Position numbers and translations under genes: made by a program
NCBI GenBank assembly: GCA_026004535.1
Contig: BPJI01000001.1
Location: forward strand, 431,424 to 495,423
Source of the DNA: Candidatus Parcubacteria bacterium
GTDB lineage: Bacteria; Patescibacteriota; Minisyncoccia; UBA6257; HR35
Direction of reading: 5' to 3'
Length of the DNA stretch: 64,000 bases
Part shown: piece after piece, positions 1-64,000 of the stretch
Numbering within the stretch: the stretch's first letter is position 1
Layout: every line of letters starts with the position of its first letter
The notes under the pieces: model-generated
What the model was told of the DNA's origin: nothing
What the model saw: only the letters and a program-made list of their open reading frames with translations
Databases searched by the model: none

Positions 1-168
1 GAGGCCTATAATAATTTAGGAAATGCTCTTTTTAAACTTAATCGTTACGAAGAAGCAATTGAAGCCTTTGAAAATTTCATTAAATTAGCAGATAGGGAAA
101 AATATAAATCTCTAATAAAAGATGTTATAAAGTTAATTGTACAATTAAGAGAACAATTGAAAAAATAA
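1..168 (+). CDS. C-terminal end of a TPR-repeat protein (partial; start lies outside the window)
   Basis: Frame-1 translation to the stop at 166-168 reads EAYNNLGNALFKLNRYEEAIEAFENFIKLADREKY..., a TPR-like helical repeat. Confidence 0.35.
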   Translation, partial: EAYNNLGNALFKLNRYEEAIEAFENFIKLADREKYKSLIKDVIKLIVQLREQLKK

Positions 169-200
169 AATATCGCTTCTATTTTTAAAAGACTATTTTA

Positions 201-1664
201 TCAAACTTTATATTTTTTCTTTATTTCTTCTTCTTTTTGTCTTTCGATTGATTCTATTTTTTCTTCGCCAATCAAAGCTAATTCTTTTAATTTCTCATCT
301 GGTAAGTCTTTTAATTCTTTAGCTCTTTCAATTAAATATTCCTTGTTATTTTTAGTTGGATCATCAATAACTTCTTCTAATAAAGCTTTCAAGATCCAAC
401 CAATTTTAGGACCATGAGGAACGCCTAGATTCAACAAATCATAACCATTGATATTTAACATTTTCGGAGTGATTGGCTCTAAATGAACTTTTTCAATTAA
501 ATATCTTAAATATCTAAGTCGATAAGGTTCAGCTTTGGGAACTCCAGAACCAATTCTATCAGCGTGTCTTAACTTAAATAAATCCTCCAAATTTTCTTGG
601 CCAACACGTCTAACTAAACGACGAACAGCAGCTGGAGTTACTTTATCAATTTCTAAATAAAACATATGCTGACTTACAAGGTGAGTAACTTTTTTAATAA
701 TTTCATTTGAATATCTCAATCTTTCTAAAATTCTTTTTGTGATTTTAGCTCCTAAAATTTCATGACCATAAAAAGTACAATTAGGTCCTTCGCCTTGTTT
801 AGTTAAAGGTTTGGCAATATCATGGAACAAAACAGCCAATCTTAAATATAAGGGATAATTTTTTTTAACTGCATAATCCAAGGACTTTAAAGAATGAAGA
901 TAGACATCATATTTATGGTGTTTATTTTGGCCAACACCATAACATCTATCTAATTCTGGCAAAATTTCCTTTAATAAATTGGTTTGTCTTAAAAGTTCAA
1001 TGCCAATAACAGCATTTCGACTCATTATAATTCGATTAAATTCATCTCTAATTCTTTCATGAGCTATGTATTGAATTAGATAAGCAAATTTTTGGATTGC
1101 TTTAAAAGTTTTTGTCTCAATTGTAAAATTTAATTCACAAGCTAATCTAATAGCCCTCATTAATCTTAAAGCATCTTCACGAAATCTTTTTTCAGGATCA
1201 CCAACTGTTCTGATGATTTTATTTTTTAAATCTTTAATCCCATCAAAAAGATCAATAATATCTCCATCAATACTTAGAGCTAAAGCATTAATAGTAAAAT
1301 CTCGGCGCTGAAGATCTGTTTCTAAATCTTTAATAAAAATGACCTCTTCTGGCCGACGTAAATCACGATATTCTTTTTCTTGACGAAAGGTTGTAACTTC
1401 AATTACTCTTAGGGTTTCGTCTTCGGAATTAGTTTTAATACCTACAGTACCGAACCTATTTTCGTAGAAAGCATTAGGAAAAATTTTTAAAATTTCCTCA
1501 GGTAAGGCATCAGTTGTAATATCCCAATCTTTTGGCTTACGATCAAGTAAAAGATCACGAACACAACCACCAACAAGAAAAGCCTGATAGTTATGATCAA
1601 TTAATTTTTGCCAGATTTGTAGAACTTCTGAGGGCAGGGAAGAGATTTGGATTTTTTTTAACAT
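201..1664 (-). CDS. cca: CCA-adding tRNA nucleotidyltransferase with HD domain
   Basis: 487 aa. N-terminal GGCVRDLLL..DWD polymerase-beta nucleotidyltransferase motif, plus an HD phosphohydrolase region. Confidence 0.85.
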   Translation of the reverse strand: MLKKIQISSLPSEVLQIWQKLIDHNYQAFLVGGCVRDLLLDRKPKDWDITTDALPEEILKIFPNAFYENRFGTVGIKTNSEDETLRVIEVTTFRQEKEYRDLRRPEEVIFIKDLETDLQRRDFTINALALSIDGDIIDLFDGIKDLKNKIIRTVGDPEKRFREDALRLMRAIRLACELNFTIETKTFKAIQKFAYLIQYIAHERIRDEFNRIIMSRNAVIGIELLRQTNLLKEILPELDRCYGVGQNKHHKYDVYLHSLKSLDYAVKKNYPLYLRLAVLFHDIAKPLTKQGEGPNCTFYGHEILGAKITKRILERLRYSNEIIKKVTHLVSQHMFYLEIDKVTPAAVRRLVRRVGQENLEDLFKLRHADRIGSGVPKAEPYRLRYLRYLIEKVHLEPITPKMLNINGYDLLNLGVPHGPKIGWILKALLEEVIDDPTKNNKEYLIERAKELKDLPDEKLKELALIGEEKIESIERQKEEEIKKKYKV

Positions 1665-1674
1665 TGTTTTGTTA

Positions 1675-1745
1675 AGCGGGATACGGGAATTGAACCCGTG
1701 TCTCCACCATGGGAAGGTGGCGTTGAGCCACTCAACTAATCCCGC
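1675..1745 (-). tRNA. tRNA-Gly (anticodon CCC)
   Basis: The reverse complement folds as a cloverleaf: acceptor GCGGGAT/ATCCCGC, D stem GTTG/CAAC, anticodon stem CCACC/GGTGG with loop TTCCCAT, and a GTTCAATTC T arm. Confidence 0.8.
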
Positions 1746-1918
1746 TTTAATTAGATTATATCATACATTCTTTTACATTATTAACTTTAAATTATCATAA
1801 TATAAATAATATAATTTATTACACTTGATTTTTAAAAAATTTTAGGATAAAATTATAAAAATTTAAAACCTATTTAATTTTGTAAAAAAAAATTAATTTT
1901 GTAAAAAATAAAAAATGG

Positions 1919-2296
1919 ATGGCAAAGAAGATAATAATAGGTACAAATTTGATATTAGATATTATCAATGTAGACTCTGCTGTTTTGAGTAAGAGAAAAA
2001 ATATTTTAGACTTGCTTAAAAAATTAATTAAGGAAACTAAATCAACTCCTGTCTCTAAACCATTCATCAAAAAAATAAAATCACCTAAATACCCTTATGA
2101 AGGTTATTCAGTTATTCAAATTATTCAAGAAAGTCATATTGCTATTCATACTTGGCCTGAATATAATTATCTAGCTATTGACATTTTTTCCTGTAAGAAA
2201 ATTAATGAGAATAAAATAATCTTTATTTTAAAGAAGATATTTAGCAAAAATACAAGAATTAAAGTAAAAATTTATCAAAGAATAGCCGAGTATTAA
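1919..2296 (+). CDS. speH: S-adenosylmethionine decarboxylase proenzyme (class 1, pyruvoyl-dependent)
   Basis: 125 aa. Carries [11 protein letters not shown]...AIDIFSC, the AdoMetDC self-cleavage (ES) and active-site Cys region. Confidence 0.75.
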
Positions 2297-2625
2297 TTTT
2301 AGTTCGTAAAACAATTATTTTGCGAATTTATAAATGTTCTCTCTTAAAAAAAGCTTATTTAATTGGAATTAATTGAATCTCCATCTTTTTACCTACTCTC
2401 AAGTTCTTTCCCAAATTTTTAATCAATCATTTGATCATTTGATATTGATATTTGCGGTTCTCGTAGTAAAAGTTAAACCACAGCAATTTTAATAAAAATT
2501 TTTAGAGACACCAGCTATGATACCACAGTTCTCGTTGGTTCAGAAATTATAGAATAGAAAAGCAATGTTTTGTTAGGCAAAAATTTTAAATTGGTAGTCA
2601 TAACTAACTTCCGAGTTGGTGATGT

Positions 2626-2835
2626 TTATAAAATTTTAGAAGCCCTTAAAAGTTCAATTATTTGATCAATATCTTTTTCTTCAATAGGCAGCTTAATTTC
2701 GGTTGGTTGATGTTGTTTGAAGTAAATTTCATTTCCCTGCCCTATTTTTTGAGCTAAAAAAAATATTGTTAAACCATTAATCAGAATCACAACTGAAATA
2801 TAAATAATCATTATGGCTAATTTTGCTTTTTTCAT
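2626..2835 (-). CDS. hypothetical small membrane protein
   Basis: 69-aa ORF with one TM helix. Its start overlaps the upstream gene's stop (ATGA). Confidence 0.3.
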   Translation of the reverse strand: MKKAKLAIMIIYISVVILINGLTIFFLAQKIGQGNEIYFKQHQPTEIKLPIEEKDIDQIIELLRASKIL

Positions 2836-3356
2836 TTTGTCTGTAAATTTAATTCAATATTCAAATTATTGTTAATTTTATCAATTTTAAAATTGATTGT
2901 TTGCCAAATTAAACCACTTTCAATCATAAAATTGGAAAATTTTTCCAAATCGCTCTCGGGCAACTGAAAAATAAAAGTTAATTTTTTTTCTTGTTGATTA
3001 AAACTTGTTGTTTGAATTGACCAATTCTCTTTTTGTAATTTTTCATTAACCAAATTTTTAGTTGTCTCAAAATCTCGATCTAATTTTTGATTAGCTTCAA
3101 ATAAAATTGTTTTTAATTCCTTACCAGTTTTTTGTTCAATCAAACTAACTATCTTTTTTATTTTATTTTGACTTTCAATTGTCGCTTGGTTTTGAATCAA
3201 TTTTTCTTTTAAATTATTAATCTCGTTTATTTTTGCCAAAGTTTTTTGGGAATAAAAATTAAGTATAAAAAAATAACCAACAGTTATCAGAAGAAAAATA
3301 AGAGTAAAAACAGCTATCTTTAAATAAATTTTATTTAATGTCTGATTATGGCCCAT
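2832..3356 (-). CDS. hypothetical membrane-anchored coiled-coil protein
   Basis: 174 aa with an N-terminal TM helix and a K/E/Q-rich coiled coil. It resembles PilN/PilO-type assembly proteins only in architecture. Confidence 0.35.
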   Translation of the reverse strand: MGHNQTLNKIYLKIAVFTLIFLLITVGYFFILNFYSQKTLAKINEINNLKEKLIQNQATIESQNKIKKIVSLIEQKTGKELKTILFEANQKLDRDFETTKNLVNEKLQKENWSIQTTSFNQQEKKLTFIFQLPESDLEKFSNFMIESGLIWQTINFKIDKINNNLNIELNLQTK

Positions 3357-3360
3357 TAAT

Positions 3361-3530
3361 TATTCATTACCCGGATATGGAACGGATAAATTAACTGGAT
3401 GTAAACCGGATGATATTATTAATTATTTTTACTCGGATTTACACCGGATAAACTACCCTGATTATAACCGGATATATCTGGTATTCATCCGGGTAATTAA
3501 TCAGGTATTTAATCCGGGTAATCTATTTAA
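3361..3530. repeat. ccggat-word repeat element (direct block, then inverted atccggg block)
   Basis: About a dozen (a)cccggat / aaccggat words at ~11-13 nt spacing, followed by the reverse-complement words catccgggtaa / aatccgggtaa. Confidence 0.8.
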
Positions 3531-5432
3531 TTATAACTCTTTTTCTTTAATTTCAACAAAAATTTCTAATTCCTCTTTAGTAATTATCTCTTCTTTAATT
3601 TTACCTAAATGTTCTAAGGGCGTAGCGAAAATTTCCTTGATAATTGCTCGAGGATTAATTTTGTTTTTCTTATTAAATTCCATTTGATATTTTCTTCTTC
3701 TTTGGGTTTCCTTTATGGCAGCTTCTAATGATTTGGTTATTTTATCAGCATACAAAATTACTTTACCTTCTAAATGACGAGCACTTCTCCCGATTGCTTG
3801 GATTAATGTTGTTGTATTTCTTAGAAATCCTTCGCGGTCAGCATCTAAGATAGCTACTAAGGAAACTTCAGGCAAATCTAATCCTTCTCTTAGAAGATTA
3901 ACTCCGACCAAAACCTCAATTTCGCCTGTTCTTAATTTTTTTATAATCTCTGCTCTTTTTAAGGTTTTAATATCTGAATGTAAATAGTTCGCTTTAATTC
4001 CCTGCTCTAATAAAAATTCAGTTAAATTTTCGGCTGATCTTTTAGTTAAAGTTAAAACCAAAACTCTTTGATTTTTATCAAGTCTTTCTTTTATCTCTTT
4101 TAATAAATCTAAAACTTGATTTTTAGTTGGTCGCACTTCAATTTCTGGATCTAAAATACCTGTTGGCCTTACTAGTTGTTCAACGATCTGCGAAGAAATT
4201 TTTCTTTCAAAAGGTCCAGGAGTTGCTGAAACAAAAATAATCTGGAAATTTTTATTGAAAAATTCATCAAATGTTAAAGGCCGATTATCGATTGCTGAAG
4301 GTAATCTCCAGCCATATTCAACTAAAATTTCTTTTCTTTTTCGATCACCATTAGCCATTGCTCTTAATTGAGGAATGGCTAAGTGCGATTCATCAATAAA
4401 CAAAATTGTTTCTGATGGTAAATAATCTAATAAAGTATATGGTGGTTCACCTGGATTTCGAAAAGATAAATGCCTTGAATAATTTTCAATTCCAGAACAA
4501 TAACCATATTTTTCTAAAAGATGAATATCTAACAAGGTTCTTTGTTTAATTCTTTCAGCTTCAACAATTCTTCCCTGCTCCAAAAATTGCCAATATCTTT
4601 CTTTTAATTCTTGTTTGATATTTAAGATAGCAATGTCTAATTTTTCTTTGGGGGTGACAAAAAATTTAGCTGGAAAGATTTTAATATATTCTAATTCTTC
4701 ATAATCTCCAGTTATTTCTAATTTAAAAACATCCTCTCTTGATTTTTTGATTGTAAATTTTTTAATTGATTTTATGATTTTGTTTTGCCATTTAATTTCT
4801 AACATATAACTTCCGTCAGGGTTAAAAATGTAAATTCCTGAATTTTCTCGGTCATAAATATATGTTCCTGATCTGATTGTATTCAAACTTCCTTTTTCAT
4901 ATTGTAATGTTTTTAAATAATCAATAACATCTTTAAGGGAAATTTTTTGGCCAACATTTAAATTTAAACAAATATTTTTATATTCTTCAGGATCACCAAT
5001 GCCATAAATACAACTAATTGAGGAGACAATAATAAAATCTTTTCTAGTTAAAACACTTTCAATGGCAGCATGACGAAGTTGATCTAAAAGCTCATTAATT
5101 CTTGCATCTTTAGCAATATAAATATCTGTTTCAGGTAAATAAGCTTCCGGCTGGTAATAATCATAATAACTAACAAAATAATGAACTGCATTTTCAGGAA
5201 AGAAATATTTAAATTCTTGATAAAGTTGAGCCGCCAAAACTTTATTAGGTGAAAGAACCAAAGCAGGCCTTTGAGTTTTATAAATAACATTAGCCATAGA
5301 AAATGTTTTTCCACTGCCAGTCACTCCTAAAAGTGTTTGAAATCTATAATTTTTATTCAATCCGGCAACTAACTTTCTAATTGCTTGAGGCTGATCTCCA
5401 GATGGTTTGTAATCCGAAATCAATTTGAACAT
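3531..5432 (-). CDS. uvrB: excinuclease ABC subunit B
   Basis: 633 aa. Walker A GVTGSGKTF, UvrB helicase motifs and a C-terminal UVR-like helix. Confidence 0.9.
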   Translation of the reverse strand: MFKLISDYKPSGDQPQAIRKLVAGLNKNYRFQTLLGVTGSGKTFSMANVIYKTQRPALVLSPNKVLAAQLYQEFKYFFPENAVHYFVSYYDYYQPEAYLPETDIYIAKDARINELLDQLRHAAIESVLTRKDFIIVSSISCIYGIGDPEEYKNICLNLNVGQKISLKDVIDYLKTLQYEKGSLNTIRSGTYIYDRENSGIYIFNPDGSYMLEIKWQNKIIKSIKKFTIKKSREDVFKLEITGDYEELEYIKIFPAKFFVTPKEKLDIAILNIKQELKERYWQFLEQGRIVEAERIKQRTLLDIHLLEKYGYCSGIENYSRHLSFRNPGEPPYTLLDYLPSETILFIDESHLAIPQLRAMANGDRKRKEILVEYGWRLPSAIDNRPLTFDEFFNKNFQIIFVSATPGPFERKISSQIVEQLVRPTGILDPEIEVRPTKNQVLDLLKEIKERLDKNQRVLVLTLTKRSAENLTEFLLEQGIKANYLHSDIKTLKRAEIIKKLRTGEIEVLVGVNLLREGLDLPEVSLVAILDADREGFLRNTTTLIQAIGRSARHLEGKVILYADKITKSLEAAIKETQRRRKYQMEFNKKNKINPRAIIKEIFATPLEHLGKIKEEIITKEELEIFVEIKEKEL

Positions 5433-5439
5433 GATATAA

Positions 5440-5530
5440 TTATATCACTGACATTGAACTAACAGAACTGACACTGAAACTTACAGAATTAATATAATCT
5501 AAGTTCCATAAGTTCTGCGTTTGTATATTC
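5440..5530. repeat. cagaac/gttctg-word repeat element in the uvrB / phosphohexomutase divergent intergenic region
   Basis: The words aacagaactgacactgaaacttacagaatt are followed by inverted ttccataagttctgcg. Confidence 0.6.
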
Positions 5531-5534
5531 CAAA

Positions 5535-6947
5535 ATGCTCTTAACTGGTTATGATTTAAGAGGTATTTTTAAAAAAGAATTGACTTTTGATGTTATTTAT
5601 CAAGCAACTAAACAGTTTTTTAAGAAATTAAAAATTAGAAAAGCCATTTTGGCTGTTGATGCAAATAGAAATAATTTTTTAATTAAAGATTTCTTAGAAA
5701 GAAATTTCAATCTTGAGTTTATTGGCGTTCTACCAACGCCAATTTTTTATTATAAAGTCATTAAAATAAAAATTCCTGGAATTATGATTACTGCTTCTCA
5801 TTTGCCTTTAAAATATTCGGGGTTGAAATTTATTTTAGAAAATGGCGAACCGTGGAAACCTTATATTAGCGCGTTGCCTTCGGGTCATACCCCCGAAGCC
5901 CACAGCCCTCGGAGTGCTATCGTACGCACCTCTGCCGGAATGACCCTCAGGCAAACGCGCCGGATAATTAATTTACAAAAGCACCAGATAATTAAGGAAT
6001 ATTTTAAAACTTTATTTTCTATCATCAAACCGAAAAAGAAAATTTTTGTTTGTTTTGATAAGAAAAATTTTTTTCTTAATGCTTCCCTACCCTATTTTGA
6101 AAAATTAAAAATTTTTCATCAAGATAATTCTCCAATTAAGATTAAATCTGATTTAGACAATGACAGAATTTTTGTTTATCTTAAAAAAAGAAAAATTCAT
6201 AATGATTTAATTTTTTATTATTTAGCTCTTTTGCCTCAATATAAGAAATTGGCTGTGCCAATATTTTTCAGTCAAAAACTAAGACAAGAACTTATTAAAA
6301 AAGGTAAGAAGATTTATTTTATTCCAACTGGACACTATTATTTCAAAAAAGCATTCAAAAAATATAATTTAGACTTAGGTTTTGAACCAAGTGGTCATTT
6401 TTATATGTTTAAAGATTTAAAAACAGAATCGCCCTATTTGGCCTTAGGTTTATTTTTACATTTATTAGCAGAACTTACGGACCTAACACAGACAGAACGG
6501 ACCAAACAGAGAATAGCCTTGGAGGAAATTTTAAAATTAAATAATTCACTTCAACTTTATCGTTTTGATATTAAGAAAATACAATCAGAAGAAAATGTTG
6601 TCTCTTTTTTGAAGAAGAGATATAAGTTAAAATTAAAAAAGTTTGACGGTTATTTATTATTTCCAAAGGAAAAAACAGAACTTACAAAACTAACACAGAA
6701 TTTAAATAAAAATACTATCGCAGAACTTACTGAACTAACACAGAACTTACAGAAAAATACTACCTCAGAAATTGCAGAACTAACACAGAACTCGCAGAAA
6801 AATTCAGTGAGTTCTGCGTCAGTTCAGCATGGTTCTGCGTTCTACCTGTATTTAAGGAAAAGCAAAACAGAAAATAAATTAAGAGTATCTTTTGAAGGCG
6901 ACAAAAAAATTCTCAAAGAAATAAAACAATGGCTCATGAAGATTTAA
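5535..6947 (+). CDS. phosphoglucomutase/phosphomannomutase-family protein carrying in-frame repeat insertions
   Basis: TASHLP (active-site Ser, SHNP-like) and GFEPSGH (GEESGH-like) phosphohexomutase motifs. Interrupted by a GC-rich ~100-nt insert and by ELTxLTQN repeat blocks. Confidence 0.6.
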   Translation: MLLTGYDLRGIFKKELTFDVIYQATKQFFKKLKIRKAILAVDANRNNFLIKDFLERNFNLEFIGVLPTPIFYYKVIKIKIPGIMITASHLPLKYSGLKFILENGEPWKPYISALPSGHTPEAHSPRSAIVRTSAGMTLRQTRRIINLQKHQIIKEYFKTLFSIIKPKKKIFVCFDKKNFFLNASLPYFEKLKIFHQDNSPIKIKSDLDNDRIFVYLKKRKIHNDLIFYYLALLPQYKKLAVPIFFSQKLRQELIKKGKKIYFIPTGHYYFKKAFKKYNLDLGFEPSGHFYMFKDLKTESPYLALGLFLHLLAELTDLTQTERTKQRIALEEILKLNNSLQLYRFDIKKIQSEENVVSFLKKRYKLKLKKFDGYLLFPKEKTELTKLTQNLNKNTIAELTELTQNLQKNTTSEIAELTQNSQKNSVSSASVQHGSAFYLYLRKSKTENKLRVSFEGDKKILKEIKQWLMKI

Positions 6948-7933
6948 TGAAAAAAATTTTTAAGCTTTATCCTTTTATTGTTATTTTTGTTTTTATTATT
7001 TTGATTTCGCTTCATTTTGTTTATTCTGTTTTTGTTCCTTTGCTTATTGGTGAGAGAAAAGAAATTTATATTAATCCAGGAACAAAAATCTGGTTTTTAG
7101 CCCAAAATTTAGAAAAAAACGGTATTATTCGTTCTGCTTTTTATTTTAGATTTTTAGTTAATTTAAGAAATTCAAAAATCAAAGCTGGAATATATGAATT
7201 TAGTGGTTATTATAATTTATTAGATGTAATTCAAACTTTAGAAAAAGGAGGCCGAGGTGTAAAGATAACGATTATTGAGGGTTTAACTTTAAAAGAAATT
7301 GAAAAACTTTTAAAAGAAAAAGGATTTAATGTCGATCTGGCTAAATATAAATTAGCAGATTTCTCTGAAATTGATTTAAAAAATTATTTTCCGGCCGAAA
7401 GTAGTCTAGAAGGATTTTTAGCACCCGATACTTACGAATTCTTTCCTAATGATGATGAAAAAACAATTGTTCAAAAAATTTTAAAAAACTTTTCAAGAAA
7501 ATATTTACCTGAAATTTTAAAAGGAATGGATTTTAATTTATATCAAAGATTAATTTTAGCTTCAATAGTTGAAAAAGAGGCGAAGTATCAAGATGATTTT
7601 CCTATAATTGCTGGTATTTTGATTAAGAGACTAAAAAATAATAAACAATTAGAGGTTGATGCAGCTTTGGTTTATGAAAAATGTGGATTTGTTTTCTGTC
7701 AAGATGCTCTAAATAAAAAAGACCTTATTAAAGATTCTCCTTATAATACTTATAAAAAATTAGGCTTAACACCAACTCCGATTTCTAATCCTGGTATTTT
7801 AGCAATTAAATCAGTTAATAATCCCGTTCAGACTGATTATTGGTATTATCTAACTGATTCTGAAGGTCGAGCAATATTTGCTAAAACATTTAAAGAGCAT
7901 CAGGAAAACATTAAAAAATATCTAAAGAGATGA
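6929..7933 (+). CDS. mltG: endolytic murein transglycosylase MltG (YceG family)
   Basis: 334 aa. N-terminal TM helix, YceG fold, conserved LILASIVEKEA motif. Confidence 0.8.
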   Translation: MAHEDLMKKIFKLYPFIVIFVFIILISLHFVYSVFVPLLIGERKEIYINPGTKIWFLAQNLEKNGIIRSAFYFRFLVNLRNSKIKAGIYEFSGYYNLLDVIQTLEKGGRGVKITIIEGLTLKEIEKLLKEKGFNVDLAKYKLADFSEIDLKNYFPAESSLEGFLAPDTYEFFPNDDEKTIVQKILKNFSRKYLPEILKGMDFNLYQRLILASIVEKEAKYQDDFPIIAGILIKRLKNNKQLEVDAALVYEKCGFVFCQDALNKKDLIKDSPYNTYKKLGLTPTPISNPGILAIKSVNNPVQTDYWYYLTDSEGRAIFAKTFKEHQENIKKYLKR

Positions 7934-8775
7934 TTCCCAAGGGTTACTTAATCATCATTATAATCATTTTAGCAATTTTGTCAGTCTTTTCTTTAAGGAA
8001 AACCTACCAAGAGTTTGTTGTACCTAAGATTGGCGTTACTATTTACCCATTTTATGATATTGTTAAAGAAATTGTTGGCGATAAATATGAGGTTGTTTTA
8101 ATTACTCCTCCTGGTGCTGAACCTCATAATTATGAACTGAAAATAGAAGATGTTAAAAGACTTCGTGGTATTAAGATAGTTTTTGCTAATGGTTTAGGGA
8201 TTGATAGCTGGACAGAAAATTTGATTAAAAATTTTAAAGACGTAAAAACGGTTTACTTATATCAAGGTGTTGATTTAATTGAGCAGGATCCTCATTTTTG
8301 GCTTTCTTTAGAAAATATGAAAAAAATTGCGAAGATTGTCGAAAAAGAAATGGAAAACTTTGATAAAAAAAATAGAGAGTATTATCAAGAAAATTTAGAT
8401 AAAGTTTTAGAGAAAATAGAAAATCTACAAACAGAAGCAAAACAAACAGTTTTTTCAAATAAATTCATTATTACCCAACACAATGCTTTTAATTACTTAG
8501 CTAAGGAATTAAATTTAAATGTCGCCGGTTATTTAGAAGGAGAAAACAAAGAATTAACCCCAGCTGAACTTTCACAATTAATTAATAAAATAAGAATCTT
8601 AAATATAAAAGTAATTTTTAAAGAACCGGGCGAAGAAAGTAATCTTCTCAAAACTATTGCTCAGGAATTAAATTTAAAAATTTATGAATTAGACCCAATC
8701 GAAGGCAAAAGTGGTTTAAACTATTTTGACGCTTATAGAAAAAATATAGAAACTCTAAAACAAGCACTTCGATGA
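7930..8775 (+). CDS. znuA: metal (Zn/Mn) ABC transporter substrate-binding protein, ZnuA/TroA family
   Basis: 281 aa. Signal/TM N-terminus, PPGAEPHNYE metal-binding His motif, cluster-9 SBP fold. Confidence 0.75.
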   Translation: MIPKGYLIIIIIILAILSVFSLRKTYQEFVVPKIGVTIYPFYDIVKEIVGDKYEVVLITPPGAEPHNYELKIEDVKRLRGIKIVFANGLGIDSWTENLIKNFKDVKTVYLYQGVDLIEQDPHFWLSLENMKKIAKIVEKEMENFDKKNREYYQENLDKVLEKIENLQTEAKQTVFSNKFIITQHNAFNYLAKELNLNVAGYLEGENKELTPAELSQLINKIRILNIKVIFKEPGEESNLLKTIAQELNLKIYELDPIEGKSGLNYFDAYRKNIETLKQALR

Positions 8776-8776
8776 T

Positions 8777-8826
8777 TTCAACTAACCGTCTAACACGATA
8801 TAGCATCTTAAACAGTCAAATTAATG
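8777..8826. repeat. left copy of a ~46-50 bp direct repeat flanking the pilin cassette
   Basis: caactaaccgtctaacacgAtatagcaTCttaaacagtcaaatTaat, which matches 10675-10724 at roughly 46 of 50 positions. Confidence 0.75.
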
Positions 8827-8977
8827 TTTACGACGTCGTACGTCGTAAAGTAAATATAACGACGTGCGACGTCCAGATATTGAGAAAATAATATTTAGGA
8901 CATCGCACGTCTTAAATTATTTTCCGTGTCCGATTCCGTTCATTTCGCCTTTAAATTTTAGCACAATTTTCCACATC

Positions 8978-9005
8978 TTGACATCATATTTTTTCTATTT
9001 ATAAT
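8978..9005 (+). promoter_or_regulatory. near-consensus sigma70-type promoter for the pilin gene
   Basis: TTGACA (8978-8983), 16-nt spacer, TATAAT (9000-9005), 7 nt upstream of the ATG at 9012. Confidence 0.5.
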
Positions 9006-9011
9006 TAAATT

Positions 9012-9332
9012 ATGAATAAAAAAATGAATAAATCCTTCACTTTAGTTGAACTTTTAGTTGTCTTAGCTCTAATAGCTATCTTAGCTACTGTCTTAATTGT
9101 TGTCATTAAGCCAGCAGATATCTTTAAAAGAGGTAGAGATAGTCAAAGAACTTCAGACCTTAAAAATCTTGAAAAAATATTTGACCTTATTCTTTTTGAA
9201 ACTCAAGGCACCTTTTCTGAACTTCAATATGCTTCCTCAAATGTTGTCTATATCTCTCTTCCTGATACTTCATCAACTTGTGGTCAATGGATAAGTCAAT
9301 TACCACAGCTTCCTTCAGGCTGGTCATATTGA
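9012..9332 (+). CDS. type IV pilin-like protein (prepilin N-terminal methylation domain); the ORF ends at an in-frame TGA
   Basis: N-terminus MNKKMNKSFTLVELLVVLALIAILA is a class III signal with the conserved Glu5. The same frame continues with no further stop into the LamG domain downstream. Confidence 0.7.
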   Translation: MNKKMNKSFTLVELLVVLALIAILATVLIVVIKPADIFKRGRDSQRTSDLKNLEKIFDLILFETQGTFSELQYASSNVVYISLPDTSSTCGQWISQLPQLPSGWSY

Positions 9333-18940: not shown

Positions 18941-19765
18941 TCAGTAAATATCTTCTAGTTCTTCTTTCAAAACAATTGTTGGATTTTCGACTGCTTGATT
19001 TAGATTATCAATAATATTTCTGAATAAATCATCAAATTCTGTTGGTAGTCTTTTTCGTTTATAAGGATTTGCATAAGAAATAATTTGTTGATAAACATAA
19101 GGATGCCATTTGCCTAAATCTTTTAATTTTTGAGCAATCTCTTTAACTAAAGCATTAGCTTCTAAAACTTTCTCTGCTCGGGCTTCTCTAATTTTTAAAG
19201 CTTCGGGTAATTTTTCGTCCAAAAAGAAATCGCATTTTTTCAAAATTGGCTCGAAAGAACTACCTGCCAGTTTTTCTTGTTTTTCATAACTAATTCCTAA
19301 AGTTACATAATAAGCTTGCTCAATTGAATCAACCAGCTCAGGATCTGATTCTAACATTTCTGAATTAGATTGTAAGTATTGACGATAAATAGCAATAGCT
19401 ACGTGAGATTTTTCGCGAATATTTAATTCTTTCTCAATATTAAAGTTCATCATTAATTGAGCTAATCTTTGAGGGACAACAATTGCTGGAATTTCTCTGA
19501 TGCCAAGTTCTTTAGCTGCTAAATATCTGTGCTGACCATCAATAATAGTATAAGTGTCATTATTTTGGACAACAACGACCGGAACAATAAAACCAATTCT
19601 TTCAATTGAATTAGACAAATGTTTAACGTGATAAGAACTTGGTTTTCTTTGATGAGAAATAACTGATAACTTATCAATGGGAATTAATTTAAATTTTAAA
19701 TTTTGATGATGATAGGGATCAGCAAACTCTATCTCTGGTTGTAATTTGGTTTTTCTTGGAGCCAT
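18941..19765 (-). CDS. ParB-like nuclease domain protein
   Basis: The IIDGQHRYLAAKELGIREIPAIVV ParB/Srx N-terminal domain motif. Confidence 0.6.
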   Translation of the reverse strand: MAPRKTKLQPEIEFADPYHHQNLKFKLIPIDKLSVISHQRKPSSYHVKHLSNSIERIGFIVPVVVVQNNDTYTIIDGQHRYLAAKELGIREIPAIVVPQRLAQLMMNFNIEKELNIREKSHVAIAIYRQYLQSNSEMLESDPELVDSIEQAYYVTLGISYEKQEKLAGSSFEPILKKCDFFLDEKLPEALKIREARAEKVLEANALVKEIAQKLKDLGKWHPYVYQQIISYANPYKRKRLPTEFDDLFRNIIDNLNQAVENPTIVLKEELEDIY

Positions 19766-19774
19766 TTTATTATA

Positions 19775-19895
19775 TATTAACCGGATAAGTTACCCGGATT
19801 ATAACTGGATATAACTACCCGGCTTTTTACCGAATTCATTATGACAAAATAATCTAGGTGACTATCCGAGTAATCTATCCGGTAAGTTATCCGGG
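19775..19895. repeat. ccggat-word repeat element
   Basis: aaccggataagttacccggatt..., then inverted tatccgagtaa / atccggtaa / atccgggcaa words. Confidence 0.75.
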
Positions 19896-19942
19896 CAAAT
19901 AGATATCAGCAGCCATCCAACTAATTTATAATTATATTATAA

Positions 19943-21613
19943 ATGGATTTTGAAAATTTTAAAAATAAATTAATCTCGTATAATAATTATGGTCCAGAAG
20001 ATTTAATTTTAATTGAAAGAGCCTTTTATTTTGGCGAAAAAATTTATCAAGGAATTAAAAGAAAAAACGGAGAGCCCTATTTAAATCATTGTTTAAGAAC
20101 CGCTTTGAACCTGGCTGAACTGAAATTATCTAAAGAAATGATCATTGCTGGCATTTTGCATGATGCTTTAAAAGATGGCAATTGTAATGAGGAGAAATTA
20201 AAAACAGAGTTTGGCGAGGAGATTACTTTTTTAGTTAAAGGAGTAAATAAAATAGGTTCTTATCGTTATCAAGAAAAAAACTTAATTCAGGCTGAAAATT
20301 TAAGGAATCTAATTTTAGCTATTATTAAAGATCCAAGAATTGTTGTTATTAAACTTGCTGATCGTTTAGATAATATGAGAACCTTAGAATTTCTATCTGA
20401 TGAAAAAAGAAAAAGAATCTCTCTTGAAACAGCTGATATTTATGCCCCATTAGCTTTAAGACTAGGCATTAACAATTGGGCAGGTGAGCTTGATGATTTA
20501 GCTTTAAAATTTTTAGATCCAGAAAATTATAATGCTCTTAAATTAGAAATTGAAAAAAGAGTTGCTGATGGAAAAAGTTATTTAGAAAAATTAAAGACGT
20601 CTATTGAACGAGAACTTAAAAATAAGAATATTAATTTAATTAAGATCGACTATCGAGTTAAAAGAATCTCAAGTGTTTACAAAAAATTGCCTCGAAAAAA
20701 TTTTGATCTTGATCAAATCTACGATCTCTTAGCTTTTAGAATTATCGTTAATTCGGTTGAAAATTGTTATTTAGCTTTAGGAGTAATTCATTCTTTGTTT
20801 AAACCACTGATGCATGAATTTGATGATTATATCGCCTTTCCTAAACCTAATGGTTATCGTTCTTTACATACAACAGTTATTACGGAAGAAAATAAATATA
20901 TTGAATTTCAAATACGCACAGAAGAAATGCATCTTTTTAATGAATACGGATTGGCTGCCTATTTAGCTTACGCTAAAGCTAAACAAACAAAAATATATCA
21001 AAAAAACAAGACTGTTTTTGCTGACGAGAAAGAATTAAAAATAATTAATAATTTAAAAAACTGGCAAGAAAATTTTCAAGAAATTTTTTCTGAAAAGATT
21101 TATGTTTTAACTCCTAAAGGTGACGTTATCGAGCTTCCTGCTGGCAGTACGCCTTTAGATTTTGCTTATAAAATTCATACAGATTTAGGTAATCATTTTG
21201 TTGGTGCTCGAGTTAATCAAAAAATTGTTCCAATCAATTATAAGCTTCAAAATGGAGATGTTATTGAAATAATCGTTAATAAAAATAGGAAACCATCTCC
21301 TGATTGGTTATCAATTGTTAAATCGGCTAATGCTAGAAAGAAAATCAAGGCTGAAGTTAAAAAAGAAAACATAATCTTTGTTCCTAAAATAATCCAACCA
21401 ATAAAAATTATTGCTCAAGATCGAATTGGTATTTTAAAGGATATTACTAATTTAATTTCCTCAAAAGGTATTAACATTATTGGTAGTAAAAATAAATCTA
21501 AAAAGGGATTGGTTTATATTTATTTCGATGTTCAGGTTAATGAAAAAAAAGAAATTATCGCTTTAAAAGATTTAATTAAAAATAAAATTAAAGAAGTGGT
21601 TGAGGTAGAATAA
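19943..21613 (+). CDS. RelA/SpoT-family (p)ppGpp synthetase/hydrolase
   Basis: 556 aa with HD domain (HDALKDG), RelA_SpoT synthetase domain, TGS domain (YVLTPKGDVIELPAGSTPLDFAY) and a C-terminal ACT-like domain. Confidence 0.85.
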   Translation: MDFENFKNKLISYNNYGPEDLILIERAFYFGEKIYQGIKRKNGEPYLNHCLRTALNLAELKLSKEMIIAGILHDALKDGNCNEEKLKTEFGEEITFLVKGVNKIGSYRYQEKNLIQAENLRNLILAIIKDPRIVVIKLADRLDNMRTLEFLSDEKRKRISLETADIYAPLALRLGINNWAGELDDLALKFLDPENYNALKLEIEKRVADGKSYLEKLKTSIERELKNKNINLIKIDYRVKRISSVYKKLPRKNFDLDQIYDLLAFRIIVNSVENCYLALGVIHSLFKPLMHEFDDYIAFPKPNGYRSLHTTVITEENKYIEFQIRTEEMHLFNEYGLAAYLAYAKAKQTKIYQKNKTVFADEKELKIINNLKNWQENFQEIFSEKIYVLTPKGDVIELPAGSTPLDFAYKIHTDLGNHFVGARVNQKIVPINYKLQNGDVIEIIVNKNRKPSPDWLSIVKSANARKKIKAEVKKENIIFVPKIIQPIKIIAQDRIGILKDITNLISSKGINIIGSKNKSKKGLVYIYFDVQVNEKKEIIALKDLIKNKIKEVVEVE

Positions 21614-23689
21614 TTAACGAATTGTTATTCCATATCTACTTTTTAAATTTTCTTCAATTTTCCGCATTTCTAAGTTAACATCTTCATCAGTTAAACTTCG
21701 TTGGGGGTGGAAAAAAATAAACCTGATTGTCATTGATTTTAAATTTGAAACCTCAGAATTTTGAGGAAAATAAACGTCAATTAATTTTATTTCCTGAAGA
21801 TAATTTATTTTTAATCTCTCAATTTCCATCTTTAATTGACTAAATTTAATTTTTTCATCAATAAAGAATGATAGATCTCTGATAATTTGAGGAAAAATTG
21901 GCCAAGGATGAAAAACTTTTTTCATCACAGATCTTTTTTTTAATGTATTTGTATCTAATTCAATTACACCAACATTTAAATCAATGTCCAGTTCGCTTAA
22001 AATTTTTTTCTTAATTAAACCCAAAATGCCGACATTATCAATTTTTATTCCTGCGGTTAAAAATTCGTTTTTAATTTCTTCTAATTTCAAATTCAAGCAT
22101 AATTCTGAAGCAATAAAATTTAAAACACCCTTTAATTCCTTTAAAATTTCTTCGGGTGTTAATTTACTGGCATAAACGATTCCCAAATGATATTTCTCAA
22201 CCACGGATTCACGCGGATTTAAAACGGATTTGCGCGGATTATATTGAGCCACGGATTCACGCGGATTTACACTGATCTCTTTATAAGCTACTTTACTTAT
22301 TTCAAAAATTTTGATTTCCTTAAAATTAAATTGATTAAGATAAACAGATTTTAATAAATTAGGAATTAAACTCGATTGAAAATATTTATAATTTTCACTA
22401 ATTGGATTTAAAACCTCGACCACGGATTTTCGCGGATTTAAAATATCAACCACGGATTCACGTGGATTTTCTATACGCATAACATCATTTAATCTATATA
22501 ATCCTTGCAGTTCTTTCTCTCCATAAAAACTATAATTATGACCTTCATCATAACCAGCTTTGGTTAATATTTTTCTTAAAAAATTATTAAAAACAATATC
22601 TTCTTCAATGAAAATTTCTCTTAAGGGTGATTCATAAATTGGTTTAATTTTATTTAAATCATATATCCTTATAATTTCTTCAACAATATCTGTTTCCGTT
22701 TGTAAATCTAATCTCTCCAAAGGTACAATTAATTGATCATTTTTAATTTTGATGCCTAATTTTTTAAAAATTTTCAAAATTTCTTTTTTATTAATTTCTA
22801 AACCGGTGATTTTTTTAACTTTGTCAAAATTAAATTTTATTTTAGTCTCCCTTAATTTTTTCTCTCCAAAAATTTTTCTTAAAACATCTCCGCCTAAATT
22901 TCTATTAATTAAATAAGAAACCCTATTTAAGGCTTGCAAAGCTCTTATTGGCGCTACTTTTCTTTCAAAACGAAAACTTGCTTCTGTTTTCAAATTTAAC
23001 TTTCTTGAAGTTTGATAAATTTTAGTCGGGTCAAAAACTGCCGCTTCAATAAAAATATTTTTTGTTTTTAAATCAATTTCTGCTGTTTTGCTTCCTTTAA
23101 TTCCAGCTAAACCTAAAATTTTTTCTTTATCAGCAATAACAATTTCATCACCTTGAAGCTCATATTCTTTCCCCTCTAAAGAAATAAATTTTTCTCCTTT
23201 TTTAGCTAAACGAACATAGATATTGCCTTTAATTTTGTCCAAATCAAAAATATGAAGTGGTGCCCCATATTCAATCATCACAAAATTAGATAAATCAACT
23301 AAAAAGTTAATTGAATTAAAACCGTAAAATTCAACAAATTCTTTTAACCAACCCGGAGAAGGTTTATTTTCAACATTTAAAATTATTCTGCCAAAATAAT
23401 AAGGCGCTAATTTTGAATTAACAATCACTTTGAAGTTTAAACTTTTTGCTTTAGATTGTAGATTGTTAATTTTTAATTCTTTTGAGATTAAATTTTTTAT
23501 TATTGCTACTTCTTTAGCTAAACCAATTAAACTCGCTGCATCAGGATAACGATTAGGCAAAATATCAACCTCTAAAATTCCATCATTATAAACAGTCTCG
23601 AAACTTTTCATTGTCAATTCACTAGCAATTTTTTCCCAGTCTAATTTTTTATTTAAATATTTTTCTAAATCTTTTATTCTAAATTTCAT
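21614..23689 (-). CDS. pheT: phenylalanine--tRNA ligase beta subunit, carrying in-frame cacggat repeat insertions
   Basis: B3/B4, B5 and C-terminal FDX-ACB domains. NPRESVV..NPRKSVV peptide repeats are encoded by cggatt word arrays at 22196-22270 and 22425-22478. Confidence 0.8.
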   Translation of the reverse strand: MKFRIKDLEKYLNKKLDWEKIASELTMKSFETVYNDGILEVDILPNRYPDAASLIGLAKEVAIIKNLISKELKINNLQSKAKSLNFKVIVNSKLAPYYFGRIILNVENKPSPGWLKEFVEFYGFNSINFLVDLSNFVMIEYGAPLHIFDLDKIKGNIYVRLAKKGEKFISLEGKEYELQGDEIVIADKEKILGLAGIKGSKTAEIDLKTKNIFIEAAVFDPTKIYQTSRKLNLKTEASFRFERKVAPIRALQALNRVSYLINRNLGGDVLRKIFGEKKLRETKIKFNFDKVKKITGLEINKKEILKIFKKLGIKIKNDQLIVPLERLDLQTETDIVEEIIRIYDLNKIKPIYESPLREIFIEEDIVFNNFLRKILTKAGYDEGHNYSFYGEKELQGLYRLNDVMRIENPRESVVDILNPRKSVVEVLNPISENYKYFQSSLIPNLLKSVYLNQFNFKEIKIFEISKVAYKEISVNPRESVAQYNPRKSVLNPRESVVEKYHLGIVYASKLTPEEILKELKGVLNFIASELCLNLKLEEIKNEFLTAGIKIDNVGILGLIKKKILSELDIDLNVGVIELDTNTLKKRSVMKKVFHPWPIFPQIIRDLSFFIDEKIKFSQLKMEIERLKINYLQEIKLIDVYFPQNSEVSNLKSMTIRFIFFHPQRSLTDEDVNLEMRKIEENLKSRYGITIR

Positions 23690-23700
23690 TGTTATGTATT

Positions 23701-23800
23701 ACCCGGATAACCAACCGGATTATTTTACCCGGATGATTACCGGATAAATCCGGTTTATATCCAGGTAGTATTATCCGGTTAATATCCGGGTAAAAATATT
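23701..23800. repeat. ccggat-word repeat element
   Basis: acccggataaccaaccggatt..., then atccaggta / atccggtta / atccgggtaa. Confidence 0.75.
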
Positions 23801-23823
23801 TTCTGCTGCTGTCTAAGGTATTA

Positions 23824-24831
23824 TTAAAATTGTCTTATAAATCTCAAATCTGAAGAATGTAAAATTCTAATGTCATCAATACCATGCTCTAACATTATTA
23901 ACCTATCAACACCAAAACCAAAGGCATAGCCTTGATATTTCTTATAATCAATCCCAGCTGACTTTAAGACAAAATCATGAACCATGCCAGCACCAGCGAC
24001 TTCAATAAAACCAGTTTTTTTACAAATTATACATCCTCTTTGTTTACAAAAAATACAACCAATGTCAATTTCTAATCCAGGTTCAACAAAAGGAAAATAT
24101 CCTGGTCTAAATCGAACAGGTAAATTTTCTTTAAAAAATCTTTCAAAAAATTTCTCAACCACATATTTTAAATGACCTAAATTGCTATTTTCGCTAATTG
24201 AAATTCCGTCAAGTTGATAAAATTCAAAATCATGGGTTTTGTCAATTGCTTCGTAACGAAAAACTTTACCAGCAATTATTGCTCTTATCGGAACTCCATA
24301 TTTCTTTAAAACAGGAACTTGAAAACAAGAAGTATGAGTTCTAAATAATAATTCTCTATTTTTTACCCATAAAGTGTCCCAAAGATCCCTGGCTGGATGA
24401 TGCGGAGGAATGTTTAAGTAATCAAAGTTTTCTTTTTCATCAACGATTTGAGCATAATCAACGACACTAAAACCTAACTGAATAAAAATATCAAAAATTT
24501 TATTAATTGTTTGGGAAATCAAATGTTCTTTACCAACTTTAATTTCTCTACCCGGATGTTCAAAATCAAATTTAATATTAGTCTCTAGTAAAAATTCTTT
24601 TTTTTGCCGATAAAGATTTTCAATTTTTCTTTTAAGTTCGTTATAAAGACTGCCAATTTTTCTTTTTTCTTCAATTTCTAATTTTTTTATTAATGATGGA
24701 AAATTAGCTAAATAACTTTTTCGACCTAAATATTTTATTAACAAATTTTCCAATTCACTTAAACTCTTAACACTAGTAAATTCTTTTTCTGCTTCTTGCC
24801 AAATTTTATTTAAAGTTTCTTCAAGAGACAT
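23824..24831 (-). CDS. pheS: phenylalanine--tRNA ligase alpha subunit
   Basis: Class II aaRS motifs, including FRPGYFPFVEPGLEID. Confidence 0.9.
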   Translation of the reverse strand: MSLEETLNKIWQEAEKEFTSVKSLSELENLLIKYLGRKSYLANFPSLIKKLEIEEKRKIGSLYNELKRKIENLYRQKKEFLLETNIKFDFEHPGREIKVGKEHLISQTINKIFDIFIQLGFSVVDYAQIVDEKENFDYLNIPPHHPARDLWDTLWVKNRELLFRTHTSCFQVPVLKKYGVPIRAIIAGKVFRYEAIDKTHDFEFYQLDGISISENSNLGHLKYVVEKFFERFFKENLPVRFRPGYFPFVEPGLEIDIGCIFCKQRGCIICKKTGFIEVAGAGMVHDFVLKSAGIDYKKYQGYAFGFGVDRLIMLEHGIDDIRILHSSDLRFIRQF

Positions 24832-25087
24832 TGCTTTCTATCTGTAAAATCACCTCGCCTTGTCCAATTTTTTTAACTAATTCTTGTTCAGAAAAATTTG
24901 CTGGACTAAAAATAACCAAAATGTTTACTTCAGGATAATAATCAAATTTTTCCAAAACAAATTCCTCTAAAATTTTTTCTCCAAACTCAGGCTTATTATT
25001 TTTAATTTCGTAATTTCTAACTAAAACCCTGACTTTATCTCCTGGTTTAATTTTGGTCTCTTCAGTTTGAAATACGAAATATCTCAT
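24821..25087 (-). CDS. hypothetical protein
   Basis: 88-aa ORF, operonic with its neighbours. Confidence 0.3.
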   Translation of the reverse strand: MRYFVFQTEETKIKPGDKVRVLVRNYEIKNNKPEFGEKILEEFVLEKFDYYPEVNILVIFSPANFSEQELVKKIGQGEVILQIESNVS

Positions 25088-25989
25088 TTGAAATTGGGGA
25101 CAACCATAAAAACATTTGACTGATAAACCCTTTGCCCTATTGCTTTTTTAAGTAAATTTTTAAGATTATCAAAGGCATCAGTTATAGCTTCTAAAATAGC
25201 CAAATCTCTATCTATGGACATTATTGTCGGACCAACTTTATGTGGTACACCAAATCCCCTTAATATTAATGATTCATGAGTTTCTAAGTCTTTTATCTCA
25301 ATCTCTACTGTAGCAAAGGCATTCAATCTAAGTGACAATCTGTCTAAAATTTCATATATAATATCTCGTCTTGATCCTCTTTTCTCAGCTTCTCTTAAAA
25401 TAATATCTCTTAAAAATTCGATCATTATATTCCTTCGCTCCTCTGTCTCCACTTTAACAAAAACTTTTGAAATCTCATATTTTTTTCCTTCCAGTCTTCT
25501 TAATGCATCCACATCAGGTATCCATTTCGTTTTGGCTGTCTCAATAAAAAGATCTTGAACCTTGTTTCTAACAAATTGTTCGAAATTATGTCTACTCGGA
25601 ACATTGATTGTTAAAGCATAAAACCAAGAAATTCCTATTGGCTTTTCTGGAACTAAAAATTTTCCTATCATTTCTATATTATTAAATTTCTCAGTAAGTT
25701 CTCTAACATCAATTTGAAATTGAGCAATTTCTTTAGTTTGTTGAACATAAGAAGTTGAAGCAATTAATTCAACTAATTCTTTTTGGGATTGTGCAATTGT
25801 TAATTCGATTTCTGTTGGTGGTTTAAGCGCTTTCATTACTTCTTCGTTGAAATTTCGAGAATCTGCAGGTTTTTGAGCTAAACTTAAAAATAAAAATGGC
25901 ACTAAGGCATTGGCTACCTCTCCTCTGAATCTAACCAATTTATTTATTACTCCTCTTGCCGCTTCTTTTTCAGTAACTTTTTCAACCAT
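25084..25989 (-). CDS. hypothetical protein
   Basis: 301-aa ORF at coding density typical of the window. No family recognised. Confidence 0.4.
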   Translation of the reverse strand: MVEKVTEKEAARGVINKLVRFRGEVANALVPFLFLSLAQKPADSRNFNEEVMKALKPPTEIELTIAQSQKELVELIASTSYVQQTKEIAQFQIDVRELTEKFNNIEMIGKFLVPEKPIGISWFYALTINVPSRHNFEQFVRNKVQDLFIETAKTKWIPDVDALRRLEGKKYEISKVFVKVETEERRNIMIEFLRDIILREAEKRGSRRDIIYEILDRLSLRLNAFATVEIEIKDLETHESLILRGFGVPHKVGPTIMSIDRDLAILEAITDAFDNLKNLLKKAIGQRVYQSNVFMVVPNFK

Positions 25990-25998
25990 ATTTTAATT

Positions 25999-26634
25999 TT
26001 ACACTACCTTTGTTAAGGGACAATTTTGATGATTATGCTTTTTGGCTGGACAATATTCTCTTCCATATTGAATCAATCTTAAGGGAAAATCGCGCCATTC
26101 TGGACCTTTGGGTATTATTTCCATTAAATCTTTTTCTATTTTTTCTGGCTTAGTTTCATTAGTTAAACCTAAAATTTTTGTTAATCTTTTTACATGAGTA
26201 TCAACAACAATCCCTTCATATTTATTATAAGCAATAGATAAAACTACATTAGCAGTTTTTCGAGCTACACCTCTAAGCTGAAGAAGTTCTGCCATTGTTT
26301 TTGGCACTTCACCTCCAAATTTTTCTTTAATTATCTTGGCATTTTCTAAAATAAACTTTGCTTTGTTTTTATAATAATTAACTCCTTTAATATCCTGTTG
26401 GAATTCTTTCAAGTTAGCTTTAGCATAATCATCAATTGTTTTATATTTTTTAAAAAGCTTTGCTGTTATTTCGTTTACTTTTTTGTCAGTTGTTTGAGCA
26501 GATAAAATTGCCGCCACTAAAAGTTCCCAGGGATTAGAAAAATTTAAAGCAATCCTTGCTTGAGGATAAATTTTTTTTAATTCTTTATTAATTTTTTCAA
26601 AAATTTTTTTTCTTTTCTGAATATCGTTTGCCAT
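25999..26634 (-). CDS. nth: endonuclease III-like DNA glycosylase (HhH-GPD family)
   Basis: HhH motif LLQLRGVARKTANVV and a GPD region. The C-terminal Cys cluster is only partial. Confidence 0.7.
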   Translation of the reverse strand: MANDIQKRKKIFEKINKELKKIYPQARIALNFSNPWELLVAAILSAQTTDKKVNEITAKLFKKYKTIDDYAKANLKEFQQDIKGVNYYKNKAKFILENAKIIKEKFGGEVPKTMAELLQLRGVARKTANVVLSIAYNKYEGIVVDTHVKRLTKILGLTNETKPEKIEKDLMEIIPKGPEWRDFPLRLIQYGREYCPAKKHNHQNCPLTKVV

Positions 26635-26640
26635 ATTTAA

Positions 26641-26780
26641 AATACTACCCGGATGATTACCTGATAAAAATATCTACCTGGATAAATACCGGATTATTTT
26701 ACCCGAATGCTTACCAGATAAATCCGGTTTGAATCCGGGTAACTATATCCGGCTAATATCAGGGTAACTAGTTTCTTTAT
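26641..26780. repeat. ccggat-word repeat element
   Basis: tacccggatgattacctgataaaa..., then atccggtt / atccgggtaa words. Confidence 0.75.
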
Positions 26781-27152
26781 CTATTTAATACCCGGCGATG
26801 ACACAATCAACACCCAACTTTTTTTAACTAAATCTGCTTCTTCTAAAATGGGGTCAATAACTCTTGAAACCTTGGCACAGTCTTCGATATTTACTCCTCC
26901 TTCTTTATCAATTTTAATTATTAAAGCAAATCTACCATTTTCACTACCGAATTGAATATCAAACAATTTATAACCCATATCCTCGATTACTTCTTCAATC
27001 AATTCTCTGACTTTTTCTTTTAGGTCCATTAGATAAGCCCGCTGACAGCTGAAGAAAATTTTTTCAGGGCGATGATAGCTGCGACATTTATCATATACAG
27101 CCGACAGCTGCTGAAATTTTTCAACCGCGGGCAGCTGCAGATATATATTCAT
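26781..27152 (-). CDS. rimP: ribosome maturation factor RimP, N-domain only; the ORF's first ~40 codons are a cagctgc repeat element
   Basis: MDLKEKVRELIEEVIEDMGYKLFDIQF...VLIVSSPGI matches the RimP N-terminal domain. The upstream in-frame extension (27030-27152) lies inside the cagctgc array. The usual C-terminal domain is absent. Confidence 0.55.
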   Translation of the reverse strand: MNIYLQLPAVEKFQQLSAVYDKCRSYHRPEKIFFSCQRAYLMDLKEKVRELIEEVIEDMGYKLFDIQFGSENGRFALIIKIDKEGGVNIEDCAKVSRVIDPILEEADLVKKSWVLIVSSPGIK

Positions 27153-27535
27153 TAGGCAGACAGCAGCGGAAAATCTTAAAACGCAGACAGCTGCGGAAAT
27201 GCTTTAACTACCCGGATGGTCTATCGGATATAATTACCCGGATAGCTTATCGGATAATGTTTATCCAGATGAATACCGGATTATTTTATCCGGATGATTA
27301 CCGGATATTTATCTAACCGGATAACTTACCGGATATAGTTACCCGGATAAACTAACGGATATAATTACCCGGATTAATAACCGGATAAAAATACTCTATA
27401 TATCATCCGGTCTATATCCGGGTAGTTCTATCCGGTTCATAGCCGGGTAGTATTATACGATTATAATCCGGGCAGAAAATATTTTCAGCTGCTGTCTGCG
27501 GTAAATACTCTGACCACTGCTGTCCATATTAATAA
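27040..27535. repeat. composite repeat hotspot: cagctgc block, ccggat direct+inverted block, ctgctgtc block
   Basis: 27040-27200 holds gacagctg / cagctgc words. 27205-27480 holds ccggat and atccgg words. 27481-27535 holds cagctgctgtctgcg. Confidence 0.8.
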
Positions 27536-27556
27536 TTTTACTATAATTATAATATA

Positions 27557-28171
27557 ATGAAAAAATCAGCGGGAATTTTAATTTATAGAATAAAGCGGAA
27601 TCACACAGAACCAACACATAACTTACAGAAAAATTATGTCAATTCCGCGTCCGTTCTACATAGCTCAGCGTCTAAAAATAATTCAACGAGCTCAGCGTCG
27701 GTTCTGCGTAATTCTGCGGAAATAGAAGTTCTTTTAGTTCATCCTGGTGGACCATTTTATAAAAATAAAGATCTTTGGGATATACCAAAAGGTGAAATAG
27801 AAGAAAACGAAGAACCACTTCAGGCAGCCGTAAGAGAATTCAAAGAAGAAACGGGCTTGGTTTTTTCTTCCGATGATTTAAATAAAATTATTTTCTTTGA
27901 CAAATTTTTAAGACATACTGATAAAAAAACTATCTATATCTTTCTAATTGAAAAAAATTTTGGAAATAATTTAGTACCGAAAAGCAATTTTATCGAAATA
28001 GAATTTCCAGCTAAAAGTAAAAGATTTATAAAAATACCGGAAATTGATAAAATGGATTATTTTAATCTAAAAGAAGCTAAAGAAAAAGTTTTTCCCTGGT
28101 TAAAAGAATTGTTAGAAAAGTTTGAAAAATTTATTAATCAAGTTGATTTTGATCAAAAAATAAAAAATTAA
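27557..28171 (+). CDS. NUDIX hydrolase with an in-frame cagaac/gttctgcg repeat insertion near the N-terminus
   Basis: Nudix box GEIEENEEPLQAAVREFKEETG. The insert at 27597-27730 encodes NHTEPTHNLQKN...SASVLHSSAS..SASVLRNSAE. Confidence 0.75.
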   Translation: MKKSAGILIYRIKRNHTEPTHNLQKNYVNSASVLHSSASKNNSTSSASVLRNSAEIEVLLVHPGGPFYKNKDLWDIPKGEIEENEEPLQAAVREFKEETGLVFSSDDLNKIIFFDKFLRHTDKKTIYIFLIEKNFGNNLVPKSNFIEIEFPAKSKRFIKIPEIDKMDYFNLKEAKEKVFPWLKELLEKFEKFINQVDFDQKIKN

Positions 28172-28305
28172 AATTGTTAGTTAAAAAGTAAAAAAAATAA
28201 ATCTAGAAAAAGAATTTAATATTTATTTTTTAATTAAAAGATATTTAATTTTGCATAATAAATAATTCTAGTTTCTGAATTAAAATTATTCTACTTTTAT
28301 TAATT

Positions 28306-29580
28306 TTATTTATTTTTAGTTAAAATAAGAAGACTCTCTAAATGAGGAGTATTTGGATAAAAATCAAAACCATAGACTCCTTTAATTTTATAGTCATTTT
28401 TTAAAAAATTAAAATCTCGAGCTTGAGTTATAGGATTGCAAGAAAGATAAAAAATATTTTGAGGTTTGGTTTTTAAAATTAAATTAATTAATTTTTTGTG
28501 AAGTCCTACCCGGGGAGGATCCAAAATTAATAAGTCAGTTTTTTCTAATAAATCAGAAGGAATCTTTTCTGAAGGCAAAAGGAGGGTTTTAAAATTTTTT
28601 ACCCCATTAATCTCAGCATTAATCTTTGCGTAACTTATTGAATTTTTATCAACATCAACAGCTAAAATTTCCTTAGCTTTTTCTTTTAAACTCAAACCAA
28701 TAACGCCGACTCCAGAATATAAATCAACAATCTTTTTAAAATCTTCACTATTTTCAATCATAATCTTTAAAGCTTCTTCAAAAAGTTCGATGTTATTTTG
28801 AAAAAAAGAATTATAATGATAAAAAAATTCAAGATTTAAAATTTTCTCCTTCAAATATTCCCTACCCCAAGAATTTAAAACTTCATCAAACCGACTAGCT
28901 GGGCTTTTAGGATTAGAAAAAGCAAAAACAAAACCGGAAATTTTTTTATTTCGGTAAATAAAAGATTGATTTCTGTTTTTAGTTAATAAAGAGAGATGAA
29001 TATCATTAGTCCTTTTAGCTTTTCTGATAATTAAACTTTTCAAGTCTTTTAATCTTTCAAAATCTATTTTCTCTAAAAGGTCCAAAGCTAATTTATTTGC
29101 TTCTTCGTCAATTAATAAACAGCCATTTTCTAGTTTTAATTTCTCTTTATAATTGCCTCTTTTATAAAAAGCTAAAAAATGTTTTTCTCCTTCTTCTAAA
29201 AAGCTATATTCAATTTTAGTTCGATAACCAAAAATCTCTTTTGCTGGATAAAAATTGTCTAAATTGACTTGGCAATCGGCAAATTTTAGATAGATTTCTT
29301 TGAGTATATTTTTTTTAATTTTTATTTGAAAGTCATAAGAAAAAGTTTGCCAAGGTGAGCAAGAAAGATAATGATTTTCTTTAGCTTCAATTCTATAAGG
29401 TGACTTATTCAAAACTTTCAAAAGTTCGGCTTCAATAAATTCCTTTCTATTTTTAATTATCTTAACTAATGCTTTCTCTCCTGGTAAAATCCCGTAAGCA
29501 AAAACAATTCTGTTCCCAAATTTTCCAACACTTACACCATTATGTTCTATATTTTCAAAATTTAATTTAATTGTTTCCAT
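28306..29580 (-). CDS. 23S rRNA (uracil-5-)-methyltransferase RlmD/RumA-like (TRAM plus class I SAM MTase)
   Basis: N-terminal TRAM-like domain, SAM motif DLYSGVGVIGLSL, and LLILDPPRVG. Confidence 0.65.
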   Translation of the reverse strand: METIKLNFENIEHNGVSVGKFGNRIVFAYGILPGEKALVKIIKNRKEFIEAELLKVLNKSPYRIEAKENHYLSCSPWQTFSYDFQIKIKKNILKEIYLKFADCQVNLDNFYPAKEIFGYRTKIEYSFLEEGEKHFLAFYKRGNYKEKLKLENGCLLIDEEANKLALDLLEKIDFERLKDLKSLIIRKAKRTNDIHLSLLTKNRNQSFIYRNKKISGFVFAFSNPKSPASRFDEVLNSWGREYLKEKILNLEFFYHYNSFFQNNIELFEEALKIMIENSEDFKKIVDLYSGVGVIGLSLKEKAKEILAVDVDKNSISYAKINAEINGVKNFKTLLLPSEKIPSDLLEKTDLLILDPPRVGLHKKLINLILKTKPQNIFYLSCNPITQARDFNFLKNDYKIKGVYGFDFYPNTPHLESLLILTKNK

Positions 29581-30262
29581 TTCCTAAATAACGCCAATGC
29601 CAGGGTTCAAAGATATAATATTTATTATTTTTAGGAAAACTTTGATAAAAACCAAATTTATTAGCATTTTTAACTAACCATAGGTATTCATCTGTTTTGA
29701 GAAAAATTTTTGATTCTTTTTCATTTAAAGGGATGCCGTTTTGGGTAATAATATCTATTGCGGTCTTAAAATAATCATTATGTTCACTAAATCCAGGCAA
29801 AGCTATTTTTTTAAGAGTTTTCTCTAAATTGAATTTATTATTAATTAATTCTTGAATTAAAATTAAAAGTTGATAGCCTATTGATCTATATCCCGATTCT
29901 AAAACTATCGTTTTTTTAATCTCTTTTTGCATAGTTTTTCTCATTGAATTAAAAGCCTTATAAACATGGAACGGCAAGTATTGAGAATAAAGTTTTATTT
30001 TTTTTCCATCTCGATAATAAATTTCATTTTTTAAAACAACGAATTTAAAATTTTTCCTTACGTCTCCAAAATAAGTTAGTTTATTTTTTGGTTTTAATTT
30101 TAAAAATTTTCTTAAAATTTCTTTTTCTTTTTTATTAAAATAATATAAAATCTTTTTAATAGGTAAAATAACCAGAAAATTTTTTTTAGAACTTGTTTGC
30201 AGAAATTTAAATTTCTTATCAATATTAAGCAAAACGATTTTGATTTCTTTATTAATTTGCAT
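29567..30262 (-). CDS. D-alanyl-D-alanine carboxypeptidase-like peptidase M15 (VanY family)
   Basis: ESGYRSIGYQ, PGFSEHNDYFKTAIDI and EPWHWRY, the Zn-ligand motifs of M15B/VanY. Confidence 0.65.
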   Translation of the reverse strand: MQINKEIKIVLLNIDKKFKFLQTSSKKNFLVILPIKKILYYFNKKEKEILRKFLKLKPKNKLTYFGDVRKNFKFVVLKNEIYYRDGKKIKLYSQYLPFHVYKAFNSMRKTMQKEIKKTIVLESGYRSIGYQLLILIQELINNKFNLEKTLKKIALPGFSEHNDYFKTAIDIITQNGIPLNEKESKIFLKTDEYLWLVKNANKFGFYQSFPKNNKYYIFEPWHWRYLGNGNN

Positions 30263-31280
30263 TTAAAAACTCATAAACAGCCCTTTTTACTGCTTCTTTA
30301 TTCATTCCATATTTTTGAATTAATTCATCAGGGTTGCCTGATTCAGCAAAAGTATTTTGAAGTCCTAAAAATTTTATTGGTGGAATAGAAAAAAATCCAT
30401 ATTGTCTTTGAAAATCAATATTCATTAAAGCTTCACCAATAGCACTTCCCATTCCACCTTGAACTTGATGATCTTCTAAAGTAATGATTCCTTTAACTTT
30501 TTTAGTAATTTCAAAAATTTTTTCAACATCAAGTGGTTTGATTGTATGAACATTTAAAACATAAACATCTATTCCCTCCTCTTCCAAGTCTTTAGCAGCT
30601 AAAAGTGCTTGATAGACTAAATGGCCAGTTGCAAACACTGCAACTAAATTTTTGTCTGCGTTAGTCTGTGGTACCCAGAATTCTTCAATCTTACCGAATC
30701 TAAAAGGAGTCTCTTCTGTTGTTATTATTGGTGTTTTATCTCTTACATATCTGATATAAAACGGACCATAAACTTCTGCTGAATATAATGTTGCTTTTTT
30801 TGCTTCCCAATAGTCACAAGGAGAAATAACCCTTATATTTGGCCAGCATCTGGTAATAGCAATATCTTCAGTTGCTTGATGAGTAGCACCATCAGGACCA
30901 GTGACAATACCTGAATGATGACCAGCAATTTTTACATTGGAATCATTATAAACTATTGTTGTTCTGATTGTTTCCCAATTTTTACCAGGAGAAAAAGCTG
31001 CATAAGAAGAAATAAAAGCAATTTTTCCACTTACACCTAAACCAGCAGCAATTCCAGCCATATTTTGTTCAGCTACGCCACATTCAATAAATCTTTGGGG
31101 AAATTTTTCAGCAAATTTATTAGATCGAGTTGATTCAGTTAAGTCAGCAGTTAAAACAACAACATTAGGATTTTTTTCACCAAGTTCAACTAAAGCATCA
31201 CCATAACCATCTCTGATTGGTTTTTGTTCAACCTCTTGATCAAAAATTTTGGGATTTAATTTTAGTTTGGGATTAAGCAT
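30252..31280 (-). CDS. transketolase, C-terminal (pyrimidine-binding) subunit
   Basis: Split-type transketolase. Its start overlaps the N-subunit stop (TAATG). Confidence 0.85.
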   Translation of the reverse strand: MLNPKLKLNPKIFDQEVEQKPIRDGYGDALVELGEKNPNVVVLTADLTESTRSNKFAEKFPQRFIECGVAEQNMAGIAAGLGVSGKIAFISSYAAFSPGKNWETIRTTIVYNDSNVKIAGHHSGIVTGPDGATHQATEDIAITRCWPNIRVISPCDYWEAKKATLYSAEVYGPFYIRYVRDKTPIITTEETPFRFGKIEEFWVPQTNADKNLVAVFATGHLVYQALLAAKDLEEEGIDVYVLNVHTIKPLDVEKIFEITKKVKGIITLEDHQVQGGMGSAIGEALMNIDFQRQYGFFSIPPIKFLGLQNTFAESGNPDELIQKYGMNKEAVKRAVYEFLNAN

Positions 31281-32143
31281 TACTGATGCTCACTAATTAT
31301 TTTTCCTCCTAATGTTCTTAATTCATCTAAAGCTTTTTTGGCTTCTTCTTTGTTTGGTGGCTTACCGTGCCATTCAAATTTCTTTTCCATAAAACTTACT
31401 CCTTTTCCTGGAATTGTATAAGCAATAATAACTGAAGTTCTTCTCCATTCTGATTTAGTTTCTCTAATTGCATCAACAAAAGAACGAATATTATGACCAT
31501 CAACTTCTAAAACATGGAGTCCAAAAGATTCTAGTTTTTGTTTTAATGGTTCAAGGGGCATAACATCTTCAGTTACTCCATCAATTTGAATGTAGTTTCG
31601 ATCAATTATTATTGTTAAATTAGGTAAAGGATTTTTGCCAAGCCACATATAGGCTTCCCAGGTATTTCCCTCTTGATGCTCACCATCAGAAGTAAGACAA
31701 TAAACATGATAATCTTTTTTATCTAAAATTCCAGCATAAGCAATACCAATTGCTTGAGAAATTCCTTCGCCTAATGGACCTGAACTGGTTTCTACTCCTG
31801 GAAGTGTTGTTCGATGAGGATGACCTTGAAGACGAGAATCTATTTTTCTTAAAGTTTTTAATTCTTCAATCGGAAAATAACCAGCAAGTGCCATTGCTGC
31901 ATAGCGAACAGGACAAATATGACCATTAGATAAAATTAATCTATCTCTATCAGGCCAATCAGGATTTTGAGGATCATGACGCAAAATATGAAAATAAAAA
32001 GCTGAAAAAATATCAGCCATTCCTAATGGTCCAGCAGAATGACCAGAACCAGCCTCTAAAAGCATTTCAATTATCAATTGTCTTATTTCATTTGCTTTCT
32101 CTTCTAAAAATTTCACCTTTTCATCATGAAGTTCCTCGATCAT
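31280..32143 (-). CDS. transketolase, N-terminal (TPP-binding) subunit
   Basis: GHSAGPLGMADI and TSDGEHQEG TPP-binding motifs. Confidence 0.85.
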   Translation of the reverse strand: MIEELHDEKVKFLEEKANEIRQLIIEMLLEAGSGHSAGPLGMADIFSAFYFHILRHDPQNPDWPDRDRLILSNGHICPVRYAAMALAGYFPIEELKTLRKIDSRLQGHPHRTTLPGVETSSGPLGEGISQAIGIAYAGILDKKDYHVYCLTSDGEHQEGNTWEAYMWLGKNPLPNLTIIIDRNYIQIDGVTEDVMPLEPLKQKLESFGLHVLEVDGHNIRSFVDAIRETKSEWRRTSVIIAYTIPGKGVSFMEKKFEWHGKPPNKEEAKKALDELRTLGGKIISEHQ

Positions 32144-32164
32144 TGTTTAAATTATAAGATTATT

Positions 32165-33142
32165 TTAAAAAGTTTCAAAATAAGAAAATCTATTTTTTGC
32201 TTTTCGCCAAATAATTTCTATTTTTTCAACCTTAGCTAATATTGGTCCTCGTTTTATTTTTTCTAAAAATTCTTGTAAATTCTTTTCTTTACCTTGAGCT
32301 AAAACCTCAATACTGCCATCTGTTAAATTTTTAGCATAACCAAAAATTCCTAAATTTTGTGCCCAATTACGGCAAAATAATCTAAAACCAACTCTCTGTA
32401 CTCTGCCATAAACTTTGACGTAAAATTCTAAATAATCTTTCTCTATATCTTCAAAACTTAATGCTTCTTCCAAGGTAAATTCATTTATTTTAGTTCTAAC
32501 TAAAGATTTTAAATAAGCACCACAACCTAATTTTTGACCAATATCATGAGCTAAACTTCTAATATAAGTTCCTGATGAAACTTCAACTTCAATTTTAAGG
32601 ATCTTTTCTTTTAAATCTAAAATTTTAATATTATAAATTTTTACTTTTCTTGGTTTTAAATCAACCTTTAAGCCTTTCCTTGCTAATTTATATGCTCTTT
32701 TGCCTTTTATTTTTATAGCTGAATAAGGTGGAGGAATTTGTTCTATCTCGCCAATAAAACCTGCTAATATTTTTTCTATCTCTGATATATTTAGGTTCGT
32801 ATCAGTTCGCGTTAAGCCATGAACCAGAGCAGAGCTCGGTTCATGGTCCTGAACCCTTCGTGGTTCAGGATTCGCATCGGTTCGCACTATGTTTCCGGTT
32901 ATATCATAAGTATCAGAGATAGCACCTAATTCAATTTCAGCAATATAAGTTTTTCTACTTTCTTTTAAAAATTTTGTTAGTTCTTTTGTATAGTCATCAA
33001 TTCCCAAAATTAAAAGTCCTTCAGCAAAAGGATCTAATGTTCCTCCATGCCCAACTTTTTTCTTAGTTAATTTTTTAAAATAATTAACAATCTGAACAGA
33101 AGTATAATTTTGGGGTTTATTAAACAGAACTAATCCTTCCAT
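32165..33142 (-). CDS. truB: tRNA pseudouridine(55) synthase TruB fused to a C-terminal acylphosphatase-like domain; contains an in-frame ggttc-word insert
   Basis: N-terminal TruB (HGGTLDPFAEGLLILGI). C-terminal VYGRVQRVGFR ... GYAKNLTDGSIEVLAQG acylphosphatase signatures. GC-rich insert at 32795-32905. Confidence 0.7.
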   Translation of the reverse strand: MEGLVLFNKPQNYTSVQIVNYFKKLTKKKVGHGGTLDPFAEGLLILGIDDYTKELTKFLKESRKTYIAEIELGAISDTYDITGNIVRTDANPEPRRVQDHEPSSALVHGLTRTDTNLNISEIEKILAGFIGEIEQIPPPYSAIKIKGKRAYKLARKGLKVDLKPRKVKIYNIKILDLKEKILKIEVEVSSGTYIRSLAHDIGQKLGCGAYLKSLVRTKINEFTLEEALSFEDIEKDYLEFYVKVYGRVQRVGFRLFCRNWAQNLGIFGYAKNLTDGSIEVLAQGKEKNLQEFLEKIKRGPILAKVEKIEIIWRKAKNRFSYFETF

Positions 33143-33214
33143 AGAGATTAATAAACTTAAAAGTTGAACTATTGAATTTAAATTGATCGAGGGGTAAATA
33201 ATCGTTAAAATTTA

Positions 33215-33397
33215 TTAAATAAAAAATTTGTATAAATCCTTAGTATTTTTATAAACATTAAATCTACCATCAAGAATCTCTTTTTTACTTAGTAGAACAT
33301 CTAATTCTAATCTTTTCCTTTTGATATCTCTATATATTTTATTAGATTTAGATATTTCTTTCTTCGATAAACTTTGTTTATAATTTTCTTTAGTCAT
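33215..33397 (-). CDS. hypothetical small basic protein
   Basis: 60-aa ORF, weak. Confidence 0.2.
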   Translation of the reverse strand: MTKENYKQSLSKKEISKSNKIYRDIKRKRLELDVLLSKKEILDGRFNVYKNTKDLYKFFI

Positions 33398-33438
33398 ATT
33401 AATGTAATGTTATTAGGTTTCTAAATTATTTTTAAATT

Positions 33439-33942
33439 TTAATAAATAAAAAGAAAATAATATAAAAATGGCAGTGATACCCAATAAAGAAAATTAGTTA
33501 TAAATTCTATAAAAACTCTGGATTTTGATTTTTTTACTTCATAACCCATTTTTTGTAAAAATCTCTCTCTTCTGAAAATAAATAATGTGCTTTCACCTGT
33601 TTTTATTTCTAGTAATAAATCGGGAATTCTCGTTAACATCAAAATTATAGCGACTGTAGTGACGCCTATATTAGTAAAATAAAAAATAATGTACAGATAT
33701 CCCAGGATTAAAAACAGTGATACAATACTAAGCACCTTAGCTGATTGCTCATTTTTTTTGATCTCCTGTTCAATTACAGAATGGACTTCTTTTTTTAACT
33801 CCTTAATATTTTTTGTCTGCCCATATAAAAGAGATCTCATAAACAGTCCTATTAAATTAGTACCTATAAATATCAAAACTATCCAAATTATTATTGTAAG
33901 TAATATATTAAAAATAATCATTTTGAAAGTAATAAAATTCAC
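33439..33942 (-). CDS. hypothetical membrane protein
   Basis: 167 aa with 4 predicted TM helices. Confidence 0.4.
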   Translation of the reverse strand: MNFITFKMIIFNILLTIIIWIVLIFIGTNLIGLFMRSLLYGQTKNIKELKKEVHSVIEQEIKKNEQSAKVLSIVSLFLILGYLYIIFYFTNIGVTTVAIILMLTRIPDLLLEIKTGESTLFIFRRERFLQKMGYEVKKSKSRVFIEFITNFLYWVSLPFLYYFLFIY

Positions 33943-34045
33943 TATAATTATATTATATTTTAAAAATTAACTTTAAAATAATTTTCTACCCTTATTTTTA
34001 TAGTCTCTTCGTTAAAATATGTTCTCTTTAATATACACAGCTTGT

Positions 34046-34663
34046 TTATTTAAATCTGCTTAGGTAAGTATCAATTTTCCAAAGAAGAACAACGATCCAA
34101 AAATACGCTAAGAAATTAACGATTTTGGTTATGTTAGTGAAAATAATTATTAAACTTCCGTCTGGGGGTAAAGTAACTTCTTGTATGAATTGAAAAACAA
34201 AAAGAAGAATAGAAGAAAATAAAAGCAACATTGATTCAAATTTAAATTTAAATTTCCAAGTGTATTTTATTGCCAATACAAGAAAAACTATATAGAAAAT
34301 TTGCGATAATAAAATGAACCACAATGGCATAAGTAAAATTCCTTTTAAGTTTTCTACTGACGTAATATTTGATAAAACATAAGTAGCTATCCCTAGAATT
34401 GATAGTGTTTTAGGTCTAATTACGCCATTATTTTTATAAAAATCAAAATTATATAAACGAGCATCCCTTAATATGGAATCATAAAATAATTTTTTTTCTT
34501 TACTAGATAAACTTTGATAAGCCTCTAAGATTTCTTTAAACTTTTCGGGATCACCACCTCTGTCTGGATGATATTTTTTAACTAATTCTCTAAATTTCTT
34601 TTTTATTTCCTCTTCTGATGAGTATTCTGGTATCCCTAGAATTTCATAATAGTTTTTATTCAT
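34046..34663 (-). CDS. DnaJ (J-domain) membrane protein
   Basis: N-terminal J domain YYEILGI...HPD. C-terminal half has TM helices. Confidence 0.7.
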
Positions 34664-34720
34664 CTTTAACTATTTTATATATTTATTTATAAAATAATTA
34701 TCTTCATTAAATCTTAAAAT

Positions 34721-37501
34721 TTAATATTTCATTTGCAACCTTATTTTTCTATTAATTTTTGCTTTTTCTAAAATAACATTCTTTGTTTTTTCAAATCGCT
34801 TAAAGTTTTCTTGGTTCAAAAATTCTTCAAGTTCTTTTTCCTCAACAAAAGCACCGATATAAGGAATTGTTGATTTTAATATTTTAATTAAAACAAAATC
34901 ACTTTTACCTGGCCCACCACCTTTTTCTTCTAATTTTTGCCAATTTTCTTTTAACCAATTAAAAGTGAATTTTGCTGCATTTGAATTTAAAGAAACTGAA
35001 TTGAAAAAGAAAATAGTCTGATTAAATCTAACTTGTGAAGAAAGAATAAATTCAAAAATAGAACTTAACTTTTCTAAATTTTGTAAATTACCAAAAGCAA
35101 TTAAACATTTATTTTGTTCTTCAATCAAATTAGTCTGATGATAATAATTCAAAAGTTTTTCTAAATAGTTATCATTAGCAATTAAAGCATTATTAAAGAT
35201 TGCTTGTTTAATATCAGGATGAAGTTTTTCTTTGTCTTTTAAAAATTCTTCAAATTTTTCTTGGCTGAAATCTAAAATCTCTTTATTCTTCAAAATTCCC
35301 AAAGAAAATAGAGTTTTTTGCCTTAAAACTGTTTCATAAGGTTGTTCACCTTCCCTCGGCTCTTTTCCTAAAATATCCAAAACTTTTAAAGAAAATTTTT
35401 CTAATAAAGCGGAAAGGTCAGAAACGGACGCGGAACGAACGGAATAAGCGGAACTGGTTTTTCCGTCTGTTCCATTTTTTCCGTGTCCGTTTCCGTCTGT
35501 TCTGCTTTGATCTGTATCAATTCTGCGCAGTTCCGCGTTTAGTCTGCGTTGGTCTACGTCTATCCTGCGTTGGTCTGCGTTTAGTAAATAATAATAAAAA
35601 TTTAAATAAGAAATAATTTCACTAAAAACAAAGGGTTTAGAATTATTGATAAAATATTTTTCTAAAATTTCTAAAAAGTTTTCAAAATTTTTCTCACCCT
35701 TTCTAACTAACATATCATAATCATGAACTAAATGAACCTGATCAATTTCATTTAATTTTTCTAAATTCTCTAAATTTCTTTTTAGAATTTCTTCATCATA
35801 ATCACTAACAAAAAAACTTGAATAGTTTTTATTAAGAATAAAAGTTGAAAAATTAGATTCAGGAATTGGGGCGATTTCTTCTTTTTCTTTTAATATTTTT
35901 CTTTCTTCTTTATTATCAATTTCAATCACAAAAGGAATTTTCCAATAATCTTCTCTGTCTTCTAAAAATAAGAATCTCCTTTGTCTTAAACAGTATCTGC
36001 CTTGCTCTTTTTTAAAACTTACCAAAGGATAGCCAACTTTTTCAATATAATCTTTCATAATCTCAACCACTGGCACACTCGAAACTTCTTCTAAGCATTG
36101 CCACAAATCTTCTGCTTTAGCATTTTGATAAGTAAATTTTTTAATATACAGCCTCAATCCTTCTCTAAATTTTTCTTCACCTAAATAATTCTCAATCATC
36201 CTTAAAACACTGCCACCTTTTTCATAAGATATCTCATCAAAAATTTCAACTGACTCATTTGGATCTTTAACCTCAACTTTAATCGGGTGAGAAGCAATCA
36301 AACCATCAGCATTCAAAGCACTAAAAACTTCATCCAAAACATATTTTTCTAAAATTCTCCAATTAGGATAAAAATTATTAACAGCTTTATAAGCTAAATA
36401 AGTGGCAAAGCTTTCATTTAACCATAAATCGTCCCACCACTTCATTGTTACTAAATTACCAAACCACATATGAACTAATTCATGAGCAATAACTTCAGCA
36501 ATTCTTTCTTGGGTAGATTTTGGTGTTATGCCTTCGAAAACTAAAAGTAAATTCTCGCGAAAAGTAATTGCTCCCCAATTTTCCATTGCTCCAGCAGCAA
36601 AATCAGGAACAGCGATTAGATCTAATTTTTTTAAGGGATAAGGGGAATCAAAATATTCTTCTAAATAATTTAAAAATTTTTTAGCATTTTCTAAAGCAAA
36701 TCTTACTCCTTCTAATTTTTCCTTTGGCGTAACTGCCACTCGAATAATAACTTCTTTATATTTATCTTCAACAAAATACCAATCACCAATTCCAATATAC
36801 AAAAGATAAGTTGACATCTTGGGAGTTGTTTCAAAAATCACTTTTTTCTTTTCATTAACAATTTCTTCTTTAATTGGCAAAGTATTGGAAATTGCTTTTA
36901 ATTCTTTAGGAAAAATTAAAGTTAAATCAAACGTTGCTTTTTTATCTGGGTCATCAAAACAAGGAAAAGCTTTGCGTGCTTCAATTGGTTCAAATTGAGT
37001 TGTGATTAAACATTTTTCTTGTTCTTTGTCTTTATATTTACTTAAATAAATTCCTCCTAAAACCTCTTTTAATTCTCCTTCAAAATCAATAAAAATAGTA
37101 TTATCTTTTTCAGAAAAATTATTTTTAATCAAAATTCCATCTTTTTGAACTTCAAAATCTACATCTTGGTCATTCACTTTTAGCTGATTAATTTTTAAAT
37201 CAACAGCATCAATTTTTAGAAAATTACCCCGATGATCACCTGATAGATTACCCGGATAATTGTCTGGCATATTACCCGGATAATCACTGGATAAATCCGG
37301 TTCATATTCGGGTAGTATTATCCGGTTAATATCCGGGTGGTTCCATCCGGTTTGAATCCGGGTAGCTGTATCTGGTTTTAATCCGGGTAAACTAATTCTT
37401 ATCTCTTCTCTGCCTCGATAAATATTCTTCTCTAAATCAAAGTCTAATTCAATTTTATAATTTCTAACTTCCATTATTTTTCCTTGATAAATTTTCAACA
37501 A
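34721..37501 (-). CDS. pepN: aminopeptidase N (M1 family) with in-frame repeat insertions
   Basis: GAMENWG exopeptidase motif and HELVHMWFGNLVT...WLNESFA zinc motif. The acggaa/ctgcg element at 35395-35580 and the ccggat element at 37228-37392 sit inside the ORF. Confidence 0.85.
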   Translation of the reverse strand: MLKIYQGKIMEVRNYKIELDFDLEKNIYRGREEIRISLPGLKPDTATRIQTGWNHPDINRIILPEYEPDLSSDYPGNMPDNYPGNLSGDHRGNFLKIDAVDLKINQLKVNDQDVDFEVQKDGILIKNNFSEKDNTIFIDFEGELKEVLGGIYLSKYKDKEQEKCLITTQFEPIEARKAFPCFDDPDKKATFDLTLIFPKELKAISNTLPIKEEIVNEKKKVIFETTPKMSTYLLYIGIGDWYFVEDKYKEVIIRVAVTPKEKLEGVRFALENAKKFLNYLEEYFDSPYPLKKLDLIAVPDFAAGAMENWGAITFRENLLLVFEGITPKSTQERIAEVIAHELVHMWFGNLVTMKWWDDLWLNESFATYLAYKAVNNFYPNWRILEKYVLDEVFSALNADGLIASHPIKVEVKDPNESVEIFDEISYEKGGSVLRMIENYLGEEKFREGLRLYIKKFTYQNAKAEDLWQCLEEVSSVPVVEIMKDYIEKVGYPLVSFKKEQGRYCLRQRRFLFLEDREDYWKIPFVIEIDNKEERKILKEKEEIAPIPESNFSTFILNKNYSSFFVSDYDEEILKRNLENLEKLNEIDQVHLVHDYDMLVRKGEKNFENFLEILEKYFINNSKPFVFSEIISYLNFYYYLLNADQRRIDVDQRRLNAELRRIDTDQSRTDGNGHGKNGTDGKTSSAYSVRSASVSDLSALLEKFSLKVLDILGKEPREGEQPYETVLRQKTLFSLGILKNKEILDFSQEKFEEFLKDKEKLHPDIKQAIFNNALIANDNYLEKLLNYYHQTNLIEEQNKCLIAFGNLQNLEKLSSIFEFILSSQVRFNQTIFFFNSVSLNSNAAKFTFNWLKENWQKLEEKGGGPGKSDFVLIKILKSTIPYIGAFVEEKELEEFLNQENFKRFEKTKNVILEKAKINRKIRLQMKY

Positions 37502-38000
37502 TATTTATTTGACTAAATGGAATAAAAACTTTAGACCCATTTTCTGTTTCTAAAATTAAATAACGAGAGGTAAAATCAATAACCTTACCTTTAAAACTAT
37601 TATTAATTATAATTTCTTCATTCTTTCTAAAAACATCCTCAAAAACAAAAAGCCAACCAGTAAAAACATCACGCAGATTATTTTGAAAAATTAAAACCAA
37701 AACCGCACCTAAAGCACCAGCTCCAGTCAAAATAGCATTAACATTAAGTTTAAATTGTTTCAAAACAAAAATAAAAAAAATAAAAAGCAAAATAAATCTT
37801 AAAATCATCTTCACTGTCTTAATAATAGTAACAACTCTTTCTAAATGAAATAATTTGGCACTTGCCTTGAATGCTAAAGATAAAATTTTGGCTATTAAAA
37901 AATAGATCAAAACCAAAAACAAAGTAAAAATTAAAATTGACTGTATCTCGTCTTTAAACTGACTTAATAAATTAAAAATTAAACTATAATATACCTGCAT
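37464..38000 (-). CDS. small-conductance mechanosensitive channel (MscS family, short form)
   Basis: TM helices followed by the MscS beta domain (GKVIDFTSRYLILETENGSKVFIPFSQI). Confidence 0.55.
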   Translation of the reverse strand: MQVYYSLIFNLLSQFKDEIQSILIFTLFLVLIYFLIAKILSLAFKASAKLFHLERVVTIIKTVKMILRFILLFIFFIFVLKQFKLNVNAILTGAGALGAVLVLIFQNNLRDVFTGWLFVFEDVFRKNEEIIINNSFKGKVIDFTSRYLILETENGSKVFIPFSQINIVENLSRKNNGS

Positions 38001-38011
38001 CTTTTAAATCA

Positions 38012-38794
38012 TTATATTTCTCCTCTTAAAAATTTCCTAACTCCTTCCTCTGGATTTTTATACCTTATGGCAAGAAAAATTTTAAAGGATAGAGTATATA
38101 ATTTTTTATAAATTGGATCTTTCCTTAAATTTTCTGCCTCTTCTATGGTAAAACCTTCACTTATTGCTATATTTGTTATGTTTTCATCTGTTAAGGTATG
38201 TTCTAAGTGATATTTAACTCTTTGTAGGGCTTCAAGAGGATTGGATATGTTATAAATAGCAAAATGAATTTTTCTACTCCGAGTAAATATCTCTCTTACT
38301 TCTTCAAGTGGAATATTGAGTTGTTGAGAGATAAATTCATCTGAGTTTATGAATTTATTTATAAATTCATAGTCTTGATAAACAGCAATTTTTTTAGCGT
38401 TTTCTAATATTTTTGGAGGAAGTGGTAATTTTTTAGATAAAGCAGATGCTATTTCTTCTAAATTAATTATTAACATCTCAGCTAGGAGTCTAAGTTTATC
38501 TTTATTATTAAAAATTGATTCTTCTAAAATATTTTGTCTTTTTAGTTCAGCAGCAATTTTTTCCAAAGCTACTCTGAGAAATTGTTTAAATTCTTGTCTA
38601 TACTCAGGTAAAATCCCAATTAATTGAGAATTTTCAGGATAGTCAATTACTTCATTAATAACATCTTTAATGTTATTAAGAAATTTTTCGGGCAATTCAG
38701 GTTTTCTTCCTCCCTTAAAACTCCTTCTTGCTATTTGTTGAATATTACTTAATAAATCTTCTGCTTCTTTTCTTATATTTTCAATACTTCTCAT
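38012..38794 (-). CDS. hypothetical protein
   Basis: 260-aa alpha-helical ORF. No family recognised. Confidence 0.4.
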   Translation of the reverse strand: MRSIENIRKEAEDLLSNIQQIARRSFKGGRKPELPEKFLNNIKDVINEVIDYPENSQLIGILPEYRQEFKQFLRVALEKIAAELKRQNILEESIFNNKDKLRLLAEMLIINLEEIASALSKKLPLPPKILENAKKIAVYQDYEFINKFINSDEFISQQLNIPLEEVREIFTRSRKIHFAIYNISNPLEALQRVKYHLEHTLTDENITNIAISEGFTIEEAENLRKDPIYKKLYTLSFKIFLAIRYKNPEEGVRKFLRGEI

Positions 38795-38799
38795 TTTCG

Positions 38800-38870
38800 T
38801 TGCGGGGGCAGGATTTGCACCTGCGTCTCGGGCTTATGAGACCCGCGTGGTCCTACTCCACCACCCCGCG
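38800..38870 (-). tRNA. initiator tRNA-fMet (anticodon CAT)
   Basis: Reverse complement reads CGCGGGGTGGTGGAGTAGGACCACGCGGGTCTCATAAGCCCGAGACGCAGGTGCAAATCCTGCCCCCGCAA. It has the C1:A72 mismatch and three G:C pairs in the anticodon stem, hallmarks of bacterial initiator tRNA. Confidence 0.8.
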
Positions 38871-38890
38871 ATCTTATTATTTTTATTATA

Positions 38891-39694
38891 TCATTTTTTT
38901 TGACAATTAATGCAATAAAAAGCACTTCTTCCTCCTAAAATTACTCTTTTTATCTTTTCATAACATCGCCGACATTTTTCATCTTCTCTCTGATAAACTA
39001 AAAATTTTTCTTGATATTTTCCTTTTGATTCATCTGGTTTGAAATAGAATCTAAAACTTGTTCCTTCATATTTAATTGCTTTTTTCAAGATTTTTTTAAT
39101 TGCATTTAATAGTTTTTTTATTTTATCGTCAGTTAATTTATTTGCTGGAATTTGAGGATGAATCTTAGCTAAAAATAATGACTCATTAGCATAAATGTTT
39201 CCAATTCCAGCAATTTTTGCTTGATCCATCAGAACTAATTTTATTGGTCTTTTGGTCTTATTTAAAATATTTTTTAAATCATCAAAAGTTAAATTTAAAG
39301 CATCAATACCCAGTTTTTTTATCTCTTTATTTAAATTTTGCTCATCAACGACCTTTACCCAACCAAACCTGCGAACATCATTAAAAACAAGATAACCTCT
39401 ATCTAAAACAAACACAACCCTTATTGAATTACTGATTTCTGAATTTCTTAAGAAATTTAGAAATAAAATTTGCCCGGTCATCTTTAAATGAAACATCAAA
39501 TTATAACCATTACTTAAAACAAAGATCAAAATTTTACCTTTTCTTTCAAGACTTAGAACTTTCGATCCCTCAATCTTTTTCTTTTCACCTTTAAAACTTC
39601 TCTTATCAAAAATTTCAACATTTTTTATTTTTTGTCCTATAATTTCTTTTTCTAAGTATCTCTTAATCGTTTCTACTTCAGGAAGTTCAGGCAT
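38891..39694 (-). CDS. fpg: formamidopyrimidine-DNA glycosylase (Fpg/Nei family)
   Basis: N-terminal MPELPEVE and a C-terminal C4 zinc finger, CRRC...CINC. Confidence 0.85.
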   Translation of the reverse strand: MPELPEVETIKRYLEKEIIGQKIKNVEIFDKRSFKGEKKKIEGSKVLSLERKGKILIFVLSNGYNLMFHLKMTGQILFLNFLRNSEISNSIRVVFVLDRGYLVFNDVRRFGWVKVVDEQNLNKEIKKLGIDALNLTFDDLKNILNKTKRPIKLVLMDQAKIAGIGNIYANESLFLAKIHPQIPANKLTDDKIKKLLNAIKKILKKAIKYEGTSFRFYFKPDESKGKYQEKFLVYQREDEKCRRCYEKIKRVILGGRSAFYCINCQKK

Positions 39695-39840
39695 TATTAT
39701 GTAATTTTATATAAGCTTTCATGGTCCTTTGAAATATAAAAATTATTTCATTTTATTCTCTATTCTATTTTAGATTATAATTTAATAATAGTGCAGAGAG
39801 TGCAAACATAATTTTCTACTGGCGATAGTAGCAGAAAAAT

Positions 39841-39990
39841 ATTTTTACCCAGATTATAACCAGATAATACTACCCGGATATTAACCGGATATAACTACTC
39901 GGATTCAAACCGGATACAAATACCCGGATATAAACCGGTATTCATCCGGGTAATCTATCCGGTATTAATCCGGGCATATTAATAAAATCT
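39841..39990. repeat. ccggat-word repeat element
   Basis: taacccagat / aaccagat / acccggat words, then catccgggtaa / atccggtatt / aatccgggca words. Confidence 0.8.
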
Positions 39991-39993
39991 AAT

Positions 39994-40383
39994 ATGAATA
40001 GTTTAGTTATTAAAACAAAAAAGAAAAAAGAAATAATTGATATTACTGAAAAAATAAATGAGATTTTATCAAAACAAGAAAAAGATTCTGGACTAGTTTT
40101 TCTTTTTGCTTTGCATACAACCTGCGCTTTAACAACTGCCGACCTAGATCCTGGAGCTGAAAAAGATTATATTAATGCCTTTGAGAAAATAAGTCCTCAA
40201 GCAAACTTTATTCATCCTCATAATCCCGAACATTTTCCTGATCATTTTTTATCTTCAATTATTGGCACTTCCCTTCTTCTTCCTTTTGAAAACAAAAACT
40301 TAATTTTAGGCACATGGCAAAGAGTAATTCTAATTGAATTTGATGGACCGAGAGAAAGGAAAATCATAGTCAGGTTAATATAA
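39994..40383 (+). CDS. yjbQ: YjbQ/UPF0047 family protein (secondary thiamine-phosphate synthase-like)
   Basis: LHTTCALTTADLDPGAEKD and LGTWQRVILIEFDGPRERKIIVR, matching UPF0047. Confidence 0.7.
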   Translation: MNSLVIKTKKKKEIIDITEKINEILSKQEKDSGLVFLFALHTTCALTTADLDPGAEKDYINAFEKISPQANFIHPHNPEHFPDHFLSSIIGTSLLLPFENKNLILGTWQRVILIEFDGPRERKIIVRLI

Positions 40384-40401
40384 TTTTAGATTTTAAGCCA
40401 A

Positions 40402-41832
40402 CTATCTCAGATTTTGTTTATATCTTTTTTCTAATTCTCTAAATCTATACCAAAGAAAAGCTAATAGGAAAATAATCAAAAACAAAAGAAATAACCAAAA
40501 AATATTTACTCCCCCAAAAGCTCCGATAAAACCTAACAGACTTGTATTTATACCTTTAATTTGCAAATCAGAGGAGAATGAATAATTAGCTCCAGGCGTT
40601 GAGACTTTAAAATCAATATTATAATTTTTAGTCTTTACTACACCCGAACAAGGAACATCTACTATCCAATCAACAAGACGACTTGAATTTGGTTCTAAGA
40701 CAAAATCTCTTTCGCTAGGTTTAAACCAATTACCAACTTCTCCATTTGCTTTAATGGTTATTTTTCTATTTACAGAAGTATTATTTATTAAGGTTAATTG
40801 AATTGTATTTTGAGCACAAACATTCACAGAATAGGTAGGTTCCACAAGTAAATCAATTAATTTATTATTATTTGTTTTTTGAATAGGTGTCGGCACCTCA
40901 ATACTACGGGTTACTGTTCGAGTTACTGTCCGAGTCAAATAAGTAGTTCGACCAACTGAAATTAATATTTCCTTAGACGACTGGCTGCCTTGATTATCGG
41001 TAACAATTAACTTAACCCTATAAGCACCGGAGGCTAAAGCACGATTAAAAGTTTTAAGATTAGAAACCGTTTCGTTGTTAATTATCCATTCATAAGAAAT
41101 AATAAAACCATCTGGATCATAAGATTGAGAAGCATCAAAAGTGACAATGGTGCCTGGCCGAATATCCTCGGGAGTAAAAGCAATAACAGCTATGGGTAAT
41201 TGATTTATTATTGACGAATTTTGCCCAGAAGAAATATTAACCGAACAAGAGGCTGATTTAGTTTCATTACCAGAGGTAACAGTAATATTAGCTGTATAAG
41301 TACCAGCCGAAGAGAAAGACCTAGAGCAAGTTGAGGAAGAACCACTGCAAGCACCCGACCAAGAATAAGAATAAGATCCATTGCCACCGCTTACATTAGC
41401 TGTAAAAACAACTGTTTGATTTACATTAGCTGGGTTAGGCGAAGCAGAACAAGAAACTTGAAGATTTGAAAAGACACAATTCGTTCTAAAAGAATAAATA
41501 TTACCATAATTTGTACCTCCGCTATTTCTGGAAGCAGCTCGATAAAAGTAAGTAGTACAAGGTTGAAGACCTGTAATAGTTTGGCAAAATCCTTGAGGAG
41601 GATTAGGAATAAAAAGAAATTGATCAGGCGTTCTGTTAGTCAAAGAAAAGCTCGATGTTCCCCATTCAAACCAAGCAGTTATATTAGGATCACCACCATT
41701 GTCTTGAATTTCACCAACCAAAGTAGCCCAAGTATTACCATAAGTTGTTTGAGCTGGACAAGTTTGAGCAAAAACATTGCTTCCCTCTAAGATTATAAAT
41801 ACTATCAAGATTATTAAAAATCTTCTTAACAT
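40402..41832 (-). CDS. cell-surface protein: signal peptide, FN3-like domain, two PKD domains, C-terminal TM anchor
   Basis: WFEWGTS...GLQPCTTYFYRAASRN FN3-like signature. Two PKD-like blocks (VVFTANVSGGNGSYSYSWSG... and IVTFDASQSYDPDGFIISYEW). C-terminal hydrophobic helix plus a basic tail. Confidence 0.7.
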   Translation of the reverse strand: MLRRFLIILIVFIILEGSNVFAQTCPAQTTYGNTWATLVGEIQDNGGDPNITAWFEWGTSSFSLTNRTPDQFLFIPNPPQGFCQTITGLQPCTTYFYRAASRNSGGTNYGNIYSFRTNCVFSNLQVSCSASPNPANVNQTVVFTANVSGGNGSYSYSWSGACSGSSSTCSRSFSSAGTYTANITVTSGNETKSASCSVNISSGQNSSIINQLPIAVIAFTPEDIRPGTIVTFDASQSYDPDGFIISYEWIINNETVSNLKTFNRALASGAYRVKLIVTDNQGSQSSKEILISVGRTTYLTRTVTRTVTRSIEVPTPIQKTNNNKLIDLLVEPTYSVNVCAQNTIQLTLINNTSVNRKITIKANGEVGNWFKPSERDFVLEPNSSRLVDWIVDVPCSGVVKTKNYNIDFKVSTPGANYSFSSDLQIKGINTSLLGFIGAFGGVNIFWLFLLFLIIFLLAFLWYRFRELEKRYKQNLR

Positions 41833-41876
41833 TTTTACTTAAATTCTAACATATTTTTTTATTTTGTCAATACTAA

Positions 41877-42293
41877 TTAAAAAATAATCCAATTTGACTT
41901 TTTATCTGGATAACTATTTTGAATTGGATTGGTTTTGTTTTTAAATTTTTGACATAAAGTTTTGATCTCTTTTATTTCGCCATAATTTATACCTGCAGTA
42001 TTTTGGGCAACGGCTCGATAATAGTAAGTAGTACAAGGCTTAACGCCTCTTTCTCTTAAACAAAAAATCTGAGAATCTCTCAAAATTAATTCTTTGGTTT
42101 TTTTATCTAGCTTATCTTTATTTAGTCCGTATTCAAACCAAACTTTAACTTCCTTATCACCACCAAGTCCATCTAACCTGCCGACAAAAGTTATAAAACG
42201 AAAACTCGTAGCAGTTTTACTAGGACAACTGACAGCAAAACTAAAATTAACTAAAATTAAAATGTTTAAAATTAATAATAATTCTTTTTTCAT
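41877..42293 (-). CDS. secreted FN3-like domain protein (divergent paralog of the N-domain of 40402-41832)
   Basis: VWFEYGLNKDKL...GVKPCTTYYYRAVAQNTAGINYGEIKEIKTLC, the same signature as its neighbours. Confidence 0.55.
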   Translation of the reverse strand: MKKELLLILNILILVNFSFAVSCPSKTATSFRFITFVGRLDGLGGDKEVKVWFEYGLNKDKLDKKTKELILRDSQIFCLRERGVKPCTTYYYRAVAQNTAGINYGEIKEIKTLCQKFKNKTNPIQNSYPDKKSNWIIF

Positions 42294-42307
42294 TTCCTAA
42301 ATTTCGT

Positions 42308-42991
42308 TTATAAAGTTATAACAGGTGGTAAGGTGATAACAGCTGGTGGTCTTACCGGTTGATTAACGGTTACCGAACAAGAGGCTGATTTAGTTTCATT
42401 ACCAGAGGTAACAGTAATATTAGCTGTATAAGTACCAGCCGAAGAGAAAGACCTAGAGCAAGTTGAGGAAGAACCACTGCAAGCACCCGACCAAGAATAA
42501 GAATAAGATCCATTGCCACCGCTTACATTAGCTGTAAAAATAACTGTTTGATTTACATTAGCTGGGTTAGGCGAAGCAGAACAAGAAACTTGTAAAGGAG
42601 CACATTGAGTAGTAAAGGAGTAAATAGATCCTCTTGAAGTTCCAGCAGAATTTCTAGCAACGGCTCGATAAAAGTAAGTAGTACAAGGTTGAAGACCTGT
42701 AATAGTTTGGCAAAATCCTTGAGGAGGATTAGGAATAAAAAGAAATTGATCAGGCGTTCTGTTAGTCAAAGAAAAGCTCGATGTTCCCCATTCAAACCAA
42801 GCAGTTATATTAGGATCACCACCATTGTCTTGAATTTCACCAACCAAAGTAGCCCAAGTATTACCATAAGTTGTTTGAGCTGGACAAACCCTTTGAACAC
42901 TAGTTTGAGCAATAGCTTGTTTTTTTGAAAAAATATATTGACCTAAAAAAACTAATCCAATGATTAGAAACAAGAAAGATGTTTTTTTCAT
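42308..42991 (-). CDS. truncated tandem paralog of the surface protein (signal, FN3-like, one PKD) ending in a VITLPPVITL tail
   Basis: About 540 nt nearly identical to 41230-41800 except for a ~75-nt divergent patch. Confidence 0.65.
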   Translation of the reverse strand: MKKTSFLFLIIGLVFLGQYIFSKKQAIAQTSVQRVCPAQTTYGNTWATLVGEIQDNGGDPNITAWFEWGTSSFSLTNRTPDQFLFIPNPPQGFCQTITGLQPCTTYFYRAVARNSAGTSRGSIYSFTTQCAPLQVSCSASPNPANVNQTVIFTANVSGGNGSYSYSWSGACSGSSSTCSRSFSSAGTYTANITVTSGNETKSASCSVTVNQPVRPPAVITLPPVITL

Positions 42992-43009
42992 ATTTTTTAA
43001 TTAGATTCT

Positions 43010-43489
43010 TTAATAAGTAACGACCGCCGGTAAAGTAATAACTACAGGGAGCCTAATAACTTTTGTCCCCGACCACCAAACAATATAACCCACCAAGTTT
43101 GAATCATTACAAATCCAACCTTCGTCTGAATTACAAAATTTATCAAAAACATCAATTTGAATTGTTTTATTAGAACCAACCGAAGAGAATGATGTTAAAC
43201 GTTGTCTACCTTGTAATGGGCCTATCATGTTTCTTACGCATTCGGGCATTTTCCCATCACATACAAAAACATATATCCATTCGTTATTATTCCTTGTTTC
43301 ACACCAACCTTCATTTATATTGCATTTAGCTTGACAATTATAAAAATTAGCATCATGACCACTACCGCAAATATTAGTGTACTCTCCTCCAAATGGCGGA
43401 ATATAACCAGCAATAGCTTTTAAGGCTAAAAACAAATTAACAAACGAAATTATACTAATTATTAAAAATAATCTCTTTTTCATGGCCAA
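43010..43489 (-). CDS. cysteine-rich secreted protein ending in a RLPVVITLPAVVTY tail
   Basis: 159 aa with a signal peptide and 10 or more Cys. Shares the C-terminal ITLP motif with 42308-42991. Confidence 0.55.
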   Translation of the reverse strand: MAMKKRLFLIISIISFVNLFLALKAIAGYIPPFGGEYTNICGSGHDANFYNCQAKCNINEGWCETRNNNEWIYVFVCDGKMPECVRNMIGPLQGRQRLTSFSSVGSNKTIQIDVFDKFCNSDEGWICNDSNLVGYIVWWSGTKVIRLPVVITLPAVVTY

Positions 43490-43617
43490 ATATTGATAAC
43501 TCCAATTTATAGATCAATATAAAAATTTTATCACAAAAAAGGTAATTTGTCAAGATCTAAAAATGCAAGAAAATAAGTATTTTTTAAGCTAGTTTATTTA
43601 GTATATATTTTAAGATT

Positions 43618-44340
43618 TCACCTAATTTCAAAAGTTATATTTATTTGTACTTTTATTTCTTGAGAACCAGGTTCGATTTGAGGAATTGTTTCTCCTTCAT
43701 CTCCACTCGTGCCAACATACTTTGAATATAAAGGAATTGAAGGAAAAGAAGAATATTCACTAATACTTACAATTTTTCCTAGTTTAAAGCCAGCTATCTT
43801 GGCAATTATTTCGGCTTTTTCCTTAGCATTTAAAATTGCCTTCTCTCTTGCTTTAGCTAAATAACTTTCTGATTCATCAATAGTAAAGTTAGGACCAGAA
43901 ACATTGTTAGCACCACGCTTCACCACTCCATCAAGTATTTCACCAATTTTAGTTAAATCTCTAATTTTAACAACTAAATTTTGGCTTATTGTATAACCAA
44001 CAATTTGATAAGAAGAGGTCCTATAATCATACTTAGGCGTGATTGAATAATTTTCAGTTTTAATATCTTTGTCCACGATTCCCTGCTCTTTAAGAAAATT
44101 TATAATTTTATTCATCTTGTTTGAGTTTTCTTGTTGAAGGTTTTTCAAATCTTTACCATCAGTAATAACACCGATTCTTATTTCAGCAATATTGGGGACA
44201 GCGACTTCTTTCCCTTCGCCAGTAACTGAAAAAGTTCTTTGCGGTTGATTTATGTTTTTGTATTCATAAACAAACCAAAAAATGGCTATAACAAACAAAA
44301 ACAAACTAATAATTATTGAATTTTTTAAATTTTGATCCAT
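43618..44340 (-). CDS. SIMPL-domain (DUF541) periplasmic protein
   Basis: N-terminal TM helix and the DUF541 pattern (ISVTGEGKEVAVPNIAEIRIGV...). Confidence 0.6.
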   Translation of the reverse strand: MDQNLKNSIIISLFLFVIAIFWFVYEYKNINQPQRTFSVTGEGKEVAVPNIAEIRIGVITDGKDLKNLQQENSNKMNKIINFLKEQGIVDKDIKTENYSITPKYDYRTSSYQIVGYTISQNLVVKIRDLTKIGEILDGVVKRGANNVSGPNFTIDESESYLAKAREKAILNAKEKAEIIAKIAGFKLGKIVSISEYSSFPSIPLYSKYVGTSGDEGETIPQIEPGSQEIKVQINITFEIR

Positions 44341-44435
44341 TAATTTAATTATACTATGTTTTAATATTATTTAAAATATAAAAATCATTAATTTTTAAAG
44401 TTTTTTCCACAACATTTTATAATTTTATTAATCGA

Positions 44436-45161
44436 ATGGACTTTTTAAAAATAATTACAAAATATAAAAACAGACCAATACCTGAAAGAAAGTTTGATCA
44501 ATTCTATGCTACGGCCGATACTGTTATTAAAAGAAGCAACCTATTATTGAGATATCAAAAAAAATTCAAATTTTCTAAAATTATTTTTCTTGGTGATGAT
44601 GATTTAACTTCAATTGCTTTGGCTTTAACTAAAAAATTTGATGAAATTATTGTTTTAGATATTGATGAAAGAATTTTAAATTTTATTAATGAAGTTACTG
44701 AAAAGGAAAAATTAAATGTAAAAATATTTAAACATAATATTTGCAACCCTTTATCAAAAGATTTACTTAAAACCCAAACCAATTTTATTTTCTTTGATCC
44801 ACCTTATAATCCTTCGGCAGTTAAAATTTGGCTGATTAGGGCATTGGAAATTCTTTTAGGTTTAGGAAGTAATAAAAAAAGAAAAAATATAGAATTTTTA
44901 AAAAACAAATTTATTTTTATGTGTTATGGTTATACAGATAAAAGTTTTGAAAGAGGTTTAAAGATTCAAGAAATAATTCATAATTTAGGTTTAATCATTC
45001 AAGAAAAATTTAGAAAGTTTAATAAATATACCGGAGCCGAGACAATTAATAATGAAAGTGATTTTTATATTATTCAACCAACGCCTTTGGTTAAATTAGA
45101 AACAATAGATAAGTTTAAAAACAAAAGTTTTGAAGAAAAAATTTATACTTGGCAAAATTGA
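44436..45161 (+). CDS. BpsA-like aminopropyltransferase (DUF43; N4-bis(aminopropyl)spermidine synthase family)
   Basis: IIFLGDDDLTSIALAL and FFDPPYN, the signature motifs of DUF43/BpsA. Confidence 0.6.
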   Translation: MDFLKIITKYKNRPIPERKFDQFYATADTVIKRSNLLLRYQKKFKFSKIIFLGDDDLTSIALALTKKFDEIIVLDIDERILNFINEVTEKEKLNVKIFKHNICNPLSKDLLKTQTNFIFFDPPYNPSAVKIWLIRALEILLGLGSNKKRKNIEFLKNKFIFMCYGYTDKSFERGLKIQEIIHNLGLIIQEKFRKFNKYTGAETINNESDFYIIQPTPLVKLETIDKFKNKSFEEKIYTWQN

Positions 45162-45308
45162 TTAACATAAAATTCCTAATCCCAAAATCAAAACTTTTTT
45201 ATTTTTTAAATTTATCATCTTAATTTTTTATAAAAATATATTATTCAATATCTATTCCCCAATCCTACAAACTGGATTAATTCTTCACTGCTACGTAGCA
45301 ATAGACTT

Positions 45309-45818
45309 TTATACTAATTTTGATAGTTTTTTATATAACTTTGATTTTCTATCTAATTTGCTTAGTACTTGATACAGTTTTTTCTTTTGCTTTTTGTTCA
45401 TAATTTTTATAATCTCTTCTATTAAAAGTTCTGGCCAAAACATAGATGGCATTCTTCTTTTTATTTTTCTCCAATCTTTCTCTATATAATCTAAAATAGT
45501 CGGTTGTTTTATTTCTTTCTTGATTCTTTCCTGAATCAATCTGAAACCTTCCCCACTTTCGTATAACCACACAGCAACTTTGGCTATAGTCCCATGGCTT
45601 ACTTTAACAACTTTTTCTATTTCTCTATAACTTAAACCTTTTAGTAATAATTTGGCAATTTTAATTCTTTTGGCTAACATAATTACTTCTTGTTTTGTCA
45701 AAAGATCAGTAATGAAATGCATAATTTCTTGACGATTTTTTAAAACAGAAATTGCTTCGCAAAATTCCTCTAGAAGCTCTGCTTTCTCCTGATCTGAAAT
45801 TGATTTGTATTTAGGCAT
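45309..45818 (-). CDS. TrpR-like YerC/YecD-family HTH regulator
   Basis: LLTKQEVIMLAKRIKIAKLLLKGLSYREIEKVVKVSHGTIAKV, the YerC/YecD pattern. Confidence 0.6.
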   Translation of the reverse strand: MPKYKSISDQEKAELLEEFCEAISVLKNRQEIMHFITDLLTKQEVIMLAKRIKIAKLLLKGLSYREIEKVVKVSHGTIAKVAVWLYESGEGFRLIQERIKKEIKQPTILDYIEKDWRKIKRRMPSMFWPELLIEEIIKIMNKKQKKKLYQVLSKLDRKSKLYKKLSKLV

Positions 45819-45914
45819 TTTTAAAACATGAAATCTAAATAATATAAAATATCTAAATTTTATGTAAAAATAACCAAATTAAATATAACACAAAATAAAC
45901 AAAAAAACCAAAAT

Positions 45915-45956
45915 GGTCAATTTTTCTATTGCTACGTAGCAATAGAAAAATTGACC
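45915..45956. promoter_or_regulatory. perfect 42-nt palindrome (candidate operator or terminator) upstream of the yerC-like gene
   Basis: ggtcaatttttctattgctacgtagcaatagaaaaattgacc equals its own reverse complement. Its core TGCTACGTAGCAATAG recurs at 45289-45304 and 10592-10607. Confidence 0.6.
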
Positions 45957-46009
45957 AAATTAGGGATAATTAAAGATGAGTTTTTGATTTATAATTTAAT
46001 TAAACACAA

Positions 46010-46691
46010 ATGAAAATTTATATTGGTACTTCAGGTTGGCAATATTGGCATTGGAGATGAAAATTTTACCCAGAAAATTCAACTTCTAAAGATTTTTTAA
46101 AATTTTATTCAAAACATTTCAATACTGTTGAAATTAATACAAGTTTTTATCATTTAACAAAAAAGACAACATTATCGTCTTTTTACTCATTTTAGAAGAT
46201 TAAAATTAAATAAAGAAGATAAAAAATTACTATTAGAAACTATCCAAATTTATAAAGTTTTAAAAGAAAAATTAGGACCAATTTTAATTCAACTTCCTCC
46301 AGGATTAAAATATGATTTAAAATTATTCAAATCATTTATAAATGTTATTAAAAAATTTAAAAAAGTAAAATTTGCTATTGAATTTCGTCATAAAACTTGG
46401 CTAAATAAAAAAATTTATACTCTATTAAAAAAATACAAAATAGCGTTCGTAATATCTGATTCACCAAGATGGCCAACTGATTTTGTTAAAACAACTGATG
46501 TGATTTATGTTAGATTTCATGGCAAACCAATTCTTTTTGCTTCAAAATACTCAAAAGAAGAATTAAAAGAATATGCTGAAAGAATTAAAAAACTAAAACC
46601 AAAAATTTTATTTGCTTATTTTAACAATGATGCTGAAGGTTATGCTATTGACAATGCTTTAGAATTTAAAAATTTATTTAATTTATCATAA
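46010..46691 (+). pseudogene. DUF72 (UPF0759) family gene, disrupted
   Basis: MKIYIGTSGWQYWHWR, then an in-frame TGA at 46058-46060, then KFYPE... A frame switch near 46180 and a missing mid-section follow. The C-terminal part (ending ...YVRFHGKPILFASKYSKEEL...AYFNNDAEGYAIDNA) is intact in another frame. Confidence 0.6.
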
Positions 46692-47449
46692 TCAGCTCCT
46701 CTTCTTATTATTTTTATTTCTTTTTGAGTTAAATCAATTAAAGTTGAAGGTTGACCAGCGAGCCTTCCTCTATCTAAATAAAATACTTGGTTATTAAAAT
46801 ATTTCTTTGCTTCATTTATAGTTTTTGCTGGTTCGTATCCTTCCCAATTAGCCGATGGAGCAATTAATGGCCCAGAAATTTTTAAAATTTTTAAGATAAA
46901 TTTATCTTTGGGGGATCTAAAAGCTAAAGTTATTGTTCCACGATGAAGATAAGTAAATTTTTCCGATTTACAAGGAAAAATGACGCTTATCCTGCTTGGC
47001 CAAATTTTCTTTAAAATTTCTTTTTGCCAATCTTGAAGTTGAATTTTGAAAAGTTTTAATTCTCTGATATCTGAAATCAAAATTATACAAGGCTTTTTAG
47101 GGTTTCTTTTTCTTAATTTATAAACTTTTTCAACTGATTTTTTATTAAAAGCAGATGTACAAATGCCGTAAATTGTATCAGTCGGAATAACTCCAATCGC
47201 TCCTTCTTTTAAAAGCAGAGCTGCTTTTAACCAATCGAAGTCTTTTCTTCCCAGATATTCACCAACAGTATAATCACTTTTAATTACTCGATGACAAGGA
47301 ATATTTTTGTCTTTGTTTTTCATCATCAAATTTCCAACAACTCTAAAAGCTTTTTCATTACCAACTAATCTAGCAACTTGTTTATATGTCAAAAATTTAC
47401 CAACCGAGATTTTGCTTACAATTTTTAAAACTTTTTCCTTAAAACTCAT
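46640..47449 (-). CDS. fusion protein: N-terminal MGMT/Ogt-like DNA-binding domain plus C-terminal YrdC/Sua5 (TsaC-like) domain
   Basis: N-terminus has KNIPCHRVIKSDYTVGEY (the PCHRV alkyl-acceptor Cys motif). C-terminus has GVIPTDTIYGICTSAFNKKSVEKVYKLRKRNPKKPCIILISD (YrdC/Sua5 signature). Confidence 0.6.
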   Translation of the reverse strand: MSFKEKVLKIVSKISVGKFLTYKQVARLVGNEKAFRVVGNLMMKNKDKNIPCHRVIKSDYTVGEYLGRKDFDWLKAALLLKEGAIGVIPTDTIYGICTSAFNKKSVEKVYKLRKRNPKKPCIILISDIRELKLFKIQLQDWQKEILKKIWPSRISVIFPCKSEKFTYLHRGTITLAFRSPKDKFILKILKISGPLIAPSANWEGYEPAKTINEAKKYFNNQVFYLDRGRLAGQPSTLIDLTQKEIKIIRRGADYDKLNKFLNSKALSIA

Positions 47450-47454
47450 ATATC

Positions 47455-47512
47455 TTAGTATAGTCTGCGTAGTTCTGCGTTAGTTCTGCATAAGTCTGCG
47501 GTTTATTTTAGA
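47455..47512. repeat. ctgcg-word repeat element
   Basis: tagtctgcgtagttctgcgttagttctgcataagtctgcgg. Confidence 0.6.
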
Positions 47513-48027
47513 ATTTTGTATTTTTGAACTAATTTTGTATTTTGCCACCAATTGCCTAAACCTAAATAATTACCTGAATTGCTCAAACAAAGAATGGCCA
47601 TTAAAATTATGTAAATAATATGCTCATCAATTAATGGATTGTGGACTGGAGGTAAAAACCCAGCTAGGTACATTAAAGCAAGTATTAATCCGCCAAAGAA
47701 TGTTGAAAGTTTCACAAAAATTCCCAACATCAATCCCAAACCAACTCCTAAAAGACCTAACATAAAAAGCCAATCAACAGCTGGATTGCCTGCCATTGCT
47801 CTAAAAATTTCAGCAAACGGTCCCTTAACTGCAAATTTCAAAAAACCAAAAGTTGGTGAACCACCATAAAGCCAAGCATCTTTACAAAAATAATTCACAA
47901 CCTGAGTTTGAGCATCGCGACAAGTAGAAAATCCTAAACCAAAAAGCTTGTCTAAAAAAGCCCAAAGAAATATCCAACCTAATGAAAGACGCAAAATTCC
48001 TAAAATTAATTGTAAATTTTTATTCAT
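47503..48027 (-). CDS. DoxX-family membrane protein
   Basis: 174 aa with 4 TM helices and a DoxX-like pattern. Noticeably GC-richer than its surroundings. Confidence 0.5.
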   Translation of the reverse strand: MNKNLQLILGILRLSLGWIFLWAFLDKLFGLGFSTCRDAQTQVVNYFCKDAWLYGGSPTFGFLKFAVKGPFAEIFRAMAGNPAVDWLFMLGLLGVGLGLMLGIFVKLSTFFGGLILALMYLAGFLPPVHNPLIDEHIIYIILMAILCLSNSGNYLGLGNWWQNTKLVQKYKILK

Positions 48028-48059
48028 TGTATTTAACTAGAACTAACATAAGAGATTAA

Positions 48060-48116
48060 ATAATTTATTGATTTCTGTAGGTTCTGTATTAGTTCTGTTA
48101 GTTCTGTGTGTTTAAT
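48060..48116. repeat. gttctgt-word repeat element
   Basis: ttctgtaggttctgtattagttctgttagttctgtgtg. Confidence 0.6.
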
Positions 48117-49614
48117 TTTTAACAACGACCTTTTTAATAATTGACCCTTGTTTAGTATCTTCAATTTTATAACCAGCTTCCAATACTTCTTCTCTAATTT
48201 TATCAGCTTCCTGCCACTTCCCTTCTTTTCTTAATCTTTCTCTTAATAAAACTTTCTTTTTAATTTCAGCTGGTAATTTTTGTTTTGCTAAAAATTCTTT
48301 GAATCCTAACCCCAAAATTTTATCAGCCTCTAAAACAAAAATTTTTTTAAATTTTAAATCTTCATCTGACTTTAAAATTTCCCATAATTTAGCAATTAAT
48401 CGAGGAGTATCAAGATCATAATTAACAATATTTAATATTTCTTTAAAAGCAGAATTATGCAGAACTAAATCAGAACTACCCAGAGCCGAGACTCGCTTGT
48501 CGCCAAATAGTGATTTATACAAATTAATAGAAAGATTAAAGCTGGAGATCGTCTCTAAAAGTAAGTTATATGCATTTTGAGCTGATTCCATTGCTTGCCA
48601 AGTAAAATTCATTTCTGAACGATAATGTGAGGTTAAAACTAAATATCTAAAAGCAAGCGGTTGAAAACCTTTTTTCTCAATATCTTCTAAAGTAATAATA
48701 TTTCCTAAACTTTTCGCCATTTTCTCTCCCTCAACTTTTAAAAAATTTACATGAAGCCAATAATTAACAAATTTTTTACCAGTTGCTGCTTCTGATTGAG
48801 CAATTTCATTAGTATGATGAATATCAATGTGATCAATACCGCCAGTATGAATATCGATTGTTTTACCTAAATATTTCATTGACATTGCTGAACATTCAAT
48901 ATGCCAACCAGGAAAACCAATGCCCCAAGGACTTCTCCATTCCATTTGTCTTTTCACATCTTTAGGTGAAAATTTCCATAGAGCAAAATCATACGGATTT
49001 CTTTTTTCAGGATTTATCTCAACTCTCGCGCCAGCTAATAATTTTTTCCTTTTAATTTGGGCCAATATACCATAATTTTTAAACTTAGAAGTGTCAAAAT
49101 AAATGCCATCTGAAATTTTGTAAGTATAGCCCTTTTTTTCTAAAATCTTTATAAGCTCAATCATTTCTTTTATATGCTGAGTTGCTCGAGGAAACTTAAA
49201 AGGAGTTTTGATATTTAATTTTTTAATATCTTCCTTGAAAATTTTTTCAAAATAACGTGCAATTTCCCAAGCAGTTTTTCTTTTTTCTCTGGCACTTTTT
49301 TCAATTTTATCTTCACCAGTATCAGCATCAGAGGTTAAATGTCCAACATCAGTAATGTTAATAATTTGTTTTACTTTATAGCCATTATACTCAAGTGTTC
49401 TTCTTAAGGTATCGGCAAAAATATAAGCTCTTAAATTACCAATATGAGGTCTTTCATAAACAGTTGGCCCACAATTATACATCGTTACTATCTTATCTTT
49501 CAAAGGTTTAAATTTTTCTTTTCTTCGAGTTAAGGTATTAAATAGATAAAGAGGCTCCATTAATTTAATTATAATTCGGTAATATCTCTTGGTAAAAATA
49601 AATTCAAAATCCAA
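48112..49614 (-). CDS. cysS: cysteine--tRNA ligase
   Basis: HIGNLRAY (HIGH motif) and KMAKSLGN (KMSKS motif). Confidence 0.9.
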
Positions 49615-51002
49615 TCAATAAATGTTTTAACTTGATCTCGAAAAGAAATCATTTTGCTTAAATAAACTCCTTTCCAAATAAACCAACTAATTAAACCAGA
49701 AAATTCAATTCCTTTAATTTCACCTAAGGCATAAAACCTACCAACTGAAATCAAATCGCCAGCATGTTTATAAATAAATTTCTGCAATGGTTTATTTTCA
49801 ATTAAATTTTTAATATTTAAAGCAACTAATTTTGCTTGTCTAACTGCAACTTGAGCTAATTGTGGTAATGGTTTTTGATCTTGAATAAAACAACAAACAT
49901 CACCAATTGCAAAAACATTATCATATACAGAACTACTCAGAACTGATGCAGGACTGACTGAATTATCTTTGGTTGCAGAACTATACTGAACTGACACTGA
50001 ACTAACAGAATTATTCTGTGAGTTCTGTATTGGTTCTGTATGTTCTGCATTATTCTGCAAATTCTGTGTAAGTTCAGCTCTTTCTGCGTCTATTTTCTTT
50101 TTCACCTGCAAATATTCATTTAAAACTAGTCTTCCTTTATTATCTTTTTCAACGTTACCAATAATTTCTGGTAAATTTGGTTCAACTCCTGCTGTCCAAA
50201 TAACTGTTTTTGTTTCAATAACATTACCGTCATCAAGTTTAATAAAATCTTCACCAACCTCAATTACTCCTTTTTCTAGTCTAACATCAACTTTTAATTT
50301 TTTTAACCTTTCAAGTGCTTTTTGTCTTAATTTTGGAGAAAATTGAGGAATTAATTCTTTGCCTTTTTCGATTAGAATTATTTTAACTTGTGAAATTAAA
50401 TCTGATGAATATAATTTACTAAATGTTTTATAAAACAAATCACTCATTTCACCAGCCAATTCAACTCCTGTTGCTCCACCTCCAACAATGACAAAAGTGA
50501 GATATTTATTTACCTTTTCTGGATATAAACTTCCTATTTCAAACATATGAACAAATCTATTTTTCAATCTTATAGCGTCATCAATTGTTTTTAAGGAAAA
50601 ACTATATTCTTTAGCCCCAGGAATATTGTAATAATTTGTTTTCGAACCTAAGGCAATAACTAGATAATCATAATTAACATTATAATCTTCTCTTTCTTTA
50701 TTTATGTAAACAATTTTGTTCTCTAAATCAATTTTTTCAACTTCTCCATGAACAAAATCAAAATCACAACATCTAATAATTTCTCTTATGGGTTCTAGGG
50801 CATTATCAATCGAAACTCCGCCAGTAGCAACTTCATGAAGTAAAGGCGTAAAAATAAAATAATTCTTTTTATTCACCAATACTAATTTTACTTTCTTATT
50901 ATGAAAAAGTTTATGTAAATGTTTTAAAGCATAAACACCACCAAATCCTCCACCTAAGATTACTATCTTCATTAAATAATCGGAAATAACGGAAACAAAC
51001 AC
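49569..51002 (-). CDS. ndh: type II NADH dehydrogenase / pyridine nucleotide-disulfide oxidoreductase with an in-frame cagaac/gttctg repeat insertion
   Basis: [12 protein letters not shown] motif and a second Rossmann motif [11 protein letters not shown]. The insert at 49925-50100 encodes [34 protein letters not shown]... Confidence 0.75.
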
Positions 51003-51110
51003 GGAATGAGCGGAAGAAACGGAAAAAACTCCGTTAATTCCGATAGTCAGCTTCTTCCGTGTTATGTCGTTCTTTCCGTTAATTCCGTGTTAAGTTCCGC
51101 AAGTTCTGTT
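50980..51110. repeat. acggaa-word repeat element (direct block, then inverted ttccgt block)
   Basis: aatcggaaataacggaaacaaacacggaatgagcggaagaaacggaaaa, then ctccgttaattccg...ttccgtg...ttccgtt...ttccgtg. Confidence 0.8.
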
Positions 51111-51113
51111 AAT

Positions 51114-51512
51114 TTAGAACAAACTAAGACTGAATGGCCAAGGCTGAGGAACAAAGAGTAAGGCTAAAACTCCTGCCCAGATAGCCATATTCTTCATGAA
51201 ATTAATCATTTCCATCATTTTCACTTGTGGATCTTGGACCGTCCAAAAATTATGAATCATAAATGTAACAGGCAAAAAGAAAAGCGTTAGAGCTAAAACT
51301 CCGACTTGAATATAAGCACCAAATAAAATTGAAAATCCACCAATTAAAAGTAAAAGACCTGTAACAATGACAGACAATTTAGGAGCTGGTACATTTTTAG
51401 TTTGAGCATACTGAGACATCATATTCAGATTTTTAAAATGATTAAAACCACTAAACAAAAAATAAAAACCCAAAATTACTCTTGAAAGTAGCAGAATGTA
51501 ATCTGAAATCAT
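51114..51512 (-). CDS. DoxX-like small membrane protein
   Basis: 132 aa with 4 TM helices. Confidence 0.45.
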   Translation of the reverse strand: MISDYILLLSRVILGFYFLFSGFNHFKNLNMMSQYAQTKNVPAPKLSVIVTGLLLLIGGFSILFGAYIQVGVLALTLFFLPVTFMIHNFWTVQDPQVKMMEMINFMKNMAIWAGVLALLFVPQPWPFSLSLF

Positions 51513-51540
51513 CTTTTTTAATTTTTTTAATTCGACCTAA

Positions 51541-52845
51541 TTAAATTTTAGCACAAATTTCTAATAATCTATTATATTTTACTACTCTTTCACCTTGTAA
51601 AGGAACACCGATTTTAAAATAATCTGCACCAAAAGCAATTCCTAAATCAATTAGCCAATTATCATTTGTTTCGCCACTACGATGTGAAAAAATAGTAAAT
51701 AAATTATTTTCTTTGGCTAATTTAACAAAATTAAATGTTTCAGTTATGGTGCCGATTTGATTAGGTTTGACAATTACACCATCAACAGAATTTTTCTCTA
51801 AAGCAATTTTTAATCTTTCAATATTGGTCACTGTTAAATCATCGCCAATTACTTTAAATCCTTCTTTACGAAGTTCAGCAAATTTTTCAAATTCATTTTC
51901 TTTATATGGATCTTCTAAATATTTAACACCCAAAATTTTTAATTTTCGATAAACATTCTTCCAATTAACTATATTTGTTATTTGATTAGCAGCAATATCA
52001 GCTCCAAGCTCAAAATAAAAATTATTACCCGGATGATTACCGGATAAATCCGGTTTATATCCGGGTAAATTATCCGTATCCGGTTTAAATCCGGGCAACT
52101 TATCCGGTTGTAATCCGGGTAAATTATCCGGTTCATATCCGGATAAATTACTAGTTACTTCTTTTAAATATAAAAAAGGTTCATAATTATCACTAAAGTT
52201 TGTACAAAATGCTCCTTCATCGTTTCTTCCTAATGGTTTAGGCAATTTTTTTTCAATCTGATTAATAATACTAATGATCTTAGCGATTAAAAGTTCAAAA
52301 TATGCAGCATTGAAAGAATTTTTCCGTAAGTTCTGCGTCAGTTCCGTGTAGTGCTGTGTTATTAACCAATATTCCTGAAAATCTAAATTATTAAAAGAAT
52401 GCACTCCTCCACCAATAATATTTAAAATTAATCTTAGCATTCGTGTAGACTCGTCCTTATTTATTCGTGTAGATTCGTTTTTTAAATATTCAAACAACTC
52501 CAAATTTTTACTTTTAGCTAGAGCTCGAGCAAAACTGATTGAAACTCCTAAAGTAAAATTACCTCCTAATTTTTCTTTATTCTTCCCTGCTCTTTCAATT
52601 AAAAATTCATCTAATTCATTAAGATTTTGAAAATCTTTATTTTTTATATCTTTCAAAAATTCGCTTAAATTCTTTTTAATTTTTTCACAATCTAAACAAA
52701 CAACCTCATGAGAACCGATACTTTTCCCAGAAGGAATTGACGCTTTTTCTTTTATTCCTTCACTTTCAATCTCAACCTCGATTGTCCATTCTCCTCTTGA
52801 GTCTAAAATTTTATTTACTTTTATATCATTTATTTTCATCTTCAA
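51541..52845 (-). CDS. eno: enolase (phosphopyruvate hydratase) carrying three in-frame repeat-element insertions
   Basis: ILDSRGEWTIEVEI N-terminus, NDEGAF, YLEDP, IGDDLTVTN, KPNQIG, SHRSGETND and KYNRLLEI catalytic motifs. Inserts at 52024-52150 (ccggat), 52325-52360 (cagaac/ctgcg) and 52436-52480 (cgtgtagac). Confidence 0.85.
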   Translation of the reverse strand: MKMKINDIKVNKILDSRGEWTIEVEIESEGIKEKASIPSGKSIGSHEVVCLDCEKIKKNLSEFLKDIKNKDFQNLNELDEFLIERAGKNKEKLGGNFTLGVSISFARALAKSKNLELFEYLKNESTRINKDESTRMLRLILNIIGGGVHSFNNLDFQEYWLITQHYTELTQNLRKNSFNAAYFELLIAKIISIINQIEKKLPKPLGRNDEGAFCTNFSDNYEPFLYLKEVTSNLSGYEPDNLPGLQPDKLPGFKPDTDNLPGYKPDLSGNHPGNNFYFELGADIAANQITNIVNWKNVYRKLKILGVKYLEDPYKENEFEKFAELRKEGFKVIGDDLTVTNIERLKIALEKNSVDGVIVKPNQIGTITETFNFVKLAKENNLFTIFSHRSGETNDNWLIDLGIAFGADYFKIGVPLQGERVVKYNRLLEICAKI

Positions 52846-55198
52846 ATTTTTTAACTATCTCAATTGTCTTTATCACTACATCACTATTAACACTTATACT
52901 TTCAATTCCTTCTTTAACTAAAAGTTCAACGATTTCTGGAAAATCACTCGGTGCCTGTCCGCAAATTCCTACATATTTCTTCTTTTCTTTACATTTTTTA
53001 ATTACTTCACTAATTAATTTTTTGACTGATTCATTTCTTTCATCTGCTAAGCTCTGTAAAATTTCATTATCTCGATCAATTCCTAAAGTAAGTTGGGTTA
53101 GATCATTCGAACCAATTGACATTCCGTCAAAAAATTCTAAAAATTCATCTACTTGTAGAATATTTGAAGGTATTTCAGCCATTACATAAACTTTATAATT
53201 TTTTTCTTTTTTTTGACCTAAAATATTTTCGATTATTTCCATAACTTTTCTTCCTTCTTCAGGTGTTCGGCAAAACGGTACCATCATTGCTAAGTTTGAA
53301 ATCCTCATTTCCTCTCTAACTTTTTTCATTGCTAATACTTCAAGCTCAAAAGCTTGCTTAAATTTTGGATGATAATATCTACTTGCTCCTCGCCAACCGA
53401 TCATTGGATTTTCTTCTTCTGGTTCATAAAGATCTCCGCCAATTAAATTTCGATACTCATTGGTTTTAAAATCAGAAAACCTAACAATTACTTCATAGGG
53501 CCAATAAGCAACACAGATTTTAGCAATTCCTTCGGCTAATTTGTCAATAAAATATTGTTTTTTATTTTTATAGCCTCTGGTTAATTCATCAATTTTTTCT
53601 TTTATTTCCTCAGATAAATTAGGATAATCAATTAAAGCATTGGGATGAATTTTTATTTCTTCAGCAATAATAAATTCTTCTCGGGCAAGTCCAACGCCTT
53701 TAACTGGTAAGTACCACTTCTCCCAAGCTTCATCAGGAAGTCCAATATTGACATATATTTTTGTTTTTGTTTCTGGTAAATTTTCTAAATTATGCTCAAT
53801 AACTTCGTAATCAAGATTTCCTTTATAAACATAACCTGTAATTCCGGTAGAACAATCAATTGTCACTTCATCGCCTGTTTTTAAAACTTCTGTTGCCTTT
53901 TGAGTGCCAACAATTGCTGGAATGCCTAATTCACGAGATACTATTGCCGCATGACAAGTTCTTCCTCCTTTATCAGTAATTATTCCCTTGGCAATTTTCA
54001 TTATCGGCACCCAATCTGGGTCAGTCATTTCAGTAACTAAAATTTCTCCTTCTTGAAATTCATTTATTTTAGAAACATCTTTAATAACTCTTACTTTACC
54101 CGAAGCTATTTTTGAGCCAATAGCGATGCCTTTTAAAATAATTTCACCTTTTTCTTTTAATTTATATTCTTCATAAACATTATATTTTTTAGTTGAATGA
54201 ACTGTTTCAGCTCTTGCTTGAACAATATAGAGCTTGCCATCAATTCCATCTTTGGCCCATTCAATATCCATTGCTCTTCCATAATGTTTTTCGATAATTA
54301 ATCCCATCTTAGCCAACTCTAAAACTTCGTCATCATTCAAAGAATAATTTGTTTTTTCTTCTTCTTTTGTCTCTATTTCTTTTACACCTCTTTCTTCAGC
54401 ATAAATAATTTTTTTCACTTTCTCGCCTAATCTTTTACAAATAATACTTCCAAATCCTCTTTCTAAGCCCTCTTTAAAAACTATCCATTCATCAGGAATT
54501 ACTTTTCCTTGAACAATCAGCTCACCTAATCCCCAGACTCCATTAATAACAATAACTTTATTTAAACCAGAATCGGAATCAATCGTAAACATTACTCCAG
54601 AACTAGCCAAATCAGATCTTATCATTTTTTGAACACCAACAGAAAACTTAACCTGAAAATGATCAAATCCTTTTTCTTGTCTGTAAAAAATAGCTCTATC
54701 AGTAAACAAAGAAGCAAAACAATATTTTATTTTTTCTAAAAGATCTTTTTCAGTTACATTTAAATAAGTTTCTTGCTGCCCAGCAAATGATGCATCAGGA
54801 AGATCTTCGGCTGAGGCGCTACTTCTTACGGCAACTTGTAAATCTTCTCCATATTCTTCTTTTAGTTTCTCAAAAGCACCTAATATTTCCTTTTTAAAAT
54901 CTTCAGGAAATTCACCTTGTTTAATTAAATTTCTAATTATTTCTCCTGCTTTTTGTAATTTTTCAACATTATAGACATCTAAATTTTTTAAAGTTTCTTT
55001 AATTTTTTCTTCTAAGTTGTTATATTTTATAAAATAGTCATAAGCTTTAGTTGTAATTGCAAAACCGTTAGGAACCCTAACTCCTAAATCTGACAATTTC
55101 TGATACATCTCACCTAAATTAGCATTTTTTCCACCAACTATGCCAACGTCTTCTTTTTCAATCTCATTAAACCACAAAATATATTTTTCTTCCTTCAT
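52826..55198 (-). CDS. ppsA: phosphoenolpyruvate synthase (pyruvate, water dikinase)
   Basis: 790 aa. N-terminal WFNEIEKEDVGIVGGKNANLGEM, phospho-His motif GGRTCHAAIVSRELGIPAIVG, C-terminal PEP-utilising TIM barrel. Confidence 0.85.
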   Translation of the reverse strand: MKEEKYILWFNEIEKEDVGIVGGKNANLGEMYQKLSDLGVRVPNGFAITTKAYDYFIKYNNLEEKIKETLKNLDVYNVEKLQKAGEIIRNLIKQGEFPEDFKKEILGAFEKLKEEYGEDLQVAVRSSASAEDLPDASFAGQQETYLNVTEKDLLEKIKYCFASLFTDRAIFYRQEKGFDHFQVKFSVGVQKMIRSDLASSGVMFTIDSDSGLNKVIVINGVWGLGELIVQGKVIPDEWIVFKEGLERGFGSIICKRLGEKVKKIIYAEERGVKEIETKEEEKTNYSLNDDEVLELAKMGLIIEKHYGRAMDIEWAKDGIDGKLYIVQARAETVHSTKKYNVYEEYKLKEKGEIILKGIAIGSKIASGKVRVIKDVSKINEFQEGEILVTEMTDPDWVPIMKIAKGIITDKGGRTCHAAIVSRELGIPAIVGTQKATEVLKTGDEVTIDCSTGITGYVYKGNLDYEVIEHNLENLPETKTKIYVNIGLPDEAWEKWYLPVKGVGLAREEFIIAEEIKIHPNALIDYPNLSEEIKEKIDELTRGYKNKKQYFIDKLAEGIAKICVAYWPYEVIVRFSDFKTNEYRNLIGGDLYEPEEENPMIGWRGASRYYHPKFKQAFELEVLAMKKVREEMRISNLAMMVPFCRTPEEGRKVMEIIENILGQKKEKNYKVYVMAEIPSNILQVDEFLEFFDGMSIGSNDLTQLTLGIDRDNEILQSLADERNESVKKLISEVIKKCKEKKKYVGICGQAPSDFPEIVELLVKEGIESISVNSDVVIKTIEIVKKFEDENK

Positions 55199-56202
55199 TA
55201 ATTTACTAAATTTATTGGTTTTCCTTTGATGAATCCTTTAATATTCTCAATTGTTGTTTTTAAAATTCTTTCAATTGCTTCTTTTGAATTAAAAGCATTA
55301 TGTGGAGTAACCAAGACATTTGGCATTTTCATTAAAATATGATTTTGCCATAAAGTCTTTATATCTTTAGCTTCGATATCTTTTTTCGTTAAAAGCTCTA
55401 ATTCTTCTTTAATTTCTGTTTCTTCTTCTAAAACATCTAAAGCGGCTCCATTTAAAATTCCTTCTTTCAAAGCATAAACCAAAGCCTCTGTTTCAACGAT
55501 ACCACCACGAGCAGTATTAATTAAATAAGAACCTCTTTTTATAAGTTTGATATTTTCTTTGTTGATTAAATGATAGGTTGAAAGATTTAAATTAACATGA
55601 ATTGTAATAACATCTGAATTTTTTAAAAGTTCTTCTAAACTTACATATTTAATTCCATACTCTTTAGCAAAATTTTCATCAGGATAAACATCATAAGCCA
55701 AAATATCCATCCCCAAAGCTTTGGCTAATTTAATAACTTGCTTGCCGATTTTACCAGTTCCAATTACTCCCAAAATCTTTCCATCAACTTCTTCACCTCT
55801 TAAATTTTTTAAATCAAAACTTTCAGCTTCTTTTATTTGATCAATAGCATAATAAATTTTTCTCATCAAACTAAGCATAAGTCCAATTGTCCATTCGGCA
55901 ACAGTTTTTGTACCATATTCAGGTACATTACTCACTAAAATTCCTTTTTGTTTACAATACTGAGTATCTATATGATCAAAACCAGTTGATCTTGTAGTAA
56001 TGAATTTTAATTTAGGCAAAGAATCAATTATTTCTCTATCAATCTGAGAACAAATAAAAATACTTAAAATTTCTAAATCTTTGAAATTATGTACATTTTC
56101 TTTGGTTAGCCATTCAGAAGTAAAAACTAAATTATGTCTTTCGAGTTCTCTTTCTAAAATTTCTTTTTCCCAACCTTCTCCTTCAAAAAATCCTATATTC
56201 AT
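55198..56202 (-). CDS. D-isomer-specific 2-hydroxyacid dehydrogenase (phosphoglycerate/D-lactate dehydrogenase family)
   Basis: NAD-binding GVIGTGKIGKQV and a catalytic His/Glu/Arg region. Confidence 0.75.
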   Translation of the reverse strand: MNIGFFEGEGWEKEILERELERHNLVFTSEWLTKENVHNFKDLEILSIFICSQIDREIIDSLPKLKFITTRSTGFDHIDTQYCKQKGILVSNVPEYGTKTVAEWTIGLMLSLMRKIYYAIDQIKEAESFDLKNLRGEEVDGKILGVIGTGKIGKQVIKLAKALGMDILAYDVYPDENFAKEYGIKYVSLEELLKNSDVITIHVNLNLSTYHLINKENIKLIKRGSYLINTARGGIVETEALVYALKEGILNGAALDVLEEETEIKEELELLTKKDIEAKDIKTLWQNHILMKMPNVLVTPHNAFNSKEAIERILKTTIENIKGFIKGKPINLVN

Positions 56203-56240
56203 TGGTAAATCTAGGTTTTTATTATGTTCTTAAACTATTT

Positions 56241-57164
56241 TCATTTAATCCTATTTTTAAGGAAAAAATATCCCAAAATCATTAAAATTATACTTAAAAT
56301 TGATATAATAATAGTTGATAAAATACTCTCTTGAAGTGGTAGGGGTATGTTCATTCCATAATAACTGAAAATAATGGTTGGGATAAACAAAATTATTGTA
56401 ATAATGGTTAGATTTAAAATTCTTTTATTAATTGATCTATCCATAATCATTCTATAATTATCTTTTATAATTTTCAATCTTTTAATGTTGGAGTTAATTA
56501 TTTCTATAAGTTCTAACATCTCAAAAGAAAGATCGTCAACATTACTCTTTTCCTCTTGTAAAAATTCCAGATATTTTTTAAATAATAACTTTTCGTAGAC
56601 TTTATAAATAGTAATCAACGTAGAAAGGGTTGTGCTTAATAAAACTTCTAATTTTGAAAATTCAATTATTTTTTTATCATCAAGTTCAGAATATATACTA
56701 CTATAGAATTCTTCCGAACCTTTTATCAATTTATCAACTAAATTTCTATAGGATTTATTTATTAAATTTAATTTTAAAAGAAAAAATTTAGTTTTTTGAG
56801 TAGTAAAAAAATTAATTTGATCGTTGGTAAGCAAATTAAAAATAGCGGTTTTTTTATTAAAAATAGTAAAAATGTATTTAGGTGTCAAAATAATTAAAAT
56901 CGGCAAAAGTTTTATTTCATTATTTTCAAAGTGAGGTATTTTTAAAAAAATATACAAAAAGTTTTTTACGATTTCTAAGCGTGGTTGGGTAAATTCATCA
57001 ATAACATCTTCTAAGGAATTTCTATTAATTTTAAAATTCTTAGCTAAAACGGTAATATCATCTTTATTAAAATTTTCGACAAAAATCCACGATCCAGGAG
57101 TTGGCTTTTCCAATTTTAATAAATTTCTATCTTTTAAAGATTTTTTATAAATATTTATTTCCAT
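56241..57164 (-). CDS. corA: CorA-family magnesium transporter
   Basis: C-terminal two TM helices with the YGMNIPLP (GMN) motif. Confidence 0.7.
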   Translation of the reverse strand: MEINIYKKSLKDRNLLKLEKPTPGSWIFVENFNKDDITVLAKNFKINRNSLEDVIDEFTQPRLEIVKNFLYIFLKIPHFENNEIKLLPILIILTPKYIFTIFNKKTAIFNLLTNDQINFFTTQKTKFFLLKLNLINKSYRNLVDKLIKGSEEFYSSIYSELDDKKIIEFSKLEVLLSTTLSTLITIYKVYEKLLFKKYLEFLQEEKSNVDDLSFEMLELIEIINSNIKRLKIIKDNYRMIMDRSINKRILNLTIITIILFIPTIIFSYYGMNIPLPLQESILSTIIISILSIILMILGYFFLKNRIK

Positions 57165-57576
57165 ATTTAAAATAACTAACTAAATTCTTTAAAAAATTAT
57201 CTAAAAACAAAACTAAAAAAATAATAATTGATGAACCATCAGCTATTAAACAATAAATGCAAAAAGATTTTAAAACAAAAGCCTGAAGATAAATTAAATA
57301 AAGAGCAAAAATAAATCCTAAAGAGGAAACAACCTTTAATAAAACCTTAGGCTTTTCAAAAAAATTCAAAATCAAGATACTTCCAAAATAAAAGACTCCC
57401 CATAAAGCAACTGGCAATCCCAAAAATTTACTATATTCACTTTTCAAAACAAAATCACAACCTACATCAGGCAAACAGAAAGGCGAGTCGTTTTTAATAC
57501 CAAGGTAAAATAAATAACTCGCAACCAAAAATCCAATCAACCCTAAAATAAAAATCAAATTTTTCTGTTTTAGCAT
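57145..57576 (-). CDS. vitamin K epoxide reductase (VKOR) family protein
   Basis: TM helices with CLPDVGC and CIYC cysteine pairs. Confidence 0.6.
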   Translation of the reverse strand: MLKQKNLIFILGLIGFLVASYLFYLGIKNDSPFCLPDVGCDFVLKSEYSKFLGLPVALWGVFYFGSILILNFFEKPKVLLKVVSSLGFIFALYLIYLQAFVLKSFCIYCLIADGSSIIIFLVLFLDNFLKNLVSYFKYGNKYL

Positions 57577-57584
57577 CTAATAAT

Positions 57585-58271
57585 TTAATACCACTTAGCT
57601 AAAATTACTTCAATGTTTTTATTTTCTTTCTCAACTAATTCCTTAAATTTATTAACATCACTAAAACCATTTTCACCTCGATAATGATAAGGGTAAATTT
57701 TTTTCGGCTGAAATTCTAAAACTACTGAAACTGCCTGCTCAACATCCATTGTATAAGGTAAATTCATTGGCACAAAAGCAAGATCAATATTTTTTAAATT
57801 TTTCATTTCAGGAATATCTTCAGTATCACCGGCAATATAAACTCGAAAATCATCTTTCTCAATTAAATAACCATTACCTCTTCCTTTAGGATGAAATTGT
57901 GATCTTTCAGGAGTTAGATTATACATTGGTAAAGCTGTAACTTTAAAATCATTCCAATTCATTTCTTCTTCGTTATTTAAAATTTTTGCTTTAGGCTTTA
58001 ATTTTTCTAAAAGATCATCATAAACTGCTTTTGGTACAATCAGATCAAAATCACCTTTTTGGCTTAAACTTTCCAAAACATTATTATCTAAATGATCGAA
58101 ATGAATATCAGTAATTAAAACTAAATCAGGTTTTGGTTTATCTTCATATAATTTTTTATCCCAAGCAGGATCAACATAAATAATCTTTCCGCCCCAATCT
58201 AAAATAAAAGAAGCATGATAAATTGGAATAATTTTTGGTTCCATAAATAAATTATAAACAAAAAGGAACAA
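57585..58271 (-). CDS. MBL-fold metallo-hydrolase
   Basis: ITDIHFDHLD, the HxHxDH zinc motif. Confidence 0.7.
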   Translation of the reverse strand: MFLFVYNLFMEPKIIPIYHASFILDWGGKIIYVDPAWDKKLYEDKPKPDLVLITDIHFDHLDNNVLESLSQKGDFDLIVPKAVYDDLLEKLKPKAKILNNEEEMNWNDFKVTALPMYNLTPERSQFHPKGRGNGYLIEKDDFRVYIAGDTEDIPEMKNLKNIDLAFVPMNLPYTMDVEQAVSVVLEFQPKKIYPYHYRGENGFSDVNKFKELVEKENKNIEVILAKWY

Positions 58272-58330
58272 AAATAAAGTAGTTCAATTTTATTTTGATT
58301 TGAAAAGAAATCACTTTTAAAGATGACAAT

Positions 58331-59305
58331 CTATAAGTGATCCTCTTTAATCAAATTTTTAAATTCTTCAATTAGAATAACTCTTTCAGGATCTTGAGAA
58401 TAATAAAGAGCTAAATAATAACTTGTCCAATCTGCTAAAATTAATGAATTAAAAATTTTATGAAAAACAGAGACTCCCTCGAGATTTATAATTTCTATCT
58501 TAAAACCGTGTTCAGTAAATATTTTCTCAAAAACCTCCATTCTTTTTTGAATTTTTGGCTGATCATCTTTATCTTTTAAAATAATAAAATAAAATTTTTC
58601 AATTAGTTCTTTGATCTCAAAACCAGCCATTTCGTTATGATTTAATTCTGGAAAAACATTATAAAAAGAAGGAATCTTACTAGTTTCATTAAATTTAATT
58701 TTCCAATTATAAGCAAGACAGATATTTTCAGTTGAAGAATAAATTATTGGAATATAACCCTTAATTTTCTCTGCTAATTCCTTCCCCTTCTCTTTATATT
58801 CTTCTGGTTTAAGTAAATCTTTTAATTCATCTAATTCTTTTGATAGATCATCGCGACCAATTAATTTAACAATAGCTTTCAAATTAAATCCTAGAGCAGA
58901 ACGTGGTTGAAGTCCTATATCTGGCATTTGAATATAAGGCAAATTATATTCTTTAGCAAGTTCAATCAATTTACCATTAGTCGAAACAACTGCCACAGTT
59001 AATTTTTTTGCAATTGCTTCTAAAAGAAAATCTATTGTTTCTTCAGTATTACCAGAATAAGAATTAGCAATTAAAAGTCTTTCTTTTAAATCTTCTTCAT
59101 TTATTTTAGGCAAACCGTAGTCTCGATGAATGAGTATATCAAGATAAGGATCTCTAATTTTAAGTAAATCAGCAGCTAAATTAGAACCACCCATCCCAGC
59201 AATAACAAATTTAGAAAATTTAGTTCTTATTTTATCTTCATTTTCAATTTTTGGTTCGTAATAAAACTGTTGATTAAAATTTTTTATTACCTCATAAAAA
59301 TTCAT
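58331..59305 (-). CDS. bifunctional phosphoglucose/phosphomannose isomerase (archaeal-type SIS-domain PGI/PMI)
   Basis: GMGGSNLAADLL SIS motif and PGI/PMI family length. Confidence 0.7.
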   Translation of the reverse strand: MNFYEVIKNFNQQFYYEPKIENEDKIRTKFSKFVIAGMGGSNLAADLLKIRDPYLDILIHRDYGLPKINEEDLKERLLIANSYSGNTEETIDFLLEAIAKKLTVAVVSTNGKLIELAKEYNLPYIQMPDIGLQPRSALGFNLKAIVKLIGRDDLSKELDELKDLLKPEEYKEKGKELAEKIKGYIPIIYSSTENICLAYNWKIKFNETSKIPSFYNVFPELNHNEMAGFEIKELIEKFYFIILKDKDDQPKIQKRMEVFEKIFTEHGFKIEIINLEGVSVFHKIFNSLILADWTSYYLALYYSQDPERVILIEEFKNLIKEDHL

Positions 59306-61921
59306 TTATTTAATTTTAATTTTAATAAACTTATAAATTTCTCCAATTATTAAAACTATTGAGCTTAAAGCTAAAATTATAAAAAATTCAAACATGGTTA
59401 TTTCTGAAAAACCTAAAATTAGACGAGCCGTTGGGTTAAAGATAATAAAATATTGTAAAAATAAAGAAAGTAGTACTCCCAAAACTACGTATGGATTTAA
59501 TTTAAAGCTTAGCTTAAAAATACTTTGATTAAACGATCTTAAATTTAAAGCATTATAAATTTGGGTTAAGCTCATTATTAAAAAAGCATACGTTCTTGCT
59601 TTGTCTAAATCTATTAAATATTCACTGCTAAAAATTAAGACAGTGAGTATCATCATTATTGAAGCCATCATTAAAAGAAATGGTAATAAGTCAAAGGTTA
59701 TTAATGATTCTTTAGGATTTCTAGATTTTGACTGAAGTTCATAACCATGTTCTTTTTCGAATGCTAGAGTTGTTCCAACTAAAGTATCGGTGACAAAATT
59801 TAAAAATAAAATATGAGTTGGTTTTAAAATAAAAGGAAAGCCCAAAATAAAAGATGTTAAAATTGTTAAACTCTCAGCAACATTAGTTGTAATTAAAAAG
59901 AAAACAACCCTTTTGAGATTATTGAATATTTTCCTTCCTTCGATTATACCTGAAAGTAAACTTTCCAAATTATCATCCACTAAAATAATATCGCTAGCCG
60001 ATTTAGCAATTTCTGAACCGCGCCTACCCATACAAACTCCCACTTCAGCTTTTTTCAAACTTAAAACATCATTAACGCCATCGCCAATATAAGTAACTGA
60101 ATAACCTAATTTTTGATAAAGTTCTAAAATTTTAAGTTTAGTTTCAGGAGTTATTCGAGCAAAAATATAAGTATCCTTTAAGATTTCTTTTAATTTTTCA
60201 TCTGACAGGTTCTTAATTTCCTCTTCATCAACTGCATTTACTTTTTCAAAGCCGATTTCTTTGGCAATATAAACTGCTGTGGCTTTATGATCCCCAGTTA
60301 AAATTCTAATATCAATTCCAGCAGATTTTAATTTTTGAATAGTCTCCTTAACTCCCTCTTTAGGAGGGTCATATAAACCAATTAAACCAACAAAAATTAA
60401 ATTTTCTTCTCTTTCTCCTTCGTTGTAAGCAGCAGCTAGGATACTAAAACCATTATTAGCATATTCAACAGCCTTATTTAATATTTCCTCTTTATTTTCA
60501 AATTCCTTTACTCCTTCATAAGTTAAAACGTAATTACATTGATTAATTATTTTTTCGAAAGCACCTAAATAGTAAGATTCAATTCTTTCATGTTCCACTA
60601 TAACTCTTTTATGTTTTTTAATTCTCGAAAATGGTTCTCTTTTTTTGATCTTTTCTTTAGCCAAAATCTCTTCTCGCTTGAGTCCTGATTTTTCTAATAA
60701 AACAAGCAAAGCAATATCCCTGGGGTTTCCCTTAAATTTTACCTCATCATCTTTAACAATTTCACCTTCACTAACAATAGCGCAAATATTTAAAAGTTTT
60801 ATTAAAGGATAATTTTCAAAAATATTTATTTCCCTTTCGTCTTTTAAAAATTTTCCTTCTAAACTATGCCCCTCACCAGTAATTTCAATTTCTTCATTAT
60901 TAACAAAAATCTTTCTTGCAGTCATGACATTTTCAGTTAAAGTACCAGTTTTATCGGAAAGAAGAAGATTAATAACTGATAAATTTTCAGTTGCTTGTAA
61001 ATTTTTTACTAAAACATTTTTCTTATATAAAGCATAAGCGCTAACAACAAGTAAAACAGTAATTATTACTGGTAAGCCTTCTGGAATTGAAGAAACAAAG
61101 GATGACAAAACAAAAAGCAAACTTTCTGACCAAAGATAATGTCTTTGAAAAGCAAAATAAAAAATTAAAATCGAAGTTGAAAGCGCAATCAAAATCATTC
61201 TTAAAATCAAATCTTTAGAAAGTTTTTCAAAGTGAGGAGCAAATTGTTCTATTTTCTTAAATTTTTCATAAATTTTACCAATATAAGTTTTAAGACCTGT
61301 TGCTACTACAATTCCTTTCCCCTTTCCTTCGACAACATAACTTCCCATAAAACCGATATTCTTCATTTCAGAAATTGGAGTATTTTCAGACAAAACTTTA
61401 ATATCTTTTTCAACTGGCAAGGACTCACCAGTTAAAATTGATTCATCAACCTTTAAATTTTCCACTTCAAATAATCTTAAATCAGCTGGGATAATATCTC
61501 CTTCTTCAATATAAACAACATCACCAGGAACTAAATTTTCAGCTTCAATTTCAACTAATTCCTTATTGCGTAAAACTTTTGCTTTTGGTTTTAAAAGATC
61601 TTTTAATTTCCCCAAAGTTTTTTCTGTTCGAAGTTCAAAAAAGAAACCAATAAAAGCATTGACTAAAATTATTAAAACAATCACAAAAGAATCAGTAAAT
61701 TTACCCAAATACAAAGTTAAAATTAGAGCAAAAAATAAAACTATATTAAAAATATTTTTAAATTGCTTTAAGAAAATATTGAATAAAGATTTCTTTTCTT
61801 CAGGTAAAATATTTTTGCCATATTTATTTAATCTTTCTTTTACTCTTTCACTACTTAAACCATCAAATTCGGAATCAAATTCATCTATGACTTTTTCAAT
61901 TTCCCACGAATGGTAAATCAT
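59306..61921 (-). CDS. cation-transporting P-type ATPase (type II, Ca2+/Mg2+-like)
   Basis: DKTGTLT phosphorylation motif, TGDHKATA, GDGVNDVLSLKKAEVGVCMG, and 8-10 TM helices. Confidence 0.85.
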   Translation of the reverse strand: MIYHSWEIEKVIDEFDSEFDGLSSERVKERLNKYGKNILPEEKKSLFNIFLKQFKNIFNIVLFFALILTLYLGKFTDSFVIVLIILVNAFIGFFFELRTEKTLGKLKDLLKPKAKVLRNKELVEIEAENLVPGDVVYIEEGDIIPADLRLFEVENLKVDESILTGESLPVEKDIKVLSENTPISEMKNIGFMGSYVVEGKGKGIVVATGLKTYIGKIYEKFKKIEQFAPHFEKLSKDLILRMILIALSTSILIFYFAFQRHYLWSESLLFVLSSFVSSIPEGLPVIITVLLVVSAYALYKKNVLVKNLQATENLSVINLLLSDKTGTLTENVMTARKIFVNNEEIEITGEGHSLEGKFLKDEREINIFENYPLIKLLNICAIVSEGEIVKDDEVKFKGNPRDIALLVLLEKSGLKREEILAKEKIKKREPFSRIKKHKRVIVEHERIESYYLGAFEKIINQCNYVLTYEGVKEFENKEEILNKAVEYANNGFSILAAAYNEGEREENLIFVGLIGLYDPPKEGVKETIQKLKSAGIDIRILTGDHKATAVYIAKEIGFEKVNAVDEEEIKNLSDEKLKEILKDTYIFARITPETKLKILELYQKLGYSVTYIGDGVNDVLSLKKAEVGVCMGRRGSEIAKSASDIILVDDNLESLLSGIIEGRKIFNNLKRVVFFLITTNVAESLTILTSFILGFPFILKPTHILFLNFVTDTLVGTTLAFEKEHGYELQSKSRNPKESLITFDLLPFLLMMASIMMILTVLIFSSEYLIDLDKARTYAFLIMSLTQIYNALNLRSFNQSIFKLSFKLNPYVVLGVLLSLFLQYFIIFNPTARLILGFSEITMFEFFIILALSSIVLIIGEIYKFIKIKIK

Positions 61922-62047
61922 AAAATTATTATAACTAATATTAATAATTATAATATTAGGATAATCTAATTGAAATTTTTAGTGAAGTTTGAATCTTTCC
62001 AAATAAAAATTTTCTCTGGAGTGAAAGCCAATGATTTCTTTGTATTT

Positions 62048-62353
62048 TCACTTTATTGCCTCTTTCAACCACTTCAAGTATTTTTCATTAACTTTATCAA
62101 TTTTAATTTTCAAAATACATGGCACTGAATAAGGATGAATTTTTTCAACAACTTTCTTTATTTTTTTATAATTTTTCTCCAAAGTTTTAACGATTAAAAT
62201 ATATTCTTTATCTTTAACAATTTTTCTTTGCCACCAATATAAACTTTCAATCGGAAAAATATTAGCGCAACCAATAAGTCTTAACCTCAAAAGCTCTTGA
62301 GAAATTCTCAAAGCAGTTTTTCGATTGGGATTAGTTATATAAACAAATATCAT
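62048..62353 (-). CDS. cutA: divalent-cation tolerance protein CutA
   Basis: 101 aa matching the CutA1 pattern (IFPIESLYWWQRKI ... HPYSVPCILKI ... YLKWL). Confidence 0.7.
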   Translation of the reverse strand: MIFVYITNPNRKTALRISQELLRLRLIGCANIFPIESLYWWQRKIVKDKEYILIVKTLEKNYKKIKKVVEKIHPYSVPCILKIKIDKVNEKYLKWLKEAIK

Positions 62354-63274
62354 CTAAGTTTATTTAAAACTTGTTCAATTATTCCTATCAATGATCTTAC
62401 TGCGCTTCCACAATTTACAACAAAAACATTTTTATCATATTCATAGATCAAGGGTTTTTTATTAGTTGCATCATAGCCCCAAAGAATTTTTTCAACCTCT
62501 GCTTTTTTCAAAAATGGCAAAACATCGCCTAGGCCCATCGAAAGTAAATCGTTAAAATAATCTTCAGGTTTTGGTTCTAAACTATGTTCAATAATTTCTT
62601 CTTGGCCCAAAACTATTCTATAGCCATAATCAAATTTTTTTAAAAAGTAATAGATAATGCCGTCCTTAAATCTTATTATTGTATGTGGTATTTTAAGTTG
62701 CTCCTCTTTAACTTCTAAATTTAAAACAAAAAGCTGTCTTTTCTCGATTTCAATTGGAACATCAAGATATTCTTTATTTTTATAACCCATGGCAAAGATA
62801 ACTTTATCAGCTAAAAATTCTCCGTTGTTCGTAATTATTTTATAAATTTCACCATCTTTTTCAATCTTTTGAAATTCAGTCGAATTAAAAATTTCAACAC
62901 CGTTTTCTTTAGCTACTTTTTTAAAATAATTCACTAACTTGCCTCCAGCAATATTTATACTCGGCACAAAAACTCCTTTATGAACAAAGAAATAATTATC
63001 TTCAATCAAATTTAAATCAACTTTATCTTTAAGGCTCAAAATAAATTCAGCAGTTTTTCTTGTATTTTCTCTTATTTCTTCATCTTCAAAATACCATCTA
63101 ATACTTCCACCAGCATTAATATAAGCAAGTCCATCATCAATCTCTGGTTCTTTTTGCAATAAGAGCAATTTTGTTTAAATTAAATTTATTTTTATCTTGA
63201 GAAATAAAATAAGCAACACCTGAACCAATTGGACCACCGCCAACTATTATTAAGTCATATTTTAAATTTGTCAT
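62350..63274 (-). pseudogene. FAD-dependent oxidoreductase (DAO-like), frameshifted near its N-terminus
   Basis: The ATG at 63274 gives MTNLKYDLIIVGGGPIGSGVAYFIS (GxGxxG), which runs into TGATGA after ~45 codons. The remaining 272 aa continue in another frame (ORF 62350-63168, which starts at TTG). Confidence 0.5.
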
Positions 63275-64000
63275 ATTTTATTAGAACTTTATTTATTGAT
63301 CCGAATTTTTTAAAATCACTAATTAATATTTTACTAAAATTCCATTTTTTCTTTAAAACTTCAAATAGATATTTTAAATATTTTCTTTCTTCATTGTTTT
63401 TAATAATTTTATAACAGGTAGATAAAACCTCATAAGCACCATCATAAATTAAATTATCATCAAAACCATATTTAGCTGATAACTCCATTAATTTTTCATC
63501 TGACCATTCTGCTCTACCCTTTAAATTATTTTCTAAAATCAGACCCTTTAAAAGAACCAAAAGACCTTTATAAATTTTGATATCCCAAATAGTATCAATA
63601 GCCTTAAATTCAACTCTGCCTCTTTCAGCATCTATTCTATTTTTGCCTAAAATCCATTTATCAGAATATCTTGAGATTAAATTATTATCACTGACGAAAC
63701 CAACTGCTGATGGCCTTAATTTTGAACGAAAATAAATTCTAACCGAATAACCATCCCATAATTTACCTTTATAAAATGGCGAAGAAAAAGTAAAAGGCAC
63801 AATAAAAGGAGCATAATAATTAAGTTTCAAAACAATATCTAGAATGTCTTTGTCATTTAATTCAGGAAAAGAAATGTTTAAATCAGGCCCAAAAGTAAGT
63901 AAAGCAAAAGGCGCAGTTTTTCTTCCTGGATCTTCTTTTCTTAATTTTTTCTCATAAGAATGGAGTTTAATTTTTATACCCACTCTATCTAAATACGGAT
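63255..64000 (-). CDS. carboxylate-amine ligase, GCS2/YbdK-like (partial; continues beyond the window end)
   Basis: RVEFKAIDT resembles the GCS2 RxEfRxxD motif. The ORF is still open at the window edge. Confidence 0.45.
   Translation of the reverse strand, partial: PYLDRVGIKIKLHSYEKKLRKEDPGRKTAPFALLTFGPDLNISFPELNDKDILDIVLKLNYYAPFIVPFTFSSPFYKGKLWDGYSVRIYFRSKLRPSAVGFVSDNNLISRYSDKWILGKNRIDAERGRVEFKAIDTIWDIKIYKGLLVLLKGLILENNLKGRAEWSDEKLMELSAKYGFDDNLIYDGAYEVLSTCYKIIKNNEERKYLKYLFEVLKKKWNFSKILISDFKKFGSINKVLIKYDKFKI

Follow-up and report, generated by a model that had tools for sequence, protein, structure and literature searches.

How can an enzyme as conserved as enolase come to carry repeat arrays inside its reading frame, and what becomes of the enzyme when it does? 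The question is raised by the enolase gene (eno) of a Candidatus Parcubacteria bacterium, studied here within a window of 64,000 nucleotides (64 kb), the whole stretch of DNA that was analyzed. A first-pass annotation had described a 434-aa enolase with three inserts from three different repeat families and an intact catalytic apparatus. Translation of the window returns that open reading frame, with exactly the peptides that had been quoted (Table 1). The start of the gene overlaps the 3′-end of an upstream PEP-synthase gene (52826..55198) by 20 nt, a DoxX gene comes next after it, and the order ppsA-eno-DoxX is also found in relatives.

Table 1. Window positions of the enolase gene, of the three sites within it and of the intergenic palindrome closest to site 3
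Feature	Position	Strand	Extent	Description
Enolase gene (eno)	51541..52845	-	434-aa ORF from TTG; 432 aa from ATG 52839 (NCBI call)	
Site 3 insertion	52015..52149	-	135 nt, 45 codons, residues 233-277, NLSGYEPDNLPGLQPDKLPGFKPDTDNLPGYKPDLSGNHPGNNFY	Cargo-less two-arm family A palindrome
Site 2 insertion	52306..52350	-	15 codons, residues 166-180, YTELTQNLRKNSFNA	Left arm, truncated, of a palindrome of family B (CAGAAC units)
Site 1 block	52438..52479	-	Residues 123-136, NESTRINKDESTRM	Linker from N-domain to barrel strand 1
Intergenic family A palindrome	23701..23793			Nearest sequence twin of eno site 3

Judged by its sequence, eno is a real enolase gene under purifying selection, with the catalytic and Mg-binding residues intact. 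The product matches both Pfam domains, for the N-terminal capping domain (Enolase_N, PF03952, 7.4e-24) and for the C-terminal TIM barrel (Enolase_C, PF00113, 2.8e-37), its best enolase match in the PDB reaches 6e-48 (HMMER), and it is 100% identical to the protein P0001 ('MAG: enolase, Candidatus Parcubacteria bacterium'). All the catalytic and metal-binding motifs that had been named in the first-pass annotation are present. S42, H149, E158, E210, D283, E311, D336, K360, H388-R389-S390 and K411 are invariant across 105 relatives; we take them to be the equivalents of yeast S39, H159, E168, E211, D246, E295, D320, K345, H373, R374, S375 and K396. The dN/dS of the core is 0.11-0.17, a figure that refers to a divergence older than the insertion at site 3, and dS to the nearest orthologue is 0.30. 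An AF2 model of the product (pLDDT 84.9, pTM 0.86) superposes on solved enolases (TM ~0.78, E 1e-27); its confidence falls low at residues 168-176 and 237-273 and nowhere else. Both the selection estimate and the model agree with the earlier claim that the blocks are read in frame, lie in loops and spare the catalytic machinery. For 2-phosphoglycerate dehydratase activity (phosphopyruvate hydratase, EC 4.2.1.11), the low dN/dS and the conserved ppsA-eno order give indirect support.

The predicted enzyme would be a functional member of a compact, ~370-aa enolase subfamily of Patescibacteria/DPANN type, in which the median length is 390 aa and the minimum 367 (P0005 has 369 aa). The length of 434 aa had been read as a sign that the inserts replaced loops. 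This does not hold in a subfamily where 367-390 aa is typical: the window enolase is a core of ~370 aa to which ~60 aa have been added, ~44-45 at site 3, ~15 at site 2 and 0-4 at site 1. The three sites are insertion hotspots, containing 93% of all the insertion residues in the 105 relatives. At site 1 the window enolase has a length of 18 against a minimum of 11 among these relatives, at site 2 it has 23 against a minimum of 8, and at site 3 it has 48 against 3-5 in 96 of the 105.

Codon alignment indicates that the three sites are not equivalent in kind. Site 3 appears as a recent, full insertion. It is a clean 135-nt gap in P0002, P0003 and P0005, and each bearer of an insert at this site has nearest neighbors, at 90-94% core identity, in which the site is empty. 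The coding strand shows four forward units with a 24-nt period (CCGG spacing 11+13 = 24), followed by one reverse unit, with the hairpin centre at 52025-52068. A stretch of 43 nt (52025-52067) is 97.7% identical to intergenic DNA at 23725-23767, in contrast to the dS of 0.30 that separates the gene from its nearest orthologue. The hairpin is strong both as DNA (z = -5.4) and as mRNA (z = -5.8). Comparison of filled and empty sites gives a possible TAAT/GTAAT on either side, which in AT-rich DNA is indistinguishable from the unit's own end.

Site 2, by the same alignment, appears as an older, half-deleted remnant common to sister genomes. The ends of the insert are homologous with those in P0002 and P0003, and a full palindrome occupies the equivalent site in P0004. 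The right arm of family B (GTTCTG units, '...VSSASV...') is absent from the window enolase. An HMMER-to-PDB alignment offered another reading, in which TELTQNLRKNS merely replaces a native helix, TSISEAVRMGS; it was rejected, as the compact subfamily shows a true addition of 15 codons.

Site 1 reads as a same-length substitution patch. It consists of two copies of GARTCTACACGAAT (52439-52452 and 52463-52476), a local direct repeat 24 nt apart, with no further copy in the 64-kb window and no net length change relative to the nearest relatives, P0002 and P0003. At this site P0004 has (GAA TCT ACG CGA ATT GGA AAC) x4, and the E-S-T-R-I motif occurs also in the left arms of CCGAAT-type elements in relatives. 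The 'cgtgtagac' block had been counted as an insert from a repeat family of its own, a status that it loses here. Two dispersed families and two net insertions are demonstrable in eno within the window; of the three inserts and three families first proposed, the third of each is withdrawn.

The AF2 model places all three sites between secondary-structure elements. They would lie on the non-catalytic face of the barrel, a placement that we infer from strand polarity and the positions of the catalytic residues in the model. Sites 2 and 3 are predicted to be disordered, with pLDDT below 50 at residues 168-176 and of 29-36 over site 3.

Where do the repeats come from? The CCGGAT array, already noticed in the first-pass annotation, is real and far beyond chance. 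The hexamer ATCCGG occurs 90 times in the 64-kb window against 8.3 expected, and the 21-nt unit of this family (family A) 47 times against 0 expected, five of the 47 being in eno. Family A forms 13 arrays in the window, mostly intergenic; it is in frame within eno and within an M1 aminopeptidase gene, and in the latter the unit is read in three reading frames. Its density is 1.4 copies per kb in the window vs. 0-0.15 in the closest sister loci. In general, the arrays consist of 12-13-nt units followed by their reverse complements, with asymmetric arms and a total length of ~40-300 nt. The intergenic twin of site 3 is a near-perfect single long hairpin with four units per arm (z = -5.5). Fold z-scores for family A and eno range from -5.4 to -5.8, and none of 200 shuffles folds as well. 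The period is 24 nt at eno site 3 vs. 25-26 nt in the intergenic arrays. The CAGAAC/CTGCG block likewise proved to belong to a dispersed family (family B), whose 21-mer has four matches in the window against 0 expected, at 52318-52338 (eno), 6738, 6783 and 27614. Full palindromes of family B are present in NDH2 and in the ORF at 5535-6947, and the family is in frame in eno, NDH2 and a PGM-like ORF. At the gathering threshold, Rfam finds nothing but two tRNAs in the window, and no intron or other RNA family on eno.

Outside this genome, the hairpin centre of eno was found in six metagenome contigs. Five of the six copies lie inside an ORF of at least 120 aa and share the reading frame used in eno; two of these frames resemble Sua5 and MurF, by motifs judged by eye. 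The hairpin centre has no match among viral contigs, and hence no sign of a phage origin. A scan of genome contigs with a pattern of 16 specified bases gave, among the matches listed, only single chance ones in unrelated phyla.

In relatives of the window enolase, such arrays form the inverted-repeat arms of a longer element that carries a GxxExxY domain, an aspect that the first-pass annotation had missed. PF13366 (GxxExxY) is present in frame in 14 of the best 120 enolase homologues. Two of these have it at site 1 with family A arms (P0009, P0068), and in the remaining 12 it lies at site 3, between arms that belong to two further families. The NDH2 gene of L003 contains an in-frame PF13366 as well, flanked by CGCAGAC arms. 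The embedded ORF encodes ~123 aa, lacks both a start and a stop codon and sits exactly at the hairpin loop. The inverted repeats around it measure 44 nt (75%), 21 nt (86%) and 36 nt (75%). The embedded domain matches TIGR04256 (7e-30 and 4e-35) with the D...ExK motif intact. GxxExxY (PF13366) belongs to the PD-(D/E)XK nuclease superfamily. The nuclease lineages follow the arm families, identity being 0.91 within and 0.52 between them. In 20 of 21 pairs, nucleases with CCGAAT arms are conserved above the cores of their host enolases, the pattern that horizontal, site-specific spread would be expected to leave. PF13366 is without experimentally known function (PMC3424549).

A six-frame HMM scan of the 64-kb window detected no GxxExxY domain, and no transposase or RAYT (Y1_Tnp) was found there; an autonomous partner for the family A arrays is thus not seen in the window. 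The ten small ORFs beside arrays are housekeeping or unknown, and rimP is the one that family A arrays bracket. GC-rich inverted repeats are absent from the flanks of two free-standing GxxExxY genes of other Patescibacteria (L124 and L125), which shows that not every member of the family has arms. Searched against the protein database, the nuclease domain matched free-standing proteins only, 101-171 aa long (mostly 124-135), and no further embedded copies. The arrangement was not found described in the literature on in-frame repeats of Parcubacteria and Patescibacteria, on GxxExxY or on PF13366.

These observations make it quite likely that the window holds a functional enolase whose gene, as DNA, has been colonized by short palindromic repeat arrays. 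The array at eno site 3 looks like the cargo-less form of the arm-GxxExxY-arm element, and the presence, in related genomes, of repeats flanking a nuclease-like gene at matching spots suggests a little-known mobile element inside essential genes. More tentatively, and at a little short of an even chance, we consider that the arrays may be the ends of an undescribed mobile or homing element of Patescibacteria. It would comprise two inverted arrays of 12-13-nt units and a start-less, stop-less GxxExxY nuclease ORF, expressed only as an in-frame, unspliced domain of an essential host protein in permissive loops. The cargo-less copies would be a non-autonomous form or a landing pad.

The mechanism that we propose starts from what the sequences show: the anatomy of the arrays, the dispersed occurrence of families A and B, the insertion hotspots, the arm-cargo-arm layout in relatives and purifying selection on the enolase core. 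The array, as DNA or RNA, would fold into a long hairpin, and the arms would serve as cis-acting ends used for mobility. The GxxExxY protein would be the mobilizing or homing nuclease. Cargo-less copies may be non-autonomous or deletion derivatives or, alternatively, landing pads. Insertions would persist where the arms have a length divisible by three and contain no stop codon in the translated frame; the period at site 3 may have shifted to 24 nt. The landing spots would be permissive loops, two of them at the N-termini of barrel strands 1 and 3 and one at the C-terminus of the antiparallel strand 2, on the side of the barrel that faces away from the active site. Translation of the arms would there yield disordered loops rich in Pro/Gly/Asp/Asn or in Thr/Gln/Asn. 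At site 1, a third arm-like motif may be present as two units that add no length.

The blocks could instead have arisen in place without any mobile element, in the manner of minisatellites, by replication slippage or duplication of native sequence. Local instability is visible in the 24-nt tandem period at site 3, in (ESTRIGN)x4 at site 1 of P0004, in the first half of site 1 in the window, which is one base off the native EYTRI codons of P0002, and in the varying length of the common insert at site 2. It leaves unaccounted for the 98% identity of 43 nt of site 3 to an intergenic copy 28 kb away, the 47 dispersed units of family A in the window, the recurrence of the hairpin centre in other reading frames and other metagenomes, and the arms that flank a nuclease-like ORF in relatives. 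Slippage probably lengthened the arms once they were in place and may also account for site 1, but it does not explain how sites 2 and 3 arose; as an account of the whole it is unlikely.

An explanation at the protein level, in which the loops are selected functional modules (for surface binding or moonlighting, oligomer contacts or thermoadaptation) and the likeness in DNA is secondary, seems to us just as doubtful. The peptide frame LPG[FY]KPD..SGNHPGN does recur in five ORFs of other metagenomes, and inserts persist in several lineages. The recurring frame, however, is one of the few that are stop-free, and the identical DNA units are mostly intergenic hairpins. Selection for a peptide also fits poorly with family A units in three different frames of the M1 aminopeptidase, with a sporadic distribution in which the closest relatives have empty sites, and with the predicted disorder of the inserts.

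A third possibility is that the inserts are removed before the enzyme matures, by RNA excision, translational bypass or intein-like splicing. An intein has a Hint splicing domain, an N-terminal Cys or Ser, a C-terminal His-Asn and a +1 nucleophile. The mRNA hairpins at site 3 are very stable, and true inteins occur in the neighboring PEP synthase of relatives. Against removal, the frame stays open through all the blocks, the shift of the site 3 period to 24 nt matters only if the array is translated, and no intron or other RNA family of Rfam is matched. Pfam gives no intein match on the window enolase. The insert of 45 aa is far below intein size, and its junctions (N before LSG, and NFY before F) offer no Cys, Ser or Thr nucleophile. 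Removal is accordingly very improbable. That the gene is an assembly artefact or a decaying pseudogene is barely credible: mis-assembly readily affects repeats, and the DNA comes from a metagenome-assembled genome, but the identical protein is present on a 556-kb contig, homologous inserts stand at matching codons in independent JGI, ENA and NCBI assemblies, and the ORF is intact, with every catalytic residue and the low dN/dS of its core.

If the arrays are indeed the ends of a mobile element, PF13366/TIGR04256, a widespread family of unknown function, would gain a biological role, and the idea that GxxExxY is the nuclease of an in-frame mobile element is concrete enough to be tested. Three loops on the non-catalytic face of a central, highly conserved enzyme can apparently take up 15-45 aa or, in relatives, more than 200 aa. 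The arrays would be a source of rapid variation in protein length and of disordered loops in tiny genomes; they also inflate and fragment gene calls and alignments in genomes of the Candidate Phyla Radiation (CPR). A compact enolase with mapped permissive sites could guide domain-insertion engineering.

Among known systems, the closest analogue is the Rickettsia palindromic elements (RPEs), which were reportedly described by Ogata et al. in 2000 (Science 290:347) and 2002 (Genome Res 12:808). The likeness is in dispersed palindromes that form long stem-loops, intergenic as well as in frame in conserved housekeeping genes, where fold and function can accommodate them, with many copies per small AT-rich genome. 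RPEs are discrete units of 105-146 bp with family-specific sequence, confined to Rickettsia and with analogues in Wolbachia (PMC2229807, PMC10969869). For a guanylate kinase that bears an RPE, translation and retained activity have been shown experimentally (PMC2229807). The elements of eno type, in contrast, are variable arrays (~40-300 nt) of 12-13-nt sub-units with asymmetric arms. As variable arrays, and in a Candidatus Parcubacteria MAG, they are an analogue of RPEs and not a member. Protein-coding cargo is not described for RPEs in these two papers (PMC2229807, PMC10969869), whereas full-length relatives of the present elements carry the GxxExxY ORF. Protein-coding palindromes, so far essentially a matter of Rickettsia and Wolbachia, would in this way extend to the CPR.

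MITEs and their parent insertion sequences, of which Correia, ERIC and RUP are examples (PMC2229807, PMC10969869), share the terminal inverted repeats, seen here in the forward and reverse arm units of site 3 and in its near-perfect intergenic twin. Some MITEs are likewise fused in frame to host ORFs. Short non-coding versions beside longer ones with an ORF between matching ends may be a further parallel: family A arms do flank a PF13366 ORF in P0009 and P0068, but no such ORF lies in the window. The candidate partner here differs in being a 123-aa protein of PD-(D/E)XK type, translated within the host protein, rather than a transposase gene of the DDE, serine or tyrosine type. In place of single TIRs there are tandem arrays, and no target-site duplication could be made out at site 3 beyond the possible TAAT/GTAAT.

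Inteins and homing endonucleases resemble the elements in that an ORF of a nuclease family lies in frame in essential, conserved genes and recurs at one site across lineages, with element identity above host identity, as is typical of homing. In contrast to inteins, the elements have no splicing domain or junction nucleophiles and are flanked by inverted-repeat arrays of DNA. The insertion apparently stays in the mature protein and occupies a surface loop off the active site, whereas inteins occupy a conserved catalytic motif. The window enolase has arms only and no nuclease.

REP sequences and REPINs are palindromes tagged with GTAG/CGTC and associated with RAYT transposases (PMC3733652). They too are short and GC-rich against an AT-rich background, lie mostly outside genes, often in tandem or inverted clusters, and have as proposed mobilizer a gene with inverted copies on both sides. 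The differences are that no RAYT (Y1 transposase) was seen in the window, that the flanked ORF is of PD-(D/E)XK type and that the arrays enter coding sequence in frame. About 18 of the 47 family A units begin with CTAC, the reverse complement of which ends in GTAG; the other units, including all five in eno, begin with TTAC, TTGC or TTAT.

The repeat blocks in the enolase gene (eno) are real and more interesting than first stated, although two points of the first-pass annotation need correction: its count of three inserts and its view that they replaced loops. The repeat peptides quoted there are encoded exactly so in the open frame (51541..52845), which could alternatively start at an ATG at 52839 to give 432 aa. 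The product matches Enolase_N (7e-24) and Enolase_C (3e-37) of Pfam, its best relatives of solved structure score 6e-48, and it is 100% identical to a protein of an NCBI 'Candidatus Parcubacteria bacterium' MAG entry (556-kb contig). An AlphaFold2 model built on an alignment of 105 relatives (pLDDT 84.9, pTM 0.86) superposes on solved enolases with a TM of about 0.78. The catalytic and Mg-binding residues had been read as intact, and the equivalents of yeast enolase S39, H159, E168, E211, D246, E295, D320, K345, H373/R374/S375 and K396 are all present and invariant in 105/105 relatives. The core is under purifying selection (dN/dS = 0.11-0.17).

The window enolase is a member of a compact subfamily. 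The 105 close relatives are 367-506 aa long (median 390), and those that are insert-free (P0005, from 'bacterium HR35', P0049, P0061, P0108, P0115 and P0120) are 367-374 aa long. The alignment has 369 core columns. To this core site 3 adds about 44 aa (48 aa between anchors vs. 3-5 in 96/105 relatives), site 2 about 15 aa (23 aa vs. a minimum of 8 among the 105), and site 1 only 0-4 aa (18 aa vs. 11-18 in the shortest). The 434 aa are therefore the outcome of net additions to a small enzyme; that the inserts had replaced loops, as the length was once taken to mean, is wrong.

Features in the window and at related loci
Feature	Position	Strand	Description
eno (enolase)	51541..52845	minus	single open frame, 434 aa, TTG start
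Site 1	52438-52479	minus	two-copy direct repeat, GARTCTACACGAAT, copies 24 nt apart
Site 2	52306-52350	minus	residues 166-180; family B
Site 3	52015-52149	minus	residues 233-277; 45 codons inserted cleanly, absent from P0002, P0003 and P0005
NDH2 (type II NADH dehydrogenase)	49569-51002	minus	complete in-frame family B palindrome at 49928-50089
M1 aminopeptidase	34721..37501	minus	GAMEN and HELVH...WLNESFA motifs, from reading the translation
Phosphoglucomutase/phosphomannomutase-like ORF	5535-6947	plus	TASHLP motif; arrays 6469-6498, 6675-6840
rimP	26784-27203	minus	family A arrays at either end
Long intergenic family A arrays	12295-12606, 27205-27472, 3355-3522, 10332-10527, 39846-39973		asymmetric arms
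In-frame GxxExxY domains	L122:10349-10954, L123:9694-10317 (enolase); L003:12250-12990 (NDH2)		inverted-array arms at each

The blocks at the three sites are of three distinct kinds. Site 3 is built of units of a palindromic CCGGAT repeat (family A, consensus TTACCCGGATNNNNACCGGAT), which has 47 unit matches in the window vs. 0 expected; the ccggat array is a genuine in-frame insertion, as had been proposed, and belongs to a dispersed family. The hexamer ATCCGG occurs 90 times vs. 8.3 expected in the window (28.5% G+C, 92% coding), and there are 13 arrays, mainly intergenic and up to about 310 nt long. In each, forward units are followed by reverse-complement units to make a palindrome, and the eno copy and its intergenic twin fold far better than shuffled sequences (z = -5.4 to -5.8). 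With a CCGG spacing of 11+13 = 24 nt, the array in eno keeps the reading frame; the intergenic arrays have a period of 25-26 nt. Over 43 nt, the eno copy matches the intergenic copy at 23725-23767 with 97.7% identity, set against a synonymous divergence of 0.30 between this eno and its nearest orthologue, where site 3 is empty; the eno copy therefore arose, or was last converted, recently.

Site 2 belongs to a second palindromic family (CAGAAC/GTTCTG; family B), a 21-mer from it having 4 matches in the window vs. 0 expected. CAGAAC-type units translate to AELTQN[LS]QKN[ST] and GTTCTG-type units to VSSASVQ..SSA. Complete in-frame copies are found in NDH2, in the phosphoglucomutase-like ORF (6675-6840) and at site 2 of the enolase homologue P0004; the window enolase has the left arm only. 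The ends of its insert are homologous to those of the relatives P0002 and P0003, whose versions are longer in the codon alignment; the insertion is therefore old and was later trimmed.

At site 1 the length is identical to that in P0002 and P0003, and KEYTRIKEDEFKQI and NESTRINKDESTRM differ there by substitutions only. Thus, of the three inserts claimed, sites 2 and 3 hold as true insertions and site 1 does not. Of the three families claimed, A and B are dispersed in the window, whereas the cgtgtagac motif of site 1 has no further copy in the 64 kb. At site 1 of P0004 the motif is present as four tandem 21-nt repeats, with more ACGCGAAT copies in the ppsA and NDH2 of P0004, and the E-S-T-R-I peptide recurs in left arms of CCGAAT-type elements of relatives. 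A third family behind site 1 is plausible, though not demonstrable within this window.

The repeat invasion is a DNA-level, genome-wide phenomenon. The M1 aminopeptidase (arrays at 37250-37388 and 35499-35580) reads through a family A array with a period of 25 nt, so that reading of the unit passes through all three frames; a second array encodes LNADQRRIDVDQRRLNAELRRIDTDQ. Near the C-terminus of the phosphoglucomutase-like ORF, 2.8 family B units of 45 nt stand in tandem together with the reverse arm (AELTELTQNLQKNT...SVSSASVQHGSA), and NDH2 of sister genomes retains family B remnants at the site of the window's palindrome. (NDH2 of the related locus L007 has an additional N-terminal insert.) When metagenomes were scanned for the exact pattern of the family A hairpin centre, six contigs matched (L116-L121; JGI Ga0272449, Ga0078972, Ga0080004); no match came from viral contigs. 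In 5/6 the centre lies within an ORF of at least 120 aa and reads LPG[FY]KPD[KI]SGN[HY]PGN, the eno frame. By motifs seen by eye, one of these ORFs (L119) resembles a Sua5/YrdC protein and another (L121), with DDSYNANP, a MurF ligase.

Site 1 of the model is flanked by helix 117-124 and by strand 138-145, the strand running on to the catalytic loop of H149. Site 2 follows strand 158-163, which starts with catalytic E158, and precedes helix 180-200. Site 3 connects helix 222-236 to strand 278-283, which finishes with the Mg ligand D283. Strand polarity and the positions of these residues would place all three sites at strand ends opposite the active site. The pLDDT is below 50 only at residues 168-176 and 237-273, and about 72 at site 1. 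Sites 1-3 hold 333/353 non-core columns and 93% of inserted residues in the 105 relatives. Every bearer of a site 3 insert has nearest neighbours (90-94% core identity) with an empty site, which implies repeated gains at one hotspot, or else repeated precise losses. Family A occurs at exactly the window's site 3 codon and frame in P0008 and P0027 (76 and 75% core identity to the window enolase), whose contigs have family A elsewhere too; the window's closest relatives have essentially none.

In relatives the arms can enclose cargo. Among the best 120 homologues, 14 enolases (554-659 aa) have an in-frame 123-aa GxxExxY (PF13366) nuclease-like domain, which matches TIGR04256 (7e-30 and 4e-35) with its D...ExK motif intact. 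A PD-(D/E)XK survey gives the function of PF13366 as 'Unknown' (PMC3424549). Two enolases have the cargo at site 1 between family A arms (NLPGYKPDILPGYLPD... domain ...DPSGNHPGNSSGNHP) and 12 at site 3, 7 with CCGAAT/ATTCGG arms and 5 with a fourth arm type. NDH2 of the sister genome L003 has the domain between CGCAGAC/GTCTGCG arms, away from the window's family B site. The flanks are inverted repeats (44 nt/75%, 21 nt/86% and 36 nt/75% complementarity) 446-514 nt apart, and the cargo occupies the place where arrays without cargo have their hairpin loop. Literature searches found no published description of this in-frame arrangement. The nuclease domains share an identity of 0.91 when their arms are of one family and of 0.52 when the arm families differ, even for two lineages that both occupy site 3. 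The CCGAAT-armed domain is more conserved than its host core in 20/21 pairs (average 96% vs. 89%), which fits horizontal, site-specific spread. The fourth lineage has the opposite pattern, the domain being less conserved than the host core, as would be expected of old vertical copies.

The closest known system is that of the Rickettsia palindromic elements (RPEs), dispersed repeats that form stem-loops and occur as in-frame fusions within conserved genes, with translation and tolerance shown in guanylate kinase (PMC2229807, PMC10969869). The present elements, whose translation is predicted, work in a similar way but fall outside the RPE family: their hosts belong to another phylum, each element is a variable array of 12-13-nt units where RPEs are discrete 105-146-bp units, and nuclease-like cargo is associated with them. 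As in MITE/IS pairs, there are terminal inverted repeats and both long and short forms; as in REP/RAYT systems, GC-rich palindromes occur in clusters. Neither a RAYT nor a classical transposase was seen with the elements in the 64-kb window. Like inteins, the elements are recurrent same-site, in-frame nuclease insertions, but without any splicing apparatus.

Beyond the observed anatomy, dispersal, hotspots and arm-cargo-arm architecture, we propose that a mobile or homing element has these arrays as its cis-acting ends and, when autonomous, would encode the GxxExxY nuclease, translated within the host protein. The site 3 array would be the cargo-less form, either a deletion derivative or a landing pad, in which in-frame 24-nt slippage may have enlarged one arm after insertion. 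Selection would keep only stop-free, multiple-of-three copies in the three permissive loops, the survivors being translated as predicted disordered segments. The 64-kb window has no GxxExxY nuclease copy or transposase, arms are absent at two free-standing GxxExxY genes of other Patescibacteria, and no target-site duplication is definable.

Other repeats and insertions are present. A GC-rich family on GACAGCTGC (27040-27200 and 27480-27500) lies upstream of rimP and adjoins a family A array; CAGCTG occurs 15 times in the window vs. 3.7 expected. A further family (TTTACACGGAT / ATCCGTG) forms an intergenic palindromic array (16378-16634) and a 30-nt x 2.2 repeat (22404-22469), in frame in ORF 21617-23698. 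The eno-adjacent PEP synthase is intein-free in the window (52826-55198, 790 aa), L001 and L003, and has a LAGLIDADG intein at L004:6328-10014, L005:2101-5736 and L007:6130-10014 (1211-1294 aa).
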